Virus record (IMG/VR): IMGVR_UViG_2534681662_000015
Length of the DNA stretch: 25,154 nucleotides
Origin: a virus
Taxonomy: Duplodnaviria > Heunggongvirae > Uroviricota > Caudoviricetes
Direction: 5' to 3' (one strand)
Part shown: positions 1-25,154 of the stretch, in pieces
Layout of the letters: every line of letters begins with the position of its first letter
Position numbering within the stretch: position 1 is the first letter of the stretch
Notes under the pieces: generated by a model
The model's input: the letters and a program-made list of their open reading frames with translations, nothing else
Database searches by the model: none
Told to the model about the DNA's origin: nothing
Position numbers and translations under genes: made by a program

Positions 1-1284
1 TTACTTCTTCGCCTCTGCAACCACTTTACTACCCACGCCGCGGTTATTGTATTCCCACATGCGGTTGTAGTTAGTGTCATTCAGATTGCGCTGTATTTCG
101 TCGTTATCATCTACGCTGCCGGTATTACCCGCAAACGGACGATTAGAGATCACCGCATCGGCCCACGGTTTAGCCGTGTTAAAACCTTCGTTGATGGCGC
201 TATCACGGATCACCACCTGACCGTTGGTATTGGCATCAACATCCAGCGAGCGGCCCAGTTGCGCCACACCATCACCGAAAGCATTGAAACGGCTGTTTAC
301 GGCGAGGAAACCGTAGTAAATGTTGGACAGCGTAGCCGGTGCAAACACATACGCTTCTTGCTGAGTACGTGAGTTCACCACGCGGAATTCGGTGTTATCG
401 AACACCACTGCGCCGCGACCAGAAACGATATCCACATCCCCTTCAATGTAGCTGTTGGTCACCAGCGTACGCGGCTGACGGTTGGTTTCCAGACGGTTCT
501 GCACACCGCTGTTGGTGACAAAGAAGGTGTTCTGACGACCGAGAATGTTAACGTTGTTAATCTGTACCTGGTCACCATCAGTACGCAGTGCCACCGCCGG
601 ATGGTTACCTGCATCTACGCTATCGCCCAGCGTGTTTTCGATGGTCAGATTTTGCAGTTGCAGGCCATTGTTTTGTGACCAGAAGACCGCAGAGCAGAGA
701 ACACCGATACTGTCGCTGCGTTTGCTCTGGCAGCTATCGTACATATACCACGCTGGTTTACCTGGCATATATTTGCCGCGCGGGTTGACGTCGTGACGCC
801 AGTCGGCAGGGCTCATGCCCCCATCAAGGGAAAGCCCAATCTTCACATCAATCGGTTTTTCACCTGTACCGTACAGAGTAATTCCACCCGGAGCAGCAGG
901 GACATACACCGTTCCCTGATACTCACCAGGCATCACGGCAATATACTGGCGCTTGTTAGTGCGCTTGATAATTGCCGCATCTACCGCCGCCTGAATCGTG
1001 GTATGCGTTACACCTTGAGTACCCGCCGGGCCGACAACAAAGTCAGGTTGCGCAGGCAGGGTAATCGGGGAAGGATTCCACGCTGCAGCACCTGGTGTCA
1101 GGGATGCAAAATAGTGTTGAGCATCGAAATTCTGCGCTTCTTTTGCCGACAGAATCGGGCGAGAAGAGGTACCAGGCGCGGTTTGATCAGAAGGACGTTG
1201 ATCGGGTGGTGTTGAGCTACAGGCGGTCAGCGTCACGCCAAAAGCCAATGCCAGCGCCAGACGGGAAACTGAAAATGTGTTCAC
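1..1284 (-). CDS. ybhC: YbhC-like outer-membrane lipoprotein (pectinesterase-fold thioesterase), host gene flanking attB-lambda
   Basis: 427-aa ORF with lipoprotein signal (…GVTLTAC) and pectinesterase-like body; recognised from memory as E. coli YbhC, which borders the lambda att site. Complete; its stop codon is at the window start. Confidence 0.85.
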   Translation of the reverse strand: MNTFSVSRLALALAFGVTLTACSSTPPDQRPSDQTAPGTSSRPILSAKEAQNFDAQHYFASLTPGAAAWNPSPITLPAQPDFVVGPAGTQGVTHTTIQAAVDAAIIKRTNKRQYIAVMPGEYQGTVYVPAAPGGITLYGTGEKPIDVKIGLSLDGGMSPADWRHDVNPRGKYMPGKPAWYMYDSCQSKRSDSIGVLCSAVFWSQNNGLQLQNLTIENTLGDSVDAGNHPAVALRTDGDQVQINNVNILGRQNTFFVTNSGVQNRLETNRQPRTLVTNSYIEGDVDIVSGRGAVVFDNTEFRVVNSRTQQEAYVFAPATLSNIYYGFLAVNSRFNAFGDGVAQLGRSLDVDANTNGQVVIRDSAINEGFNTAKPWADAVISNRPFAGNTGSVDDNDEIQRNLNDTNYNRMWEYNNRGVGSKVVAEAKK

Positions 1285-1330
1285 AGGTTGCTCCGGGCTA
1301 TGAAATAGAAAAATGAATCCGTTGAAGCCT

Positions 1331-1345
1331 GCTTTTTTATACTAA
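1331..1345. other. attL core (lambda O region GCTTTTTTATACTAA); the P' arm with Int arm-type/IHF sites follows to ~1420
   Basis: Exact 15-bp lambda att core read directly; the left side matches the attB B arm (…TGAAGCCT), the right side matches the lambda P' arm (GTTGGCATTATAAAAAAGCATTGCTTATCAATTTGTTGCAACGAACAGGTCACTATCAGTCAAAATAAAATCATT). Confidence 0.85.
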
Positions 1346-1418
1346 GTTGGCATTATAAAAAAGCATTGCTTATCAATTTGTTGCAACGAACAGGTCACTA
1401 TCAGTCAAAATAAAATCA

Positions 1419-2489
1419 TTATTTGATTTCAATTTTGTCCCACTCCCTGCCTCTGTCATCACGATACTGTGATGCCATGGTGTCCGACTTATGCCCGAGA
1501 AGATGTTGAGCAAACTTATCGCTTATCTGCTTCTCATAGAGTCTTGCAGACAAACTGCGCAACTCGTGAAAGGTAGGCGGATCCCCTTCGAAGGAAAGAC
1601 CTGATGCTTTTCGTGCGCGCATAAAATACCTTGATACTGTGCCGGATGAAAGCGGTTCGCGACGAGTAGATGCAATTATGGTTTCTCCGCCAAGAATCTC
1701 TTTGCATTTATCAAGTGTTTCCTTCATTGATATTCCGAGAGCATCAACATGCAATGCTGTTGGGATGGCAATTTTTACGCCTGTTTTGCTTTGCTCGACA
1801 TAAAGATATCCATCTACGATATCAGACCACTTCATTTCGCATAAATCACCAACTCGTTGCCCGGTAACAACAGCCAGTTCCATTGCAAGTCTGAGCCAAC
1901 ATGGTGATGATTCTGCTGCTTGATAAATTTTCAGGTATTCGTCAGCCGTAAGTCTTGATCTCCTTACCTCTGATTTTGCTGCGCGAGTGGCAGCGACAGG
2001 GTTTGTTGTTATATGGCCTTCAGCTATTGCCTCTCGGAATGCATCGCTCAGTGTTGATCTGATTAACTTGGCTGACGCCGCCTTGCCCTCGTCTATGTAT
2101 CCATTGAGCATTGCCGCAATTTCTTTTGTGGTGATGTCTTCAAGTGGAGCATCAGGCAGACCCCTCCTTATTGCTTTAATTTTGCTCATGTAATTTATGA
2201 GTGTCTTCTGCTTGATTCCTCTGCTGGCCAGGATTTTTTCGTAGCGATCAAGCCATGAATGTAACGTAACGGAATTATCACTGTTGATTCTCGCTGTCAG
2301 AGGCTTGGGTTTGTGTCCTGAAAATAACTCAATGTTGGCCTGTATGGCTTCAGTGATTGCGATTCGCCTGTCTCTGCCTAATCCAAACTCTTTACCCGTC
2401 CTTGGGTCCCTGTAGCAGTAATATCCATTGTTTCTTATATAAAGGTTAGGGGGTAAATCCCGGCGCTCATGACTTCGCCTTCTTCCCAT
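1419..2489 (-). CDS. int: Tyrosine integrase, lambda Int
   Basis: 356-aa ORF; sequence recognised as lambda Int (MGRRRSHERRDLPPNLYIRNNGYYCYRDPRTGKEF…); adjacent to attL and overlapping xis. Confidence 0.95.
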   Translation of the reverse strand: MGRRRSHERRDLPPNLYIRNNGYYCYRDPRTGKEFGLGRDRRIAITEAIQANIELFSGHKPKPLTARINSDNSVTLHSWLDRYEKILASRGIKQKTLINYMSKIKAIRRGLPDAPLEDITTKEIAAMLNGYIDEGKAASAKLIRSTLSDAFREAIAEGHITTNPVAATRAAKSEVRRSRLTADEYLKIYQAAESSPCWLRLAMELAVVTGQRVGDLCEMKWSDIVDGYLYVEQSKTGVKIAIPTALHVDALGISMKETLDKCKEILGGETIIASTRREPLSSGTVSRYFMRARKASGLSFEGDPPTFHELRSLSARLYEKQISDKFAQHLLGHKSDTMASQYRDDRGREWDKIEIK

Positions 2490-2685
2490 TTCTGATCCTC
2501 TTCAAAAGGCTACCTGTTACTGGTCGATTTAAGTCAACCTTTACCGCTGATTCGTGGAACAGATACTCTCTTCCATCCTTAACCGGAGGAGGGAATATCC
2601 TGCACTCGCGTACCCATCGACGAACTGTTTCAAGGCTTCTTGGGCGTCGCTGGCGTGCGTTCCACTCCTGAAGTGTCAAGTACAT
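2467..2685 (-). CDS. xis: Excisionase, lambda Xis
   Basis: 72-aa ORF MYLTLQEWNARQRRPRSLETVRRWVRECRIFPPP…, recognised as lambda Xis; 23-nt overlap with the int start. Confidence 0.95.
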   Translation of the reverse strand: MYLTLQEWNARQRRPRSLETVRRWVRECRIFPPPVKDGREYLFHESAVKVDLNRPVTGSLLKRIRNGKKAKS

Positions 2686-2724
2686 CGCAAAGTCTCCGCA
2701 ATTACACGCAAGAAAAAACCGCCA

Positions 2725-2892
2725 TCAGGCGGCTTGGTGTTCTTTCAGTTCTTCAATTCGAATATTGGTTACGTCTGCATGTGCTATCTGCGCCCACAGC
2801 ATCCAGTGGTCATAGCAGTCGCTGATGTTCTCGGCTTCGATAACTCTGTTGAATGGTTCTCCATTCCATTCACCTGTGACTCGGAAGTGCAT
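2725..2892 (-). CDS. Small hypothetical protein (55 aa), at the position of the lambda 55-aa ORF just upstream of xis
   Basis: Hand-translated minus-strand ORF MHFRVTGEWNGEPFNRVIEAENISDCYDHWMLWAQIAHADVTNIRIEELKEHQAA (below the 60-aa cutoff of the ORF track); position and size match the lambda small ORF next to xis. Confidence 0.45.
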   Translation of the reverse strand: MHFRVTGEWNGEPFNRVIEAENISDCYDHWMLWAQIAHADVTNIRIEELKEHQAA

Positions 2893-2929
2893 TTATCATC
2901 TCCAAAAAACAAACCCCGCCGTAGCGAGT

Positions 2930-2962
2930 TCAGATAAAAGAAATCCTCGTCAGTGCGAGGAT
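2930..2962 (-). terminator. Putative intrinsic terminator (minus strand)
   Basis: 7-bp stem ATCCTCG/CGAGGAT (2943-2949 / 2956-2962) with 6-nt loop; on the minus strand it is followed by TTTCTTTTAT. Confidence 0.35.
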
Positions 2963-3134
2963 GCTGTTCATTGCTGCTATACACTTTTTTGCTCTCAACG
3001 TAAGCGGTAGCCCATTCTGTTGGGTTGGTGCAGTTGCTTTTAGGAAATGCTATTTACCCCTTAAATGTCGGCTGAAAGAGCTAAAATCCATGCAAAAAAT
3101 TTACGCAATTTTGTGTATTATTGTGCAGTAAGTA

Positions 3135-3737
3135 ATGAGCTATTTTCTGCGCAAAAAATGGATGGTAAATTTGTCCGGGTCAGGAAAAATTTTATGGGCG
3201 CTAAACATGAAAAAAGATTCGTATCCTTATTTGATTTGCATGACAGTTTCAGGGCTGATCTTTATTTTCCTTTTCTTCTGGTGGCGGGCAGATATCTACA
3301 GGGTCACGTTTCTTAATCAGAGTATATCCCACTATTACATTCTGTTTAGCATGGGAATAGCTTTTCTGTTATCTCTGTTTTGGGTTAAGAAGGGGATAGT
3401 AAAACAAAGAGGCTGGAAGAGTCTGTCAGCATACCTTAAGGTTTATGCAGGGATGTGCATATTTGCAGGATTTTTTCTGATTATACCCCTTACGACACTA
3501 ACTTATTTTTTGCCTGGAGAGACATCGTCTTATGTTGCACCGTATCGGTATACTTCCGGTAGTTCAAAAAGTTGTTCTGGAGCTGAGGTGGATGACCCCG
3601 ATCTACATGAGAATATTCGCATTTGCTATCCGTATGGCAATTATGAGTACGATAATATTATCTATGTTGAAAAGAAAATTAATATATTAGGTGCGGTAGT
3701 GACATATGCACAGACCGCGCGTGATGATACTGAATGA
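3135..3737 (+). CDS. Hypothetical integral membrane protein (~176-200 aa; 3 predicted TM helices plus a Tyr/Cys-rich C-terminal domain); AT-rich cargo gene
   Basis: Longest ORF in an AT-rich block on the strand opposite the surrounding early-left operon. Hydrophobic segments LICMTVSGLIFIFLFFWW, YYILFSMGIAFLLSLFWV and CIFAGFFLIIPLTTLTYFL. Start is ambiguous (ATG at 3135, 3162 or 3207; none has a strong SD). Not a lambda gene that I recognise. Confidence 0.55.
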   Translation: MSYFLRKKWMVNLSGSGKILWALNMKKDSYPYLICMTVSGLIFIFLFFWWRADIYRVTFLNQSISHYYILFSMGIAFLLSLFWVKKGIVKQRGWKSLSAYLKVYAGMCIFAGFFLIIPLTTLTYFLPGETSSYVAPYRYTSGSSKSCSGAEVDDPDLHENIRICYPYGNYEYDNIIYVEKKINILGAVVTYAQTARDDTE

Positions 3738-3771
3738 TATAGTATATAGCGGGCAAGTTTTAGTTAATTTA

Positions 3772-3795
3772 TCGAGGTAATATAATTTACCTCGA
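3772..3795 (+). terminator. Stem-loop downstream of the membrane-protein gene (possible terminator)
   Basis: Perfect 9-bp inverted repeat TCGAGGTAA / TTACCTCGA around a 6-nt loop TATAAT; no clean T-run, so terminator function is uncertain. Confidence 0.35.
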
Positions 3796-3947
3796 CTCGT
3801 TTGTTCTGGTATTAATATTTCGCTTTACGACCGATTTTTATCTGATGATATCATGCGGTTTTCATATACTGACTTACTGTCTTTTCTCCGTTAGCGATTT
3901 TCTCCTGCTCAGCGATGATTTTATCTTTGGCTTCTAGTTAATTTCGC

Positions 3948-4169
3948 TCACTTCGAACCTCTCTGTTTACTGATAAGCTCCAGATCTTGCTGGCAACTGG
4001 CACAAGTCCGACAACCCTGAACGACCAGGCGTCTTCGTTCATCTATCGGATCGCCACACTCACAACAATGAGGGGCAGATATAGCCTGGTGGTTCAGGCG
4101 GCGCATTTTTATTGCTGTGTTGCGCTGTAATTCTTCAATTTCTGATGCTGAATCAATGATGTCTGCCAT
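3948..4169 (-). CDS. TraR/DksA-family C4 zinc-finger protein (73 aa; lambda Orf73-like)
   Basis: 73-aa ORF with CxxC…CxxC (CCECGDPIDERRRLVVQGCRTCASC) and an acidic N-terminal helix, the hallmark of TraR/DksA-type RNA-polymerase binders. Confidence 0.75.
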   Translation of the reverse strand: MADIIDSASEIEELQRNTAIKMRRLNHQAISAPHCCECGDPIDERRRLVVQGCRTCASCQQDLELISKQRGSK

Positions 4170-4220
4170 CTTCCATTAATCCCTGAATTGTTGGTTAATA
4201 CGCTTGAGGGTGAATGCGAA

Positions 4221-4246
4221 TAATAAAAAAGGAGCCTGTAGCTCCC
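4221..4246 (-). terminator. Putative intrinsic terminator (minus strand) between the orf61-like gene and the TraR-like gene
   Basis: Minus-strand reading GGGAGC-uacag-GCUCCU followed by UUUUUUAUUAUU. Confidence 0.45.
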
Positions 4247-4267
4247 TGATGATTTTGCTTTTCATGT

Positions 4268-4579
4268 TCATCGTTCCTTAAAGACGCCGTTTAACATGCC
4301 GATTGCCAGGCTTAAATGAGTCGGTGTGAATCCCATCAGCGTTACCGTTTCGCGGTGCTTCTTCAGTACGCTACGGCAAATGTCATCGACGTTTTTATCC
4401 GGAAACTGCTGTCTGGCTTTTTTGATTTCAGAATTAGCCTGACGGGCAATGCTGCGAAGGGCGTTTTCCTGCTGAGGTGTCATTGAACAAGTCCCATGTC
4501 GGCAAGCATAAGCACACAGAATATGAAGCCCGCTGCCAGAAAAATGCATTCCGTGGTTGTCATACCTGGTCTCTCTCAT
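4268..4579 (-). CDS. Small early-left protein (lambda orf61-position homolog; 103-aa reading frame, true start uncertain)
   Basis: ORF whose first ATG overlaps the upstream orf63-like gene by 20 nt, the same arrangement I recall for lambda orf61/orf63; internal starts at M11 or M33 are possible. Confidence 0.45.
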   Translation of the reverse strand: MRETRYDNHGMHFSGSGLHILCAYACRHGTCSMTPQQENALRSIARQANSEIKKARQQFPDKNVDDICRSVLKKHRETVTLMGFTPTHLSLAIGMLNGVFKER

Positions 4580-4751
4580 CTGCTTCTGCTTTCGCCACCA
4601 TCATTTCCAGCTTTTGTGAAAGGGATGCGGCTAACGTATGAAATTCTTCGTCTGTTTCTACTGGTATTGGCACAAACCTGACTCCAATTTGAGCGAGGCT
4701 ATGTGCCATCTCGATACTCGTTCTTAACTCAACGGGAGATGCTTTGTGCAT
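4560..4751 (-). CDS. Small early-left protein, lambda Orf63-like (63 aa)
   Basis: 63-aa ORF in the lambda orf63 position between orf60a and orf61 homologs. Confidence 0.6.
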   Translation of the reverse strand: MHKASPVELRTSIEMAHSLAQIGVRFVPIPVETDEEFHTLAASLSQKLEMMVAKAEADERDQV

Positions 4752-4912
4752 ACAGCTCCCCGTTTATTATTTATCTCCTCAGCCAGCCGCTGTGCTTTCA
4801 GGGGATTTCGGATAACAGAAAGGCCGGGAAATACCCAGCCTCGCTTCGTAACGGAGTAGACGAAAGTGATCGTGCCTACGCGGATATTATCGTGAGGATG
4901 TTTCATCGCCAT
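4724..4912 (-). CDS. Small early-left protein, lambda Orf60a-like (62 aa)
   Basis: 62-aa ORF immediately downstream of exo on the minus strand, overlapping the exo stop, as in lambda. Confidence 0.6.
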
Positions 4913-5583
4913 TGCTCCCCAAATACAAAACCAATTTCAGCCAGTGCCTCGTCCATTTTTTCGATGAACTCCGGCACCATCTCGTCAAAACTCGCCATGT
5001 AATTTTCATCCCGCTCAACCACGACATAATGCAGGCCTTCACGCTTCATTCGTGGGTCATAGTTGGCAAAGTACCAGGCATCTTTTCGCGTCACCCACAT
5101 GCTGTACTGCACCTGGGCCATGTAAGCTGACTTTATGGCCTCGAAACCACCGAGCCGGAATTTCATGAAATCCCGGGAGGTAAACGGGCATTTCAGTTCA
5201 AGGCCGTTGCCGTCACTGCATAAACCATCGGGAGAGCAGGCGGTGCGCATACTTTCGTCGCGATAGATGATCGGGGATTCAGTAACATTCACGCCGGAAG
5301 TAAACTCAAACAGGGCTCTGGCGTCGTTCTCGTACTGTTTTCCCCAGGCCAGCGCCTTAGCATTAACTTCCGGAGCCACACCGGTGCAAACCTCAGCCAG
5401 CAGGGTGTGGAAGTAGGACATTTTCATGTCAGGCCACTTCTTTCCTGAGCGGGGCTTTGCTATCACGTTGTGAACTTCTGAAGCGGTGATGACGCCGAGC
5501 CGTAATTTGTGCCATGCATCATCCCCCTGTTCGACAGCTCTCACGTCGATCCCGGTACGCTGCAGGATAATGTCCGGTGTCAT
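4903..5583 (-). CDS. exo: Lambda exonuclease (Red-alpha)
   Basis: 226-aa ORF recognised as lambda Exo ([62 protein letters not shown]…); start overlaps the bet stop. Confidence 0.95.
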
Positions 5584-6365
5584 GCTGCCACCTTCTGCTC
5601 AGTGGCTTTCTGTTTCAGGAATCCAAGAGCTTTCACTGCTTCGGCCTGTGTCAGTTCTGACGATGCGCGAATGTCGCGGCGAAATATCTGGGAACAGAGC
5701 GGCAATAAGTCGTCATCCCATGTTTTATCCAGGGCGATCAGCAGAGTGTTAATCTCCTGCATGGTTTCATCGTTAACCGGAGTGATGTCGCGTTCCGGCT
5801 GACGTTCTGCAGTGTATGCAGTATTTTCGACAATGCGCTCGGCTTCATCCTTGTCATAGATACCAGCAAATCCGAAGGCCAGACGGGCACACTGAATCAT
5901 GGCTTTATGCCGTAACATCCGTTTGGGATGCGACTGCCACGGCCCCGTAATTTCTCTGCCTTCGCGAGTTTTGAATGGTTCGCGGCGGCATTCATCCATC
6001 CATTCGGTAACGCAGATCGGATGATTACGGTCCTTGCGGTAAATCCGGCATGTACAGGATTCATTGTCCTGCTCAAAGTCCATGCCATCAAACTGCTGGT
6101 TTTCATTGATGATGCGGGACCAGCCATCAACGCCCACCACCGGAACGATGCCGTTCTGCTTATCAGGGAAGGCGTAAATTTCTTTCGTCCACGGATTAAG
6201 GCCGTACTGGTTGGCGACGATCAACAATGCGATGAACTGCGCATCGCTGGCATCACCTTTAAATGCCGTCTGGCGAAGAGTGGTGATCAGTTCCTGTGGG
6301 TCGACAGAATCCATGCCGACACGTTCAGCCAGCTTCCCTGCCAGCGTTGCGAGTGCTGTACTCAT
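5580..6365 (-). CDS. bet: Lambda Beta single-strand annealing protein (Red-beta)
   Basis: 261-aa ORF recognised as lambda Bet ([68 protein letters not shown]…). Confidence 0.95.
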
Positions 6366-6370
6366 CCGTT

Positions 6371-6667
6371 TTATACCTCTGAATCAATATCAACCTGGTG
6401 GCGGGCAATAGTTTCAACCATGTACCGTATGTGTTCTGCCATGCGTTCCTGAAACTCAACATCGTCATCAAACGCACGGGTAATGGCTTTTTTGCTGGCC
6501 CCGTGGCGTTGCAAATGATCGATGCATAGCGATTCAAACAGGTGCTGGGGCAGGCCTTTTTCCATGTCGTCTGCCAGTTCTGCCTCTTTCTCTTCACGGG
6601 CGATCTGCTGGTAGTGACGCGCCCAGCTCTGAGCCTCAAGACGATCCTGAATGTAATAAGCGTTCAT
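6371..6667 (-). CDS. gam: Gam RecBCD inhibitor (98-aa GamS form)
   Basis: 98-aa [63 protein letters not shown]… recognised as lambda Gam; 5-nt gap to bet as in lambda. The in-frame upstream region hits a stop 18 codons up, so the long GamL form cannot be made. Confidence 0.9.
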
Positions 6668-6743
6668 GGCTGAACTCCTGAAAATGGCTGTGAAAATATC
6701 GCCCGCGAAATGCCAGGCTGATTAGGAAAACAGGAAAGGGGGG

Positions 6744-7034
6744 TTAGTGATTCAGGCCGTTACCGCGTCCGTCGAGAAAAACTTCCACGAGCAAATCACG
6801 GGTATAAGTGCGCTCGATGCCGCGATGCAGATAAAGCCGTCCGCGTAAATTAGCTGATGCAGTCCAGGTACCATCTTTGTGTTTGACCAGCATTCCTGGC
6901 ATGACCGCACCTCGATTAACGGTCTGCGTTCCGTAATGTTGATGAACCATAAAAACTCCTGCCCGTAAGCTGGGCTGCTGAACATATAAAGACTTCTGCG
7001 CGTATTCAGGCGGTGGATGGCCGCCGGTTGTCAT
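6744..7034 (-). CDS. Hypothetical early-left protein (96 aa); first gene downstream of the PL region
   Basis: ORF with an in-frame stop 8 codons upstream of its ATG and a GAGG SD; occupies the place where lambda has kil/cIII/ssb/ral/sieB/N but resembles none that I recognise; not Arg-rich like N. Confidence 0.5.
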   Translation of the reverse strand: MTTGGHPPPEYAQKSLYVQQPSLRAGVFMVHQHYGTQTVNRGAVMPGMLVKHKDGTWTASANLRGRLYLHRGIERTYTRDLLVEVFLDGRGNGLNH

Positions 7035-7171
7035 AACTAAGCCGCCTCGTTGAAGCGACTAAGGTATGAAATGTTGAGTTAATTTCAGCTGGTCACACCG
7101 ACGTTCACGCGTCCGTTTCACCCCTCGCACTCCCCGAAGCCTGCTGAAATTCAAACTGCGGATCTAAGCGG

Positions 7172-7222
7172 TCATCGCAACGGTGAATCAGGTAGTTGCC
7201 GTATCGTTGTGTTGTTGCGATG
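7172..7222 (-). promoter_or_regulatory. Large palindrome in the predicted PL leader (candidate RNA structure, terminator or protein-binding site)
   Basis: Perfect 10-bp inverted repeat TCATCGCAAC … GTTGCGATGA flanking 31 bp with further internal complementarity (CAACGG/CGTTG); lies immediately downstream of the predicted PL -10. Confidence 0.4.
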
Positions 7223-7300
7223 AACTTATTTAAAACTATAGTTGTTTTATCGTCAACAACAAAAGTTGTTTTATTGGTTGTTTTAGATATAACTGGTTGT
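7222..7300 (-). promoter_or_regulatory. Putative PL promoter with OL operator array
   Basis: Minus-strand TTGACG-17bp-TTAAAT, embedded in repeated GTTGTT/AACAAC half-sites (~7241, 7255, 7265, 7277, 7295); the module TTGACGATAAAACAACTATAGTTTTAAAT is near-identical to the PR module at 8284-8312. Confidence 0.5.
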
Positions 7301-7397
7301 ATTTAGGATGGATTTATTTTGTGACTTGAATCGCATAGCGATAACTGAAGCGAGGTTATGGTGGTTTTTTTAACGGTGTGTGTGATGAGGGGAGGGC

Positions 7398-7424
7398 AAA
7401 AGAAAACCCGGCACGGTGACCGGG
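7398..7424 (-). terminator. Putative terminator downstream of the repressor gene
   Basis: CCCGG-N8-CCGGG hairpin followed on the minus strand by TTTTCTTTT; about 120 bp after the cI-like stop. Confidence 0.35.
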
Positions 7425-7545
7425 ATTCTTACGCCGTTAGGTAAAGATATTATTGCGGTGGCTTAATATTACTACCTAGAGCAAAGATAGGAATTAGTTC
7501 TTTACTGAATGAGCACAATGCCCAGTTGATAATTTTTAATTGGTA

Positions 7546-8235
7546 CTACCCATGCTTCCTATATGTCTGCGGCATGCTCCCAATAACCTTACCGAAGATG
7601 AACACCCGGTTCATCTCGTCTTTCTCGATCGGGTCCCACGGTGAGTAGCTTTTGTTATCAGAGATGACCAGCAGCTTATTCTTCATCATTTGCAGGCGCT
7701 TTACATGGGCTGTGTCGTCGTACAGAAACGCATAGATACCATCACCGTCGAAAGATTTAACTGTGATATCAACGAACAGCAGATCACCTGGTTCGATCGT
7801 TCCTGACATGCTGTCACCACGCACGTTAATGATGCGGATATTTTCCGCCTTCCTACCATCGAACATGTGACGAGCATCGTCAAACGAGTACTCAACCGAG
7901 CGTAGAACTTCTACAAACTCACGGTTGATGACTCCCGGCCCAGCACTGACTTCTATATCAAGAACGTCAATCTTGAAGTATTTGGAATGGCTGACAGTTG
8001 ATTGTATTGGTTGCACTGTACTGTCTGACATATTTCCAACGCCAGAAGATAACCATTCTGCGCGCACACCCAAAGCGTTCGCGATCTCCACGATTTTAGT
8101 TGTTTGATTAGCTTTCCCTGTTTCGATTTTCTGAATAGCAGCCTGGCTAACCCCGACCAAATCCCCAAGCGCCTTTTGTGTAAGGCCTCGCGCTAATCTG
8201 GCTTCTTTAAGTCTTTCTGAGAGTGTTGTTTTCAT
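7546..8235 (-). CDS. CI-like prophage repressor (N-terminal XRE-type HTH, C-terminal LexA/S24 autopeptidase domain); non-lambda immunity
   Basis: HTH segment LTQKALGDLVGVSQAAIQKIETGK; S24 signatures GDSM (Ser nucleophile) and HVKRLQ (Lys). Start taken at MKTTLSERL… (ATG 8233-8235); the ORF stays open to an ATG at 8301 that lies inside the operator palindrome. Confidence 0.85.
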   Translation of the reverse strand: MKTTLSERLKEARLARGLTQKALGDLVGVSQAAIQKIETGKANQTTKIVEIANALGVRAEWLSSGVGNMSDSTVQPIQSTVSHSKYFKIDVLDIEVSAGPGVINREFVEVLRSVEYSFDDARHMFDGRKAENIRIINVRGDSMSGTIEPGDLLFVDITVKSFDGDGIYAFLYDDTAHVKRLQMMKNKLLVISDNKSYSPWDPIEKDEMNRVFIFGKVIGSMPQTYRKHG

Positions 8236-8339
8236 AGTCCAAATGTACAACCAAGGTTTTATTCCATCAAACGAAAATGGTTGTTGACTAAAAACAACCA
8301 TAGTTTTAATCTTGATTCAAATTAACCACGGAGGTTGTT
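8236..8339 (+). promoter_or_regulatory. OR operator / PR (and divergent PRM) region
   Basis: Palindrome ATGGTTGTT-N7-AACAACCAT (8277-8301) overlapping TTGACT (8284-8289) with TAATCT 17 bp downstream; GGAGG SD precedes the cro-like ATG at 8340. Confidence 0.6.
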
Positions 8340-8570
8340 ATGAACCCAGCTATCAAAACAGCGATCAATATCGTTGGTTCACAAAAGAAACTGGGCGCTG
8401 CTTGCGAAGTTTCACAGCAGGCCGTCTATAAGTGGCTTCACAACAAAGCAAAGGTATCCCCTGAACATGTCGGCAGCATTGTTACGGCTACTGGTGGAGT
8501 AGTGAAGGCATACCAGATTCGCCCGGATCTTCCGAAGTTGTTTCCACACACCGAAAAGAACGCAGCTTAA
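8340..8570 (+). CDS. Cro-like HTH protein (YdaS/DUF1019-type Cro analog)
   Basis: 76-aa ORF divergent from the repressor, HTH-like segment QKKLGAACEVSQQAVYKWLHNK; strong GGAGG SD. Confidence 0.75.
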   Translation: MNPAIKTAINIVGSQKKLGAACEVSQQAVYKWLHNKAKVSPEHVGSIVTATGGVVKAYQIRPDLPKLFPHTEKNAA

Positions 8571-8582
8571 ATTTCCATTTCA

Positions 8583-8596
8583 CGCTCTTTAACAAT
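8583..8596 (+). promoter_or_regulatory. boxA-like antitermination element (rrn-type boxA) at the nutR position
   Basis: CGCTCTTTAACAAT matches the rRNA-operon boxA consensus (TGCTCTTTAACAA) at 12 of 13 positions and sits 13 nt after the cro-like stop; no boxB-like hairpin is evident next to it. Confidence 0.5.
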
Positions 8597-8639
8597 AAGC
8601 AATCAACTTAACAGTCAATTCAAACTAAAGGAGTCAATT

Positions 8640-9179
8640 ATGCAACCACTTACATACCAACAGACTAGCGGATTTAGCCCGACTGCGGTGATAAATCGTT
8701 CTCAAACAAAACAGGTGCCAGGCCACGAAAAAATCCGTGATGCCGTCCGCGCCTGGTCGGCTGTAGATAATCAGGATGTCGTTGCCACACTCATTGTGAA
8801 TGAGTATCGGGAGCAGGGCGGCGGCACCATCGATTTCCCTGATGATGTCAGCCGTGCACGCCAGAAGCTGTTCCGCTTCCTCGATAACAAATTCGATTCT
8901 GAAAAATACCGAAATAATGTGCGTGAACTGACCCCGGCAATTCTGGCGGTACTACCGCTGGAATATCGCGGTTACCTGGTTGAGCAGGATAGCTTCATGG
9001 CTAGGGTGGCTGAAATGGAAAAGGAACTCAGTGAGGCAAAACAGGCTGTCATTCTCAACGCACCACGCCACCAGAAACTGAAGGAAATTAGTGAAGGTAT
9101 TGTGTCGATGTTTCGTGTGGACCCAGATCTGGCTAGTCCATTGATGGCGATGGTTACTACCATGCTGGGGGCGATATGA
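8640..9179 (+). CDS. YdaT-like protein (CII-analog regulator of Rac/CP-933P-type switch regions)
   Basis: 179-aa ORF with motifs recalled from E. coli YdaT (…REQGGG…, …LTPAILAVLPLEYR…); located exactly where lambda has cII; AGGAG SD. Confidence 0.65.
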   Translation: MQPLTYQQTSGFSPTAVINRSQTKQVPGHEKIRDAVRAWSAVDNQDVVATLIVNEYREQGGGTIDFPDDVSRARQKLFRFLDNKFDSEKYRNNVRELTPAILAVLPLEYRGYLVEQDSFMARVAEMEKELSEAKQAVILNAPRHQKLKEISEGIVSMFRVDPDLASPLMAMVTTMLGAI

Positions 9180-9265
9180 CAGGTTCAGAAATGGCGAAAG
9201 CCGGTCTGCTGGAACAGAACCGACTTTCAGGTGCAAATCGTAACACACTCATTGCGGGAGGAATT

Positions 9266-10195
9266 ATGGCAAACACTGCTGAGATATTCAATTTTCCAGT
9301 GCCGGATGCGGCACAAAAGGAGCCGCGCGTGGCAGATCTCGATGATGGTTATACGCGCATTGCAAATGAGTTGCTGGAAGCTGTGATGCTGGCCGGATTA
9401 ACACAGCACCAGCTTCTGGTCTTCCTGGCTGTCATGCGCAAAACATATGGCTTTAATAAAAAACTGGATTGGGTGAGCAACGAGCAACTTTCCGAGTTGA
9501 CCGGGATATTGCCGCACAAGTGTTCTGCTGCAAAAAGTGTTCTGGTAAAGCGTGGGATTTTTATTCAGAGTGGGCGGAATATCGGCATTAATAATGTGGT
9601 CAGTGAATGGTCAACATTACCCGAATCAGGTAAGAAAAATAAAGTTTACCTGAAAGAGGTAAATTTACCTGAATCAGGTAAGAAAAGTTTACCCAAATCA
9701 GGTAAAGGCGTTTACCCGAATCAGGTAAACACAAAAGACAAACTAACAAAAGACAATATAAAACCTTTTTCGTCCGAGAATTCTGGCGAATCCTCTGACC
9801 AGCCAGAAAACGACTTTCCTTTGGAGAAACTGGATGCTGCAATTCAGAGCGGCAGCAAGTGGGGGACAGCAGAAGACCTGACCGCCGCAGAGTGGATGTT
9901 TAACATGGTGAAGACCATCGCGCCCTCAGCCAGAAAACCGAATTTTGCAGGGTGGGCTAACGATATCCGCCTGATGCGTGAACGTGACGGACGTAACCAC
10001 CGCGACATGTGCGTGCTGTTCCGCTGGGCATGCCAGGACAACTTCTGGTCCGGTAACGTGCTGAGTCCGGCCAAACTCCGCGACAAGTGGACCCAACTCG
10101 AAATCAACCGTAACAAGCAACAGGCTGGCGTGACAACCGGAAAATCAAAACTCGACCTGACAAACACTGACTGGATTTACGGGGTGGATTTATGA
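9266..10195 (+). CDS. O: Replication initiator O (hybrid: non-lambda iteron-binding N-terminal domain, lambda-like C-terminal P-interaction domain)
   Basis: N-terminus MANTAEIFNFPVPDAAQKEPRVADLDDGYTRIANELLEA parallels lambda O (MTNTAKILNF…VADLDDGYARL…); C-terminus …TNTDWIYGVDL is lambda-like. Start chosen at the ATG with GGGAGG SD (9266); an in-frame ATG at 9176 overlapping the ydaT-like stop is an alternative. Confidence 0.85.
   Translation: MANTAEIFNFPVPDAAQKEPRVADLDDGYTRIANELLEAVMLAGLTQHQLLVFLAVMRKTYGFNKKLDWVSNEQLSELTGILPHKCSAAKSVLVKRGIFIQSGRNIGINNVVSEWSTLPESGKKNKVYLKEVNLPESGKKSLPKSGKGVYPNQVNTKDKLTKDNIKPFSSENSGESSDQPENDFPLEKLDAAIQSGSKWGTAEDLTAAEWMFNMVKTIAPSARKPNFAGWANDIRLMRERDGRNHRDMCVLFRWACQDNFWSGNVLSPAKLRDKWTQLEINRNKQQAGVTTGKSKLDLTNTDWIYGVDL
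9617..9729 (+). repeat. Origin of replication iterons (5 copies) inside O, followed by an AT-rich unwinding region to ~9775
   Basis: 18-bp palindromic repeats TTACC(C/T)GAATCAGGTAA(G/A) at 9617, 9665, 9689, 9712 plus a degenerate copy at 9645; followed by ACAAAAGACAAACTAACAAAAGACAATATAAAACC. Confidence 0.75.
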
Positions 10196-10893
10196 AAAAC
10201 ATCGCCGCACAGATGGTTAACTTTGACCGTGAGCAGATGCGCCGGATCGCCAACAACATGCCGGAACAGTACGACGAAAAGCCGCAGGTACAGCAGGTAG
10301 CGCAGATCATCAACGGTGTGTTCAGCCAGTTACTGGCAACTTTCCCGGCGAGCCTGGCTAACCGTGACCAGAATGAACTGAACGAAATCCGCCGCCAGTG
10401 GGTTCTGGCTTTCTGGGAAAACGGGATCACCACAATGGAACAGGTTAACGCTGGAATGCGCGTAGCCCGTCGGCAGAATCGACCATTCCTGCCATCACCC
10501 GGGCAGTTTGTCGCCTGGTGCCGGGAAGAAGCATCCGTTACCGCCGGGCTGCCAAACGCCAGCGAGCTGGTTGATATGGTTTACGAGTATTGCCGGAAGC
10601 GCGGGCTGTATCCGGATGCAGAGTCTTATCCGTGGAAATCAAACGCGCACTACTGGCTGGTTACCAACCTGTATCAGAACATGCGGGCCAATGCGTTGAC
10701 TGACGCGGAATTACGGCGCAAGGCTGCCGATGAACTGTCCTGTATGACCGCACGAATTAACCGTGGTGAGGCTATACCTGAACCAGTAAAACAACTTCCT
10801 GTCATGGGCGGTAGACCTCTAAATCGTGCACAGGCTCTGGCGAAGATCGCAGAAATCAAAGCTAAGTTTGGGCTGAAAGGAGCAAGGGTATGA
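10192..10893 (+). CDS. P: Replication protein P (DnaB helicase loader)
   Basis: 233-aa ORF recognised as lambda P (MKNIAAQMVNFDREQMRRIANNMPEQYDEKPQVQQVAQIINGVF…); ATGA overlap with O. Confidence 0.95.
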   Translation: MKNIAAQMVNFDREQMRRIANNMPEQYDEKPQVQQVAQIINGVFSQLLATFPASLANRDQNELNEIRRQWVLAFWENGITTMEQVNAGMRVARRQNRPFLPSPGQFVAWCREEASVTAGLPNASELVDMVYEYCRKRGLYPDAESYPWKSNAHYWLVTNLYQNMRANALTDAELRRKAADELSCMTARINRGEAIPEPVKQLPVMGGRPLNRAQALAKIAEIKAKFGLKGARV

Positions 10894-11192
10894 CGGGCAA
10901 AGAGGCAATTATTCATTACCTGGGGACTCATAAGAAATTCTGTGCGCAGGACGTTGCCGCGGTAACAGGCGCAACGGTAACCAGCATAAATCAGGCTGCG
11001 GCTAAAATGGCGCGGGCAGGAATCCTGGTCGTTGATGGTAAGGTCTGGCGAACGGTGTATTATCGGTTCGCTACCAGAGAAGAATGGGAAGGAAAGGGGA
11101 GCACGAATTTGATTTTTAAGGAGTGTCGCCAGAGTGCCGCGATGAAACGGGTATTGAGGGTATATAAAAGAACATCAATGGGTACACAATGA
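10890..11192 (+). CDS. ren: Ren protein (Rex exclusion escape)
   Basis: 100-aa ORF MTGKEAIIHYLGTH… recognised as lambda Ren-like; overlaps the P stop. Confidence 0.8.
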   Translation: MTGKEAIIHYLGTHKKFCAQDVAAVTGATVTSINQAAAKMARAGILVVDGKVWRTVYYRFATREEWEGKGSTNLIFKECRQSAAMKRVLRVYKRTSMGTQ

Positions 11193-11259
11193 TGAAACAG
11201 GTGAGTTGAGTTCAAACTGTAGTACAATTCTCTCCAGTTTGAACAGGAAAGAATATGCT

Positions 11260-11592
11260 ATGAATCCTTATATTTATCTTGGTGGTGCAATACTTGCAGA
11301 GGTCATTGGTACAACCTTAATGAAGTTTTCAGAAGGTTTTACACGGTTATGGCCATCTGTTGGTACAATTATTTGTTATTGTGCATCATTCTGGTTATTA
11401 GCTCAGACGCTGGCTTATATTCCTACAGGGATTGCTTATGCTATCTGGTCAGGAGTCGGTATTGTCCTGATTAGCTTACTATCATGGGGATTTTTCGGCC
11501 AACGGTTGGACCTGCCAGCCATTATAGGCATGATGTTGATTTGTGCCGGTGTGTTGGTTATTAATTTATTGTCACGAAGCACACCACATTAA
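11260..11592 (+). CDS. emrE: Small multidrug resistance efflux transporter EmrE
   Basis: 110-aa four-TM protein MNPYIYLGGAILAEVIGTTLMKFSEGF… recognised as E. coli EmrE (DLP12 cargo); AGGAAA SD; the ORF-track entry 11206-11592 is an upstream extension. Confidence 0.9.
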   Translation: MNPYIYLGGAILAEVIGTTLMKFSEGFTRLWPSVGTIICYCASFWLLAQTLAYIPTGIAYAIWSGVGIVLISLLSWGFFGQRLDLPAIIGMMLICAGVLVINLLSRSTPH

Positions 11593-11847
11593 AAATAATT
11601 TGTTTTTAAACGACTAAAATATGGAGGCTCGTATATTTATATGGGCCTCGTTTTATGCTTTTTGTTAATGTCTTTAGTTTTTATTCATTCTTTTGTGCTT
11701 TCAAGATTATGGTGTAAGAAAATTGCAATACGATTATTGTTGTATATTCAAGATAATGTGACCTTAATTGTCTTTTTAAATAAAAATTAAACAAAAATCA
11801 TATCTCACCACTAAGGTTTATAAAAGCATACTTTAGCAGGTGTCACC

Positions 11848-13374
11848 ATGAAAAAAGCCATAGCATATATGCGATTTTCATCACCAGGTCAGATGTCTGG
11901 TGATTCATTAAACCGCCAGAGAAGGCTTATTACTGAATGGCTAAAGGTAAATAGTGATTATTACCTTGATACCGTAACGTATGAAGATTTGGGGTTAAGC
12001 GCATTCAATGGAAAGCATGCACAATCAGGAGCTTTTTCGGAATTTTTAGATGCTATAGAACATGGTTATATATTGCCAGGGACTACATTGTTAGTTGAAA
12101 GTCTGGACAGACTTTCAAGAGAAAAAGTCGGTGAAGCGATTGAGCGTCTGAAATTGATTTTGAATCACGGTATTGATGTTATAACTCTTTGCGATAATAC
12201 AGTCTATAATATTGACTCATTGAATGAGCCATATTCATTAATAAAAGCCATACTTATAGCACAAAGGGCAAATGAAGAAAGCGAGATAAAGTCAAGTCGG
12301 GTTAAATTATCATGGAAGAAAAAACGGCAGGATGCACTGGAGTCAGGCACGATTATGACGGCGTCTTGTCCGAGATGGCTCTCATTGGATGACAAAAGAA
12401 CGGCTTTTGTTCCAGACCCCGACAGGGTGAAAACTATTGAGCTAATTTTTAAACTCAGGATGGAAAGGCGCTCATTGAATGCAATAGCCAAGTATTTAAA
12501 TGATCATGCTGTAAAGAATTTCTCAGGAAAAGAAAGTGCATGGGGACCTTCTGTAATTGAAAAATTATTAGCGAATAAAGCTCTGATAGGTATATGCGTA
12601 CCTTCATATCGTGCAAGAGGTAAAGGAATAAGTGAAATCGCTGGCTATTATCCCAGAGTCATATCAGATGATTTGTTTTACGCTGTGCAGGAAATTCGGT
12701 TGGCACCTTTTGGTATTAGCAATAGTAGCAAAAATCCTATGTTGATAAATCTACTTCGAACAGTTATGAAGTGCGAGGCTTGTGGTAATACCATGATTGT
12801 TCATGCGGTATCTGGAAGTTTGCATGGCTATTATGTTTGTCCGATGAGAAGACTGCATCGATGTGACAGGCCATCAATAAAGAGAGATTTGGTTGATTAT
12901 AATATCATTAATGAGTTGCTTTTTAATTGTAGTAAAATCCAACCAGTTGAAAACAAGAAAGATGCTAATGAAACTTTAGAGTTGAAAATTATTGAGCTCC
13001 AGATAAAAATTAATAATTTAATTGCTGCATTATCTGTTGCGCCTGAAGTTACCGCTATAGCAGAAAAAATCAGAGTATTAGATAAGGAATTACGAAGGGC
13101 TTCTGTATCATTAAAAACTTTGAAGAGTAAAGCGGTGAGTTCACTTGGTGATTTTCATGCTATTGACTTAACCAGTAAAAATGGGCGAGAGCTATGTCGT
13201 ACACTTGCCTATAAAACATTCGAAAAAATCATAATCAATACAGATAATAAAACCTGTGATATCTATTTTATGAATGGCATTGTTTTTAAACACTATCCTT
13301 TAATGAAAACAATATCTGCCCAGCAGGCGATAAGTACTCTCAAATATATGGTTGATGGTGAGGTTTATTTTTGA
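11848..13374 (+). CDS. ybcK: Large serine recombinase (resolvase/invertase catalytic domain plus recombinase and zinc-ribbon domains), DLP12 YbcK-like
   Basis: 508-aa ORF; N-terminal catalytic motifs AYMRFSSPGQ (Ser nucleophile) and ESLDRLSR; Cys cluster CEACGNTMIVHAVSGSLHGYYVCPMRRLHRCD; AT-rich gene with its own upstream AT-rich promoter region. Confidence 0.85.
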   Translation: MKKAIAYMRFSSPGQMSGDSLNRQRRLITEWLKVNSDYYLDTVTYEDLGLSAFNGKHAQSGAFSEFLDAIEHGYILPGTTLLVESLDRLSREKVGEAIERLKLILNHGIDVITLCDNTVYNIDSLNEPYSLIKAILIAQRANEESEIKSSRVKLSWKKKRQDALESGTIMTASCPRWLSLDDKRTAFVPDPDRVKTIELIFKLRMERRSLNAIAKYLNDHAVKNFSGKESAWGPSVIEKLLANKALIGICVPSYRARGKGISEIAGYYPRVISDDLFYAVQEIRLAPFGISNSSKNPMLINLLRTVMKCEACGNTMIVHAVSGSLHGYYVCPMRRLHRCDRPSIKRDLVDYNIINELLFNCSKIQPVENKKDANETLELKIIELQIKINNLIAALSVAPEVTAIAEKIRVLDKELRRASVSLKTLKSKAVSSLGDFHAIDLTSKNGRELCRTLAYKTFEKIIINTDNKTCDIYFMNGIVFKHYPLMKTISAQQAISTLKYMVDGEVYF

Positions 13375-13485
13375 GTAATAATCACTTTTTCAACCGTGCT
13401 ATAGTAAGAAAGTTAGGTAAGTACAATAAAATTATCTATCCTGAACGAAGCGTCCTGAGCTATGGTTTTACTATAGGGACTGCCA

Positions 13486-13809
13486 ATGGATGCTGGCGTT
13501 CTCGTTCTAGCAGTTCAACAATCCCCAATCACAAAACAATTCACTGATAACGAACTTTGCACACTCGCCTGGTTATGGCGAGCAGGGAATGTGATGTTAA
13601 TTACCTACCAGAACGTTACTCCTCTTCTTCAGGTTGCGGAGCATCGTGAAGCTGGTCGCTTCACTTCTATCGAGCAAGAATATCCCCAGATACTCAACAG
13701 AGCGCGAGCAATCCTCGTCCGAGAAACGGCACATGTAAAACTTCAGCCGTGGCAGGATGATAAGTGGAGTCGAGTATTGCCGCATTTACCTCAGAATCTG
13801 TTTCAATAA
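13486..13809 (+). CDS. Hypothetical protein (107 aa), unknown function
   Basis: ORF with AGGGA SD between ybcK and the HNH gene; no family recognised; could be a gene fragment. Confidence 0.35.
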   Translation: MDAGVLVLAVQQSPITKQFTDNELCTLAWLWRAGNVMLITYQNVTPLLQVAEHREAGRFTSIEQEYPQILNRARAILVRETAHVKLQPWQDDKWSRVLPHLPQNLFQ

Positions 13810-13827
13810 AGGCGCTAGTTAGTAAGG

Positions 13828-13853
13828 CTTCCGTCATTCTGCGATGACGGAAG
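13828..13853 (+). other. Perfect 10-bp stem-loop (CTTCCGTCAT-tctgcg-ATGACGGAAG)
   Basis: Read directly; 19 bp after the stop of the 107-aa ORF; no T-run. Confidence 0.5.
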
Positions 13854-13983
13854 TGCGGGCTGCGTACGGGAGAGCAATTGCATGAATAATATAAATATTC
13901 CGCTCACTCCATATAGCGATTTCTGATACAAACTTATCTATTGTGGTAAAATTATAGAAACAAACTTATAGCGTACTAACCAT

Positions 13984-14766
13984 ATGGACAATATTAATAA
14001 ACACGGGCTCTCAAGAAGAATACCTGAGACAATAAAACGTCAGATAAGGCAAAGGTGCGGCTTTGGCTGTGTAATTTGTGGATTTGGATTTTATGATTAT
14101 GAGCATTTTAAACCTGACTTCGTTGATGCCAAAGTACATGATCCGAATGGAATGACACTTCTTTGCTCCCAATGCAATCAAAAAAGAGCTCGTGGTAGAC
14201 TTTCAGCACAGACAGTGGAAATAGCTGACAGAAATCCCAAGTGCTTACAGGCTGGTTTTGCAAATGAAATGTTTGATTTTCATAATGAGCCTATAACAGT
14301 AAAATTTGCAGGAGTGACGTTTCATAACTGTCAAAATTTGATTGTAGTCAACGAACAACCCATTCTTTCTGTGAAACCTTCACCCATACCACATGGACCG
14401 ATGCTTTTATCAGGAATTTTCTGTAATTCTATTGGTAAGGAGACTTTACTGATAGATGAAAATGAATGGAAAGCTAAATCAGACAATTGGGATGTGGAGT
14501 GTACCGGCCCGCGTATAACAATACGACGTGGGCCAGGAGAGTTTGCCCTCGTTCTAAAAATGGAACCTCCAACAGGATTGATTGTTGAGCGTCTTGATAT
14601 GTTGTATGAAGGGGTCAGGATGAAAGGAGATAAAGATCTGCTGGAAGTTTCGATTAATGGAGGTCCCTTGCACAGATGGCAATCATGCTCAATGTCAAAT
14701 TGCCATACAGGGCTTGCGATTCAGGGCGGTATTAGAGCTGCTAATGATCCTTTGTATTGCGCCTAA
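13984..14766 (+). CDS. HNH (beta-beta-alpha-Me) nuclease-motif protein with an uncharacterised ~180-aa C-terminal domain; AT-rich cargo gene
   Basis: 260-aa ORF; N-terminal region RCGFGCVICGFGFYDYEHFKPDFVDAKVHDPNGMTLLCSQCNQKRARG contains the CxxxC…EH…N…CxxC arrangement typical of HNH nucleases; the rest is not recognisable; weak SD. Confidence 0.6.
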   Translation: MDNINKHGLSRRIPETIKRQIRQRCGFGCVICGFGFYDYEHFKPDFVDAKVHDPNGMTLLCSQCNQKRARGRLSAQTVEIADRNPKCLQAGFANEMFDFHNEPITVKFAGVTFHNCQNLIVVNEQPILSVKPSPIPHGPMLLSGIFCNSIGKETLLIDENEWKAKSDNWDVECTGPRITIRRGPGEFALVLKMEPPTGLIVERLDMLYEGVRMKGDKDLLEVSINGGPLHRWQSCSMSNCHTGLAIQGGIRAANDPLYCA

Positions 14767-14806
14767 ATCCACTAAATTGATTTTCAACAATCAACTTGCC
14801 ATAATT

Positions 14807-14839
14807 AAGTCACCGGAGTTTGAACTCCTCCGGTGACTT
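14807..14839 (+). other. Strong stem-loop (12-bp perfect stem AAGTCACCGGAG / CTCCGGTGACTT, 9-nt loop) at the boundary between the AT-rich cargo and ybcN
   Basis: Read directly; no flanking T-run on either strand, so it may be a terminator-like structure, an RNA stability element or an insertion scar. Confidence 0.5.
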
Positions 14840-14958
14840 CTGCGCTAAACGGGGACGTTTATGCGCACATACAATCCAACCTCTCTTCTCCATTCACAGA
14901 TGCAGAAATGCACCTGCGATATTTTGCATCCAGCGTTTGATCTCTGCGGAGGTGAAGC

Positions 14959-15414
14959 GTGAACCTCCCACAAGATGGTATCAAATTGCATCGCGGTAAC
15001 TTCACCGCTATCGGTCGGCAGATCCAGCCTTATCTGGAGGACGGCAAATGCTTTCGCATGGTGCTTAAACCGTGGCGCGAGAGACGCAGTCTTTCCCAGA
15101 ATGCACTCAGCCACATGTGGTACAGCGAAATCAGTGAATACCTCATCAGCAAGGGTAAAACGTTCGCCACTCCAGCTTGGGTAAAAGATGCTCTCAAACA
15201 CACATATCTCGGTTATGAAACCAAAGACCTGGTTGATGTCGTAACCGGTGATATCACCACTATCCAGTCGTTACGCCATACCTCCGATCTTGATACCGGA
15301 GAGATGTATGTCTTCCTGTGTAAGGTTGAAGCCTGGGCGATGAATATTGGCTGCCACCTGACTATTCCGCAGAGCTGCGAGTTCCAGCAGCTCCGCGACA
15401 AACAGGAGGCGTAA
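14959..15414 (+). CDS. ybcN: YbcN-like protein (DLP12 nin-region protein, reported DNA base-flipping protein)
   Basis: 151-aa ORF starting at GTG with GGAGGTG SD; recognised as E. coli YbcN (…[61 protein letters not shown]…). Confidence 0.85.
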
Positions 15415-15584
15415 TGGCTACACCGCTTATTCGTGTCATGAACGGACACATCTACAGAGTACCAAATCGTCGTAAGCGTAAACCGGAGCTGAAGCCTTCC
15501 GAAATACCAACACTGCTCGGATATACCGCCAGCCTGGTTGATAAAAAATGGTTGCGACTGGCAGCAAGGAGGAATCATGGCTGA
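15414..15584 (+). CDS. ninE: NinE-like protein (56 aa)
   Basis: Hand-translated [56 protein letters not shown]; TAATG overlap with ybcN; below the ORF-track size cutoff. Confidence 0.65.
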   Translation: MATPLIRVMNGHIYRVPNRRKRKPELKPSEIPTLLGYTASLVDKKWLRLAARRNHG

Positions 15585-15867
15585 TTTGAGAAAAGCAGCG
15601 CGTAGTCGGGAATGCCAGGTAAGAATCCCTGGCGTATGTAATGGCAACCCTGAAACGTCTGTACTGGCACATATCCGGCTGACTGGATTGTGCGGCACCG
15701 GTACCAAACCGCCAGACCTGATTGCCACCATTGCATGTTCTGCCTGCCACGACGAAATCGACCGCCGCACACATTTTGTCGATGCTGCATATGCAAAAGA
15801 ATGCGCGCTGGAAGGTATGGCGAGAACACAGGTTATCTGGCTGAAAGAGGGGGTTATTAAGGCGTGA
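15577..15867 (+). CDS. ybcO: YbcO-like protein (DUF1364, putative nuclease)
   Basis: 96-aa protein [37 protein letters not shown]… with conserved Cys/His; start overlaps ninE (ATG 15577); the ORF-track entry begins upstream at 15538. Confidence 0.8.
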
Positions 15868-16226
15868 ATACCTACAGCATCACATTACCCTGGCCTCCGA
15901 GCAATAATCGCTATTACCGCCATAATCGCGGGCGCACGCACGTCAGCGCAGAGGGGCAGGCATACCGCGATAACGTCGCCCGAATCATTAAAAACGCAAT
16001 GCTGGATATCGGCCTGGCTATGCCTGTGAAAATCCGCATTGAGTGCCACATGCCGGATCGCCGTCGCCGTGACCTGGATAATCTGCAAAAAGCCGCTTTT
16101 GACGCACTCACTAAAGCAGGTTTCTGGCTGGATGATGCTCAGGTCGTTGATTACCGCGTTGTGAAGATGCCGGTTGTCAAAGGTGGAAAGCTGGAACTGA
16201 CCATCACTGAACTGGGAGATGAATGA
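15864..16226 (+). CDS. rusA: Holliday junction resolvase RusA
   Basis: 120-aa ORF recognised as RusA ([36 protein letters not shown]…[13 protein letters not shown]…). Confidence 0.9.
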
Positions 16227-16363
16227 TGTTTGAGTTTTATATGGCAGAACTTCTTCGCCACCGCTGGATGCGCCTGCGCTTATATCGTTTCCCCGGTTCT
16301 GTTTTGACCGATTACCGAATACTGAAGAATTACGCCAAAACACTGACAGGAGCAGGAGTATGA
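16223..16363 (+). CDS. ylcG: YlcG-like small protein (46 aa)
   Basis: Hand-translated [46 protein letters not shown]; ATGA overlap with the rusA stop. Confidence 0.55.
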
Positions 16364-16448
16364 AGTCAGAGATAACAATCAACTAATACTGTTTTGTTGA
16401 TTTTTGCTTGTAATTGGCGTTCTGGTCTGATTTTTGTGGAGTAAGTTG

Positions 16449-16832
16449 ATGCGTGATATTCAGATGGTTCTTGAGCGTTGGGGAGCGTGGGCGGCTAATA
16501 ATCATGAAGATGTGACCTGGTCGTCCATTGCCGCCGGTTTTAAGGGATTAATTACTTCAAAAGTAAAATCTCGCCCGCAATGTTGTGACGATGACGCGAT
16601 GATTATTTGCGGGTGCATGGCCCGTCTGAAAAAGAACAACAGCGATTTGCACGATTTATTAGTAGATTATTATGTAGTCGGTATGACATTCATGTCACTG
16701 GCAGGTAAGTATTGCTGCTCTGATGGTTATATCGGGAAAAGGTTACAGAAGGCTGAGGGCATAATTGAAGGGATGTTAATGGCATTAGATATCCGGTTAG
16801 AGATGGATATCGTTGTTAATAACTCTAATTAA
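16449..16832 (+). CDS. quuD: Late-gene antiterminator Q (DLP12 QuuD-type, 127 aa)
   Basis: Protein [33 protein letters not shown]… with Cys-rich zinc-binding segment; last gene of the nin operon; the ORF-track entry begins at a TTG at 16434. Confidence 0.85.
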
Positions 16833-16844
16833 TATGCCAATTGT

Positions 16845-16884
16845 TTACTAAAAATTATTAAAAATGGGGCGTTGAGACGCCCCC
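16845..16884 (-). terminator. Intrinsic terminator for nmpC (minus strand)
   Basis: GGGGCGT-tgag-ACGCCCC hairpin followed on the minus strand by ATTTTTAATAATTTTT; two further hairpins (16950-16971 and 16972-17005) lie between it and the nmpC stop. Confidence 0.55.
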
Positions 16885-17020
16885 AAAAATAAAGGGTAAT
16901 ATATAACAGAAGGTTTATATAGTTAGAAGCAAGGTTGTGCTCCTAAAGGAAGTGGCTTGAGGGAGCCACTTATATGTTGGGGAGGCAAAGCCTCCCGCAA
17001 CATATCTTTTAGTAATCAAA

Positions 17021-18103
17021 TTAGAACTGGTAAACCATACCTACAGCAACGATATCATCGGTAGCAACGCCAGATGCTTTCGTGAAATCGCTCTTATCAA
17101 TCAGGTTGATTTTGTAATCAACAAAAGTGGACATATTTTTGTTGAAGTAATAGGTTGCACCTACATCAATATATTCAACCAGGTCCTGATCACCCCACGC
17201 ACCCAAGTCTTTTCCTTTAGATTGCAGGTAAGCAACGGACGGACGCAGACCGAAGTCGAACTGATATTGTGCAACTACTTCGAAGTTTTGTGCTTTGTTG
17301 GCAATATGGTTATTACCAAAAACAGTCATGTTCTGGGTTTCAGAATAGGTGGTAGCCAGATAGATGTTGTTCGCATCATATTTCAGACCAGCTGCCCATA
17401 CTTCAGCATTTTGACCAGATGCATTCAGGCTGTTGTTACCGTAGATAACCTGATTATTAGTGCGGTCAGATTTAGCATAGGTTGCACCTACACCGAATCC
17501 TTCATACTCATAAGTAGTGGAGAAACCGAAACCATCACCATTAGCTTCAGTTACGTCAGTGCGGTCATTTTTACCCTGATACTGAGCAGCAAAGTTCAGA
17601 CCATCAACCAGACCAAAGAAGTCATTGTTACGATAAGTTGCAACACCTGTGGTGCGACCAGTCATGAATACATCTGTTTGGGTCCAGGTATCGCCACCGA
17701 ATTCTGGCAGAACGTCGGTCCATGCACCAATATCGTATGCTACACCGTAGTTACGGCCATAATCGATGGAGCCGTAGTCACCGAATTTCAGGCCAGCGAA
17801 GGCAAGACGGGTTTTATCTTTGGAGGAACCTTGAGATTCAGCGCGGTTGCCTTTGAATTCATATTCCCACTGACCGAAACCAGTCAGTTGATCGTTGATT
17901 TGGGTTTCACCTTTGAAGCCAAGACGGGCATAAGTAGTATCACCATCATCTGCATCATTAGAGGAGAAGTAGTGCTTAGCATTAACTTTCCCGTACAGAT
18001 CCAGCTTGTTACTGTCTTTATTATAAATTTCAGCTGCCTGAGCAGACATCGCCATCAGTACTGATGCAGCTACAGCAGAAATTGCCACTGTTAATTTTTT
18101 CAT
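17021..18103 (-). CDS. nmpC: Outer-membrane porin NmpC/Lc-type (OmpC/OmpF family), prophage cargo
   Basis: 360-aa protein with signal peptide [23 protein letters not shown], porin body and C-terminal …VAVGMVYQF; the ORF-track entry starts 20 codons upstream. Confidence 0.9.
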
Positions 18104-18530
18104 CGTGAGCCCTTTTTTTGAACTATTATTAAAAAATGATGTCACTGCGCGATAAATATTCATCTAATCAATGTGATTATTTCAAGATGTAAGTTTTGGT
18201 TTCTCATTTGATTTGTGAAGTAGATCTCTATTTTTATCTGAACTTTTTCTATCGAATCCTATTCATGGCTCTTGGCTGAATAAAAATAAATCTATTAGCC
18301 AATTTATATTAATGGCTGTTATTTATAAGTGCTCTATAATTTGAAGGTTCAATTTAAACCAGCTAAAAATAACGCTGGAAATTATTTGTTGGTTATTTGT
18401 TGAGATTTGCTTATGTATTTGTAGTGGTGTTTTCAATACTCGGTAGCATTCTCGCAAATATCATTTAGTGGTTTACGTACGTAAAAAATTGGTTATGCTG
18501 TTAAGAGTGGTTACTTCGTCACACAGCTTA

Positions 18531-18562
18531 AACCCGCCGTCGAGCGGGTTTTTCCATTTTTT
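18531..18562 (+). terminator. Intrinsic terminator upstream of the lysis cassette (candidate tR' of the late-promoter leader)
   Basis: AACCCGC-cgtcga-GCGGGTT followed by TTTCCATTTTTT; the late promoter itself could not be placed confidently by eye. Confidence 0.5.
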
Positions 18563-18690
18563 GAGTCTCGATATTAGCTGATAACCCAATACCTGAGTTA
18601 TTCACTGACTCCGAGTCTGTTACGTTTCTGCTTTTTTGCGATACGTTGTATTCCCTCAATTTACACCCGCTTTGTCTGCGAGGTGGGGTT

Positions 18691-18906
18691 ATGAAATCCA
18701 TGGATAAGTTAACAACGGGTGTCGCCTATGGCACCTCAGCAGGTAGTGCCGGTTACTGGTTTTTACAGCTGCTCGATAAAGTCACGCCCTCACAGTGGGC
18801 AGCAATAGGTGTGCTGGGTAGCTTGGTATTTGGCCTGCTGACGTACCTGACAAACCTTTATTTCAAGATTAAAGAAGATAAGCGCAAGGCTGCGAGAGGT
18901 GAATAA
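18691..18906 (+). CDS. essD: Pinholin (phage 21 S-type class II holin), dual-start MKSM motif
   Basis: 71-aa protein [71 protein letters not shown] with two TM segments; AGGTGGGG SD. Confidence 0.85.
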
Positions 18907-19403
18907 TGCCTCCATCATTACGAAAAGCCGTTGCTGCTGCTATTGGTGGCGGAGCAATTGCTATAGCATCAGTGTTAATCACTGGCCCAAGTGGTAACGA
19001 TGGTCTGGAAGGTGTCAGCTACATACCATACAAAGATATCGTTGGCGTATGGACTGTATGTCACGGGCATACAGGAAAAGACATCATTCCCGGTAAAACG
19101 TATACCGAAGCAGAATGCAAAGCCCTCCTGAATAAAGACCTTGCCACGGTAGCCAGACAAATTAACCCGTACATCAAAGTCGATATACCGGAAACAACGC
19201 GCGGCGCTCTTTACTCGTTCGTCTATAACGTGGGCGCAGGCAATTTCAGAACATCTACTCTTCTTCGCAAAATAAACCAGGGCGATATCAAGGGCGCATG
19301 TGACCAGCTACGTCGCTGGGCATACGCTGGCGGTAAGCAATGGAAAGGCCTGATGACTCGTCGTGAGATTGAGCGTGAGGTCTGTTTGTGGGGGCAACAA
19401 TGA
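18906..19403 (+). CDS. rrrD: SAR endolysin (lysozyme with N-terminal signal-anchor-release domain)
   Basis: 165-aa ORF; Gly/Ala-rich N-terminal SAR segment [18 protein letters not shown] followed by a lysozyme domain; overlaps the pinholin stop. Confidence 0.9.
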
Positions 19404-19867
19404 GCAGGGTAACCGCGATTATCTCCGCTCTGGTTATCTGCATCATCGTCTGCCTGTCATGGGCTGTTAATCATTACCGTGATAATGCAATCGCCTACAA
19501 AGAACAGCGCGATAACAAGGCCAGTGAACTGGAGAAGGCGAACGCCACCATTACTGACATGCAGCAGCGCCAGCGTGATGCTGATGCACTCGATGATAAA
19601 TACACGAAGGAGTTAGCTGATGCGAAAGCTGAAAATGATGCTCTTCGGCGCAAGCTTGATAATGGTGGTCGGGTGCTCGTCAAAGGAAAATGCCCTGTGC
19701 CATCCTCAGCCGAAACCTCCAGCGCCTCCGGCATGGGCAATGATGCCACCGTCGAACTCTCTCCAGTTGCTGGACGAAACGTTCTCGGTATCCGGGACGG
19801 AATTATCCGCGACCAAACAGCACTGAGAACGCTTCAGGAATACATCAGGACGCAATGCCTTCGATGA
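19400..19867 (+). CDS. rzpD: Spanin inner-membrane subunit (Rz)
   Basis: N-terminal TM segment ([18 protein letters not shown]) then coiled-coil-like charged region; ATGA overlap with the endolysin stop. Confidence 0.85.
19620..19826 (+). CDS. rzoD: Spanin outer-membrane lipoprotein subunit (Rz1), embedded in the +1 frame of Rz
   Basis: Lipobox LIMVVGC and proline-rich segment [16 protein letters not shown]; lies entirely within rzpD in another frame. Confidence 0.7.
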
Positions 19868-20040
19868 TAGCGATAATTTTACTCATCATCCTTCACATCT
19901 GGCTCTGTAGACAGGGTGGTGCTCACTTCTGGAGTGAATCCAGATTAAACATCTCATTGCTGATGCTTGATATTGAGCATTTTGCGCGCGGTAAGGGGCT
20001 GCGTTGAGATAAGAACCAGTCATTACAAATACCAGGATTT

Positions 20041-20067
20041 AGCCTCGCATTCGCGGGGCTTTTTATT
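20041..20067 (+). terminator. Intrinsic terminator downstream of the lysis genes
   Basis: AGCCTCGC-attc-GCGGGGCT (8-bp stem with one G-U) followed by TTTTTATT. Confidence 0.5.
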
Positions 20068-20358
20068 GCCATTACAAAAGCCACTTCCTACAGAGTGGCT
20101 TTGATAATGGTTTATACCCTACACGGGATAACTTAACTGATATCCCTTTTAAAGGATAAAGGTATTCAAGCCTGACACATCATGCGCTGTATCGTCGCCG
20201 TATTCCCGTATTAACAGAGACCGTAGCCCGACGGGGAACTCCTTCTGCGCGAGTGTGCGGGAATAATCAAAAACGATGCACACCGGGGTTACCGGGTACA
20301 CATATTTCATCATGCCAGCGAGTCCGGTTCTGGCACGGAAGAAACCGGACGTTATGAT

Positions 20359-20769
20359 TTAGTGCGGAAATATTTGTGTAGTGTTCTGAATGTTCTCAGT
20401 AAAGAGTAATGAATTATCAAAGGTATAGTAATACCTTTTGTTTTCGTGGATATTTGTAATCCATCTGAAAACCCCTGCTGTAGCAAGATTTTTCCTGTAT
20501 TCGTAAAATGATAACTCTCCTGATTTGAATCCTTTTAAGGTGGCTTCTATAAGGCATTTATTTTTTGAAAATCTTACATTTACAACCTTACCCTGTCCTT
20601 TTATTAAAACCGTATTATCGTTTTCAAGAACAAGATGAATATTCTCTGTAGCTAAATAGTAAATGTAATGTGAGACATTGTGACGTTTTAGTTCAGAATA
20701 AAACCAGTGATAGTTTAAATTATTTCGCACTTTATCGAATATTTGTTTAAAAATGGCAACCTGAGCCAT
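20359..20769 (-). CDS. ybcV: YbcV-like protein (DUF1398; DLP12 putative envelope protein)
   Basis: Protein [58 protein letters not shown]… recognised as YbcV-like; the ORF-track entry starts 5 codons upstream. Confidence 0.75.
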
Positions 20770-20825
20770 TGTAGTACCTTCCATGTGATATGAGGGGCGT
20801 AGTCTGCACGATTATCTAAATTGCT

Positions 20826-21059
20826 TCAATCTGGTCTGATCTGTTTTCTGAGCAATTCAGTAATGTCACTCTTTTCTTTGTTTGCTTCAGGAGAAACTCT
20901 TTTTTCTGAGCACAGTCTCCGGCGGCAGGCTTCAATGACCCAGGCTGAGAAATTCCCGGACCCTTTTTGATCAAGAGCGATGTTAATTTGTTCAATCATT
21001 TGGTTAGGAAAGCGGATGTTGCGGATTGTTGTTCTGCGGGTTCTGTTCTTCGTTGACAT
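20826..21059 (-). CDS. ylcI: Ribbon-helix-helix-type small DNA-binding protein (YlcI/DUF3950-like)
   Basis: 77-aa ORF; TIRNIRFPNQMIEQINIALDQKGSGNFSAWVIEACRRRL fits a beta-strand-helix-helix (Arc/MetJ-like) pattern; located just left of cos as ylcI is in DLP12. Confidence 0.55.
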   Translation of the reverse strand: MSTKNRTRRTTIRNIRFPNQMIEQINIALDQKGSGNFSAWVIEACRRRLCSEKRVSPEANKEKSDITELLRKQIRPD

Positions 21060-21258
21060 GAGGTTGTCCCGTATTTAGTGTCGCTGATTTGTATTGTCTG
21101 AAGTTGTTTTTACGTTAAGTTGATGCAGATCAATTAATATGATACCTGCGTCATAATTGATTATTTGACGTGGTTTGATGGCGTAGATGCACGTTGTGAC
21201 ATGCAGATGATAATTATTATCATTTTGCGGGTCCTTTCCGGCGATCCGACAGGTTACG

Positions 21259-21270
21259 GGGCGGCGACCT
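21259..21270 (+). other. cosN cohesive-end site (GGGCGGCGACCT) with cosB terminase-binding region extending to ~21440
   Basis: Lambda right end …CGATCCGACAGGTTACG followed by the 12-nt cohesive end GGGCGGCGACCT and left-end sequence CGCGGGTTTTCGCTATTTATGAAAA… read directly. Confidence 0.85.
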
Positions 21271-21447
21271 CGCGGGTTTTCGCTATTTATGAAAAATTTC
21301 CGGTTTAAGGCGTTTCCGTTCTTCTTCGTCATAACTTAATGTTTTTATTTAAAATACCCTCTGAAAAGAAAGGAAACGACAGGTGCTGAAAGCGAGCTTT
21401 TTGGCCTCTGTCGTTTCCTTTCTCTGTTTTTGTCCGTGGAGTGAACA

Positions 21448-21967
21448 ATGGAAGTCAACAAAAAGCAGCTGGCTGACATTTTCGGTGCGAGTATCCGTAC
21501 CATTCAGAACTGGCAGGAACAGGGAATGCCCGTTCTGCGAGGCGGTGGCAAGGGTAATGAGGTGCTTTATGACTCTGCCGCCGTCATAAAATGGTATGCC
21601 AAAAGGGATGCTGAAATTGAGAACGAAAAGCTGCGCCGGGAGGTTGAAGAACTGCGGCAGGCCAGCGAGGCAGATCTCCAGCCAGGGACTATTGAGTACG
21701 AACGCCATCGACTTACGCGTGCGCAGGCCGACGCACAGGAACTGAAGAATGCCAGAGACTCCGCTGAAGTGGTGGAAACCGCATTCTGTACTTTCGTGCT
21801 GTCGCGGATCGCAGGTGAAATTGCCAGTATTCTCGACGGGATCCCCCTGTCGGTGCAGCGGCGTTTTCCGGAACTGGAAAACCGACATGTTGATTTCCTG
21901 AAACGGGATATCATCAAAGCCATGAACAAAGCAGCCGCGCTGGATGAACTGATACCGGGGTTGCTGA

Positions 21968-21993
<26 letters not shown>
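21448..21993 (+). CDS. nu1: Terminase small subunit Nu1
   Basis: 181-aa ORF recognised as lambda Nu1 (MEVNKKQLADIFGASIRTIQNWQEQGMPVLRGGGKGNEVLYDSAAVIKWYA…). Confidence 0.95.

Positions 21994-25154
<3,161 letters not shown>

Follow-up and report, generated by a model that had tools for sequence, protein, structure and literature searches.

Small membrane-anchored proteins such as Imm and Sp of T4 and the lactococcal Sie2009, the last of which is encoded near the integrase and expressed from the prophage, prevent genome delivery by means of an extracytoplasmic part. SieB and RexB act by abortive infection, and RexB needs its partner, RexA. Of the two P2 proteins Old and Tin, neither of which is a membrane protein, the first is a nuclease and the second acts against T-even replication. 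P22 SieA blocks DNA injection; it is an inner-membrane protein of 162-164 aa, has three predicted helices and carries a conserved motif, FxRYPxEAxxFNK, that is predicted to be cytoplasmic (PMC10883804). HK97 gp15, an inner-membrane protein, is the product of a prophage-expressed moron, and it blocks DNA entry (cited in PMC6832061). In P2-like prophages, the locus between gpQ and gpA is the old/tin anti-phage hotspot described by Rousset et al. 2022 (PMC9122126), who observed defence for three of the eight additional P2-hotspot systems that they cloned (PMC9122126). Residence in this hotspot is a matter of enrichment only, which raises the prior for defence without proving it.

The locus that we describe here lies in a 25,154-nt stretch of DNA from a virus of the Caudoviricetes (IMG/VR record IMGVR_UViG_2534681662_000015), hereafter the window. 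BLAST against lambda places an AT-rich substitution cassette of 973 bp (2963-3935, read on the plus strand) where lambda carries ea8.5 and ea22, with homology to lambda breaking off at 2962 on the left and resuming at 3936 on the right. The GC content is 0.34-0.41 across 3000-3900 and 0.45-0.55 in the flanks; an initial annotation of this DNA had placed an AT-rich insert at 2963-3947, and base composition and breakpoints bear it out with nearly identical bounds. On the left lies a 55-aa ORF (2725-2892, minus strand; lambdap35, or ORF55 of phage 434), which falls into PHROG 676 at 5.5e-40 and is 96% identical to lambda, and on the right, also on the minus strand, lies a gene for a 73-aa TraR/DksA-type zinc-finger protein (3948-4169; Pfam zf-dskA_traR, 1.5e-8), the equivalent of lambda orf73 and 97% identical to the lambda translation. 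In lambda, it is precisely orf55 (96% aa identity) and the 73-aa TraR-like orf73 (97%) that flank ea8.5 and ea22, and the earlier claim that the insert takes the place of these two genes thus holds. In fact, the right junction retains a remnant of the first codons of ea22 (3936-3947, minus strand), where lambda homology begins at 3936 and the minus-strand translation reads SEIN followed by a stop. Among phages, the cassette is carried by 434, mEp332 and 2B8, and the copy in the window is 98.5% identical to that of 434 and 99.5% identical to that of mEp332.

The cassette contains a 200-codon ORF on the plus strand (3135-3737), which opposes the operon running from int to exo. This opposite-strand ORF had been noted before, and it does run against the early-left operon, but its start most likely lies further downstream, at ATG 3207, giving a coding sequence of 3207-3737 (plus strand, stop codon included) and a protein of 176 aa, an assignment that draws on homologue starts, upstream stops, dN/dS and AlphaFold2. 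Three observations argue for this start: every divergent homologue begins at the Met of ATG 3207, most P2-type copies have stop codons 3-9 codons upstream of the equivalent Met, and a -10 motif, discussed below, lies inside the supposed N-terminal extension. The in-frame extension itself (3135-3206, plus strand), which contains the candidate promoter, is not conserved as coding sequence; its frame has two stop codons in P2-borne copies, and the one or two differences among close relatives are all non-synonymous. It is probably untranslated, and we rejected both ATG 3135 and the TTG start of the CPT annotation in favour of ATG 3207. The RefSeq model of 200 aa is thus too long by 24 codons, and it is because of this model that P2-borne copies in E. 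coli are labelled "frameshifted" by PGAP. In both of the flagged loci that we checked (n = 2), the 176-aa ORF is intact, and we therefore regard the label there as a gene-calling artefact and not as gene decay. Similarly, database entries of 112 aa and 128 aa match internal-start, C-terminal parts of the cargo protein, and we have taken them as alternative gene calls and not as decay. The existing annotation of the gene is only "hypothetical" or "putative membrane protein".

A candidate extended -10 promoter element, TGGTAAATT, with the motif TGnTAnnnT, is found at 3163-3171 on the plus strand, at a position that is conserved among relatives. The motif precedes the ATG by 44-48 nt in seven of eight phage-borne copies (the lambda-type copy in the window and six of seven P2-type copies, the exception being Klebsiella), and the copies of Citrobacter, Pantoea and Erwinia have it too, although the sequence around it has diverged. 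Although a generic promoter scan does not call this site, we infer that it acts as a promoter, with transcription starting near 3178. Downstream, a terminator scan found a perfect 9-bp stem with a loop of 6 nt, 35 nt beyond the stop codon (3772-3795, plus strand; -12.9 kcal/mol, z = -3.3 against shuffles). The U-tract is interrupted, and the P2-borne copy in strain APEC17 keeps the hairpin with one compensatory change of A-T to G-C and one mismatch; it is probably a weak terminator or a 3′ stabiliser of the cargo transcript. The scan also found a terminator-like hairpin on the minus strand at 2943-2962, with the tail TTCTTTTATC. Given that it lies inside the lambda-homologous flank and corresponds to "terminator t-L4" in the 434 record M60848, this hairpin belongs to the leftward (pL) operon and not to the cargo gene. 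Thus, of the two hairpins that had been proposed to bracket the insert, both were recovered and the right one is indeed a perfect 9-bp stem, but the left one is the conserved tL4, outside the cassette. A search of Rfam found no known RNA element in the cassette.

The same unit is found in an unrelated family of phages. Alignment with APEC17 delimits a core mobile unit at 3070-3827 (plus strand), comprising the promoter region, the coding sequence and the downstream hairpin, which it has in common with E. coli P2-like prophages; over its 758 bp, it matches the gpQ-gpA hotspot of the P2-like prophage in APEC17 with 76.6% DNA identity (761 aligned columns). In these prophages, the 758-bp unit lies between the portal gene gpQ and the replication gene gpA, and homologues with 51-79% protein identity lie between the same two genes in Salmonella, Klebsiella and IMG/VR P2-type contigs. 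The recurrence of promoter, gene and hairpin as one unit in unrelated P2-like prophages, together with an empty slot in PhiR70_1, a close lambdoid relative, is the strongest support for the structural reading of the initial annotation, the moron layout included.

A second ORF of 56 aa lies in the cassette (2961-3131, plus strand) and is annotated in 434 (CPT_434_35) and mEp332, but it is probably not a gene. Two-thirds of it lies outside the mobile unit common to the P2-like copies, it is missing from all P2-type and chromosomal copies of the cargo gene, it has no match in PHROG or Pfam, and both differences among its relatives are non-synonymous. Since it does not travel with the cargo gene and differs only at non-synonymous positions, we rejected it as an operon partner.

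The cargo gene is common. In E. coli, 962 of the 5426 complete genomes (~18%, or about one in six), O157:H7 and O104:H4 included, have the cassette, which is borne by phage-434-like prophages and whose lambda-type copy is annotated there as a protein; the gene also occurs in the EHEC prophage Sp3/CP-933K and in Shigella sonnei, Salmonella and Klebsiella. IMG/VR holds 64 lambda-type and 14 P2-type copies. Disruption of the ORF in relatives had been named beforehand as a reason to doubt the gene, and it is not the rule: 76 of 79 copies on viral contigs are intact and three are disrupted. Phage-borne copies show dN/dS of 0.10-0.16 at a dS of about 2, which indicates purifying selection. In addition, an intact copy persists in the Sakai prophage Sp3 (ECs0804), which is decayed and has int and bet as pseudogenes, and in strain NE92, where IS1203 splits exo, which points to selection at the level of the host. 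Outside phages, a homologue with 36-45% identity occupies a single fixed position on the chromosome of six Enterobacter species, adjoining GGDEF and AI-2E-transporter genes and with no prophage, and further homologues are scattered over non-phage variable regions in Serratia, Pantoea, Erwinia, Citrobacter, Phytobacter and Klebsiella. When 1.84 billion representatives were searched with a profile, only 57 relatives (cluster representatives) came back, all with one architecture and all from Enterobacterales except for one from Pseudomonas. Across the phage and chromosomal contexts examined, we found no conserved partner gene, which is easier to reconcile with a constitutive blocker than with a sensor-effector system, and the chromosomal copies have no consistent neighbour. 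As regards individual neighbours, the Klebsiella gene is accompanied at about 380 bp by a divergently oriented gene for a 790-aa AAA_16 protein and then by a gene for a 279-aa protein, and the Phytobacter gene adjoins one for a protein of roughly 1235 aa, the N-terminus of which presumably resembles DUF4062.

Hydropathy and AlphaFold2 agree with the earlier description of a small multi-pass membrane protein with three hydrophobic helices and a soluble tail. The helices span about residues 5-29, 38-61 and 71-101, and the C-terminal region of 75 aa is modelled as a five-stranded beta-barrel (about residues 105-171), at a pLDDT of 87 over the whole protein and of 89.6 over the domain. The tail had been described as rich in both Tyr and Cys, and it is indeed rich in Tyr (9 of 75 residues), but it contains only two Cys, at residues 123 and 140, and is predicted to be a folded periplasmic barrel with one likely disulfide. 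These two Cys are the only invariant residues among 35 diverse family members. Conservation is highest in the C-terminal domain (51%, compared with 22-40% for the helices), and this domain is thus likely to be the business end of the protein. In the AlphaFold2 model, a strand of loop 1 pairs with the C-terminal sheet, which would require loop 1 and the sheet to share one side of the membrane. The two would form a single module, loop 1 plus a five-stranded OB-like beta-barrel, probably clamped by one disulfide. The protein is predicted to be located in the inner membrane with its N-terminus inside and its C-terminus in the periplasm. This topology is supported by positive-inside counts: the net charge is +2.9 for loop 2 and +1.4 for the N-terminus, and the C-terminal domain is neutral in the family average and -6 in the window copy.

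Database searches place this protein beside no described family. There is no match in Pfam-A (none at the curated cut-off), NCBIfam or PDB, no similarity to any PHROG annotated as exclusion, and no match at E <= 1 among the 5027 defence-protein models of PADLOC-DB 2.0 for the cargo protein, the 56-aa ORF or either flanking gene. The profile search with the 57 relatives likewise gave no link to any characterised family. Clear homology to a known non-defence protein would have spoken against the initial annotation, and none was found in the family and structure databases. Searches of the literature on 434 exclusion, mEp332, the exo-xis region and the PhiR phages, and by accession and locus tag, turned up nothing on the cargo gene and no RNA-seq or proteomic data for ECs0804 or its orthologues in 434 and mEp332, and the supplements of two P2-hotspot papers do not list it. 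Judged by these searches, the cargo protein is an unstudied, previously undescribed protein family, and the locus is a textbook moron carrying it.

We propose that 2963-3935 is an autonomous, horizontally mobile transcription unit in the exo-xis slot of a lambda/434-like prophage, in which an extended -10 promoter of its own (about 3163-3171) would drive the gene (3207-3737) against the pL operon, followed by the 3′ hairpin. The protein would be made from the repressed prophage, where, because pL is off, no antisense read-through of the cargo gene would be expected. It would be a stand-alone inner-membrane protein in which a compact module, held by the three helices, faces the periplasm, and this periplasmic domain may interfere with the DNA-delivery step of an incoming phage at the inner membrane. 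The outcome would be superinfection exclusion of the P22 SieA, HK97 gp15 or T4 Imm type, probably against phages other than lambda. Lambda plates normally on 434 lysogens. Given that both phages require ManYZ for DNA entry (PMC6832061), the cargo protein probably does not block ManYZ-dependent entry. We consider it very probable that the cargo gene is autonomous and mobile and encodes a real membrane protein, and we give some anti-phage role about an even chance. The initial annotation had offered superinfection exclusion or abortive infection as an inference, and the genomic context favours such a role, though it does not demonstrate one. A moron with a superinfection-exclusion membrane protein is the best explanation overall, though we hold it tentatively, and the specific mechanism of blocking entry at the envelope is, if anything, slightly more tentative.

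Several other explanations deserve consideration. The gene could be a lysogenic-conversion or host-fitness factor unrelated to phages, as lambda bor and lom benefit the host, with the periplasmic barrel binding or shielding an envelope component; immunity to a periplasm-acting bacteriocin or a contact-dependent toxin, envelope-stress tolerance and colonisation are examples. The fixed chromosomal site in six Enterobacter species, the scattered non-phage sites in other genera and the preservation of the gene in decayed prophages all fit such a role, and the chromosomal homologues in Enterobacter and elsewhere could mean that phages have borrowed an ordinary envelope function. However, Pfam and NCBIfam show no similarity to colicin, CDI or T6SS immunity families, no toxin gene consistently adjoins the cargo gene, and the phage-borne copies occupy two accessory slots specifically, of which the P2 slot is enriched for anti-phage genes (PMC9122126). 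We regard a host-fitness role as unlikely on balance, if well worth keeping in view. It is hardly credible, on the other hand, that the ORF arose by chance in AT-rich junk DNA or is a decaying pseudogene. The PGAP "frameshifted" flags on P2-borne E. coli copies, the three disrupted copies among 79 on viral contigs and the uninformative database annotation (only "hypothetical" or "putative membrane protein") might suggest as much, but the frameshift is an artefact of the over-long 200-aa model, and a dN/dS of 0.10-0.16 at a dS of about 2, 57 cluster representatives with one architecture and a confident AlphaFold2 fold all argue for a functional gene. The conservation data effectively refute a non-functional ORF.

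A role against phages could also be exerted after entry, by abortive infection, if infection triggered the protein, as a membrane effector, to depolarise the cell or make it permeable in the manner of RexB, SieB or the transmembrane effectors of CBASS, Thoeris and retron systems. In known hotspot systems, transmembrane proteins are usually seen as suicide effectors (PMC9122126), and the AAA_16 gene in Klebsiella and the gene for the ~1235-aa protein in Phytobacter near the cargo gene would also fit. Nevertheless, the gene travels alone, with no sensor or partner conserved across contexts, its extracytoplasmic barrel is more conserved than its helices, which would be odd for a pore-former, PADLOC gives no match, and BFVD offers an insignificant match (E 0.32) to a "SMODS-associating 2TM beta-strand rich effector"; we consider abortive infection improbable. 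Finally, a function in the phage life cycle, in the lysis-lysogeny decision or in prophage induction, would be suggested by the exact ea8.5/ea22 position and by the influence on lysogenisation and induction that passages of PMC3824215 and PMC7093339 ascribe to exo-xis genes. The CPT annotation of 434 also marks a CII-consensus site, TTGY-N6-TTGY, corresponding to window 3111-3124, but we rejected a CII-activated promoter there, because the -10 is poorly spaced and the P2-borne copies have not kept the site. Moreover, the cargo gene lies on the strand opposite to the early operon and would therefore not be co-expressed with the exo-xis genes, the unit is also cargo in P2-like phages, whose regulatory circuit differs, homologues occur without any phage nearby, and a membrane protein with a predicted periplasmic domain is unlike Ea8.5 and Ea22. 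A life-cycle function is thus highly improbable.

If superinfection exclusion is the correct reading, the consequences could extend well beyond this window. It is conceivable, though clearly short of an even chance, that the cargo protein represents a new family of single-gene, envelope-level anti-phage proteins with three helices and a disulfide-clamped periplasmic OB-like barrel, common in E. coli, shuttling from the exo-xis slot of lambdoid phages to the old/tin hotspot of P2 and back, domesticated as a fixed chromosomal gene in the Enterobacter species sampled and, in P2-like prophages, hidden by an over-long gene model. Few prophage-borne defences in E. coli would then be commoner (about 18% of complete genomes), and in phage 434, a classical phage, it would have escaped notice since the 1950s. 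Owing to the "frameshifted" pseudogene labels, protein-based analyses of defence islands are likely to have missed the P2-borne copies. Should the protein exclude phages, it would be a widespread uncharacterised determinant of phage sensitivity, with a bearing on host-range prediction in phage therapy and on prophage ecology, and a membrane-anchored periplasmic barrel would be a new structural solution among the few entry-blocking proteins. Here, in any case, is a concrete case of a single cargo unit that moves among the chromosome and the accessory slots of two temperate phage families unrelated to each other, and should its function prove mundane, a tidy, ordinary moron would remain.

How, then, does the cargo gene compare with the systems described at the outset? 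HK97 gp15 is likewise a lambdoid-phage moron encoding a small inner-membrane protein (predicted, in our case), but it is much smaller, single-pass and located in the tail-gene region, and family searches gave no PHROG or Pfam link between the two. From T4 Imm and Sp and from Sie2009, the families of which show no Pfam or PHROG match to the cargo protein, it appears to differ in helix number and fold. SieB of lambda and P22 and RexB of lambda are small multi-pass membrane proteins that the prophage makes from promoters of their own within the early-left region (by the P22 annotation), as we propose for the cargo protein, yet hhalign gives a probability of 1% for homology to P22 SieB, Pfam SieB is not matched, and, unlike RexB, the cargo protein has no conserved partner gene. 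Class I holins lie in the lysis cassette, have about 100 aa and end in a short charged cytoplasmic C-terminus. In the window, we have taken the ORFs at 18906-19403 and 19388-19867 as the lysis cassette, from their position downstream of a porin gene alone, and we rejected a class I holin for the cargo protein, given its exo-xis slot, its opposite strand, its own candidate promoter and a folded C-terminal barrel of 75 aa that is predicted to lie outside the cytoplasm.

The slots themselves offer two further comparisons. P2 old and tin occupy the same cos-proximal gpA-gpQ hotspot as the homologues of the cargo gene, with no relation in sequence, and lambda ea8.5 and ea22 are dispensable accessory genes in the same slot between orf55 and orf73. 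Unlike ea8.5 and ea22, however, the cargo gene lies on the opposite strand with its own candidate promoter, encodes a membrane protein and not a cytoplasmic regulator, and is unrelated in sequence. Homology to P22 SieA was rejected, as was that to SieB, by hhalign, in which the 35-member family profile gave a probability of 0.2% over 8 aligned columns for SieA, and the motif FxRYPxEAxxFNK is missing from the family alignment. Moreover, the conserved part here is a predicted periplasmic beta-barrel with two invariant Cys, the genomic slot differs, and exclusion is proven for SieA and only inferred for the cargo protein. In general form, the two are nevertheless alike: with 176 aa and three helices, predicted from hydropathy and AlphaFold2, the cargo protein has the size and helix number of the SieA type, and, like SieA, it is encoded in a prophage by a stand-alone gene that opposes its neighbours and appears to have a promoter of its own.

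The window is a lambda-like prophage integrated at the lambda attachment site, in which the minus-strand genes ybhC (1-1284), int (1419-2489) and xis (2467-2685) and a 55-aa ORF (2725-2892) lie to the left of the cargo region, while a 73-aa TraR/DksA zinc-finger gene (3948-4169, minus strand), homologues of orf61, orf63 and orf60a, and then exo and bet lie to its right. Across approximately 3000-3900, GC content is 0.34-0.41, versus 0.45-0.55 in both flanks, which confirms the AT-rich insert described in the initial annotation. BLAST homology to lambda ends at 2962 and restarts at 3936, and lambda carries orf55 (96% amino acid identity) and an unannotated orf73 (97%) on either side of ea8.5 and ea22. 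Thus, 973 bp here substitute for 1024 bp of lambda, as expected from the proposal that the ea8.5/ea22 slot had been replaced; at 3936-3947, the opening codons of ea22 ("SEIN") are still present. The earlier description of the ORF also holds for its strand and for the three hydrophobic segments. Of the two hairpins said to bracket the insert, both exist, but the left one (minus strand, 2962-2943) sits within the lambda-homologous flank and is the feature "terminator t-L4" of the 434 int-xis record M60848; the right one (plus strand, 3772-3795) has a perfect 9-bp stem (z = -3.3). The finding is real, and its first reading is essentially right once the coordinates are corrected.

The start codon needs correcting. 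The ORF initially placed at 3135-3737 is genuine, but its most likely start is the ATG at 3207, giving a CDS of 176 aa (3207-3737, plus strand). All homologues below approximately 80% identity begin at a Met that corresponds to residue 25 of the 200-aa ORF, the P2-borne E. coli copies have two in-frame stop codons directly 5′ of the equivalent Met, and in most P2-type copies from IMG/VR the upstream frame is closed within 3 to 9 codons. Among close relatives, the few differences within 3135-3206 and the 56-aa ORF (2961-3131, plus strand) are all non-synonymous, and those within 3207-3737 are mostly synonymous. Furthermore, a candidate extended -10 (TGnTAnnnT) at 3163-3171 on the plus strand places the inferred transcription start (~3178) downstream of both ATG 3135 and the TTG chosen by the 434 annotators; of 8 phage-borne copies inspected, 7 have the motif 44 to 48 nt 5′ of the ATG, as do the copies from Citrobacter, Pantoea and Erwinia. 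RefSeq/PGAP labels the copies in two E. coli P2-like prophages (L018 3956-4531 and L038 3057-3632) "hypothetical protein, frameshifted", a label that stems from the 24-codon non-coding upstream extension (3135-3206) included in the 200-aa reference model; since the 176-aa ORF is intact in both loci, we rejected the flag as a real defect.

Two further motifs lie upstream. An imperfect inverted repeat, TTGTGCAG-N18-CTGCGCAA (3121-3128 and 3147-3154), overlaps the -35 of the proposed promoter, and its left half (the TATTGTGCAG box) is kept in E. coli and Salmonella P2-borne copies; it may be an operator for some regulator. A TTGT-N6-TTGT at 3111-3124, whose 434 counterpart is annotated as a CII-binding consensus, is poorly spaced relative to the -10 and lacks conservation in the P2-borne copies; in DNA this AT-rich, it has probably arisen by chance.

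The cassette is nearly identical in phages 434 (98.5%; CPT_434_35 and CPT_434_36, "putative membrane protein"), mEp332 (99.5%) and 2B8 (98.6%), and 962 of 5426 complete E. coli genomes carry the gene at a coverage of 80% or higher, O157:H7 (ECs0804, in the defective prophage Sp3) and O104:H4 C227-11 among them; among the matches listed, the E. coli copies are labelled "hypothetical protein" throughout. PhiR70_1, a close relative of the whole prophage, has neither the cassette nor ea8.5/ea22, and only ~300 bp separate its xis and TraR gene. A protein identical to that of the window's cargo gene is encoded on a 3.5-kb contig of a "Candidatus Nanosynbacter sp." MAG (L019, JARKOR010000073.1) together with exo and bet at 97-99% amino acid identity; this contig is almost certainly a binning contaminant.

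Copies occur in several genomic contexts. The lambdoid exo-xis slot accounts for the window, 434, mEp332, 2B8, O157 Sp3 and 64 of 79 IMG/VR loci. In P2-like prophages (Salmonella, 71% and 59% identity; Klebsiella, 56%; E. coli, 78-79%; and 14 IMG/VR loci), the gene invariably lies between the portal gene gpQ and the replication gene gpA, a cos-proximal locus that houses old and tin and is described as a hotspot for anti-phage systems (Rousset et al. 2022, PMC9122126). A single copy is adjacent to an integrase at the edge of another element, six Enterobacter species carry the gene at a fixed non-phage chromosomal site beside GGDEF and AI-2E-transporter genes, and variable chromosomal sites are found in Serratia, Pantoea, Erwinia, Citrobacter, Phytobacter, Kosakonia, Pseudescherichia and Klebsiella. 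No neighbouring gene is conserved across these contexts, which indicates a single-gene unit. Moreover, 3070-3827, spanning the promoter, CDS and hairpin and only the tail of the 56-aa ORF, is shared with the E. coli P2-borne copy at 76.6% DNA identity, which bears out the moron reading; there, the hairpin has one mismatch and one compensatory change but is otherwise kept. There is good support for the structural reading, in which an autonomous and mobile moron encodes a genuine protein of the inner membrane that has a predicted periplasmic domain.

Some of these loci have neighbours worth recording. In the Klebsiella P2 hotspot (L013 2281-5623), the homologue has, ~380 bp upstream, a divergent 790-aa AAA_16 gene and, after it, a 279-aa gene lacking Pfam domains; the pair looks like an unclassified two-gene defence candidate. 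Single observations place a homologue directly after ptsG in a Serratia MAG (L035 5877-8510), the ptsG product being the inner-membrane receptor used by HK97, and near a ~1235-aa gene in Phytobacter/Kosakonia (L027, L029, L033), the N-terminus of which appears to resemble DUF4062/STAND NTPases. In phage 434, an NleC-like type III effector zinc metalloprotease is annotated in the b region beside attP (L001 1-590); as the window is an integrated prophage, ybhC occupies the equivalent side.

Farther right, the window encodes a cI-like repressor, replication genes, a serine recombinase, a porin and a DUF1398 protein. A YdaT_toxin domain (E 8.8e-30) in the cII position (8640-9179, plus strand), together with a LexA-like (HTH + S24) repressor upstream (7546-8301, minus strand), indicates an immunity region that is Rac/YdaS-YdaT-like, not that of lambda or 434. 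The large serine recombinase (508 aa, 11848-13374, plus strand; Resolvase, Recombinase and Zn_ribbon_recom domains) maps to the nin region, flanked by the replication genes and by what we take to be the late-gene regulator. It is unusual cargo there, given that the prophage already possesses a tyrosine integrase of the lambda type. The opposite-strand general porin gene (380 aa, 17021-18163, minus strand; Porin_1 E 3.7e-153), named "OmpD" in related PhiR phages, is upstream of the presumed lysis genes; it is a second moron and could alter receptor availability. Two minus-strand ORFs near the late region (20359-20784 and 21349-21888) encode one DUF1398 protein (E 3.3e-43) and one of 179 aa without a Pfam match.

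AlphaFold2 models the cargo protein (pLDDT 87, 24-sequence alignment) with three helices (residues 5-29, 38-61 and 71-101), one short loop-1 strand (34-36) and, from 105 to 171, five further strands; the C-terminal 79 residues folded alone give the same five-stranded barrel (pLDDT 89.6). Over 35 family members, net charge is +1.4 at the N-terminus, +0.4 in loop 1 and +2.9 in loop 2, which by the positive-inside rule predicts an inside N-terminus and an outside C-terminus; the C-terminal domain is charge-neutral when averaged over the family, whereas the window's copy is acidic (net -6). In the model, the strand in loop 1 pairs with the C-terminal sheet, consistent with a periplasmic location for both. 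Conservation is highest in the barrel (51% identity to the reference versus 22-40% for the helices), and the only residues invariant across 35 diverse members are C123 and C140 (176-aa numbering), which flank one beta-hairpin and from which we infer a periplasmic disulfide. Only 57 family members emerged when 1.84 billion cluster representatives were searched with a profile; the full-length ones are ~170 aa and have the same architecture, and the named ones come from Enterobacterales plus one Pseudomonas. Neither the protein nor the cassette had significant matches in Pfam, NCBIfam, PADLOC, PDB sequences or Rfam, so that no homology to a known non-defence protein was found there; PHROG 1416 ("unknown function") spans only the last 88 residues.

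Regarding function, the initial annotation suggested superinfection exclusion or abortive infection. We favour exclusion, which would act at the DNA-entry step, because the gene is stand-alone and apparently constitutive, its conserved part is predicted to face the periplasm, in P2 it occupies the old/tin hotspot, it persists in dead prophages, and its product recalls P22 SieA in size and helix count. Among the alternatives, that the ORF is not a gene ranks last: dN/dS is 0.10-0.16 between phage-borne copies (dS ~2). Between Enterobacter species it is 0.34. On viral contigs, 76 of 79 copies are intact, and the gene is also intact in Sakai Sp3, where int and bet are pseudogenes, and in strain NE92, where exo is split by IS1203. 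Such a pattern is expected of a gene retained for host benefit. The highest-ranked rival is a host-fitness or toxin-immunity factor, followed by an abortive-infection effector and then a lysis-lysogeny modulator. Counting against exclusion, no known exclusion or defence protein is homologous to this one, and the fixed chromosomal Enterobacter copies leave room for an ordinary envelope role. Lambda forms plaques on 434 lysogens. Both phages enter via ManYZ (PMC6832061). Together, these suggest that the target of exclusion, if any, is probably not lambda-type entry.

The element is of an ordinary kind, a moron in a known accessory slot, and the protein family is uncharacterised, narrowly distributed yet very prevalent; the gene is thus not a surprise, but it makes a good and inexpensive target for experiments. 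Profile comparisons with P22 SieA and SieB were negative, and on the former we rejected membership of the SieA family. Nevertheless, in size and helix count the cargo protein is like P22 SieA, a three-helix protein of the inner membrane (162-164 aa) which blocks injection (PMC10883804).

Follow-up and report, generated by a model that had tools for sequence, protein, structure and literature searches.

A KilR-type kil gene in the slot of lambda kil in a lambda-like phage without N

In this paper we examine the gene that lies directly upstream of gam in a lambda-like phage genome, and we identify it as a kil gene of the KilR type. Very probably it encodes a division inhibitor of 68 amino acids and is the first gene of the leftward operon of a phage that lacks N, occupying the slot in which lambda carries its own kil. 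The DNA analysed, which we call the window, is the whole stretch of 25,154 nucleotides of the IMG/VR record IMGVR_UViG_2534681662_000015, and all positions given below are positions in it. It represents the early region of a temperate, DLP12/lambda-like phage that has no N. Between 6300 and 7600 it is 99.2% identical to Escherichia phage PhiR34_1, which has DLP12-type genes in its right arm and lambda-type virion genes. The gene list of the window gives exo (4903-5583) and bet (5580-6365) on the minus strand, and on the plus strand, after the repressor region, it gives cro, a YdaT/CII-like gene and homologues of O and P. The order cI - pL - kil - gam - bet - exo is common to PhiR34_1, PhiR47_2, Perceval and E. 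coli strain 600468 and is also found in Turner, 4A7, Lambda_4C10 and others, and in some phages of this layout defence genes are inserted between cI and pL. The layout is thus a known and widespread architecture and the finding an ordinary one: the gene, its family, its name and its setting are already in public databases, and the closest phage has been sequenced.

Between gam and the repressor gene there is just one ORF of appreciable length, with 96 codons, at 6744-7034 on the minus strand, where the original prediction had placed it as a gene of unknown family. The family can now be named. The ORF matches PHROG 294, 'Kil protein for bacterial septation inhibition', with an E value of 1.2e-38, a family that also takes in Rac KilR (7.5e-35) and the Kil of HK225 (1.7e-34). 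It further matches the NCBIfam profile NF008465 (KilR, 'FtsZ inhibitor protein'; E 4e-17), with residues 29-96 corresponding to profile positions 1-70. In a direct comparison Rac KilR aligns with the ORF at 36% identity over 61 aa (BLASTP, E 3e-12), and hhalign gives the pair a probability of 97.4%. A Pfam profile search of the ORF with a local copy gave no match; the Pfam family PF27398 is known through the homologues, being precomputed on nearly all of the 120 closest ones in the databases, many of which are named 'cell division inhibitor protein' or 'prophage Kil protein'. On sequence grounds we therefore assign the gene to the KilR type, and by this homology the earlier guess that the lone gene between pL and gam has a Kil-like or host-takeover role proves a good one.

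Scored against NF008465, the 96-aa form reaches 61.9 bits and the 68-aa form 63.1 bits, and both values are below the curated cutoff of 92 bits, the score at or above which the Rac KilR subfamily proper is defined. We therefore regard the window protein as belonging to a sister subfamily of Rac KilR and not as its orthologue. Relatives were found by tblastn in 146 phage records, including HK225, HK639, SEN34, Stx2a phages and Klebsiella phages. The family is narrow: of 1.84 billion cluster representatives, 66 match it at E <= 1e-3. Across enterobacterial genera the KilR frame is conserved at 68-88% protein identity with conservative substitutions, and the core motifs of the family are kept along the whole length of the protein. 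Remote homology searches and structure prediction, which had been proposed as checks on the 96-aa protein, returned these KilR-family matches together with a beta-rich AlphaFold2 model (pLDDT 86, six strands, low-confidence ends) that fits the small KilR-family form of about 62-75 aa. The predicted fold resembles a small SH3-like beta-barrel with a floppy C-terminal tail, and a viral fold search gave a single match, an uncharacterised family member from Pantoea phage LIET2. The tail, DGRGNGLNH, has 9 residues, compared with 12 of different sequence in Rac KilR. We found no experiment on the 68-aa subfamily in the literature, and Rac KilR is the sole characterised family member that we found there.

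The 96-codon frame exists as predicted, but the alignments, the conserved start and RefSeq favour a shorter product that begins at an internal ATG at 6950. In every alignment, whether to a profile or to a single sequence, the match starts at M29 of the ORF, the counterpart of M1 in KilR, and homologues with curated names are 66-68 aa long. RefSeq places the gene at 6744-6950 on the minus strand as WP_000233576.1, 'phage encoded cell division inhibitor protein'. An AGGAG Shine-Dalgarno sequence (6960-6956) stands 5 nt before this ATG, and the equivalent ATG with its Shine-Dalgarno sequence is kept in 23 of 24 species loci (22 of these loci belonging to named enterobacterial genera), where the sequence further upstream is unrelated; the start is kept in distant homologues as well. 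The 28 in-frame codons above it (6951-7034, minus strand) are not conserved outside E. coli and are probably an untranslated leader. In 59 related leaders the frame upstream of the ATG stays open for 17, 26, 27, 36, 47, 49, 67 or 71 codons, and substitutions in the extension are spread 9/9/13 over the three codon positions, with no third-position bias. We conclude that the real product is most likely the 68-aa protein, and that the 96-codon ORF is probably the 68-codon gene plus a stretch of leader that happens to be in frame.

Two other readings of the locus have to be weighed against a 68-aa product. The full 96-aa protein might be made from the ATG at 7034, with a functional N-terminal extension of 28 residues (MTTGGHPPPEYAQK...). 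The frame is open, a GAGG lies 9 nt upstream of that ATG so that some translation is possible, the exact protein sequence occurs on at least 1000 public contigs, with some entries named 'prophage Kil protein', and the first 9 codons are shared with HK225 at the nucleotide level. In HK225 itself, however, and in an Enterobacteriaceae locus (L272), this ATG starts a short frame of its own, which ends before kil, and in all other genera the extension is missing or unrelated. Its GAGG is moreover buried in a 9-bp hairpin, its length varies from 17 to 71 codons in close relatives without codon-position bias, and Rac KilR and every profile start only at M29, so we judge a functional 96-aa form to be very unlikely. 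A 77-codon ORF in another frame (6752-6985) also exists and is the CDS annotated in the GenBank record of PhiR34_1 (PV340559). It has no family match of its own, the cross-genus protein conservation of 68-88% identity sits in the KilR frame instead, and both RefSeq and most phage records call the KilR frame; that the 77-codon ORF is the real gene is hardly credible.

The 68-aa gene ends where homology to lambda begins. By BLASTN the window from 6750 to 4555 corresponds to lambda 33193-31000 without interruption at 97.4% identity, and in the rest of the early region, from 6750 to 8400, no lambda homology was found at E <= 1e-3. The mosaic junction (6744-6750) falls on the sequence T-CAC-TAA, in which CAC-TAA is the last sense codon and stop codon both of lambda kil (...KSIH*) and of the window ORF (...GLNH*). 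The start of the BLASTN match at 6750 therefore puts the junction at the 3' end and stop codon of kil, about 28 codons above the start of the short form of gam, gamS, and not within the 5' region of gam or 18 codons above gamS, where it had been placed before. Complete E. coli genomes show the same boundary. The query 6668-7260 is matched over its full length by genomes that carry the window-type cassette, whereas in genomes annotated with lambda-type kil ('kil: host cell division inhibitory peptide Kil') the match is limited to 6750-6668 (query 511-593). The KilR-type gene occupies the exact slot of lambda kil, with alternative cassettes joined to gam-bet-exo at the shared CAC-TAA. The original prediction that one gene replaces the whole block from kil to N can be kept for cIII, ea10, ral, sieB and N, which are absent; as judged from the sequence, kil itself has not been lost, and the lambda-type gene has been swapped for a KilR-type one. 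A useful result is the precise placing of the junction of this swap at a stop codon that both types share.

From MNAYY onward the Gam frame matches lambda. The gene encodes only the GamS form of this RecBCD inhibitor (6371-6667, minus strand; 98 aa), lies within the 97.4% identical block and matches Pfam PF06064 over residues 1-98 (E 3.6e-65). On our comparison, the GamS of the window differs from that of lambda at three of 98 residues. The 76-nt spacer between kil and gam (6668-6743) is homologous to the 5' part of the annotated lambda gamL, and alignment with lambda shows that the frame is broken by an extra T in the run at 6681-6684 and an extra C in the run at 6738-6743. The spacer also contains the gamS Shine-Dalgarno sequence, CAGGAG (6680-6675), and a weak terminator-like hairpin found by a terminator scan (6718-6701). 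Reading upward from gamS in frame there are 18 open codons without an ATG, closed by a TAA at 6724-6722, so the stop noted earlier at this distance is real; for the long form we looked for about 40 codons, open and with an ATG, above the GamS start, and the 40-codon extension of lambda GamL cannot be encoded in the window. The claim that GamL is missing here is thus borne out. The reason is that the start codon of GamL lay in lambda-type kil and that the spacer has 1-nt insertions, and it is these insertions, not the mosaic junction, that produce the stop 18 codons up.

The loss of the GamL frame is not tied to the exchange of kil. Phage 933W, which has lambda-type kil, shows the same frame break and an identical 18-codon reading. 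We sampled 120 loci per spacer variant among the IMG/VR matches listed, which gave 228 informative loci. Within this sample of the matches listed, loci with the extra T had the GamL frame closed in 71 cases and open in 1 when kil was of the KilR type, closed in all 39 with lambda-type kil, and closed in the 1 locus with neither type. Loci with a lambda-like spacer had it open in 99 and closed in 9 when combined with lambda-type kil, and closed in all 8 with KilR-type kil. The combination of lambda-type kil, no extra T and an open GamL frame thus accounts for 99 of the 228 informative loci among the matches listed. Since 933W and the 39 loci with lambda-type kil share the extra T and lack the GamL frame, the loss of GamL does not require the kil swap. 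GamS is the product common to all sampled types, in line with the view that it is the active form of Gam, and we see here ordinary lambdoid variation. It also means that GamL is dispensable in nature, as many lambdoid phages cannot encode it.

What is known of the window protein's function comes from its relatives. Rac KilR (b1352, 73 aa) has a beta core flanked by disordered ends, of 7 residues at the N terminus and 12 at the C terminus (PMC12482147). Its C-terminal tail is essential for toxicity, with an effect that depends on tail length; Z-rings are disrupted at low expression of KilR, and at high expression MreB is disturbed too (PMC12482147). The window protein shares with it PHROG 294, homology over the full length, the same size class and a predicted beta-rich core with disordered ends. 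Both genes have the immunity region of a lambdoid prophage on one side and its recombination genes on the other, as is also the case in HK225 and HK639. The two differ in the tail, which ends in GNGLNH in the window and in KAESW in Rac, and in their neighbours: the window gene is followed by gam-bet-exo and stands directly downstream of pL, whereas kilR is followed by ydaE-racC-recE-recT and is separated from the repressor gene by sieB, ydaF, ydaG and kilS. Kil of lambda, a ZipA-dependent FtsZ inhibitor of 47 aa, resembles the window protein in having its gene in the same slot directly upstream of gam with the same CAC-TAA end, and in its annotated role, the block of host division from the pL operon. 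By sequence the two are not detectably similar, BLASTP giving no alignment at E <= 100, and lambda Kil belongs to other PHROGs (3924/2461/2055, compared with 294), and its gene overlaps cIII and the start of gamL behind N and tL1, while the window is without cIII and N. The closest comparison is with the 68-aa Kil of HK225, Perceval, 4A7, the PhiR phages and E. coli prophages (WP_000233576.1), which is identical or nearly so; the window gene is a member of this group, among whose records the annotated start or frame alone varies (68, 77, 96, 128 or 139 aa).

By analogy with Rac KilR, we suggest that window Kil would be the first product of the leftward operon, made from pL on prophage induction or infection, and that it would block Z-ring formation via FtsZ. 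At high dose it would possibly also disturb MreB organisation, and the host would form filaments while the phage replicates. The timing and the molecular target in this scheme are inferred from the characterised relative, and with a tail that is shorter than that of KilR and of different sequence, potency and the effect on MreB may differ. One may ask whether the protein is a KilR relative by descent that has taken on another job, such as superinfection exclusion or the takeover of a host target other than FtsZ. Its identity to Rac KilR is only 36% and its score lies below the NCBI subfamily cutoff; the tail, which is the active region of KilR, is where the two differ; an SH3-like barrel is a generic binding fold; and second targets are known for small phage division inhibitors, MreB for KilR and ZipA for lambda Kil (PMC12482147). 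The core motifs are nonetheless kept along the whole length, the gene sits in the genomic slot of both lambda kil and Rac kilR, and no evidence points to a different target. We therefore consider a changed function unlikely and prefer the reading of the gene as a division inhibitor.

Upstream of the gene, a putative pL promoter with AAAACAAC/GTTGTT operator repeats lies at 7228-7275 on the minus strand, with TTGACG at 7256-7251, and its arrangement GTTGTTGAC..AAAACAAC..ATAGTTTTA recurs in inverted form at pR (8280-8309). Further upstream, a terminator scan found an intrinsic terminator after the repressor gene (7407-7424, minus strand; CCCGGTCACCGTGCCGGG then TTTTCTTTT). The repressor is of the CI type, with Pfam HTH_3 and Peptidase_S24 domains, and from its second ATG it has 229 aa (7546-8235, minus strand), in agreement with the RefSeq gene of 690 nt. 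The longest ORF for it, 7546-8301 (251 aa), has its ATG within the palindrome of the pR promoter/operator (8277-8301) and would overlap pR; the start at 8235 (MKTTLSERL...) chosen by RefSeq is the more plausible one. Beyond cro, the gene in the cII position (8640-9179, plus strand; 179 aa) is called 'toxin YdaT domain-containing protein' in RefSeq and 'CII-like activator' in PHROG 163. With a YdaT/CII-like gene at this place, the immunity region follows the Rac layout of racR-ydaS-ydaT and not that of lambda with cII.

Between pL and kil, the leftward early transcript has a leader of about 190 nt (7035-7222, minus strand) that is shared by phages with different promoter/operator regions, these lying upstream of about 7222; among these phages mostly less than 10% of its sites are variable. 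Near its end it carries a 9-bp hairpin, AGTCGCTTC-AAC-GAGGCGGCT (7060-7040), which buries the GAGG upstream of the ATG at 7034. HK225 and L272 have this hairpin upstream of their KilR-type kil genes as well, in L272 close behind a terminator, and it has a short, sub-threshold resemblance to a lambda hairpin just upstream of cIII. The leader has no Rfam match and a folding z-score of -1.96. In 47 unique leader sequences we found one-sided transitions only and no two-sided compensatory changes, and a comparison with the DNA that precedes Rac kilR, the sRNA gene kilS included, gave no convincing alignment. Three candidate elements in the leader were considered, of which the first two were rejected and the third was not supported. 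For a put-like RNA, comparisons with HK022 putL, HK022 putR and HK639 putL were beaten by 11, 71 and 25 of 300 shuffles, whereas the comparison of HK022 putL with HK639 putL scored 66 and was beaten by none of 300. An Arg-rich ORF of 31 codons (7059-7154; ...RGVKRTRERR...) was considered as a mini-N. It has a TTG start with neither a Shine-Dalgarno sequence nor an ATG, it varies in length and contains indels, and its substitutions show no codon-position bias; it lies in the kil frame and is joined to kil in phages where the TAG at 7061-7059 is CAG. The third candidate was a regulatory upstream ORF with a PPP stalling motif (MTTGGHPPP), of which L272 keeps the hairpin alone and not the peptide.

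No ORF for N, cIII, ea10, ral or sieB was found between 7035 and 7545, and BLASTN found no lambda homology there. The ORFs of at least 30 aa in this interval are the 31-codon ORF just described and one of 36 aa, which also starts with TTG and runs antisense to the pL region. The same five genes are absent from a known lambdoid group comprising PhiR34_1 (99% identical), Perceval and 4A7. We looked for an N/nut module in the form of an N-like ORF together with boxA-boxB in both early operons, and did not find one. The window does contain an exact rrn-type boxA, CGCTCTTTAACAA, at 8583-8595 on the plus strand, 13 nt after the cro stop codon and thus in the nutR position; on reading the sequence we saw no boxB-like hairpin after it. 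This is the only exact boxA match in the window, where an exact match to a 12-mer is expected about 0.003 times. Among the IMG/VR matches listed, boxA is present in 27 of 64 informative loci with KilR-type kil, compared with 0 of 109 with lambda-type kil. The part of the leftward operon that separates exo from the int region contains hairpins that have U tracts and look like intrinsic terminators (4842-4820, 4247-4229 and 2735-2716, minus strand).

These features raise the question whether lambdoid phages with KilR-type kil and without N may run their early operons by an undescribed antitermination that needs no phage protein. In such a scheme the leader at 7222-7035, kept across immunity types, would work in cis as put RNAs do, but with a sequence of a new class, the boxA at 8583-8595 would recruit the host Nus complex on the rightward transcript, and read-through would be needed at the strong hairpins at 4247-4229 and 2735-2716, which would otherwise cut off expression of xis and int. 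We think this proposal improbable. Read-through in phages without N is nevertheless the sole part of the present results with some potential for novelty.

E. coli prophages very often carry a member of the 68-aa subfamily: of 5426 complete E. coli genomes, 2178 (about 40%) contain at least 80% of the window segment 6668-7260 with 95-100% identity. The practical outcome of our analysis is a correction, as the true gene has 68 codons in the KilR frame and several deposited records have a wrong frame or start. In the record of PhiR34_1 the 77-aa CDS at 6752-6985 on the minus strand is in the wrong frame, the records of PhiR47_2 and Perceval (PV340567, OV696612) give 'Kil' proteins of 128 and 139 aa with non-ATG starts, and other records have 96 aa under the names 'prophage Kil protein' or 'Membrane carboxypeptidase', compared with the 68 aa of RefSeq. 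Some public kil alleles are frameshifted (P0037, P0045, P0050, P0054, P0125) and switch to an alternative frame and back, which indicates that the gene has been inactivated in some prophages and is not always kept intact. We also observed kil at 100% and 85% identity on short contigs of two metagenome bins assigned to Bacillota and Atopobium (loci L250 and L259), and its presence in these bins probably reflects mis-binning or contamination.

Follow-up and report, generated by a model that had tools for sequence, protein, structure and literature searches.

Early antitermination in lambdoid phages is, in the textbook account, the work of N and its nut sites, with put RNA as the exception. The window analysed here, a 25,154-nt stretch of Caudoviricetes DNA, represents a lineage with neither N nor put, yet of 5426 complete E. 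coli genomes 2198 (~40%) carry its PL leader and 1515 (~28%) the boxA-type joint of its immunity region, and near-identical genomes of the lineage have been deposited as phages. A preliminary description of the sequence had noted an rrn-type boxA behind the cro-like gene and had suggested antitermination independent of N.

A BoxA element downstream of the cro-like gene

The features of the right operon are as follows.

8284-8312, plus strand: PR promoter, read from the sequence (TTGACT 8284-8289, 17-nt spacer, TAATCT 8307-8312; start near 8319)
8340-8570, plus strand: cro-like repressor, YdaS family (Pfam PF15943, E = 4e-17; phrog_35)
8510-8670, plus strand: rut-like stretch, the most C-rich/G-poor part of the PR transcript (C/G 2.0-2.7 in 78-nt windows)
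8640-9179, plus strand: YdaT-like "CII-like" gene (PF06254, E = 9e-30; phrog_163, E = 2e-66), with Shine-Dalgarno AAGGAG at 8628-8633
11624-11649, plus strand: intrinsic-terminator-like hairpin (11 bp followed by GTTTTATGCT) on the path from PR to Q, behind the SMR-transporter gene and between ren and Q
16434-16832, plus strand: Q-like late antiterminator (phrog_79, E = 1.3e-52)

PR is placed within an operator inverted repeat at 8277-8301. Downstream of the cro-like stop codon (TAA, 8568-8570), the plus strand carries the boxA CGCTCTTTAACAAT at 8583-8596; the element had been placed correctly in the preliminary description, and the spacing from the stop codon is 12 nt. Its core GCTCTTTAACAA occurs as a single exact copy in the 25-kb window, where by simple arithmetic an exact 12-mer is expected by chance ~0.003 times per 50 kb, and a search of the window allowing up to two mismatches returned one further match, which is unrelated. 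The stretch GCTCTTTAACA (8584-8594) fits perfectly to GYTCTTTAANA, the published gamma-proteobacterial BoxA consensus (PMC5725501), agrees in addition with the CGCTCTT(T)A criterion for a lambda-type boxA, and the element shares 12 of 13 bases with the rrn boxA TGCTCTTTAACAA. BoxA lies ~264 nt downstream of the PR start, which groups it by position with lambda nutR and with HK022 putR (~270 nt; PMC9378689). Judged by motif and position, 8583-8596 is a genuine BoxA at a nutR-equivalent site.

The element is embedded in the rut-like stretch, 33 nt from the Shine-Dalgarno sequence and 45 nt from the ATG of the YdaT-like gene. Folding of the surrounding spacer RNA gave an essentially unstructured prediction (-3.7 kcal/mol, z = -0.35), and boxA is predicted to be accessible (unpaired) in the nascent PR transcript. 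In both the predicted minimum-energy and the centroid fold, GCUCUUU of boxA pairs with AAGGAGU of the Shine-Dalgarno region, the centroid pairing being weak (-3.3 kcal/mol). Among the E. coli BoxA candidates covered here from the supplementary table of PMC5725501, the YdaT-like phage gene does not appear.

Conservation of boxA and loss of a partner hairpin

Because 1415 of the 1515 genomes of the window-type lineage are 99% identical or more, conservation within it says little. A set of 110 loci with YdaT-like genes was collected independently of boxA; in 28 of them a perfect boxA stands upstream of that gene, comprising 23 of the window type and five of a diverged class, and no degenerate copies were seen. 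The diverged lineages encode YdaT proteins that are 60-73% identical, and when six diverged spacers are aligned, no long block other than the 14-nt boxA is invariant, its flanks having drifted. The only natural substitution seen, in the most diverged E. coli copy, is a C to T change at the Y position of the consensus; the resulting suhB-type GTTCTTTAACA still fits GYTCTTTAANA. In contrast, heteroimmune siblings that share the ydaT-O-P genes (4A7-type, HK639-type and phi80) have no boxA there, and the element is thus dispensable for a phage of this design.

A further feature lies just downstream of boxA.

8608-8616, plus strand: deletion scar, which retains a single copy of the TTAACAG repeat (8608-8614) and, from a boxB-like hairpin, just the 3' arm CAGTC (8612-8616)

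Variants of the same spacer carry 12 extra bases, ACTGATTAACAG, after 8614, which complete the 5-bp hairpin GACUG-AUUAA-CAGUC. These bases are kept in ~3% of E. coli copies and deleted in ~97%, and comparison of the two forms indicates that the window lineage lost the hairpin's 5' arm through a 12-bp deletion between TTAACAG repeats. Since relatives, both the minority E. coli copies and diverged phages with an identical boxA and hairpin upstream of a YdaT-like gene, keep both parts, the window boxA is, on this comparative reading, the surviving half of a bipartite element of boxA and short hairpin. It had been stated earlier that no boxB-like hairpin follows boxA; this is true of the window itself, where folding of the spacer after boxA gave no stable local hairpin and so nothing of the boxB type, but a boxB-like hairpin is present in the minority variant of the same spacer.

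One close parallel is nutR of lambda and P22, in which boxA and boxB are used by N together with NusA, NusB, NusE and NusG. The boxA sequence is the same, it likewise lies just after cro in a rut-like tract, and in the minority variants and diverged relatives boxA is also followed, after 15-18 nt, by a short hairpin. That hairpin differs from the lambda/P22 boxB, which has a GAAAA-type loop, in being farther from boxA and in having the loop AUUAA, AUUA or GUAA, and the window differs further in having no N gene, no hairpin and no nutL.

Searches for N and put

The left operon begins with two features that were covered by these searches.

7228-7256, minus strand: PL promoter (-35 TTGACG 7256-7251, 17-nt spacer, -10 TTAAAT 7233-7228; start near 7221), with the same architecture as PR
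7035-7221, minus strand: conserved PL leader of 187 nt, in which boxA and put are both absent

The PL elements match the position given earlier. Pfam and PHROGs searches of all tested left- and right-operon ORFs returned nothing N-like, in agreement with the earlier statement that a canonical N is missing, and the Q-like protein is the sole recognisable antiterminator protein of the window. No boxA was found in the PL leader with up to two mismatches, hence there is no nutL; a stretch considered as a degenerate boxA of this leader, CGCUUAGAU (~7168-7160), was rejected as a misfit to GYTCTTTAANA.

Rfam gave no matches at gathering thresholds in the whole window, and noise alone at E up to 10 within 6900-8750. 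As HK022 itself gives nothing in Rfam, which thus has no put family, a put covariance model was built from 21 put sequences (18 bp) and run with filters off. Two diverged relatives, L111 and L123, served as positive controls and scored 93 bits; in the window, neither the leader (7035-7221, minus strand) nor the cro-distal interval (8570-8640, plus strand) matched, and the best hit, elsewhere, had E = 0.21. The two-stem put fold with its GAACGG...GUCGG...GGCGG...CAAU motifs was not found in either leader, and the put-like alternative raised earlier is not borne out. As in HK022 and HK639, N is absent, and the window leader and cro-distal spacer occupy the putL and putR positions, but neither position matches put in sequence or structure. 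In addition, relatives of the window combine the two devices, L111 and L123 having the strong putL on the left and boxA with its hairpin on the right, so that the element persists where left early antitermination is RNA-based. Distant blastn searches against phages with the PL leader and the cro-ydaT spacer recovered close relatives alone.

Possible roles of the BoxA element

BoxA and Nus factors act without N at rrn operons, suhB and CRISPR arrays (PMC5725501, PMC7665894, PMC4807359). The BoxA of rrn operons and CRISPR leaders (PMC4807359, PMC7665894) resembles that of the window in its sequence, in being single-stranded, as predicted for the window, and promoter-distal, and in preceding a long transcription unit; it needs no phage protein, and Rho is its expected target, as we propose here. 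The window differs in that translated mRNA, rather than untranslated rRNA or crRNA, lies downstream, and in having neither boxC nor an upstream boxB. An N-independent, Nus-factor-driven role is plausible because an invariant boxA recurs before YdaT-like genes in diverged phages, two of which carry putL and so do without N on the left. We tentatively favour, at somewhat less than even confidence, the reading that boxA serves as a NusB/S10 site which, independently of N, counteracts Rho where cro joins ydaT. The boxA of the nascent PR transcript would be bound on emergence by the host NusB/NusE(S10) dimer, which, with NusA, NusG and SuhB, would stay looped to RNA polymerase as at rrn and CRISPR-array leaders, and this complex would keep Rho from terminating the PR transcript at the joint and beyond it, with no phage protein involved. 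Under this proposal boxA would be a modulating device, neither the sole nor an essential antitermination device of the phage, and the left operon would have no boxA counterpart, offering instead the conserved 187-nt leader with an Arg-rich mini-ORF, followed by kil.

If boxA does work alone, the phage uses the host rRNA antitermination machinery without an adaptor protein, and a phage case would join the short list of N-independent BoxA targets. The antitermination idea is weakened by the siblings without boxA, the lack of a PL boxA and the loss of the hairpin in 97% of copies. It is also weakened by the intrinsic-terminator-like site before Q (11624-11649); rrn-type boxA complexes suppress Rho-dependent terminators and are not known to read through intrinsic ones.

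Some of the same observations bear on a second explanation, which we regard as less likely, that boxA is a decaying remnant of a nut-like site whose cognate factor and hairpin are gone and which has no effect on transcription. The 12-bp deletion may then mark decay of the whole element, N and the nutL partner are missing, sibling immunity types manage without boxA, and so young a lineage would show an intact 14-mer even without selection. This is opposed by the identical 14-mer in diverged lineages with drifted flanks, including the putL phages, and by the one observed substitution falling on the permissive Y position. Were boxA a relic, the question would shift to how these phages get past the terminators before Q and before xis/int, and to the role of the PL leader.

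It is also conceivable, if rather unlikely, that NusB/S10 and the other Nus factors, once on BoxA, tether the RNA to the polymerase, block the translation start of ydaT and thereby provoke Rho termination, as in the Nus-dependent translational repression at the BoxA of the suhB 5' UTR (PMC5725501). In that case boxA would be a tR1-like attenuator tuning expression of ydaT, O and P. The geometry, by analogy, fits this repressive mechanism equally well: both elements lie less than 50 nt from a start codon and overlap a pyrimidine-rich, here rut-like, tract, and the distances in the window fall within both the criterion of 50 bp and the range of function, 100 nt, reported for suhB (PMC5725501). 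The suhB boxA is identical to the natural variant with T at the Y position, the predicted pairing of boxA with the Shine-Dalgarno sequence also speaks for this reading, and translation of N is similarly repressed by lambda N/nutL (cited in PMC5725501). On the other hand, that pairing is weak, and in the putL phages the element occupies the place of HK022 putR, an antiterminator. The suhB element lies in a 5' UTR, the window boxA between two genes of an operon.

The PL leader and the left operon

The remaining features of the left operon are listed here.

7059-7121, minus strand: Arg-rich mini-ORF MKRTRERRCDQLKLTQHFIP ending in a stop codon, with a GTG start, in frame with the kil ORF
7040-7060, minus strand: junction hairpin of 9 bp, AGUCGCUUC-AAC-GAGGCGGCU, holding GAGG, just upstream of the ATG at 7034
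6744-6950, minus strand: kil, FtsZ inhibitor family (phrog_294, E = 1.3e-37; residues 1-68 against profile positions 13-80 of 83)
4820-4842: terminator-like site in the PL operon
4229-4247, minus strand: intrinsic-terminator-like site in the PL operon
2716-2735: terminator-like site in the PL operon, upstream of xis

The first gene had been described as a 96-aa unknown, but phrog_294 identifies Kil in its C-terminal 68 aa. Kil homologues carry PF27398, and distant ones all begin MVHQHYG with unrelated sequence upstream. By homology, the PL operon truly begins with kil, of 68 aa; the 96-aa ORF was rejected as a novel protein, its upstream extension being non-conserved and spurious.

The leader itself is ~95% identical in heteroimmune phages, with homology starting at the transcript start (+1), and it accompanies several immunity types; a 39-nt core (7083-7121) is almost invariant. 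At its end, the junction hairpin shows two compensatory pairs against Enterobacter phage ENT1 and is a common mosaic joint, before which other phages usually have a strong intrinsic terminator. In three relatives (L012, L095 and L111), this same hairpin/ATGACAACCGG joint is immediately preceded by putL, at the position of the window leader.

A composite reading is that the commonest lambdoid prophage lineage of E. coli manages early transcription with neither N nor put, its right operon by a bare BoxA with the host rrn-type Nus complex and its left operon by a new cis element in the conserved leader, either a new class of antiterminator RNA or an Arg-rich leader peptide of ~20 aa; as a whole this composite is quite unlikely. 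Slightly less probable still is that the PL leader is a cis antiterminator RNA of a new class, put-like in function, with boxA a separate right-arm device or irrelevant. The position of putL at the shared joint, the movement of the leader with several immunity types from +1 onward and the invariant core would agree with this, as would the presence of intrinsic-terminator-like sites before xis/int in the PL operon of a family whose members are nonetheless propagated phages. Against it, both the put model and Rfam were negative, and the leader folds with no unusual stability (z = -0.51 over its full length, -1.55 for the core). RNAalifold on 18 leader variants gave no compensatory pairs, at a divergence too low to test any structure, and the C-rich/G-poor 5' third of the leader (C/G 1.64) fits a Rho-dependent attenuator of the toxic kil as well.

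The leader also holds the Arg-rich mini-ORF, where the earlier description had seen no ORF resembling an Arg-rich N protein. The frame is readable from 7154 or 7121 to 7059 on the minus strand (20-31 aa) and contains VKRTRERRCDQLK; it includes MKRTRERRCDQLK, which resembles the Arg-rich motif TRRRERRAEKQ of lambda N (lambda record), and GGGGAG stands 8 nt before the GTG, which is ATG in six unique leader variants. The Arg-rich codons survive two insertions, one of 1 nt before the GTG and one of 5 nt after it, their sole common polymorphism is synonymous, one gene caller used the start once (P0010), and, like N, the mini-ORF is the first ORF after PL. Such invariance is equally explained by constraint at the RNA level. 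The 3' end is unstable, the amber codon TAG (7061-7059) being kept in 17 of 50 unique variants and replaced by CAG, open into kil, in 33, with a frameshift in three. BLASTP against lambda N left the Arg-rich motif unaligned, tblastn with the Arg-rich peptide found its own family alone, and PHROGs gave no family. A degenerate back-translated MKRTRERR pattern, run against 185,579 species genomes, matched 52 times, each time in an unrelated high-GC organism and never in an enterobacterial one; this search gave no homologue from another species. A product of 20 aa would be too short for the NusA- and RNAP-binding regions of N, which counts against an N-like role. Given also that a boxB hairpin is absent from the PL leader and after the window boxA, and that 4A7-type phages have the mini-ORF without boxA, it is very improbable that the mini-ORF encodes a minimal N-type RNA-binding antiterminator acting with boxA, whether as a 20-aa product here or, in variants with CAG in place of the amber codon, as an Arg-rich stretch added to the N terminus of Kil.

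Relation to cryptic prophages

Finally, the window shares much with two cryptic prophages of E. coli K-12: with DLP12 the SMR-transporter, ybcK, ybcL, ybcM, rusA and Q-like gene content, and with Rac the YdaS/YdaT-type cro and cII-like genes and kil. DLP12 and Rac are cryptic, whereas the window looks like an intact relative, collinear as it is with the deposited phage genomes PhiR70_1 and PhiR34_1, and the earlier label of a defective prophage finds no support.

Gene organization of the window and its relatives

The window is a lambdoid prophage with the following genes and early promoters:

Left arm, minus strand: integrase, xis and a DksA-like gene
4903-5583, minus strand: exo
5580-6365, minus strand: bet
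6371-6667, minus strand: gam
Centre of the window: a short PL region
7256-7228: PL (TTGACG, 17 nt, TTAAAT), start near 7221
7546-8235, minus strand: cI
8284-8312: PR (TTGACT, 17 nt, TAATCT), start near 8319
8340-8570: cro, YdaS family
8640-9179: YdaT-family "CII-like" gene, followed by O, P and ren
Right arm: SMR-transporter gene and further ORFs, then ninB, rusA, a Q-like gene (16434-16832), and lysis and terminase genes

Over 6700-8700 the window shares 99.8% identity with Escherichia phage PhiR34_1, and by the annotation of that near-identical record the ORFs 3' of the SMR gene are YbcK, YbcL and YbcM. Positions 1300-25154 are collinear with PhiR70_1 (84% coverage, 96.4% identity) and PhiR34_1 (76%, 97.6%), deposited phages with E. 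coli C or MG1655 given as host in their records. The window family shows no sign of being defective, as the preliminary description had called it. The SMR-family (EmrE-like) transporter gene (11206-11649) carries its own strong terminator and separates ren from the nin/Q region. K-12 DLP12 has this arrangement too, and the window resembles an intact relative of it. The sole content of the 290-bp spacer between cI and PL (7257-7545) is a terminator (7424-7407, minus strand); relatives have cargo inserted at this site, GevT/GevA in PhiR47_2 and an ASCH-domain gene with a 353-aa ORF in 4A7.

A boxA element in the PR transcript

The rrn-type boxA noticed 3' of the cro-like stop is indeed present: CGCTCTTTAACAAT lies at 8583-8596, 12 nt from the cro TAA, agrees with the BoxA consensus GYTCTTTAANA (PMC5725501), and contributes the single exact occurrence of GCTCTTTAACAA in the whole window. 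PL and PR share a common design, both with a 17-nt spacer, and as PR starts near 8319, about 264 nt of the PR transcript precede boxA, putting it in the same position class as lambda nutR and HK022 putR (the latter at ~270 nt, PMC9378689). The 69-nt cro-ydaT spacer is predicted to be unstructured (-3.7 kcal/mol, z = -0.35) and falls within the most C-rich/G-poor part of the PR transcript (C/G 2.0-2.7 in 78-nt windows starting at 8510-8590), making it rut-like.

The most likely reading, held tentatively, is that boxA functions as a NusB/S10 site independently of N and may modulate Rho action at the cro-ydaT joint, for which rrn and CRISPR-array leaders provide the model (PMC4807359, PMC7665894).

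A pattern scan for terminators returned four intrinsic-terminator-like sites, all consensus matches only:

4842-4820, minus strand: intrinsic-terminator-like site
4247-4229, minus strand: intrinsic-terminator-like site
2735-2716, minus strand: intrinsic-terminator-like site before xis
11624-11649, plus strand: intrinsic-terminator-like site after the SMR gene, en route to Q

These sites suggest that either a read-through device or internal promoters exist. As rrn-type boxA complexes act against Rho but are not known to act against intrinsic terminators, it is not obvious that boxA could by itself secure expression of Q.

Conservation of boxA and loss of its hairpin

The YdaT-like protein was used in tblastn over loci retrieved by put, junction or annotation queries rather than by boxA, and the upstream sequence was read at 110 loci. 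The window type with boxA accounted for 23 of these. The 4A7-type and HK639/phi80-type loci have no boxA upstream of the YdaT-like gene, just a small GCCGC hairpin overlapping the cro stop, and two loci (L104, L007) form a putR-type class. A diverged class (L111, L131, L139, L123, L206) carries CGCTCTTTAACAAT followed after 17-19 nt by a 6-bp hairpin, GGCUGA-(AUUA or GUAA)-UCAGCC. One locus of the window type, L158, carries 12 additional bases (ACTGATTAACAG) between two TTAACAG repeats, which create GACUG-AUUAA-CAGUC at the hairpin position of the diverged class. The preliminary description's statement that no boxB-like hairpin follows boxA thus stands for the unstructured spacer of the window but not for these relatives. 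In a six-way spacer alignment, the 14-nt boxA is the sole long invariant block, and the 5' arm of the hairpin is missing from the window.

The spacer occurs in 1515 of 5426 complete E. coli genomes, with 1415 copies at least 99% identical and 47 in the 80-90% band. Both copies read from that band (n=2) contain the 12 extra nt, and one has the boxA CGTTCTTTAACAAT, a suhB-type boxA produced by C->T at Y, the single degenerate position in the consensus. From these comparisons we conclude that boxA plus hairpin is the ancestral state, and that a deletion removed the hairpin from about 97% of the window lineage with boxA kept.

In L111 and L123 a canonical left-operon putL (4250-4329 and 3562-3641, both minus strand) is found together with the boxA/GGCUGA-loop-UCAGCC element at the right-operon nutR/putR position (5670 and 6905, both plus strand). 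As putL alone occupies the interval from PL to the kil-side joint in L111, the boxA element persists in phages independent of N on the left. That boxA is a non-functional relic is nevertheless credible, at perhaps one chance in a handful or slightly better, given the sibling phages without boxA, the deleted hairpin and the youth of the lineage.

Somewhat less probable is a suhB-like repression of the YdaT-like gene through boxA, consistent with the 45-nt distance from boxA to the ATG, the overlap with the rut-like tract and a weak boxA/Shine-Dalgarno pairing that folding predicts to be possible. In this pairing, which is the centroid structure predicted for the spacer, GCUCUUU of boxA (8584-8590) is complementary to AAGGAGU (8628-8634) of the YdaT-like gene through 7 pairs, 2 of them G-U. 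In one E. coli genome (AF4, L397, 157-215) the 19-nt unit TCAATTCAAACTAAAGGAG, equivalent to window 8615-8633, is tandemly triplicated, so that the Shine-Dalgarno sequence occurs three times between boxA and the start of ydaT.

In four unrelated viral contigs (L240, L245, L256, L327), the hairpin AAGCGCCCTATAGGACGCTT lies directly 5' of CGCTCTTTAACAAT, the hairpin-then-boxA order of rrn, which points to a wide distribution of boxA elements among phage leaders.

The PL leader, kil and an Arg-rich ORF

The PL leader (7221-7035) contains no boxA. Heteroimmune phages share it at ~95% identity, from the transcript start onward; it is found in 2198 of 5426 E. coli genomes. Two features lie within it:

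7060-7040, minus strand: 9-bp hairpin containing GAGG, at the 3' end of the leader and adjoining ATG 7034
7154 (TTG) or 7121 (GTG, preceded by GGGGAG) to TAG 7061-7059, minus strand: Arg-rich ORF ending in RLRGVRGVKRTRERRCDQLKLTQHFIP

The hairpin together with ATGACAACCGGCGGCCATCCACC, with which a short MTTGGHPP ORF begins, recurs as a mosaic joint in lambdoid left operons; it is present in at least 120 viral contigs and located also in phi80 (L127, 355-413) and ENT1 (L128, ~2545-2580). In these two and most other contigs, a strong intrinsic terminator follows the upstream gene and the joint comes next. In L012, L095 and L111 putL directly precedes the joint, so the window leader occupies the putL place of those phages. 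Compared with that of ENT1, the window hairpin shows compensatory changes at two base pairs; it might serve as a processing site or in translational control.

The first leftward gene, previously described as a 96-aa unknown, contains Kil as its last 68 aa (6744-6950; phrog_294, E = 1.3e-37). Because homologues in other phages all start MVHQHYG after unrelated sequence, and a strong AGGAG lies 5' of the Kil ATG, the untranslated leader may be ~270 nt long. A new leader RNA is a minority reading, improbable though compatible with the others: folding energies are ordinary, the variants are too alike for covariation to show, and the leader, C-rich/G-poor in its 5' third, could be a Rho-dependent attenuator of toxic kil just as plausibly as an antiterminator.

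The Arg-rich ORF, which the preliminary description had missed, shares its reading frame with kil. Variation was read in 50 unique copies from viral contigs, in which the codon at 7061-7059 (minus strand) is TAG in 17 and CAG in 33; this amber/glutamine polymorphism decides whether the ORF ends at 20 aa or continues into kil. In 4A7, PhiR47_2 and Turner, CAG leaves the frame open to the kil end. Six copies start with ATG instead of GTG, all of them with TAG, and in three a 5-nt insertion disrupts the reading frame toward kil. Hardly any variation occurs in the 39-nt core (7121-7083), whose sole common polymorphism is synonymous. The motif resembles TRRRERRAEKQ of lambda N, but an N-like role is the least probable reading, as the ORF has no family or BLAST match and neither window leader has a boxB-like target; a back-translated pattern of the motif also found no homologue in other species. 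We treat this ORF as a lead, not an N gene.

N and put elsewhere

The claimed absence of an N gene agrees with the window ORFs tested, none of which matched an N family. HK022 itself scores nothing in Rfam, which therefore lacks a put family, and a covariance model was built from 20 aligned putL-like sequences from viral contigs plus HK022 putR. This model gives 93 bits on putL of L111 and L123. With filters off, it found no put-like element in the PL leader or cro-ydaT spacer, the best match elsewhere in the window having E = 0.21, and HK022/HK639-type put is absent from the window. A put mechanism is usually assumed for N-less lambdoid phages, e.g. LLS (PMC12315714). N-less lambdoid phages and N-independent BoxA function are already known; new, if true, would be a bare BoxA serving a lambdoid early operon in a lineage without N and without put that a large share of E. 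coli genomes carry.

Two promoter-proximal leaders, L062 (~1200-1260, plus strand) and L079 (~2860-2800, minus strand), carry put stem I (GTCGAACGGCGCGAC...GCGTCGG) with CGCTCTTTAACAATCTGGAA immediately after it, a put/boxA hybrid with no N-like ORF downstream. No Arg-rich motif is present in the annotated "N" of phi80 (98 aa), whose only match is a PHROG of unknown function. The PL leaders of phi80 (L127/L232, X13065; ~1140-1060, minus strand) and HK639 (L004; 3390-3330, minus strand) have their first ~45 nt in common (CCATCGAAACGAAACATCGA.AGCTGAG.GAAGTTAGCCAGCGGCG), beyond which the HK639 leader continues into putL and the phi80 leader into the boxA-like TGCTTTTTAACAA.

Follow-up and report, generated by a model that had tools for sequence, protein, structure and literature searches.

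A palindrome at the predicted start of the early-left transcript of an N-less lambdoid prophage, a candidate 5'-terminal RNA stem-loop

What is the palindrome that lies directly downstream of the early-left promoter (PL) of an N-less lambdoid prophage, in the place where lambda carries nutL and HK022 carries putL? We studied this question in the IMG/VR record IMGVR_UViG_2534681662_000015, a stretch of 25,154 nucleotides referred to as the window throughout. The window is an intact lambdoid prophage, DLP12/Rac-like and without an N gene, and is 99.5-100% identical to Escherichia phage PhiR34_1. Its leftward genes and sites run in the order cI (S24/HTH, 7546 to ~8232), the cI terminator (7424-7407), OL/PL, the leader, kil, gam, bet, exo and int, and the rightward genes are cro (YdaS family, 8340-8570), a YdaT/cII-like gene, O, P, ren, emrE, ybcK-ybcO, rusA, Q and the lysis genes. 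The annotation of PhiR34_1 has no N gene, and none was found when unassigned ORFs of the left operon were scanned with Pfam and PHROG. The N gene is missing from many lambdoid phages and prophages, and how antitermination works in the N-less ones is treated as an open question (PMC12315714). A conserved RNA at the nutL/putL position in a phage with neither N nor put is a testable candidate for the missing early-control element. The leader also lies upstream of a toxic cell-division inhibitor, kil, and hence bears on prophage induction and on the killing of the host when Rho or repressor control fails. It is widespread: of 5,426 complete E. coli genomes, 2,223 (about 40%) carry it. In the RefSeq annotation of relatives kil starts at ATG 6950 behind a GGAG Shine-Dalgarno sequence, giving a leader of ~270 nt, and an in-frame upstream ATG at 7034 would yield a 96-aa product. 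The initial annotation of this DNA had put the palindrome ~140 bp upstream of the first leftward gene, which is correct for ATG 7034 but not for the start of kil.

The repeat is real and by itself not beyond chance, because 10-bp repeats are common in shuffled sequences and the folding energy is weak. The repeat finder reports two perfectly complementary arms of 10 nt, 7172-7181 (TCATCGCAAC) and 7214-7223 (GTTGCGATGA), separated by 32 nt, so that the whole palindrome measures 52 bp (7172-7223); the 51 bp and 31-nt spacer described initially had the end coordinate and the spacer each off by one. The internal CAACG/CGTTG complementarity noticed at the same time is present, as an alternative register that does not extend the stem. 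The RNA-sense strand has four copies of CAAC, any of which can pair with the only GUUG. Dinucleotide shuffling of the window yields a perfect 10-bp inverted repeat (spacer 3-40 nt) in 50% of cases, with a mean of 0.85 seeds, and the window itself holds seven such loci. The palindrome with its flanks folds at -13.1 kcal/mol (z = -2.06), and the RNA taken from the predicted start at -9.4 kcal/mol (z = -0.41), which is thermodynamically ordinary. Structure prediction had been proposed as a check on the element; it does give a fold for the leader, and the energy of the palindrome counted from the predicted start is unremarkable. The minimum-free-energy fold of the leader contains the second, larger hairpin listed in Table 1, which surrounds a G-rich segment. 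The significance of the palindrome lies in its position and in the comparative data.

Table 1. Features of the PL region in the window (positions are those of the whole stretch).
Feature	Position	Strand	Basis and remarks
Predicted PL -35 hexamer, TTGACG	7251-7256	-	Read from the sequence; PL closely like PR
Predicted PL -10 hexamer, TTAAAT (17-nt spacer)	7228-7233	-	Read from the sequence
Predicted PL +1, A	7221	-	Promoter geometry; G in many 4A7-type relatives
OL operator region, repeated AAAACAAC / GTTGTT motifs common to OR (8277-8301)	7234-7293		Repeat finder (D2, I1, I2, I6)
Hairpin 5' arm, RNA sense UCAUCGCAAC	7214-7223	-	Repeat finder (I8), sequence
CA-rich 32-nt loop, AACACAACGAUACGGCAACUACCUGAUUCACC	7182-7213	-	Variation among 59 haplotypes; alignment to class F
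Hairpin 3' arm, RNA sense GUUGCGAUGA	7172-7181	-	Repeat finder; kept in three immunity types including O55:H7
Remaining untranslated PL leader	6951-7171	-	Contains GACCGCUUAGAUCCGCAGUUUGAAUUUCAGCAGGCU, alignable to the core that other PL leaders conserve
Second, larger leader hairpin, AAUUUCAGCAGG / CCAGCUGAAAUU, 12-nt arms, 92% complementary	7081-7151	-	Repeat finder (I5)
kil (FtsZ-inhibitor family), first leftward gene	6744-6950	-	Annotation in relatives; PHROG 294, Kil, E = 1e-38

The position of the palindrome relative to the promoter suggests that it forms the very 5' end of the PL transcript. PL (GTTGTTGACGATAAAACAACTATAGTTTTAA) closely matches PR upstream of cro (GTTGTTGACTAAAAACAACCATAGTTTTAA, 8281-8310), the two showing the near-identical pattern GTTGTTGAC(G/T)A…AAAACAAC(T/C)ATAGTTTTAA. 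From the promoter geometry we infer a start at 7221, and the leftward RNA should then begin with AUCGCAAC…. The geometry is consistent in three heteroimmune types, i.e. those of the window, 4A7 and O55:H7: in each of them exactly 6 nt separate the end of the PL -10 hexamer from the base aligned with 7221, the hexamer being TATTAT in 4A7 and TATTGT in O55:H7, whose operators and promoters are unrelated to those of the window. BLAST matches of the window type to the 4A7 type end at 7220/7221 (query position 191/192), and the sequence from 7221 leftward is conserved across these two immunity types. The conserved module is thus predicted to begin at the first transcribed base. With the start at 7221 the transcribed part of the 5' arm would be AUCGCAAC only (7221-7214), and the palindrome would therefore be an 8-bp stem flush with the 5' end around a 32-nt loop. 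The initial annotation had placed the element just downstream of the PL -10, a position that our data bear out and sharpen, as the predicted start A7221 lies inside the right-hand arm. An alternative -10 hexamer, TTTAAA, can be read at 7229-7234.

The nutL or putL interpretation offered initially is partly supported, being right about the place and the strand but wrong about the family. Like lambda nutL, the palindrome precedes the first leftward gene within the PL leader; the differences are that the window's leader has neither boxA nor a boxB pentaloop hairpin and that no N-like protein is found in the left-operon ORFs scanned. Within one mismatch there is no boxA (YGCUCUUUA-like) on the minus strand in 6950-7223, and the leader fold contains no boxB-type hairpin (about 5-bp stem with a GNRA-like pentaloop); the stem of the palindrome closes 32 nt. 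Perfect boxA matches occur in the window only at 8583 and 19205. The first of them (CGCTCTTTAACAA, 8583-8595) directly follows cro, which is the nutR position, and is the only boxA in the early region. HK022 encodes its putL RNA immediately after PL, and the pairing in it begins at about +3 (PMC9378689). The palindrome resembles it as a candidate RNA element encoded directly 3' of PL, with pairing predicted within the first few nucleotides, in a phage without N, but has no similarity to it in sequence or structure: put consists of two bulged stems in ~70 nt and the palindrome of one stem with a large loop, and HK022 has both putL and putR whereas the window element has no partner in the PR operon. 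A covariance model of put (R1), based on eight put RNAs (putL/putR from HK022, CobraSix, S9-5, HK639 and phiEt88) and a consensus of two stems with conserved CGAACGGC…GUCGG…GGCG…CAAU, scores 95.1 bits for HK022 putL and 75.9 bits for HK022 putR. Its best matches in the window have E-values of at least 3, lie in unrelated places and leave none in 7035-7223. No second, PR-side copy of the leader is found in the window or in 40 related loci.

Other known element types did not match the palindrome either. It is not called as an intrinsic terminator in our terminator scan, its 3' flank being GACCGCUUAG with no U-tract, and the terminator lacking a U-tract that had been considered at first does not fit a stem that starts at +1 and has a 32-nt loop. 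Rfam gives no match at the gathering threshold in the whole window, and E-value scans of 6700-7560 and of the related loci return chance-level miRNA and CRISPR matches, with sub-threshold isrB-like matches elsewhere. Literature searches with its motif strings and on how N-less lambdoids antiterminate gave no description of the element. We also considered, and rejected, a rightward antisense RNA with its end at the palindrome, as 7035-7170 has no conserved rightward promoter and varies between relatives. The Pas sRNA, described in a preprint, concerns the late region and is unrelated to the palindrome.

Variation within E. coli fits a constraint on the stem. We compared 59 leader haplotypes, collected from 80 IMG/VR loci with an identical Kil and from phage and genome loci. 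The arms vary at three positions only: +1, where the A/G polymorphism keeps the pairing with U (A-U or G.U), and 7216 and 7179, where singletons each break a pair, the latter being the one variant of the 3' arm. No common variant in the arms breaks a pair. In the loop 8 of the 32 sites are variable, several of them commonly, and all lie in 7198-7182 except one at 7213, with the segment 7212-7199 invariant. The difference between arms and loop in the number of variable sites is not statistically significant. The conservation and covariation analysis that had been proposed for related prophages therefore has a divided outcome: the element is conserved with nearly invariant arms, but the variation is not decisive and covariation cannot be read within E. 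coli because the copies are 95-100% identical. The O55:H7 type has a recombination junction inside the loop, at 7187, which replaces the 5' arm and half of the loop. The replacement 5' arm (AUUGCAUC) can still pair with the retained 3' arm at 7 of 8 positions, including one wobble; the predicted fold of the O55:H7 leader does not use this pairing.

Hairpins close to the transcription start recur in PL leaders of other genera. We collected ~110 distinct PL leaders through relatives of Kil in other genera and by scanning IMG/VR with the conserved leader hairpin HP2 (GTTCCGC-N5-7-GGCGACAAGG). They have in common a core, …UAA(C)GCGCAG.AGGUU…AACGUUC-[CGCCA-GCC-UGGCG]-ACAAGG, and differ in their 5' modules, by which we sorted them into classes A to F. 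HP2 differs between variants by a 1-nt indel and is therefore not coding. Class A leaders, found in Silvania, Enterobacter, Kluyvera and many IMG/VR contigs, carry AUCGACAAC, a loop of 9-10 nt and GUUGUC. Their hairpin and that of the window have the same CAAC/GUUG core, and beyond this core both strands differ while the complementarity is kept. Outside the hairpin the leaders of the distant genera are ~55-60% identical to that of the window by our own estimate. Classes C, D and E have other short hairpins near the predicted +1 with unrelated stem sequences, and class B has almost no 5' hairpin. Thus a hairpin close to +1 recurs in classes A and E, and possibly also in C and D, whose start is placed with less certainty. 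The PL RNA of lambda can itself form such a hairpin, UCAG/CUGA at +2. MAFFT alignment across the classes wrongly placed the 3' arm of the window onto HP2, and this alignment was excluded from the pair counts.

The remaining class of these PL leaders, class F, carries a real, covarying structure just downstream of PL. It is a three-helix domain (P1-P2-P3) of ~60 nt, present without annotation in mEp237, SfV, SfII, ST64B, SPN3UB, mEp460 and others. In an alignment of 36 sequences (A4) 96.7% of the cells are paired in all, compared with 20-45% when the 3' partners are slid, and 48 cells are changed on both sides, compared with 16 +/- 2.7 in shuffles; P1, P3 and HP2 are well supported. P1 is CCACC/GGUGG or GUCAUC/GAUGAC, and P3 alternates among CCGG, CCCGG/CCGGG and CCGAC/GUCGG. 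G.U pairs occur in the P1, P3 and HP2 helices of the family (15 of them in HP2) and only in the PL-sense strand, which argues for an RNA rather than a DNA palindrome. The domain also has strongly conserved unpaired nucleotides, and its P1 sits 11-20 nt from the predicted 5' end, behind an unpaired tail. The start of the lambda PL RNA (AUCAGCAGGACGC) resembles these leaders. The domain is not in Rfam 15, and each of 40 related loci has a single copy, none of them on the PR side. In mEp237 and SfV, the two genomes inspected, PL is not followed by an N gene, and the put model is negative in class A and class F phages including these two. Class F thus appears to be an undescribed covarying leader RNA of lambdoid phages that have neither N nor put.

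The palindrome may be the lengthened P1 helix of a reduced member of this leader family, a relation suggested by one pairwise alignment. In global alignment the window hairpin and a class F domain of the L112 type score 33, compared with 17 +/- 3.8 for shuffles, a value that no shuffle out of 1,000 equalled; adding the downstream core brings the score to 43.5, compared with 24.6 +/- 4.7, and one of 1,000 shuffles reached it. The alignment places UCAUC…GAUGAC of the window onto the GUCAUC/GAUGAC form of P1, and GGCA…GAUUCACCG of the loop region onto the loop and 3' arm of P3. It thus gives the window the closing helix P1 and, behind it, the conserved core …CGCAG…. The window lacks P2 and the 5' strand of P3, and neither a full P3 with its loop GGCAUACGAA nor the HP2 consensus (GUUCCGC…GGCGACAAGG) is recognizable there. 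At the inner five stem positions, 2 of 5 are pairable in class F (GCAGG/GAUGA) and 5 of 5 in the window (GCAAC/GUUGC), and all four substitutions involved, two on each strand, raise the pairing. The class F covariance model (R2) finds class A and B leaders with E-values from 1e-11 to 4e-4, aligning the class A hairpin with P1, but it misses the leader of the window (7.4 bits, E = 2.8). The window element itself seems to be a modest 5' hairpin, and its interest lies in the covarying leader RNA to which it points.

We propose with moderate confidence that the palindrome acts in cis as the 5'-terminal stem-loop of the PL mRNA, which would shield or organise the leader. The data favour RNA over DNA as the level at which it works, because the element is predicted to start with the transcript, is common to phages with different repressors, and has related helices that covary and tolerate G.U pairs. 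It would be transcribed as the first ~52 nt of the early-left mRNA, in which AUCGCAAC would pair with GUUGCGAU to give an 8-bp stem flush with +1 around the CA-rich loop. A stem flush with the 5' end of an mRNA blocks the decay pathways that depend on that end, i.e. those through RppH and the 5' sensor of RNase E. With its triphosphorylated 5' end paired and the first 50 nt tied up, the leader of ~270 nt might thus be protected from RppH and RNase E, and the hairpin could also keep the folding of the leader independent of the promoter and immunity module upstream. The expected outcome would be a sustained expression of kil-gam-bet-exo after derepression. In evolution the stem may have been the closing helix P1 of the leader domain of N-less lambdoids, whose inner helices were lost and whose P1 was lengthened in the lineage of the window. 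The hairpin in the 5' UTR of ompA is reportedly a stabilising 5'-terminal stem-loop of this kind in E. coli (Emory, Bouvet and Belasco 1992). The window stem likewise opens a long untranslated leader, 0-3 nt from its predicted 5' end, but differs in its unusually large loop and in having relatives within the same RNA family with unpaired 5' tails. The family as a whole cannot have 5'-end protection as its function, because class F has such a tail of 11-20 nt and class B almost no hairpin. For the form found in the window a 5'-terminal stem-loop nevertheless seems to be the reading that takes the fewest assumptions. A hairpin that merely protects the 5' end would be an ordinary result, yet one that corrects the nutL/putL reading.

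A possible but doubtful alternative is that the palindrome is what remains of a new antiterminator or anti-Rho RNA, made of P1-P2-P3 and HP2 and replacing N/nut and put. The window would then hold the minimal surviving core of the undescribed family, a P1 that closes a three-way junction and is followed by the conserved hairpin, and would act on RNA polymerase or Rho so that transcription from PL passes the leader and the terminators beyond it. The absence of N and put from the window phage, the absence of put from SfV, mEp237 and other carriers, and the nutL/putL position of the domain are all consistent with this role. The conserved unpaired nucleotides of class F suggest a specific ligand, either RNA polymerase or another protein, and there are terminators to be overcome: a good intrinsic terminator lies inside the PL operon of the window at 4247-4229, and SfV has an annotated one after its first PL gene. 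Rho could be involved as well, since the leader has C-rich, G-poor patches at +1-40 (C/G ratio 2.6 over these 40 nt) and +131-170 that resemble its loading (rut) sites. In the Rac prophage kilR is reportedly silenced by Rho and NusG (Cardinale 2008). Unlike nut and put, however, the domain exists in a single copy per locus with none facing the PR operon, the window form lacks P2, P3 and the HP2 consensus, so that a specific binding surface has probably gone, and class A leaders retain just a hairpin with a 9-nt loop. The likeness of class F to the window is its position after PL and the alignment to P1, to the loop and 3' arm of P3 and to the downstream core; the missing helices and the failure of the family model set the two apart.

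It is rather improbable that the palindrome is a functionless, decayed remnant of the class F domain whose complementarity persists from the recent divergence of E. coli prophages. Such decay could explain the loss of P2 and P3, the ordinary folding energy and the exchange of the 5' arm with half of the loop in the O55:H7 type; inverted repeats of this length are not rare by chance, and conservation among E. coli copies that are 95-100% identical says little. It does not explain why all four stem substitutions between class F and the window increase the pairing, from 2/5 to 5/5, why distant genera, in which the leader has otherwise come down to an estimated ~55-60% identity, keep a hairpin with the CAAC/GUUG core, or why the replaced 5' arm of O55:H7 is still 7/8 complementary.

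We consider it unlikely, and slightly more so than the remnant, that the hairpin is one half of a leader switch, whose 3' arm would alternatively pair downstream and alter the access of ribosomes to kil or to ATG 7034. In class A the 3' arm extended by AGG (GUUGUCAGG) has CCUGGCGAC of HP2 as an alternative partner, and the structure predicted to have the lowest free energy is the one with this pairing (-20.8 kcal/mol, z = -2.3). Apart from a 2-nt bulge, GUUGCGAU of the window is complementary to GUCGCUUCAAC (7059-7049), which otherwise pairs with the GAGG upstream of ATG 7034, and the toxicity of Kil makes a tight control plausible. On the other hand both strands of the alternative helix are invariant in our data, the helix is not conserved in class F, and its window counterpart is a weak pairing, spotted by eye, with no known trigger.

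A role of the palindrome as DNA is very unlikely. Two half-sites 42 bp apart from centre to centre would have to bind a host protein or a conserved phage protein, other than the immunity repressor, that blocks or modulates PL at the start site, and the perfection of the repeat and the overlap of its right arm with +1 would suit such a site. The 32-bp gap is atypical for a dimer site, the A/G polymorphism at +1 and the tolerance of G.U in the related helices would break a DNA palindrome, and we found no candidate protein or known motif. Of the protein-binding site that the initial annotation had allowed for, the repressor operator is excluded because heteroimmune phages with different operators carry the same sequence from +1 onward, and nothing supports another DNA-binding protein.

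That the palindrome is a true nutL or put after all, serving an unrecognised N-like protein or as a divergent put RNA, is hardly credible and largely refuted: its position in the leader fits and the perfect boxA after cro implies that the phage may use Nus factors, but the leader has no boxA or boxB, no N was found in the ORFs scanned, the put model is negative and the window has no second leader copy.

A covarying structured RNA domain, which we call class F, lies directly 3' of PL in lambdoid phages that lack both N and put, the antitermination RNA of HK022. Its helices P1, P2 and P3 form a three-way junction that has the conserved sequences CACGAAGUAGC and GGCAUACGAA; the HP2 hairpin comes next. 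Besides the four loci listed in the table, which include mEp237 and SfV, the domain was found in about 50 more IMG/VR loci. It has no entry in Rfam 15, and the GenBank records carry no annotation for it.

Class A leaders, which have a short 5' hairpin, could fold in another way. The 3' arm of the 5' hairpin together with the following AGG (GUUGUCAGG) is complementary to CCUGGCGAC in the HP2 hairpin. Structure prediction gives this long-range pairing as the fold of minimum free energy (-20.8 kcal/mol, z = -2.3), which suggests that these leaders may adopt two mutually exclusive conformations.

The PL leader of lambda itself (35300-35680, minus strand) resembles class F at two places: its RNA starts with AUCAGCAGGACGCAC, similar to CAUCGAGGCAGGACGCCCAC of class F, and the N leader has GAUACGAAAC, like the class F P3 loop. 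These sequence likenesses hint at a common ancestry of the PL leaders with and without nutL.

Coordinates of the features in the window and in the compared phage and prophage loci
Feature	Locus	Position	Strand	Remarks
Class F domain	L103	5621-5765	-	
Class F domain	L112	1641-1785	-	
Class F domain	L223 (mEp237)	2488-2612		
Class F domain	L224 (SfV)	2478-2560		
Class A leader with 3' arm/HP2 complementarity	L009	1422-1493		other class A loci: L010, L012, L110-L221
Second, larger leader hairpin	window	7081-7151	-	12-nt arms AAUUUCAGCAGG/CCAGCUGAAAUU, 92% complementary
Hexamer AACGAT	window	7203-7208	-	PL RNA +14 to +19 (predicted start), invariant loop half
ATG in frame with kil	window	7034	-	extension 6951-7034
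boxA CGCTCTTTAACAA, perfect	window	8583-8595	+	
Intrinsic terminator	window	4229-4247	-	AGGGAGC-TAC-AGGCTCCTT, then TTTTATTATT
OL/PL-cI interval	window	7300-7545		
OL/PL-cI interval	L002	5200-6890		
OL/PL-cI interval	L004	3160-5220		
isrB-like sub-threshold match	L008	1882-1978	-	
isrB-like sub-threshold match	L009	1883-1977	-	
isrB-like sub-threshold match	L103	5039-5135	+	
isrB-like sub-threshold match	L168	2866-2962	-	
Other inverted repeats	window	1330-1365, 11210-11244, 12095-12118, 13828-13853, 14807-14839, 21367-21423		

The second hairpin in the PL leader of the window encloses a G-rich segment, and the stretches on either side of it (PL RNA +1-40 and +131-170) are rich in C and poor in G. 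The loop of the 5' hairpin carries AACGAT. At lambda PR' this -10-like hexamer brings about promoter-proximal pausing that depends on sigma70; here it might cause an early transcription pause. The hexamer is not conserved in the other leader classes. Further downstream, an ATG in frame with kil, the first gene of the leftward operon, has GAGG 10 nt 5' of it, and a start there would add 28 residues to the product (96 versus 68 aa). At 7%, variation in the extension is as low as in the kil coding sequence, versus 17-25% in the remaining leader; as the compared loci were selected for having an identical Kil, this likeness carries no weight as evidence of coding.

The nutR position is occupied by a boxA, 13 nt 3' of the cro stop codon and identical to the rrn boxA at 12 of 13 positions. 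There is no boxB hairpin after it and no N gene in the phage. Only loci with the window-type immunity module (L001 and L006) have this boxA; the 4A7-type and other relatives lack it. Within the leftward operon we found a convincing intrinsic terminator, 5' of a TraR/DksA-like gene and int. To be expressed, the distal PL genes would depend on read-through or on promoters of their own.

Between OL/PL and the cI 3' end lies a hot spot for cargo genes, which is empty in the window. The 4A7-type phages have an ASCH-domain gene and a hypothetical gene there, the O55:H7 prophage has a SIR2-family gene, and other PhiR phages have GevT/GevA or HipA/HipD. A flank of about 120 bp (7320-7440, with the cI terminator at 7407-7424) is kept across these variants.

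Weak hits to isrB, an sRNA family with a gathering score of 35, were found in four of the compared loci at 26-31 bits (E = 0.01-0.7) and none in the window; those in L008 and L009 are antisense and 3' of kil. The window has six more loci at which the arms of a perfect inverted repeat, 10 bp or longer, lie no more than 40 nt apart; at 21367-21423 the arms are 16 nt long.
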